Below are positions 1 to 38,517 of a stretch of 38,517 bases of DNA, in pieces. Position 1 is the stretch's first letter, and every line of letters begins with the position of its first letter. The notes under the pieces were generated by a model that saw only the letters and a program-made list of their open reading frames with translations, was not told the DNA's origin and made no database searches. The position numbers were made by a program, and so were the translations under genes. The stretch comes from Octopus bimaculoides. Its lineage: Eukaryota. Location: positions 12,241,846 through 12,280,362 of the forward strand of contig NC_069000.1 in assembly GCF_001194135.2 (NCBI RefSeq). Reading direction: 5' to 3'.

Positions 1-194
1 ACGACGACGACAAAGTATATGACATCCTCTTTAATAAGGAAACTGAACTAAAATCAACATTGCTAGGAGGCAAATAAAAATAAATAAATAAAACACAAAA
101 AAAAATAAATAAATAAAAAATAACAAAACTAATATATGCAAAATAAATACAAACTTGCTCCGCACGTATACACACCATCACACGTGCACGTTCG

Positions 195-226
<32 letters not shown>

Positions 227-1035
227 CAATACTATGTACCGAGTCATATTATACGAAGTGGCAGAAAGACAAACACACTCATAAACTCTTCAACGCCGAC
301 CACAGTCATTGATCGCATCTTCATTGCAAATTGGTGAGAAGACGCCATCTTGTTGATGCAAAGCGCCACCGTCGTTTTGTTTACGTATTATTATTTTCGA
401 ATAGCATATTTCCATTTATTTATACATTTATTTATTTAATTTGGTTGTTTTTTTTTTGTTTGTTTGTTTGGTTGGTTTAGGGGTTGTGTGTTGTGTTGTG
501 CTGTGTTGTGTTGTGTTTTTTTATTTCTTGTGTTTTATTTATTGTTTTGCTATGAATTATATTGTGTATATTATATATTAAATATTTATCACATACTAAT
601 TATATGTGTATATATNNNNNNNNNNNNNNNNNNNNNNNNNNNNNNNNNNNNNNNNNNNNNNNNNNNNNNNNNNNNNNNNNNNNNNNNNNNNNNNNNNNNN
701 NNNNNNNNNNNNNNNNNNNNNNNNNNNNNNNNNNNNNNNNNNNNNNNNNNNNNNNNNNNNNNNNNNNNNNNNNNNNNNNNNNNNNNNNNNNNNNNNNNNN
801 NNNNNNNNNNNNNNNNNNNNNNNNNNNNNNNNNNNNNNNNNNNNNNNNNNNNNNNNNNNNNNNNNNNNNNNNNNNNNNNNNNNNNNNNNNNNNNNNNNNN
901 NNNNNNNNNNNNNNNNNNNNNNNNNNNNNNNNNNNNNNNNNNNNNNNNNNNNNNNATGGATATATATATATATATATATGTATGTATATATATATACATG
1001 CGTATAAGTAAATATATATACGCTCATAAACGCTC

Positions 1036-1091
<56 letters not shown>

Positions 1092-1214
1092 TGTGTGTGC
1101 ACATACGCAGGCACACGCATATATACATACATGTATATAAGTATGTGGGCATGTTTGTATGCGTGTGTTTGTATATGTGCATGTTAGTGTTTTTATTATT
1201 TCATCAGGTTAAAT

Positions 1215-1430
1215 GGGTAAGCTGACAGAATCGCCATTGCGCCAGAAAAGTGCTCTGCGGCACTTTTTATGGCTCTTTATGTTCTGAGTTCCAATTCTGT
1301 TGAGGTCGACTTTACCTTTCATGTTTTGGAGGTCGATAAAATAAGTACCACTTAAGTACTGGGGTTCATATATATATCAACTTATCCTCTTCTCTAAATT
1401 TGTTGACATGGTGCCAAAACTAGAAACCAT
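1215..1430 (+). mobile_element. tRNA-derived SINE, family A, diverged near-full-length copy
   Basis: Colinear with 4515-4726: A-box-like AGCTGACAGAATCG, B-box-like GTTCTGAGTTCCAATTC, GAGGTCGACTTTACCTTTCAT, GTCGATAAAATAAGTACC, tail ...GTGCCAAAACTAGAAACCATT. Confidence 0.8.
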
Positions 1431-1598
1431 TTTTTTTAATGAGATCTAGAAGTTTCGGGCGAAGGACCTTACAGAGGGATTCCTTTCGAGTAAACAAATG
1501 CTTCTGATAAAATGGACCCTTACATCAAGGACAAGAAGACAAATCAAATTCGGCTAAATAATCCTAAAGCTGTAAACTTGGATTAACTCGCTTTAATC

Positions 1599-1736
1599 CT
1601 GTGTGGTAAGTAGCTTGCTTACCAACCACATTGTTCCGTGTTCAGTCCGACTGCGTGGCACCTTGGCCAAGTATCTTCTACTATAACCTCGGGCCGACCA
1701 AAGCCTTGTGAGTGGATTTGGTAGACGGAAAGTGAT
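1599..1736 (+). mobile_element. SINE family B (CORE-like), 5' half
   Basis: GTGTGGTAAGTAGCTTGCTTACCAACCAC...GTTCAGTCCGACTGCGTGGCACCTTGGCCAAG...GCCGACCAAAGCCTTGTGAGTGGATTTGGTAGACGGAAA matches the reverse complement of 13495-13627 and 31470-31596. The CCTTGG(G/C)CAAG segment resembles the CORE-SINE core (recalled, not aligned). Confidence 0.85.
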
Positions 1737-2173
1737 AGTAGGGCTTCATTCGCTCGTTTTCTTTCTTTCACTGACTATTTCTCATTCTGATACCCCCTGT
1801 GCTTTATTTTGATAAATGACTAACGTTTGAAACGTTAAGGTGCTTCCTTTTCCCATTAAAACATTAAGTTAATACCGTATTTGCTAAACCTCTTACATAC
1901 TGCGCTGTAGTTTTCTTATAGTTCATTGTATTGACACTGAACACACACACACACACACATGAACTAATAGACACATACACACACACATAGACACGCATAT
2001 ATATATATCTATGATTTGGTCATATTCTTGTCATTATATATAATCTCACTGACACTTATATATGTATGAGTGCGTAAGTCTGTTAATGTAGTTACAGAAA
2101 CCTCACGCAAATACAAACATCAATCTCTCCCCACTCAGTGTGTGTGTTTGTACACGCATACATACGTATACAC

Positions 2174-2214
<41 letters not shown>

Positions 2215-3240
2215 TATATGCGCATGTCAGAATATACAGATACGCATATATGTATGTGTATGCACCAGTGCCTTTATATATGTAGCTATATTTTTCTCTG
2301 TGTATGTACTGGTGTTTTCGCTTGTGAGCGCTCAATGTGTGCGTGTGTATTTTCGAGAGTGTAGATGGGTTTGTGTGTATGTCTGACAGGAAAACTGGAT
2401 ATCATTTACCTACATATGCTGCTTACATTTCTGTAAGATCTATGTTCCCTATTGTTAATTGGCCGGAAAAAATATATTTGTGGATATTTCTACATCTTAT
2501 GTATAAACTTTTAAGAGGTTTCTCATCTTACAACAATATCTTTTTTATCCGTTGTCCATCACATCTGGGTTTTTTTTTGTGTTTTTTTTTTTTCGTGTGT
2601 AGAGGCACGTCATGTCAGTTTACAACGGTATGTATATGAGTATATGGGTATGAAATCTCACACATGCGCACAAAATATCAGATACGTAAGGATGTTTTCA
2701 CTCGTATATACATACTCCCACATATACACACAAACACATGGACCCAAATATGTGTGAACATATTGTATACACACACGTGTAGATATGAGTTTGTATGTAT
2801 GTATGTATCCCCGCGAAAATACAGATTCATACACGCACACATATATTTGTACATAACTACGTGTATACATATATATATATATATATATATATATGTATAC
2901 ATATATATGTATGTATATAAATATATATATATAAATGTATATATATATATATATGTATNNNNNNNNNNNNNNNNNNNNNNNNNNNNNNNNNNNNNNNNNN
3001 NNNNNNNNNNNNNNNNNNNNNNNNNNNNNNNNNNNNNNNNNNNNNNNNNNNNNNNNNNNNNNNNNNNNNNNNNNNNNNNNNNNNNNNNNNNNNNNNNNNN
3101 NNNNNNNNNNNNNNNNNNNNNNNNNNNNNNNNNNNNNNNNNNNNNNNNNNNNNNNNNNNNNNNNNNNNNNNNNNNNNNNNNNNNNNNNNNNNNNNNNNNN
3201 NNNNNNNNNNNATATATACATATATATACGTTATGTACGC

Positions 3241-3309
<69 letters not shown>

Positions 3310-4514
3310 TAGGTATGTATGTATATATACAGATGTACATTAGTGCCATCACCCCCGACCCGCACCGGTGTCGCCGCGCCTTTTTCACTGTTGAACACTT
3401 CCCCCGTGACTATAATTGCTATAGTTTCGTCGTCCCTCACTCCACTACAACCACCTTTATCATCTTACCCGACAGCTGCTGCTACAGCTGTACGTTCCCC
3501 CACAACAGTTATTAAAAATCATCGTCGCAATCTTTATCATCTATATCTATATCAACTATCGCTCGACTTCTCTTCGAAATAGCACTGAATGTTTCCGCAA
3601 CCAACATCCTGCCATCTTAAAACATTAAAAATGAAATCCATTGCGTAATGTAGCGCTAGGTATGTATGAAATTACGGATAGTAACGGCTGGAATTCTTTT
3701 ATTCATAAGCCTCTTTGTTCAGAGCTGATCTACAGCTATACAACAACAACAACAACATTATCACTTGCACAGCTATATTCATTTCAAAGGTTTCGGTTAA
3801 TTGATAGTAAGAGCTAGAATACGACCTTTAGTGGCCATTTTTAAAGGTGTCCATGGCTGGTTGGAGGAATGCATCCTCAAATGGGACATTTGGCTAGAAT
3901 GGCTGGAACAGAGTAAACCCCTCTAATAGCATGCAAGGTCTAGACTAGCATCTTAAACTGGTTGATAGATTAAGTGTGTCACCCACGTCTGTAGCATCAA
4001 TGACATCCTAGAACGAGAGCAGCAATCTAATGTGAATCTTAATTTAGAGTTGGTGACCCTATATATAATCATCTTAGCTAAATCTGCATTCCAAATCTGC
4101 ATTATTTTTCAAGGCGAGAAAATACTTTAGTTCGTTCAGTTCTTAACCGTAGCAAAGTTATACATGTATGGTCATCAAGAAGGTTTATGAGACACTGTGA
4201 GTCATTTTTAGGGATTTTAAAACCAAGCAGCACTTTTTATCCTTACACAAAGCCCTCCATTTCACGTTGATCCATCTTAAACCTAGTACTGGCGCAGCCT
4301 TCTCTCTCTGCGGTAGATTATCCTTAATCTTCTGCTGGTCAACGGGTGGAAAGGGCCGAAGGGGTATTTATATCTGTTCACTACTACATTGGCATCTAGA
4401 ACAAATAGCGAAAGCATGATACACGCTATCAAGTTTTGGATGCTTACTAGTAACAGCTATGGATTTTTCCATCACTGGAGTGGAAGAGAATTTCATTATT
4501 ATTTGTGTCTTTGT

Positions 4515-4726
4515 AAAGCGGCGAGCTGGGAGAATCGTTAGTACACCGGACGAAATGCTTAGCGGTATTTCGTCTGCCGCTACGTTCTGAGTTCAAATTC
4601 CACCGAGGTCGACTTCGCCCTTCATCCTCTCAGGGTCGTTAAATTAAATACCATTTACGCACTAGGGTCAATGTAATCGACTATTCCCTTCCCCCAAATT
4701 TCAGGCCTTGTGCCTATAGTAGAAAA
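4515..4726 (+). mobile_element. tRNA-derived SINE, family A, full length with 18-bp target-site duplication
   Basis: Head GCGGCGAGCTGGGAGAATCGTTAG, B-box GAGTTCAAATTCC, body GAGGTCGACTTCGCCCTTCATCC, tail TTTCAGGCCTTGTGCCTATAGTAGAAA. Flanked by identical TATTATTTGTGTCTTTGT at 4497-4514 and 4727-4744. Confidence 0.9.
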
Positions 4727-4769
4727 TATTATTTGTGTCTTTGTGATATAGATCACTACATACGATCTT

Positions 4770-4770
<1 letters not shown>

Positions 4771-4808
<38 letters not shown>
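4771..4808 (+). repeat. Poly(A) tract, 38 nt
   Basis: Uninterrupted run of A. Confidence 0.95.
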
Positions 4809-4810
<2 letters not shown>

Positions 4811-4909
4811 ATTACATTTTTCTCGTCATAGGGGGAAGGGTTTCACTATTGGAGGAAACGGACAATTCCTTTGAATTCCTCACAATTTCTGTCGAATTTC
4901 CTTGGCAAA

Positions 4910-5025
4910 CATTTGGCCTACATGAAACTATGTTAGAAGACACTTTATCGAAGAGTCACGCAATTAAACCGACTCTCGAATAATAATTGTGAAAATAACT
5001 ACTTAACTATAGCCATTCCTACGCT
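4910..5025 (-). mobile_element. SINE family B, old diverged 5' fragment
   Basis: CTATGTTAGAAGACACTT...GTCACGCA...AACTACTTAACTATAGCCATTCCTACGC resembles the reverse-complemented family B head seen at 13555-13627 and 31525-31596. Confidence 0.55.
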
Positions 5026-5474
5026 CACATGTGGTAGATCTATTTGTATTTTTCTTTAAACTTAATATTTAAATGAACTTCCTCTAAGATTTTCGTAAAC
5101 CTATTTCCTATTTCGCTATTGGGCGTGGCGTCTTTTGGCACCATATTATCAAATTTGATATCATGCCATATACTTATTTCATTTTGCCATTCTTCCATGA
5201 CTTGTTAGCACATACTCCAAATCGTTTATTGGGTTCTGTTTTCATTTTTTTAATTCATAAATGAATTATGCAAATGAGGCATGTCAGTAACTGTGACATT
5301 TTCAGGTCCTCGGAACTCAAGAAGTTTTGTTTCACTAAAGTGAAATATTACACTTAATGATACAGTTTTGGAAATATTGTATAAAGTATGGGATTACCGT
5401 TAGGTATAATAAGAGTTTGTAAAGCCTAACATTTAGTGCGACTCGCTTTTTTAATTTTATTCGGGATAAATGAA

Positions 5475-5627
5475 GGTGCATGGTTCAGAGGTTAGAGTGT
5501 CGGACTCACAATCATGGGGTAGTAGGCTTCCAAAGAATAAGTCATGGGGTCGATTTGCTCGACTAAAGGCGGTGCTCCAGCATGGCCACAGTCAAAAGAC
5601 TGAAACAAGTAAAAGAGTAAAAGAGTA
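5475..5627 (+). mobile_element. Chimeric or internally deleted SINE: type C tRNA-like head joined to family B 3' tail
   Basis: GGTGCATGGTTCAGAGGTTAGAGTGTCGGACTCACAATCATGGGGTAG runs directly into TAGGCTTCCAAAGAATAAGTC...GGCGGTGCTCCAGCATGGCCACAGTCAAAAGACTGAAACAAGTAAAAGAGTAAAAGAG. Confidence 0.8.
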
Positions 5628-6440
5628 TAGAAATTGAATGCGGTACGTCTGCAATAACTTTATATGTTACACATGTAACTCCTCTAACCGAATTGTTGCA
5701 TGCTAACTATAAAATGTTGCGTATATTTTTACTGTACATGAGGTTACACAAAGGTATCATACATTCCTTATCACACTTACAAAGCCTGTCATTACAATGT
5801 TGATTTTGGCATTCTCCGACATAGCGACATAGCTGACATTTCGTGGATCAATGAAGATACTTTTCCAAACAAGAAACGTGGTAGTTACTCACTTACTACG
5901 TATCTTAAAACTGTATTATTAAGTGTCTACCTACGGAGACGAAAGAAATGTATAACAAACATATAAATATTTTGATAGGGTCATATATGTATTTATAATA
6001 TGTCTGTATGTTTATGTTGTGTGTGTGAATGTGCGTGCATTATTCAGCCAGTTGTATTTATAAGAGAGTATGTATGTGATATTCATAAACATCTTCTATA
6101 CGGAAATGTATATGTTCATATAACCTTGATAACAGTATGTAAACAAAATGAAGGAAATAATTCATATTAAGGAAGAAATTAAAGAATAAAAAGAGCAGAT
6201 GAATCGGCTTAAAAATGGTGGAGGAAATGAGAAAAAAATGAAAGGCGAGGAAGGAAAAATAACGAATAATGTATAACAAAAGAATAGGAGGTAGGTAATA
6301 TTAAGAATAAAGCAAACAAACAAAAAGAAATACGAGGAAAGAATCAATAAATAAAAGGAACAACGAAACGATTAATATCGGGTTAACTTTGCGATATATA
6401 TATATATATGTGTATATAATTTTAGAATAAAAAACCCACA

Positions 6441-6600
6441 AATCTTGTAATTACAGTTACCCAGGGTTTCCTGGTCGAAATAATAAGTTTATTTATTTCT
6501 GCCATTTATCAAGACAACTGACAAACGGTCTTGTTTCCAGTTTGATAAACGGCGAAATTATTTCGACCAGGAAACCCTGGGTAGCAGTAATTATAATATT
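6441..6600. repeat. Long inverted repeat (fold-back, MITE-like)
   Basis: 6458-6484 (TACCCAGGGTTTCCTGGTCGAAATAAT) is the exact reverse complement of 6557-6583. Arms extend to 6441 and 6600 with 4 mismatches. Confidence 0.85.
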
Positions 6601-7046
6601 TATTTTGTTATAAGATTATCTTTACTCTCTTAACTGATCGAGTGCTTTTCTACTTCTTGAAGCATTACCTCATCACACACACACACACGTTGTACGACTG
6701 TGTTCAAGTTTTATTTCTTATTGAAATTAAACATTCAAATTCCATGAAATTTCGCCCTACCACTGAACCAATTAATTTTACCCTTCCTACTATATGCTTA
6801 AATGGTTCATTGGTGTTTTCCTTAATCCAGGAAGCATTATTGCATGCAAGAAAGGAATATGCTGATGTATGTGTGTGTGCGCGCGCGCTTGCATGTGCTA
6901 TGAGTTACTAACGAGAAGGGAACGTATTCATTATAAATAGTAAAGTTTATAGTCATATTCGAAGCAGAGTCTACCTTACTTCGCTATTCAAAGCCTCGCG
7001 ATTACCGTTTTCACCATGTTATTCTGAAAGTCGGATTCAAAAACTC

Positions 7047-7082
<36 letters not shown>

Positions 7083-7586
7083 ACGAAACATTACCTATGT
7101 AACGCGACACTTCATTACATCACCTGATGAGATGTTTCTGCACCATGGGATGCACCGAAATTCATTGTATAGTTTCCCACCCGCGAGGGAGCATTGCAGG
7201 ATGTGTCGAAACGATCGTTGTAGTGTTTACATATATATATATATACATATGCTTCAACTTAAGTACCTAATTCAACTAAATCNNNNNNNNNNNNNNNNNN
7301 NNNNNNNNNNNNNNNNNNNNNNNNNNNNNNNNNNNNNNNNNNNNNNNNNNNNNNNNNNNNNNNNNNNNNNNNNNNNNNNNNNNATATATATATGTATGTA
7401 TACATGCATATATATATACATGCATATATGTATGCATGTATATATGTACATGCATGCATATATATATATGTATGCATGCATGTATGTATGTATATATACA
7501 TTGTATATGTATATACATATGTATATTTATACATATATATGTATGCTAATACATATGTATGCATATGTGTGTTTGTATGTATATAC

Positions 7587-7635
<49 letters not shown>

Positions 7636-9524
7636 AAATACATAAATGATCATCATCTTTGTTTACCCTTATGTAAACATTTGTATATATTTGCTCTCGA
7701 ATTATAACAATATACTAACAATCCAGAATTGCATGTGAAAATGCATGAATTTATATGCACACACATACACAATTTATGTACACGCACAAACAAGTATACA
7801 CACAGACACATACAAGGATGTGTGTGCACGTATGTGCATGAATGTGTCTGCGTAAATTCATATATTTTCTGTAGATCCGTGCTGTATGTGTGTATATGAA
7901 TCTTTATGTGTGTAAGGCAGATGAACAGCCACGTAAATCCATTTTCAGGGAGAAAAAATCAAGAAGACAAAGAAACAAGAAAAAAAAAGAAACAAACAAA
8001 CCAACAGCAAGCACGGGTGGTCCTTGTTAGAAGGAAGAGGAAGCAATCTCAGGTATGTCGAAAATACCTCCCTTGGGAGGGGTGTTTATATATACATTAC
8101 GACAGGGTATAGAATATGTTGCATGATCATTCTGATAGAACGGCGCAAACAATTTACGAGCATGGTTTGCGGTCGGTTATGGTTACACTTTTTTCAGTGA
8201 GAGTTGAACGTTCGGTGTTACTTGTCGTTTGTTGCGGATAGTGTAAAGATTTGTGCATGTATATGCGCGTGAATGTTTGTGTGTACGCGTGTGTGTTTTG
8301 TGTAATGAAGATATCACAAAGATATTCGAAGAATACTGTAAGAATTAAAGAAGAATTAGAGAATGTTTCAACGTTTGTTCATGCAATGAGTGAAGATTTA
8401 TTATTATTCGTTTGTGTGTGATTTGTTTTCTATATTTATGTATTTATTTAGTTAGTTATGCAGTTTTGGGTGATAATGACAATTCTGGGAGAAGTGTAAG
8501 AAGAGGAAGCAGGATAATGATTATGATTAAGAGGATGATGGTGATGACGACGACGACAACGATGACGACGTTGATGTTAATGATGGTGAAGATGATGATG
8601 TTGAGTTGTGAGATAGGAGGTAAAACACCTTAATATTGAATAGGAAGAAGAAATATTTTACTTGTATGCAATGTATGTATGTATGTATGTGTTGTGTTGA
8701 CCCCCCCGAGGCGAAGAAGTAGGATCTCCCAAGACATATGAATAGAGGTAGTCTGGCTGTGGTAGGAGTGTTGAGTAGCAGTCGAGTAGCAGTTGTGTAG
8801 CGGTTGAGTAGAGATCAACCGAAGGTGCTAGATAGCAGTAGCTTGAGACATAACAGTATGTATGTATGATCAATGCAATCCTCCGTCGTTGGTAGGAGCT
8901 AGATAATTTTTTTCCCATCCAGCGAGAAATAAGTTCCATGCTCGAATAGTAAAGTAATGCAACGGGCTTGTGTAGTGTGTCGTGTTGTATCCTGCTATCA
9001 TTTAAACCCAAAATATAACATGGCTACGTTCTGATTAAAAGGAAAATGAACAAGAAAAAAAGACGAGAAATGACTTTAAAGTAAGATTTGTGTCGCTTTG
9101 ATCTGTTAGAAAGGAAACAGTGGTCATTGTTTATGTATGAACTAACAATGTGGAAAGACTGTAGTTTGTTAGACTATGCTTAATCCGGAGAAAGTGGTGA
9201 TCTCCAGTTCGATAGCAAAAACTTGTCGAGATGCTTTCATCTTGTGTAAATGTCTCATTTCGTCAAACATAAACTCACAGCTACTCCGGACTTACACCAA
9301 ACACCTAGAAAATTGGTTTGATGCAGATATTAAAAAAATAGCACTTACCAAATCCGTCATTTCGTCTTTTAGCGAATATTTTCAGAATATTTACTAGAAA
9401 ACTAGAACTCATTAAACATTTTTTAAAACGTGTAATATAGCATTTGCTTTTCTTGGTGACAATATGTTTACAGCGAAAATATAAGAGTATTCTGTCATAC
9501 TCTCACTCCACCTTGCAAATAGTG

Positions 9525-9663
9525 GTCTTTTATATCCCAGTTATATTTGGATAGGAACGTGGCAATATTATGTCTTTTATATCCCAGTTATATTTGGATA
9601 GGAACGTGGCAATATTATGTCTTTTATATTCCAGTTATATTTAGATAGGAACGTGGCAATATT
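9525..9663. repeat. Minisatellite, 47-bp unit, about 3 copies
   Basis: TCTTTTATATCCCAGTTATATTTGGATAGGAACGTGGCAATATTATG starts at 9526, 9573 and 9620. The third copy has 2 substitutions and is truncated. Confidence 0.95.
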
Positions 9664-10366
9664 TTTTCATCTTTTACTTTTTTCTAGGTATCTCAAAGGG
9701 AAGTAACTGAGCTAACTGTTGAATTAAAATTTCTATTATTCTTATGTATTGAGACCACAAACTGATATTTCAAGTACAATTTGATTTCAAAAATGTTTGT
9801 ATTACTATTTTACAAAGCAGTGATACATAAATGTAAATATTAGATTTGGAAAATTTCATATATATATTTAACCATTAAAGAGAAATGCATATANNNNNNN
9901 NNNNNNNNNNNNNNNNNNNNNNNNNNNNNNNNNNNNNNNNNNNNNNNNNNNNNNNNNNNNNNNNNNNNNNNNNNNNNNNNNNNNNNNNNNNNNNNNNNNN
10001 NNNNNNNNNNNNNNNNNNNNNNNNNNNNNNNNNNNNNNNNNNNNNNNNNNNNNNNNNNNNNNNNNNNNNNNNNNNNNNNNNNNNNNNNNNNNNNNNNNNN
10101 NNNNNNNNNNNNNNNNNNNNNNNNNNNNNNNNNNNNNNNNNNNNNNNNNNNNNNNNNNNNNNNNNNNNNNNNNNNNNNNNNNNNNNNNNNNNNNNNNNNN
10201 NNNNNNNNNNNNNNNNNNNNNNNNNNNNNNNNNNNNNNNNNNNNNNNNNNNNNNNNNNNNNNNNNNNNNNNNNNNNNNNNNNNNNNNNNNNNNNNNNNNN
10301 NNNNNNNNNNNNNNNNNNNNNNNNNNNNNNNNNNNNNNNNNNNNNNNNNNNNNNNNNNNNNNNNNN

Positions 10367-10414
<48 letters not shown>

Positions 10415-10530
10415 CACACACATACATACATACATACATACATACATACATACATACATGCATATTGCTATATGAAGACATACATATATGCACATATGTA
10501 TATTTATATATACAGAACGGATTTAGACAA

Positions 10531-10650
10531 TTTCTGTCTACCAAATTCACTGACAAAGCGTACGATGGCCTGAGGTGGTAACAGAAAGCATTTGCCGAAA
10601 GTAGCAAGCACTGGAACGGAACCAGAGATTGTGTGGTTGTAAGGCCAAGC
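10531..10650 (-). mobile_element. SINE family B, old diverged 5' fragment
   Basis: TCTGTCTACCAAATTCACTGACAAAGC...GGCCTGAGG...ATTTGCCGAAAG...TGTGGTTGTAAGGCCAAGC parallels TCCGTCTACCAAATCCACTCACAAGGC...TGTGGTTGG at 13512-13620. Confidence 0.6.
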
Positions 10651-12311
10651 GTGTATAAAGGAAACCAAATCAGAATGCATGTCATAGATGCAGTTACTGA
10701 AAAATCTGTTTTTTTGTTTTGAAATTGTGTCCTTGGGAGAATATTTATTGATATCGCGTAATTTTTCTTATTAGACTTTTTGTAAGAGCAATGACCACAA
10801 AGTTAACAAAATATAAAACTGCAAACACGGCTCTATTTTATGAAATTCACTTTATAACAACGTGGTGCAACTCTACCGTATGGCATCCCGGTAAAGTCCT
10901 TTATATTATCATCCAATTTCGTTCCAAACTTTGGGCGTGAAATCTGGTTGACGAAAATTATACAGACGTACGTTAGGTGAACTGAAATCATGGATAGTCT
11001 ACTGAACATGTCGGCCGTTTCTATAAAATCATCTCTATAGTATGGCCAAGAAATCATAGGGCTCCACCATATGTCAGATTTGACATGATGATTTAAACCT
11101 GCTCCCTCTGTGCGCTATATATATATATGTATATATATANNNNNNNNNNNNNNNNNNNNNNNNNNNNNNNNNNNNNNNNNNNNNNNNNNNNNNNNNNNNN
11201 NNNNNNNNNNNNNNNNNNNNNNNNNNNNNNNNNNNNNNNNNNNNNNNNNNNNNNNNNNNNNNNNNNNNNNNNNNNNNNNNNNNNNNNNNNNNNNNNNNNN
11301 NNNNNNNNNNNNNNNNNNNNNNNNNNNNNNNNNNNNNNNNNNNNNNNNNNNNNNNNNNNNNNNNNNNNNNNNNNNNNNNNNNNNNNNNNNNNNNNNNNNN
11401 NNNNNNNNNNNNNNNNNNNNNNNNNNNNNNNNNNNNNNNNNNNNNNNNNNNNNNNNNNNNNNNNNNNNNNNNNNNNNNNNNNNNNNNNNNNNNNNNNNNN
11501 NNNNNNNNNNNNNNNNNNNNNNNNNNNNNNNNNNNNNNNNNNNNNNNNNNNNNNNNNNNNNNNNNNNNNNNNNNNNNNNNNNNNNNNNNNNNNNNNNNNN
11601 NNNNNNNNNNNNNNNNNNNNNNNNNNNNNNNNNNNNNNNNNNNNNNNNNNNNNNNNNNNNNNNNNNNNNNNNNNNNNNNNNNNNNNNNNNNNNNNNNNNN
11701 NNNNNNNNNNNNNNNNNNNNNNNNNNNNNNNNNNNNNNNNNNNNNNNNNNNNNNNNNNNNNNNNNNNNNNNNNNNNNTATATATATATATATATATGCAT
11801 GTGAGTGCGTGCGTGTGCATGAATGTGGGTGTGAGTGTGTTTGTGGATGCGTGTGCATTCAAATATGTGTGTATGTGTATATATATGTATGTATAATTAT
11901 GTGTATATGCTCATAATCCGCAAAAACTTATACGCACACAGATGAGCATAGTTGCACATGTTCGTCACTTTCAGACATATATACATAAACACATACATAC
12001 ATACATACACACCTATCTATGTCTCTACACAGACAAACGCGTGTGCTAACAAAACGCATACATATGTGCTCACATCACGTACGCACGCACACACGAACAT
12101 ACATGTATGCAGTACACACACACACATACACACACATACTCACAATCACGCAAGCACACACACACACACACACGCGTAACCAAAAACATTGCCTGCATAT
12201 ACTCCCACACAAACATATGTATGTTTAGGCAATATTTACTCCCCCACACATACATCCCCATACACATCCACATATATGCTCGTACACAGATGTACACTCT
12301 CTTACATACAC

Positions 12312-12352
<41 letters not shown>

Positions 12353-12433
12353 TGTGTATGTGTAATTGTGTGCGTGTGCACTTTTACGTATGTGCATGTA
12401 TGTGAGTATTGTATGTCTGAGTTTGTGTGTGTG

Positions 12434-12437
<4 letters not shown>

Positions 12438-12478
<41 letters not shown>
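12438..12478. repeat. (GA)n microsatellite
   Basis: Direct reading. Confidence 0.95.
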
Positions 12479-12485
<7 letters not shown>

Positions 12486-13130
12486 GGAAATAGAGAGAGA
12501 GATTGAGAAAGCTGACACGCAACCCCGAACGCATTCTCTCAGACACCTATAGCGAGAGAAACAGATGGTGAGAAACTGAAGAATTAGAACAACACCAACA
12601 TTAGTGTTAGAACTCACCAGAATGTTTTTCCCACCATCTGGAACTAACTATTCATCCATGTGTTTCCTCAAATGGTTATGGTCTTGCAGTGGTTTAAACC
12701 TAAGGACCCCTCTATTTCCTATCCGCTCTCGTCTCATTTTATCTCCCTTGCAGTTTTGTCCCCGTGTCATACAGACATCTAAAAACCAATAAAATTACAA
12801 GAAAATTGATTAATGATTGGAGTGAGGTATTGTTTTCTGTGTTGATTGTATTGGACATGGCGTGTGTAAGTCCGTTCGACAAATTTTGGATTCGCGAATT
12901 TTGATTGAAGAGAGTTGTAGTAAACATTTACCTCGTAAATAAAAATAGTGATAAGAACGAGGAACAACTGCAATCAAACAATGTTAGTCCGTCCACGATG
13001 ACCCAAATGGCCAGATTCTGTGGCCGCGTAAAGAATAACTTTATAAAACTTAGAATTAGAATCTTATATAAAATATTGAAATGTATGTCGAAAGATTTTG
13101 TATATATATATTTATATATATATATATATC

Positions 13131-13348
13131 TACTCTTTACTCTTTTACTCTTTTACTTGTTTCAGTCATTTGACTGCGGCCATGCAGGAGCACCGCCTTT
13201 AGTGGAGCAAATCGACCCCAGGACTTATTCTTTGTAAGCCTAGTACTTATTCTATTGGCCTCTTTTGCCGAACCGCTAAGTTACGGGGACGTAAACACAC
13301 CAGCATCGGTTGTCAAGCGATGTTGGAGGGACAAACACAGACACACAA

Positions 13349-13390
<42 letters not shown>

Positions 13391-13627
13391 NNNNNNNNNN
13401 NNNNNNNNNNNNNNNNNNNNNNNNNNNNNNNNNNNNNNNNNNNNNNNNNNNTATATATACATATGTATATGTATATATGTGTATGTGTGAGTACTTGAGC
13501 TTCTTTCAGTTTCCGTCTACCAAATCCACTCACAAGGCTTTGGTCGGCCCGAGGCTATAATAGAAGACACTTGCCCAAGGTCTCACGCAGTGGGACCGAA
13601 CCCGGAACCATGTGGTTGGTAAACAAT
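13131..13627 (-). mobile_element. SINE family B (CORE-like), near full length, with central CA/TA microsatellite and assembly gap
   Basis: On +: tail (TACTCTTT)n-TACTTGTTTCAGTCATTTGACTGCGGCCATGC...GGACAAACAC, microsatellite with gap 13391-13451, then GCTTCTTTCAGTTTCCGTCTACCAAATCC...CTTGCCCAAGG...CCCGGAACCATGTGGTTGGTAA. Confidence 0.92.
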
Positions 13628-13723
13628 GTCGACCTCAACGGAATTTGAACACAGAACGTAGCGGCAGACGAAATACCGCTAAGCATTTCACCCGGCTGCT
13701 AACGTTTCTGCCAGCTCGGCGCC
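13628..13723 (-). mobile_element. SINE family A head, abutting the family B copy
   Basis: Minus strand GGCGCCGAGCTGGCAGAAACGTTAGCAGCCGGGTGAAATGCTTAGCGGTATTTCGTCTGCCGCTACGTTCTGTGTTCAAATTCCGTTGAGGTCGAC. Confidence 0.9.
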
Positions 13724-14607
13724 CTCGAACTTACAAATTAAAATTACACGACGACTGGGCATGGGAGGCCAACATTTCTTGGCTCAGCAGCAATGAGAAC
13801 AGTATAAATGACACATTAGGAGACTTCGTTTCTTCAAATGAGAGTTCGAACTCATGCATAGCAGACTTCATCACCTCTTAATCTGAGAACTGTATAGCCT
13901 AGGGGTTAACACACCATAGTTTAAAGGAAAGCAACTGTACAAATATATTAGTCAAGTGGCCAATTAAAATGTTCAGAAAAATCCGATTTAACTTCTTTCC
14001 CAGTACAGCGTATTGAGTAATCCCTGCTCTATGCAGAGATGAAGGTTAATATTTATAAAATATGTCAGTAGACCTACTCCTGTAATGCACCACTCTGCGT
14101 ATTTTGAGCGCAGACGTTATCGTATACATATGCAGGGTCCGATATTTGTTCCACATCTGTGCAATAAGCGATTCTGCATATGTCTACCACACGCATTAAA
14201 AATCTACATGCATCTGTACGCAAGAACTTTTGTATACGCGTCTAGAATTTCCCTTTGCTGAATATTCGGGGACATACACACAGCTATCTAAAGATTTTAG
14301 TTGAAAGATTGGGGCAGGCTGCTTGTAATGTGTTAAGATTTCCCAATTCTCAAGTAACCCAACAGCATATTTAGGTATGTTAAAGTACTTTGTAGTATAA
14401 ACGAGATAAGCCTAAAGCAAACAGCTGCTAAAATGTGTAAGTGTTCGCCTGTCGATTCGCTTAAGGTTTTCAGTGGGAAAAAAAAGAGAAAGAAAAAGAA
14501 AAAAAGTTTTGGTAACCGCGGAAGCAGCAGTATTCCAAATATCAAGTCTCTCCAGAGACATGGAATAGAGTTTCACATACTTTCATATTGCAAGACAAGG
14601 AAGCACG

Positions 14608-14610
<3 letters not shown>

Positions 14611-14670
<60 letters not shown>
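14611..14670. repeat. (AC)n microsatellite
   Basis: Direct reading. Confidence 0.95.
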
Positions 14671-14675
<5 letters not shown>

Positions 14676-14733
14676 AACACACATACATAAATACAAAGAC
14701 AGTCAAATATACTGAAGCACAGACTCAAGTACT

Positions 14734-14811
<78 letters not shown>

Positions 14812-15214
14812 AAAATGGATGCACAAACATAACTACTGACACACACACATACACACATGGACACACATACACGCACACATACACATTTATGTATGTACAT
14901 GAACACACACAACGGTAAAGACACGCACACACACACACACACATATGTAAAAACAGAGGCATTCATGTAGATTATACGCAAAAACACAACAGAGGGTAGA
15001 TAATGAAATGACGCTTGCATACATAATCATGAATTCACATCACTCACTTTGACTTACAAACATTCAAACATAACCAGAATGAATCATATAAACATGTGTA
15101 AATCTATCTATCTATCTATGTGTGTGTGCACATACATACATACACACATATATATATATATAATAATTTAATGATCGTTATGTATGTGTTTTTTCGTGTT
15201 TTGTTCCGATGGTA

Positions 15215-15300
15215 ACCACTCCTGAAGAAGTGCCAAATGTCAAAATCCAATGGACCAGTCACTGGATAAGTTTGGCACAGAAATGTTAACATAGAGTGGT
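15215..15300 (+). ncRNA. Putative type I hammerhead ribozyme, minimal Penelope-like type with palindromic stem III
   Basis: Stem I ACCACTC (15215-21) / GAGTGGT (15294-300); core CTGAAGA (15222-28); stem II GTGCCAAA (15230-37) / TTTGGCAC (15271-78); GAAA (15280-83); stem III palindrome ATGTTAACAT (15283-92); H17 = A15293; AATAAA at 15302-07. A-A opposition at 15229/15279 is non-canonical. Paired by hand; activity untested. Confidence 0.72.
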
Positions 15301-15369
15301 GAATAAATCGATATATCGAGTTTGAAGTCTCTGTCTCTTTTGAATATGAAAATTTAAAAGTTAAAAACC

Positions 15370-15407
<38 letters not shown>

Positions 15408-15644
15408 AACGAATGCGTATGTGCCATTTGTGTGGGTGTGTATTCAATTATCGGTGCATATCAATCTGAAATTACCAAAGAAATATTTAGAACTGCTTGT
15501 ACATGATTCTCTCACTCGCTTTCTCTCTCCCTATCTCTTTTTCTCTCTCTCACTGTATCGATCTATATATCTAGTGGCTAATATAACGCATTTCATTGTC
15601 ATAACTTTTCCCCTAATAGTATGCCCACCTCTCAATTTTTAAAA

Positions 15645-15852
15645 TATTCCTTTCTACTATAGGAACAAGGACGAACATTTGGGGGCTGGGACTAGTCGAT
15701 CAGATCGACGCCAGTGTTCAACTCGTGCTTAATTCATTAACCCCAAGAAAATTAAAGATAAAGTCAACTTTGGCAGAATTTGAACTCAGAACGTAAGAAA
15801 TACCACGAAGCATTTTGCCCAGCGAGTTGTCGATTCTGCCAGCTCTTCGCCA
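15645..15852 (-). mobile_element. SINE family A, diverged copy
   Basis: On +: TTTCTACTATAGGAACAAGG (tail), GTCGATCAGATCGAC, AAAGTCAACTTTGGCAGAATTTGAACTCAGAACGT, AAGCATTTTGCCC, GATTCTGCCAGCTCTTCGCC (head). Confidence 0.85.
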
Positions 15853-16067
15853 TCTATAATTTAAAAAAAAATAATGCTAATAGTGTCTCCTAATAAAATC
15901 GCATAGCTGGATACTATCCATCCGAGGTTTGTTATGATATTCAAGCATTTCTTCTTTATGCTTATTATATAAGAAAAAAACCTTTTTGATATTTACATGA
16001 AGTCAGCAAAGAGAAACTCGGAGTAACGGTTTCAAATGACTTCAGTTTCAAATAAGTCATGTGTATA

Positions 16068-16260
16068 TATTATTCTTTTCTACTCTATGAATAAGGCCCG
16101 AAATTTTGGGGGAGGAAGACAGTCGATTGGACCGACCCCAGTATGCAACTGGTGCTTAATTTATCAACCCCGAAAGGATGAAAGACAAAGTCAACCTCAG
16201 CGGAATTTGAACTCAGAGCCTAAAAACAGACGAAATACCACTAAGCATTTCGCCTAACGT
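16068..16260 (-). mobile_element. SINE family A, 5'-truncated second unit of a head-to-tail pair
   Basis: On +: TTCTTTTCTACTCTATGAATAAGGCCCGAAATTT ... CCCCGAAAGGATGAAAGACAAAGTCAACCTCAGCGGAATTTGAACTC ... AAGCATTTCGCCTAACGT. Confidence 0.88.
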
Positions 16261-16495
16261 TTCTTACTTGTTTATTGCCCACAAGGGGCTAAACATAGGG
16301 GGGACGAACAAGGACAGACAAAGGGATTACGTCGACTACATCGACCCCAGTGCGTAACTGGTACTTAATTTATCGACCTCGAAAGCATGAAAGGCAAAGT
16401 CAACCTCGGCGGAATTTGAACTCAGAACGTAACAGCAGGCTAAATACCACTAAGCATTTCGCCCTGCGTGCTAACGATTCTGCCAACTCGCCGCC
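16261..16495 (-). mobile_element. SINE family A, full length, long-tail variant
   Basis: Complete head (minus GGCGGCGAGTTGGCAGAATCGTTAGCACGC), B-box GAGTTCAAATTCC, GTCGA-N5-TCGAC hairpin, and alternative tail ...GTCCTTGTTCGTCCCCCCTATGTTTAGCCCCTTGTGGGCAATAAAC. Confidence 0.92.
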
Positions 16496-16527
16496 TTAAG
16501 TAATCTTTTCTACTCTAGGCACAAGGC

Positions 16528-16643
<116 letters not shown>

Positions 16644-16855
16644 ACGTAAATAGTGTAATTTTATGAAGAAATGCAAAATTTTACATATTGAAATGTAAAT
16701 ACTTTCCACAATTCAGACCGCTTAAAACACTGAGTTTAGCAACTTCCTGGTACATGATAAGAACTATATGGAAAGGATTCTGAAATATAAAGCACTACGG
16801 ATACGGATTTCGGTACTACTTCGATAATGGTCTACAAAATGACAGGTATGAGGAG

Positions 16856-17043
16856 ACGCCATCATTTACCCTCCTTTCCAGCCTAGCCTCTTTATCTGTG
16901 TCAGGAGTGAATGCTGCGTGGGTAAATGATGCCGTGTATCAATATTGAATGATTGCCCGGACTTTAATAATGTATCAGAGACAGGATTCGATCTTTCGAA
17001 TCCTCGGTCGCTAACTTGACACCTTACCGACTCGGCCAAGCTG
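16856..17043 (-). mobile_element. Possible old tRNA-derived SINE of a fourth family
   Basis: Minus strand TGGCCGAGTCGGTAAGG (A-box-like) and AGATCGAATCC (B-box-like), followed by a body with a 16-bp inverted repeat. Single copy in window; no valid cloverleaf. Confidence 0.4.
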
Positions 17044-17297
17044 CAATTCTGGTAAAAATGTTACTCAAGAAAGTCTCCCTAACCGCTCACCCTCCTCTAT
17101 CGACAAGATTTGCCTCACCACATTCTAACCCTAACCCCCCCCACTTTTTTTTTTTTTTTATCTACAATCCTATCCGAATGTCTGATATAACAGATATGTA
17201 TATTGAGCTGGTATTTATATTTCCCTCTTTTCTACTGTTTAACGTACTATTATTGTTATTAGTATATCACCATCGCCATCATCATCATCATCGTCGT

Positions 17298-17338
<41 letters not shown>

Positions 17339-17519
17339 GAATAATCCTTATCCTCATCAACATCACTACCACAACCAACCAACCAGCCAACCAACCAAGA
17401 AAACCACCACCACACCCGCCACGACTGCCCCCCCCCCNNNNNNNNNNNNNNNNNNNNNNNNNNNNNNNNNNNNNNNNNNNNNNNNNNNNNNNNNNNNNNN
17501 NNNNNNNNNNNNNNNNNNN

Positions 17520-17561
<42 letters not shown>

Positions 17562-20500
17562 GATATTTTATATTTACATAACACATCTACCCTGGCCTAG
17601 TTTGGTTATCATTTGAACACGTATATATTCTTCGCCATGTGTGTGTTTGTGTTTGCGTTTGTATGTGTATGTGAGTATGCGCGTAAGAGAGACACACGGA
17701 CAGAGAGAGAGAGTGTGTGTGTGTGTGTGTGTGTGTGTACGATTTTGCGTGTGTTTGTGTATGGGTGTTTATGTATAAATTTATATGTTTGTGCTTATGT
17801 ATGAATCTGTGTAATGTCGTACAAAAAAACAAAAAGAAAAGCAAAAAGCAGTCAACAAGCTGGAGAGGGCACACCCACAACACACATATTCATATCATGC
17901 ATACGCAAACGTAATGAAAATCATTTATCTGCGACAAAATACTTTCATAATTTCTCACCTCTTTCTCCCTAGACACACACACACACACACAAACACATTT
18001 GCTCTCATAGGTTTATGTATCTCTCTATTTCTATCTCGCCTTCTCTCTCCCTCAATATACATACATACATACATATATACATATATATATGCTTACACTC
18101 ATACATATGTATCGTTATTAATATAGATATATGTGTGTTTATATAAACGGGTACATGTGCGTATGTGTATGGATATATATATATATTCTTTAAAGATGTT
18201 TGGATACAAACATAAATGGTTTACATTCAAGAATAACCATCGGAAGCTAATTTGTATTTGCAACGACACTTAATTTAGTAAATGTAAACACGTATTCTTC
18301 GTTTAATAGTAGATTAGTCTTCAAAAAATGTAACATTATATATATATATATATNNNNNNNNNNNNNNNNNNNNNNNNNNNNNNNNNNNNNNNNNNNNNNN
18401 NNNNNNNNNNNNNNNNNNNNNNNNNNNNNNNNNNNNNNNNNNNNNNNNNNNNNNNNNNNNNNNNNNNNNNNNNNNNNNNNNNNNNNNNNNNNNNNNNNNN
18501 NNNNNNNNNNNNNNNNNNNNNNNNNNNNNNNNNNNNNNNNNNNNNNNNNNNNNNNNNNNNNNNNNNNNNNNNNNNNNNNNNNNNNNNNNNNNNNNNNNNN
18601 NNNNNNNNNNNNNNNNNNNNNNNNNNNNNNNNNNNNNNNNNNNNNNNNNNNNNNNNNNNNNNNNNNNNNNNNNNNNNNNNNNNNNNNNNNNNNNNNNNNN
18701 NNNNNNNNNNNNNNNNNNNNNNNNNNNNNNNNNNNNNNNNNNNNNNNNNNNNNNNNNNNNNNNNNNNNNNNNNNNNNNNNNNNNNNNNNNNNNNNNNNNN
18801 NNNNNNNNNNNNNNNNNNNNNNNNNNNNNNNNNNNNNNNNNNNNNNNNNNNNNNNNNNNNNNNNNNNNNNNNNNNNNNNNNNNNNNNNNNNNNNNNNNNN
18901 NNNNNNNNNNNNNNNNNNNNNNNNNNNNNNNNNNNNNNNNNNNNNNNNNNNNNNNNNNNNNNNNNNNNNNNNNNNNNNNNNNNNNNNNNNNNNNNNNNNN
19001 NNNNNNNNNNNNNNNNNNNNNNNNNNNNNNNNNNNNNNNNNNNNNNNNNNNNNNNNNNNNNNNNNNNNNNNNNNNNNNNNNNNNNNNNNNNNNNNNNNNN
19101 NNNNNTATATATACATATATATATGAATGTATGTATATGTATACATGTATATATCCATGTATATATATTTGTGTGTGAGTGTGGCTGTGTGTGCGTGTAT
19201 GTCTGCGTGTATATCAATTATACTCACCTACATGCAAAAAGAGCAACATAATAGTCGCTGAATATTATAAGTATTCACATTACAACTTGAACTTTCGCGA
19301 ATACAGGGCTCATCAGGCAGAGTGTAGTATGTTTCATGCTGAAATATAATATAATATATAGATTTTAAAATTTGACACTCGTCAATCATCATGGCCTGAT
19401 ATTTTAAACGCTCTGTTTGGCTGACTTATTTACGTGGCCTTATTGAGAAAATTGAACTCACACACGACCCGTTCATTGCATCCACATGCTCTCTCCTGCA
19501 CGAATAGATTTGATGCAATTCAGCTTCTCTCTTGACCCAATTTGCTATTGGAATTAATCCACATCGCCACAGTCACATCACTGACTGGCAATCAGCTTTT
19601 GCTCAGAGCTATGCTTCTTCTAGTCCGGCCTCTCTTCAGAGTGGTCTCTTCGAATGTAAATAATGTAAATACGTTATTTTCTTATTTTATTAAAATTTGG
19701 CGATTTTTTAACGCTTCCTTACATAAGGAGAAATTTTAAGTGACCTTAAAATACCTGGGAACAAATAACGTTTTCATAGGTTTCGTCTTTCAACGCTATA
19801 TGAAAAATAAGCCATGAACATATACCTTCCAATCCTTTCGTCCTGTATCTTACTTTCTCACAGATTTCTGGACTTTCCAACTTGCCTACTTTCGCTATGG
19901 GGAAAAATTATTTCTGTTAAAATGCGCTTCAACCCTCCAATTCTCTGAGAAGTGTATGAGAAAAGGAGTTTATCAGTTTCTTAGGCAGAAACCAAACGAA
20001 ATCGCCAATCTCTGAAATAGAGAACATCCTCTCTTGCATCAGACAGATAAATTTCTTTTGCATTCTCTTGATATATTCGGAACAAGAAATGTTTTTAAGC
20101 AACAAGGCTGCTAACCATACACAAACTTATAACTTAGGAGGACAAAGCTCATGTTCAGCAATTTTTAATGTTTATAGAAAAGCAGTAAATGATCTTCTTT
20201 GTATCACCTGGAGAGATTCCGAAACCAATGCAAGTAGACATGTATGTTACTACGTCAATATCAAAATAGTTGCAAATGAAAACGCTTTAGTAATGAAATA
20301 GTTACAGCAAACCAAGTGTACTTACTTACAGCATGTCAGAATACAAGTATTAATAGATCTGCTTTGATTGTTTAACCAACTGGTGTTTGTACATATTCTT
20401 GAATGGAGAGCGCCTCAAGAGGGATTTTTTACTGAAAAATATATTCTTGAAGAAACTACTTAACATAAAAAATATAATAGCTTTGTGCACATGCAAGAAT

Positions 20501-20994
20501 ACGATAACAATTGGAAATGAAACCGATGTAGTTTTAAACATTTAAAACGAAATTTCATATCTAAAGATGTGGTTAATACATTGAAATACTGTAATTATAT
20601 TTTGATAAAACTGCCTCTTTTAACTGATTGCTAACATTCGTTTCGTAACAAATGTATTGCATATAATATCTATATAAAAGGATTCCAAGTGTTACGATGA
20701 CGTTTCAGGCCAATGTTACTAAACCAGATGCTATGGGTGATATTCCAAACGTGAAAATAGCACAGACGAAATATATACTTTTAAAAACGAGTTGGGGATT
20801 TTATTTATATCATATTATAAAAAAGAAGCTGATCTCTGGCTGTCTGTCCGTAAGGACATTTATATATAGAGAGAGAAGAAAGGGAAGAATGTTAAAGAAG
20901 AATCAGAAGGGGAAGAATCAAAAGATAACAACTGTCACAAACTATATTTAGAAGGGAAGGAGAAAAAGTTGCTGTTGACAGAGAAATACAGTGA

Positions 20995-20998
<4 letters not shown>

Positions 20999-21071
<73 letters not shown>

Positions 21072-21092
21072 TGTGTGTGTGTGTGTGTGTGT
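20999..21092. repeat. Compound (GA)n(GT)n microsatellite
   Basis: Direct reading. Confidence 0.95.
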
Positions 21093-21672
21093 CTGAAAGA
21101 TAGATAGCTAGGTAGTGCTATCACCATAGTGACTAACAACTTTTGATTAAAAATGTAGGTATTTCATGTGCAAATCTGTCAACTCAACGCAACACAAGCC
21201 GCACTTGTCTTAGATATATCGGAGGTTTGATATCATCTTTTATTCATAGATATATAAATATCATTTAAGATTTTGATTCAATAATCCATACATTTATCCA
21301 GTGGTAGGAGGACGTCTGAGAATGACGACGAACTGAAAAAGAAAAAAGAAATTATTAAATAGTGCTTTGTGTCTTTAAAAGTTTTTACTTGCATAATATG
21401 ACAATGAAGCAATGAAAGACATGGTTCGAAAATTACACTCACACACATACACGCAAGCGCACGCACGCACACGCACATACATACACACACTCACACTCGC
21501 ATGCACATAAACACATACATAGGCACATATGCACTCACATGCACACATATATACGTACATACACAGTGAGAGAAATAATTTAATGAAACCTTATTTAACA
21601 ATAAGAAAATTCTAATATCATGACATATATACATGCATACACACACACTCACACATATATATATATAACATG

Positions 21673-21822
21673 CCTTTTTCAGTTTCCGTGTACCAACACT
21701 GCTCGCAAGCAAGTCTTTGGTCGGCCCGGGGTGATTGCAGAAGATCTTATCAAGATTCCACGCAGAAACCGAGCCCAGAACCTTGTTGTTGGAAAACAAA
21801 CTTCTTACTACACAGTCGCCAC
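21673..21822 (-). mobile_element. SINE family B, diverged 5' half
   Basis: TTTTTCAGTTTCCGTGTACCAA...CTTTGGTCGGCCCGGGG...AGAAGATCTT...CCACGCAG...CCCAGAACCTTGTTGTTGG...CTTCTTACTACACAGTCGCC matches 13495-13627. Confidence 0.75.
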
Positions 21823-21852
21823 ACGCGCACACACATACGTACATACATGTAT

Positions 21853-21887
<35 letters not shown>

Positions 21888-22089
21888 TATAAAGTACACA
21901 TGCATAGTCACAAATCCACATACACNNNNNNNNNNNNNNNNNNNNNNNNNNNNNNNNNNNNNNNNNNNNNNNNNNNNNNNNNNNNNNNNNNNNNNNNNNN
22001 NNNNNNNNNNNNNNNNNNNNNNNNNNNNNNNNNNNNNNNNNNNNNNNNNNNNTCGCCACACGCGCACACACATACGTACATACATGTAT

Positions 22090-22124
<35 letters not shown>

Positions 22125-38517: not shown

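What the first reader, a model, noticed from the sequence alone, without database searches (positions are those of the whole stretch)
15215..15300. Hammerhead ribozyme fold hidden in non-coding DNA
Seen: every hammerhead element in type I order. Stem I is 7 bp perfect (ACCACTC/GAGTGGT), then CUGAAGA, stem II 8 bp perfect (GTGCCAAA/TTTGGCAC), GAAA, stem III, and an AUA triplet predicting cleavage after 15293. Unusual points are an A-A opposition where G10.1-C11.1 is typical and a 33-nt loop II that can pair internally (ATCCA/TGGAT or CCAG/CTGG). Knowledge: CUGANGA, GAAA and NUH define the hammerhead core. Inference: a self-cleaving RNA or a recently decayed one. I cannot tell whether this family is already catalogued.
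Basis: partly seen in the sequence, partly recalled or inferred. Interest (0 to 1): 0.85.

Follow-up and report, generated by a model that had tools for sequence, protein, structure and literature searches.

The report
Lone hammerhead-ribozyme motif between TA microsatellites
The 86-base stretch really does contain a complete type I hammerhead (self-cutting RNA) motif, most likely a stray and probably weakened copy of the kind carried by animal retroelements, so it is a believable but fairly ordinary find that still lacks relatives or a cleavage test.

Summary
The thermodynamic fold is exactly the hammerhead three-way junction, and it persists with up to 150 nt of flank on each side. A descriptor scan finds no comparable motif elsewhere in the window. 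None of 3000 composition-matched simulated windows matched it. My estimate is about 1e-5 to 1e-4 per window, which still means roughly one chance motif per Gb-sized genome.

- Helix III is a perfect 10-nt palindrome, the dimerisation hallmark of metazoan type I and Penelope-like-element (PLE) hammerheads.
- If A15229 is read as the bulged nucleotide after A9 that is typical of PLE hammerheads, G10.1-C11.1 is intact and only A15279 is extra.
- The ~210-bp unit sits between two (TA)n runs (p~0.007). PLE-type elements show an insertion bias for microsatellites.

Against the claim:
- No Rfam hammerhead model matches, even at E<=10.
- There is no second copy in the window and no RT/endonuclease remnant nearby.
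- No homologues were found, but a control shows the collections do not cover this genome.

Verdict: most likely a solo, possibly crippled retroelement-type hammerhead (~0.6). A chance look-alike is ~0.25. It would be a new member of a known kind, of modest interest.

The parts
15215..15221 (+). Helix I, 5' strand (positions 2.7-2.1), ACCACUC
   Evidence: Pairs perfectly with 15294-15300. Pair probability is 0.86-1.0 in all contexts tested.
15222..15228 (+). Core box CUGAAGA (C3 U4 G5 A6 A7 G8 A9)
   Evidence: Exact match to CUGANGA. It is one of only 15 CTGANGA sites on both strands of the window.
15229..15229 (+). Extra A: either position 10.1 opposing A15279, or the bulged nucleotide between A9 and G10.1 that is typical of PLE hammerheads
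   Evidence: Sequence. [quoted passage not shown]
15230..15278 (+). Helix II arm. It has 9 bp (15230-15238 with 15270-15278; the last pair is G.U) and is capped by a 31-nt loop. The loop folds into a small hairpin (15245-15249 with 15263-15267; 15251-15253 with 15259-15261).
   Evidence: MFE and centroid structure. Pair probabilities are 0.97-1.0.
15279..15279 (+). Unpaired A between C15278 and G12. This is the one nucleotide that departs from every described hammerhead architecture (read either as an A.A mismatch at 10.1/11.1 or as an insertion before G12).
   Evidence: Sequence. 10.1-11.1 is called the most conserved pair after 15.1-16.1, and only a U.U mismatch is reported as a natural exception (PMC3088659; PMC7229834).
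15280..15283 (+). Core box GAAA (G12 A13 A14 A15.1)
   Evidence: Sequence.
15283..15292 (+). Helix III, AUGUUAACAU. In the monomer it forms 3 bp plus a UUAA loop. It is a perfect 10-nt palindrome that can form a 10-bp intermolecular helix III in a double hammerhead.
   Evidence: Self-match in blastn. The descriptor scan flags it as a palindrome. Cofold of two copies gives -63.0 kcal/mol against 2 x -25.3, with the 10-bp intermolecular helix.
15293..15294 (+). Predicted cleavage site: A17 (15293), cut, then G1.1 (15294); triplet AUA
   Evidence: Follows from the NUH rule and the register of the core. Not tested experimentally.
15294..15300 (+). Helix I, 3' strand (1.1-1.7), GAGUGGU
15163..15375 (+). 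Unique ~210-bp unit that carries the hammerhead. It has an A-rich 3' end (15346-15362) and a 12-nt palindrome TCGATATATCGA at 15308-15319. Inferred to be a retroposed insertion.
   Evidence: No other copy in the window by blastn or by a covariance model built from the motif. It lies between the two TA runs. The insertion reading is an inference.
15149..15162 (.). Upstream (TA)7 run, at the end of a compound (ATCT)n(GT)n(ACAT)n(AT)n microsatellite
15376..15399 (.). Downstream (TA)12 core of a (TA)n run (TRF array 15371-15407)
   Evidence: Only 0.66% of comparable placements in the window have (TA)>=6 runs within 80 nt on both sides.

Best explanation
The site is a solo genomic copy of a retroelement-type, type I hammerhead ribozyme, of the kind carried by Penelope-like elements and their non-autonomous derivatives (animal retrozymes). 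It lies on a ~210-bp unit that was retroposed into a (TA)n microsatellite.

How it would work if transcribed on the + strand:
- The RNA folds into the three-helix junction.
- G12 (15280) acts as general base on the 2'-OH of A17 (15293), and the 2'-OH of G8 (15227) acts as general acid.
- The 15293/15294 bond is cut, leaving a 2',3'-cyclic phosphate and a 5'-OH.

Why it is probably a poor ribozyme as it stands:
- Helix III is only 3 bp, but it is a 10-nt palindrome. As in other animal type I hammerheads, efficient cleavage would need two copies pairing through helix III (a double hammerhead). No partner copy lies within the 38.5-kb window.
- The extra A15279 next to G12 is not seen in described hammerheads.
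- The copy is therefore most likely a weakly active or inactive relic. Deleting one nucleotide (A15279) would restore the exact PLE-type architecture.

Shown: the motif, the fold, the dimer potential, its uniqueness in the window and the TA bracketing.
Inferred: the retroelement origin, the strand transcribed, and the activity.
For: - Complete core and helices in type I order.
- The MFE fold equals the hammerhead junction, z = -3.1, and is stable in 10 to 150 nt of context.
- Chance expectation is about 1e-5 to 1e-4 per window. None of 3000 simulated windows reached the observed helix total, and the reversed and complement controls were empty.
- Helix III is a perfect 10-nt palindrome. The homodimer gains about 12 kcal/mol through a 10-bp helix III.
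- PMC4209133 lists features of metazoan PLE hammerheads: long helix II (6-8 bp), a conserved nucleotide between 9 and 10.1, conserved G10.1-C11.1, palindromic helix III/loop 3, mostly dispersed single copies with only a few inside full PLEs, and low in vitro activity. All of these fit if A15229 is read as the bulge.
- The unit is bracketed by (TA)n runs, p~0.007 for a random placement in this window. PMC8557442 reports an insertion bias toward microsatellites shared with canonical PLEs, with (TA)n commonly observed in the Naiad clade (which lacks canonical HHRs) and listed as a preferred target in its figure 1 legend.
- A mismatch at the base of helix II has a natural precedent: U.U in about 60,000 axolotl HHR_Amex2 motifs (PMC7229834) and in bacterial examples (PMC3088659).
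Against: - No Rfam hammerhead family matches at the gathering score or at E<=10 on 1.1 kb, 226 nt or 106 nt.
- The A15279 insertion, or A.A at 10.1/11.1, is not a described natural variant. Mispairs other than U.U are reported to be less active (PMC3088659).
- There is no second copy, intact or decayed, anywhere in the window, so no dimer partner and no tandem array.
- No RT or GIY-YIG remnant was found in the stop-to-stop frames around it.
- Helix I (7 bp) is longer than the 4-5 bp given for PLE min-HHRs. Loop II (31 nt) is much larger than usual.
- No homologues, so no covariation.
- The palindrome and TA-flank arguments were made after looking at the site.
Confidence: 0.6

Rival explanations
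1. Chance look-alike. An AT-rich, repeat-rich, Gb-scale genome contains of the order of one sequence that happens to satisfy a relaxed hammerhead descriptor. This is such a site, with no ribozyme ancestry or function.
For: - The motif needs a relaxation of the most conserved helix II pair (A.A) and an unusually long loop II.
- Extrapolating and my analytic estimate gives about 0.5 to a few such motifs per 2.5 Gb.
- No Rfam hit, no second copy and no homologues.
- The reverse complement folds equally well, at -27.7 kcal/mol, so fold stability alone is not strand-specific.
- Perreault et al. warn that consensus-conforming sequences arise by chance in large databases (PMC3088659).
Against: - The per-window probability is only about 1e-5 to 1e-4.
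- Chance does not predict the perfect 10-nt palindrome in helix III (about 0.07).
- Chance does not predict the TA runs on both sides (0.007).
- Chance does not predict the coincidence with the PLE-type bulge plus G10.1-C11.1.
- Real retroelement hammerheads occur at hundreds to >100,000 copies in many animal genomes (PMC4209133, PMC7229834). That far exceeds the chance density if this genome carries any.
Confidence: 0.25
2. A host-retained, active single-copy hammerhead. It would be comparable to the conserved intronic HH9/HH10 ribozymes of amniotes and would process a host transcript. The A.A would be tolerated as a non-canonical pair stacked under the A9.G12 pair.
For: - The core is intact and all helices are perfect, with no decay visible apart from A15279.
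- A monomer helix III of 3 bp plus a tetraloop is within the range given for invertebrate type I hammerheads (PMC7229834).
Against: - No gene, exon or Pfam domain was detected anywhere in the window.
- The site is embedded in microsatellites and SINE copies.
- No loop-loop or pseudoknot partner for loop II was found beyond 5-6-nt A/U-rich matches.
- Conservation cannot be assessed.
- Palindromic helix III points to the retroelement, dimer-acting type.
Confidence: 0.1
3. Some other structured element, such as a hairpin-forming spacer or a small-RNA precursor. The long helix II arm would be the functional part and the hammerhead boxes would be incidental.
For: The 49-nt helix II arm is the most stable part of the fold, with pair probabilities of about 1.0.
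Against: - The arm is too short and too interrupted for a typical miRNA precursor.
- No Rfam family matches it. The miRNA-family hits nearby are microsatellite artefacts outside the motif.
- This reading does not explain the ordered core boxes and helices I and III.
Confidence: 0.05

Closest known systems
Minimal/variant type I hammerheads of Penelope-like elements (Cervera & de la Pena 2014, PMC4209133; reviewed in PMC6765202)
   Same: - Type I topology.
- Long helix II (here 9 bp; 6-8 bp described).
- An unpaired nucleotide after A9 followed by G10.1-C11.1, if A15229 is read as the bulge.
- Palindromic helix III/loop 3, implying action as a dimer.
- No evident loop-loop tertiary contact.
- Mostly dispersed solo copies.
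- The elements show an insertion bias for microsatellites (PMC8557442).
   Different: - An extra A (15279) lies between C11.1 and G12.
- Helix I is 7 bp rather than 4-5 bp.
- Loop II is 31 nt and contains its own hairpin.
- Helix III has 3 bp plus a tetraloop rather than none or 1-2 bp.
- No pLTR, RT or GIY-YIG context was detectable.
- Family copies were not observable.
Canonical metazoan type I hammerheads of satellite or retrozyme repeats (Schistosoma Sm-alpha, newt satellite 2, cave cricket pDo500, mussel/coral/axolotl non-LTR retrozymes; PMC7229834)
   Same: - Type I.
- Weak helix III capped by a palindromic tetraloop.
- Helix I of about 6 bp.
- Dimeric (double-hammerhead) cleavage.
- Retroelement context.
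   Different: - Those have a 4-bp helix II with a small loop that contacts loop 1.
- They sit in tandem repeats of 170-400 bp and are recognised by Rfam Hammerhead_1.
- Here there is no tandem array, no Rfam hit, and a long branched helix II.
Axolotl HHR_Amex2 and bacterial hammerheads with a U10.1.U11.1 mismatch (PMC7229834; PMC3088659)
   Same: A non-Watson-Crick opposition at the base of helix II in an otherwise canonical core.
   Different: - The mismatch there is U.U, reported as the best tolerated mispair. Here it is A.A.
- Those variants are supported by many copies or by cleavage assays.
CChMVd (+) hammerhead with an extra A between A9 and G10.1 (De la Pena & Flores 2001, as cited in PMC4209133)
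   Same: An extra unpaired purine on the 5' side of helix II is compatible with activity.
   Different: - That one is a viroid, type III hammerhead.
- It has no extra nucleotide on the 3' side before G12.

Membership tests
Hammerhead ribozyme (class; Rfam RF00163, RF00008, RF02275, RF02276, RF02277) | Core boxes CUGANGA ... GAAA ... UH in the correct order around a three-way junction | tested here: met
   CUGAAGA 15222-28, GAAA 15280-83, U15292-A15293.
Hammerhead ribozyme (class; Rfam RF00163, RF00008, RF02275, RF02276, RF02277) | Three helices I, II and III with an A15.1-U16.1 pair; one helix open (type I, II or III) | tested here: met
   7, 9 and 3 bp. Type I. It is the MFE structure and is robust in context.
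Hammerhead ribozyme (class; Rfam RF00163, RF00008, RF02275, RF02276, RF02277) | A Watson-Crick pair (normally G10.1-C11.1) lying directly between A9 and G12 | tested here: not met
   A15229 opposes A15279. The G-C pair is displaced by one position on each side.
Hammerhead ribozyme (class; Rfam RF00163, RF00008, RF02275, RF02276, RF02277) | Score at or above the gathering threshold of an Rfam hammerhead covariance model | tested here: not met
   No hammerhead family is listed at the gathering score, nor at E<=10 on 1101, 226 or 106 nt.
Hammerhead ribozyme (class; Rfam RF00163, RF00008, RF02275, RF02276, RF02277) | Homologues that keep the helices through compensatory changes | not testable with these tools
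   No relatives were found. A SINE present 7 times in the window is also invisible to the same collections.
Hammerhead ribozyme (class; Rfam RF00163, RF00008, RF02275, RF02276, RF02277) | Mg2+-dependent self-cleavage 3' of H17 | not testable with these tools
   Needs in vitro transcription and cleavage mapping at 15293/15294.
Hammerhead ribozyme (class; Rfam RF00163, RF00008, RF02275, RF02276, RF02277) | Tertiary contact between helix I and loop II (or a pseudoknot) for fast cleavage | tested here: inconclusive
   Helix I has no internal loop. The only loop II-to-flank complementarity is 5-6 nt and A/U-rich.
PLE-associated (min-)hammerheads | Long helix II (6-8 bp) with an unpaired nucleotide between A9 and G10.1, and conserved G10.1-C11.1 | tested here: inconclusive
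   Met on the 5' side (A15229 bulge, G15230-C15278, 9 bp). An additional A15279 precedes G12, which the family description does not include.
PLE-associated (min-)hammerheads | Palindromic 15.2-16.2 / loop 3, allowing a dimeric active form | tested here: met
   AUGUUAACAU is a perfect palindrome. The cofold gives a 10-bp intermolecular helix III.
PLE-associated (min-)hammerheads | Location in a pLTR flanking an RT/GIY-YIG ORF, or membership of a multi-copy dispersed family derived from one | tested here: not met
   No RT/EN signal within 13.5-17 kb or elsewhere in the window, and no second copy in the window. Genome-wide copy number is not testable here.
PLE-associated (min-)hammerheads | Insertion into microsatellite targets such as (TA)n | tested here: met
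   (TA)n runs lie 53 nt upstream and 76 nt downstream. Only 0.66% of comparable placements share this. The bias is described in PMC8557442.
Non-LTR retrozymes of animals | Head-to-tail tandem repeats of about 170-400 bp, each with one type I hammerhead | tested here: not met
   TRF, blastn and the covariance-model search find a single copy only.

The most novel reading that the evidence does not exclude
The site is an active hammerhead of an uncatalogued family. In it an A.A opposition, or a symmetric 1x1 purine spacer, sits between the A9.G12 pair and the G-C base of helix II, and helix II carries a 49-nt branched arm. That would show that the most conserved helix II position of the hammerhead can be replaced in nature by something other than U.U.
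Probability: 0.1. Interest if true: 0.55.

Novelty: new member of a known kind. Interest (0 to 1): 0.32.

Why it matters
If genuine, it adds one more animal genome lineage to the very large set that carries retroelement hammerheads. It would also give a natural test case for how much the 10.1/11.1 position tolerates. That has some use for ribozyme specialists and for repeat annotation of this genome, because Rfam models miss this architecture. It does not open a new question. Type I hammerheads with palindromic helix III in Penelope-like elements and retrozymes are well described and number from thousands to >100,000 copies in several animal genomes.

Tried and rejected
1. Rfam. No hammerhead hit at any threshold. 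The mir-297, mir-1277, mir-3149 and mir-466 hits around 14757-15199 and 15367-15446 are (CA)n/(TA)n microsatellite artefacts far below gathering scores.

2. Other CTGANGA...GAAA sites (7124+, 19293-, 36444+), and a relaxed hit at 7121-7225 with a 3-bp helix I. These are at the level expected by chance (0.25 per window).

3. A second or partner copy. blastn, descriptor scans and a covariance model built from the motif with filters off find nothing. The next best matches are microsatellites at E>0.2.

4. The translated-ORF route to homologues.
- Exact look-up of the 58-aa minus-strand ORF found nothing.
- The word-index search found nothing.
- The full HMMER search of 1.84 billion representatives gave only P0001 and P0002. 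Both are translations of tandem satellites whose scores are inflated by repetition.
- Neither of their loci (L001, L002) has an Rfam hit. L001 has no CTGANGA on either strand. L002 has it on the wrong strand for homology.

5. DNA pattern scans of the metagenome, prokaryote-genome and viral collections returned 0 hits. As a control, a SINE 21-mer found only one unrelated contig, L003, and a second SINE's translation found no protein. These negatives therefore say nothing about copy number.

6. RT or endonuclease remnants. Pfam on 20 stop-to-stop frames found nothing relevant.

7. A pseudoknot between loop II and the flanks. Only short A/U-rich matches were found.

8. Organism identification. 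Sequence strings searched in the literature gave 0 papers. From memory the SINEs resemble those of octopods, but this is an untested lead.

Full report
**What the window is.** The 38,517-base window looks like a draft animal-type genome.
- It has 14 runs of N totalling 4,328 bases.
- GC is about 0.17-0.39 per 2 kb.
- TRF reports 111 tandem-repeat rows, mostly di- to tetranucleotide microsatellites.
- A ~200-bp SINE-like repeat is present seven times.
- No tRNA, no Rfam family at gathering score and no Pfam domain was found in 20 of the more complex stop-to-stop frames.
- The organism is unknown. From memory the SINEs resemble those of octopods, but a literature string search found nothing, so this stays an untested lead.

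**The observation.**
- Helix I is ACCACTC 15215-21 with GAGTGGT 15294-300.
- The core box CUGAAGA is at 15222-28, followed by A15229.
- Helix II is GTGCCAAA 15230-37 with TTTGGCAC 15271-78, plus a possible U15238-G15270 pair.
- A15279 follows, then GAAA at 15280-83.
- Helix III is A15283-U15292, U-A, G-C with loop UUAA.
- A15293 is H17, so the predicted cut is 15293/15294.
- The MFE and centroid fold of the 86 nt are exactly this junction: -25.3 kcal/mol, z = -3.1, with 0 of 200 shuffles folding as well.
- The same structure is the MFE with 10 to 150 nt of flank. Pair probabilities are >0.86 for helices I and II and about 0.6 for helix III.

**Is it more than chance?** A home-made type I descriptor allowed any 10.1/11.1, G.U pairs, a helix II arm of up to 80 nt and a helix III arm of up to 60 nt.
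- It finds this site, plus an inferior alternative register of the same core, and only two marginal 3-bp-helix-I hits elsewhere on the two strands.
- The reversed and the complement-only sequences give nothing.
- In 3000 first-order-Markov windows of the same composition, the loosest setting gives 0.25 hits per window and a (5,4,3 bp) setting gives 3e-4. The largest helix total seen was 16 bp, in 3 cases, against 19 observed.
- Multiplying base and pairing frequencies at the observed thresholds gives about 6e-6 per window (my calculation).
- The motif is therefore highly non-random for this window. The same numbers imply roughly 0.5 to a few such motifs per 2.5 Gb. A single copy in a big genome is not proof, a caveat also made by Perreault et al. 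(PMC3088659).

- Positions 15283-15292, ATGTTAACAT, form a perfect 10-nt palindrome. Two copies cofold at -63.0 kcal/mol against 2 x -25.3, forming a 10-bp intermolecular helix III, the classical double hammerhead. Short helix III with a palindromic loop is the signature of metazoan type I hammerheads and of those in Penelope-like elements (PMC4209133; PMC6765202; PMC7229834).
- Cervera and de la Pena describe PLE hammerheads as having an unusually long helix II (6-8 bp), a conserved nucleotide between A9 and 10.1, a conserved G10.1-C11.1, and palindromic 15.2-16.2/loop 3. They occur mostly as dispersed single motifs with low in vitro activity. Read that way, A15229 is the bulge and G15230-C15278 is G10.1-C11.1. 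The only anomaly is then one extra A (15279) before G12.
- The unique ~210-bp unit (15163-15375) lies between (TA)7 and (TA)n runs. Only 184 of 27,800 comparable placements (0.66%) in this very microsatellite-rich window have (TA)>=6 within 80 nt on both sides. PMC8557442 reports an insertion bias for microsatellites that the Naiad/Chlamys clades share with canonical EN+ PLEs. It names (TA)n as common for Naiads, which themselves lack canonical HHRs, and lists (TA)n as a preferred target in its figure 1 legend.
- The unit also ends in an A-rich stretch on the same strand as the ribozyme. That fits retroposition of a + strand RNA, but only as a weak inference.

**Evidence against.**
- None of the Rfam hammerhead models reports the site, at the gathering score or at E<=10 on 1101, 226 or 106 nt. 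The 31-nt loop II and the displaced G-C pair plausibly explain this. From background knowledge, PLE-type variants were themselves found outside the classical models. It is nonetheless a failed membership test.
- An A.A at 10.1/11.1, or an insertion before G12, is not among the natural variants described. The documented exception is U.U, said to be the best tolerated mispair (PMC3088659; axolotl HHR_Amex2, PMC7229834).
- There is no partner or tandem copy in the window by blastn, by descriptors, or by a covariance model built from the motif and run with filters off.
- No RT or GIY-YIG remnant is nearby.

**Homologues.** All attempts failed.
- Exact look-up of the overlapping 58-aa minus-strand ORF found nothing.
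- Word-index and full HMMER protein searches with the minus-strand translation of 15167-15370 found no true relative. The two hits, P0001 and P0002, are satellite-repeat ORFs with repetition-inflated scores. Their loci have no Rfam hit and no hammerhead box on the strand that homology would require.
- Exact-pattern scans of the metagenome, prokaryotic-genome and viral collections returned 0 hits.
- As controls, the translation of a second SINE-like repeat (several copies in the window) finds no protein. A 21-mer from the SINE that occurs seven times in the window finds just one unrelated metagenome contig.
- The collections therefore do not cover this genome. The lack of homologues carries no weight either way, and covariation could not be tested.

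**Interpretation.** I weighed three things:
- the chance density, about 1e-5 to 1e-4 per window before the palindrome and TA-flank coincidences;
- the density of real retroelement hammerheads in animal genomes that carry them, thousands to >100,000 copies (PMC4209133, PMC7229834);
- a discount for the post hoc choice of supporting features and for not knowing whether this genome carries such elements.

The resulting estimates are about 0.6 for a solo retroelement-type hammerhead, probably weakened by A15279 and lacking a dimer partner. They are about 0.25 for a chance look-alike, about 0.1 for a host-retained active ribozyme and about 0.05 for something else.

**Mechanism if active.** This is the standard hammerhead transesterification:
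- G12 (15280) acts as general base.
- The 2'-OH of G8 (15227) acts as general acid.
- In-line attack by the 2'-O of A15293 on the 15293/15294 phosphate gives a 2',3'-cyclic phosphate and a 5'-OH.
- The active fold is most likely reached only when two transcripts or tandem copies pair through the helix III palindrome.

These steps follow from established hammerhead chemistry and are not shown here.

**Novelty and score.** The kind is well known, and this would be a new, slightly aberrant member. Specialists would not be surprised by a type I hammerhead in an invertebrate-like genome. The only unusual point is the A.A or inserted A next to the core, which matters only if the RNA proves active. 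Interest is about 0.3.

Noticed in passing
window 1281-1297(-), 4584-4600(-), 13641-13657(+), 15776-15792(+), 16203-16219(+), 16412-16428(+), 23572-23588(-); full copies e.g. 15650-15870, 16080-16300, 16290-16500: A ~200-bp SINE-like repeat with the conserved core GAATTTGAACTCAGAAC occurs seven times in 38.5 kb. Three copies lie within 1.3 kb downstream of the hammerhead. Mean column identity in the alignment is 63%. ARAGORN finds no tRNA-like head.
   Followed up: partly
window ~13160-13330(+), 29090-29290(+), 5495-5659(-), 27960-28200(-), 31310-31590(+), 24731-24958(-): A second interspersed repeat is recognisable from recurring translated strings (FQSFDCGHAGAPPL......[20 protein letters not shown]). 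It is typically followed by a (CA)n or (TA)n microsatellite. Its translation finds nothing in the protein collection.
   Followed up: partly
window 15308-15319: A perfect 12-nt palindrome, TCGATATATCGA, lies 8 nt 3' of the hammerhead, inside the same ~210-bp unit. Its role is unknown.
   Followed up: no
window 7121-7225 (+): A weak hammerhead-like arrangement: CTGATGA ... GAAA ... with helix I 3 bp, helix II 5 bp and helix III 4 bp. This is at the level expected by chance for the relaxed descriptor (0.25 per window).
   Followed up: yes
window 9525-9663: A 47-bp unit is repeated three times in tandem at 97% identity (TRF score 264). It is not a microsatellite.
   Followed up: no
window 36871-37238: Two adjacent diverged direct repeats (77 nt at 75% identity, spacing 172; 58 nt at 88% identity, spacing 198). 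This suggests a local duplication of a ~170-200-bp segment. No Pfam hit in its frames.
   Followed up: partly
window 30299-30943 and 37911-38233: Long imperfect trinucleotide arrays (GAT/TGA/GAG; CAT, with a 48-nt higher-order period at 38119-38231) create long artificial ORFs rich in D/E/H.
   Followed up: no
window: 14 N runs, e.g. 616-955, 11140-11777, 18354-19105, 32485-33291: Assembly gaps make up 11% of the window, nearly all next to microsatellites. The stretch 13452-17437 that holds the motif is gap-free.
   Followed up: yes
L002 (ENA ERZ25067868 ctg64008_5x_l), locus 286-3385: An unrelated contig fetched through a spurious protein hit carries a ~273-bp tandem repeat, translated as a 587-aa ORF. 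CTGANGA recurs once per unit. No Rfam hit.
   Followed up: partly
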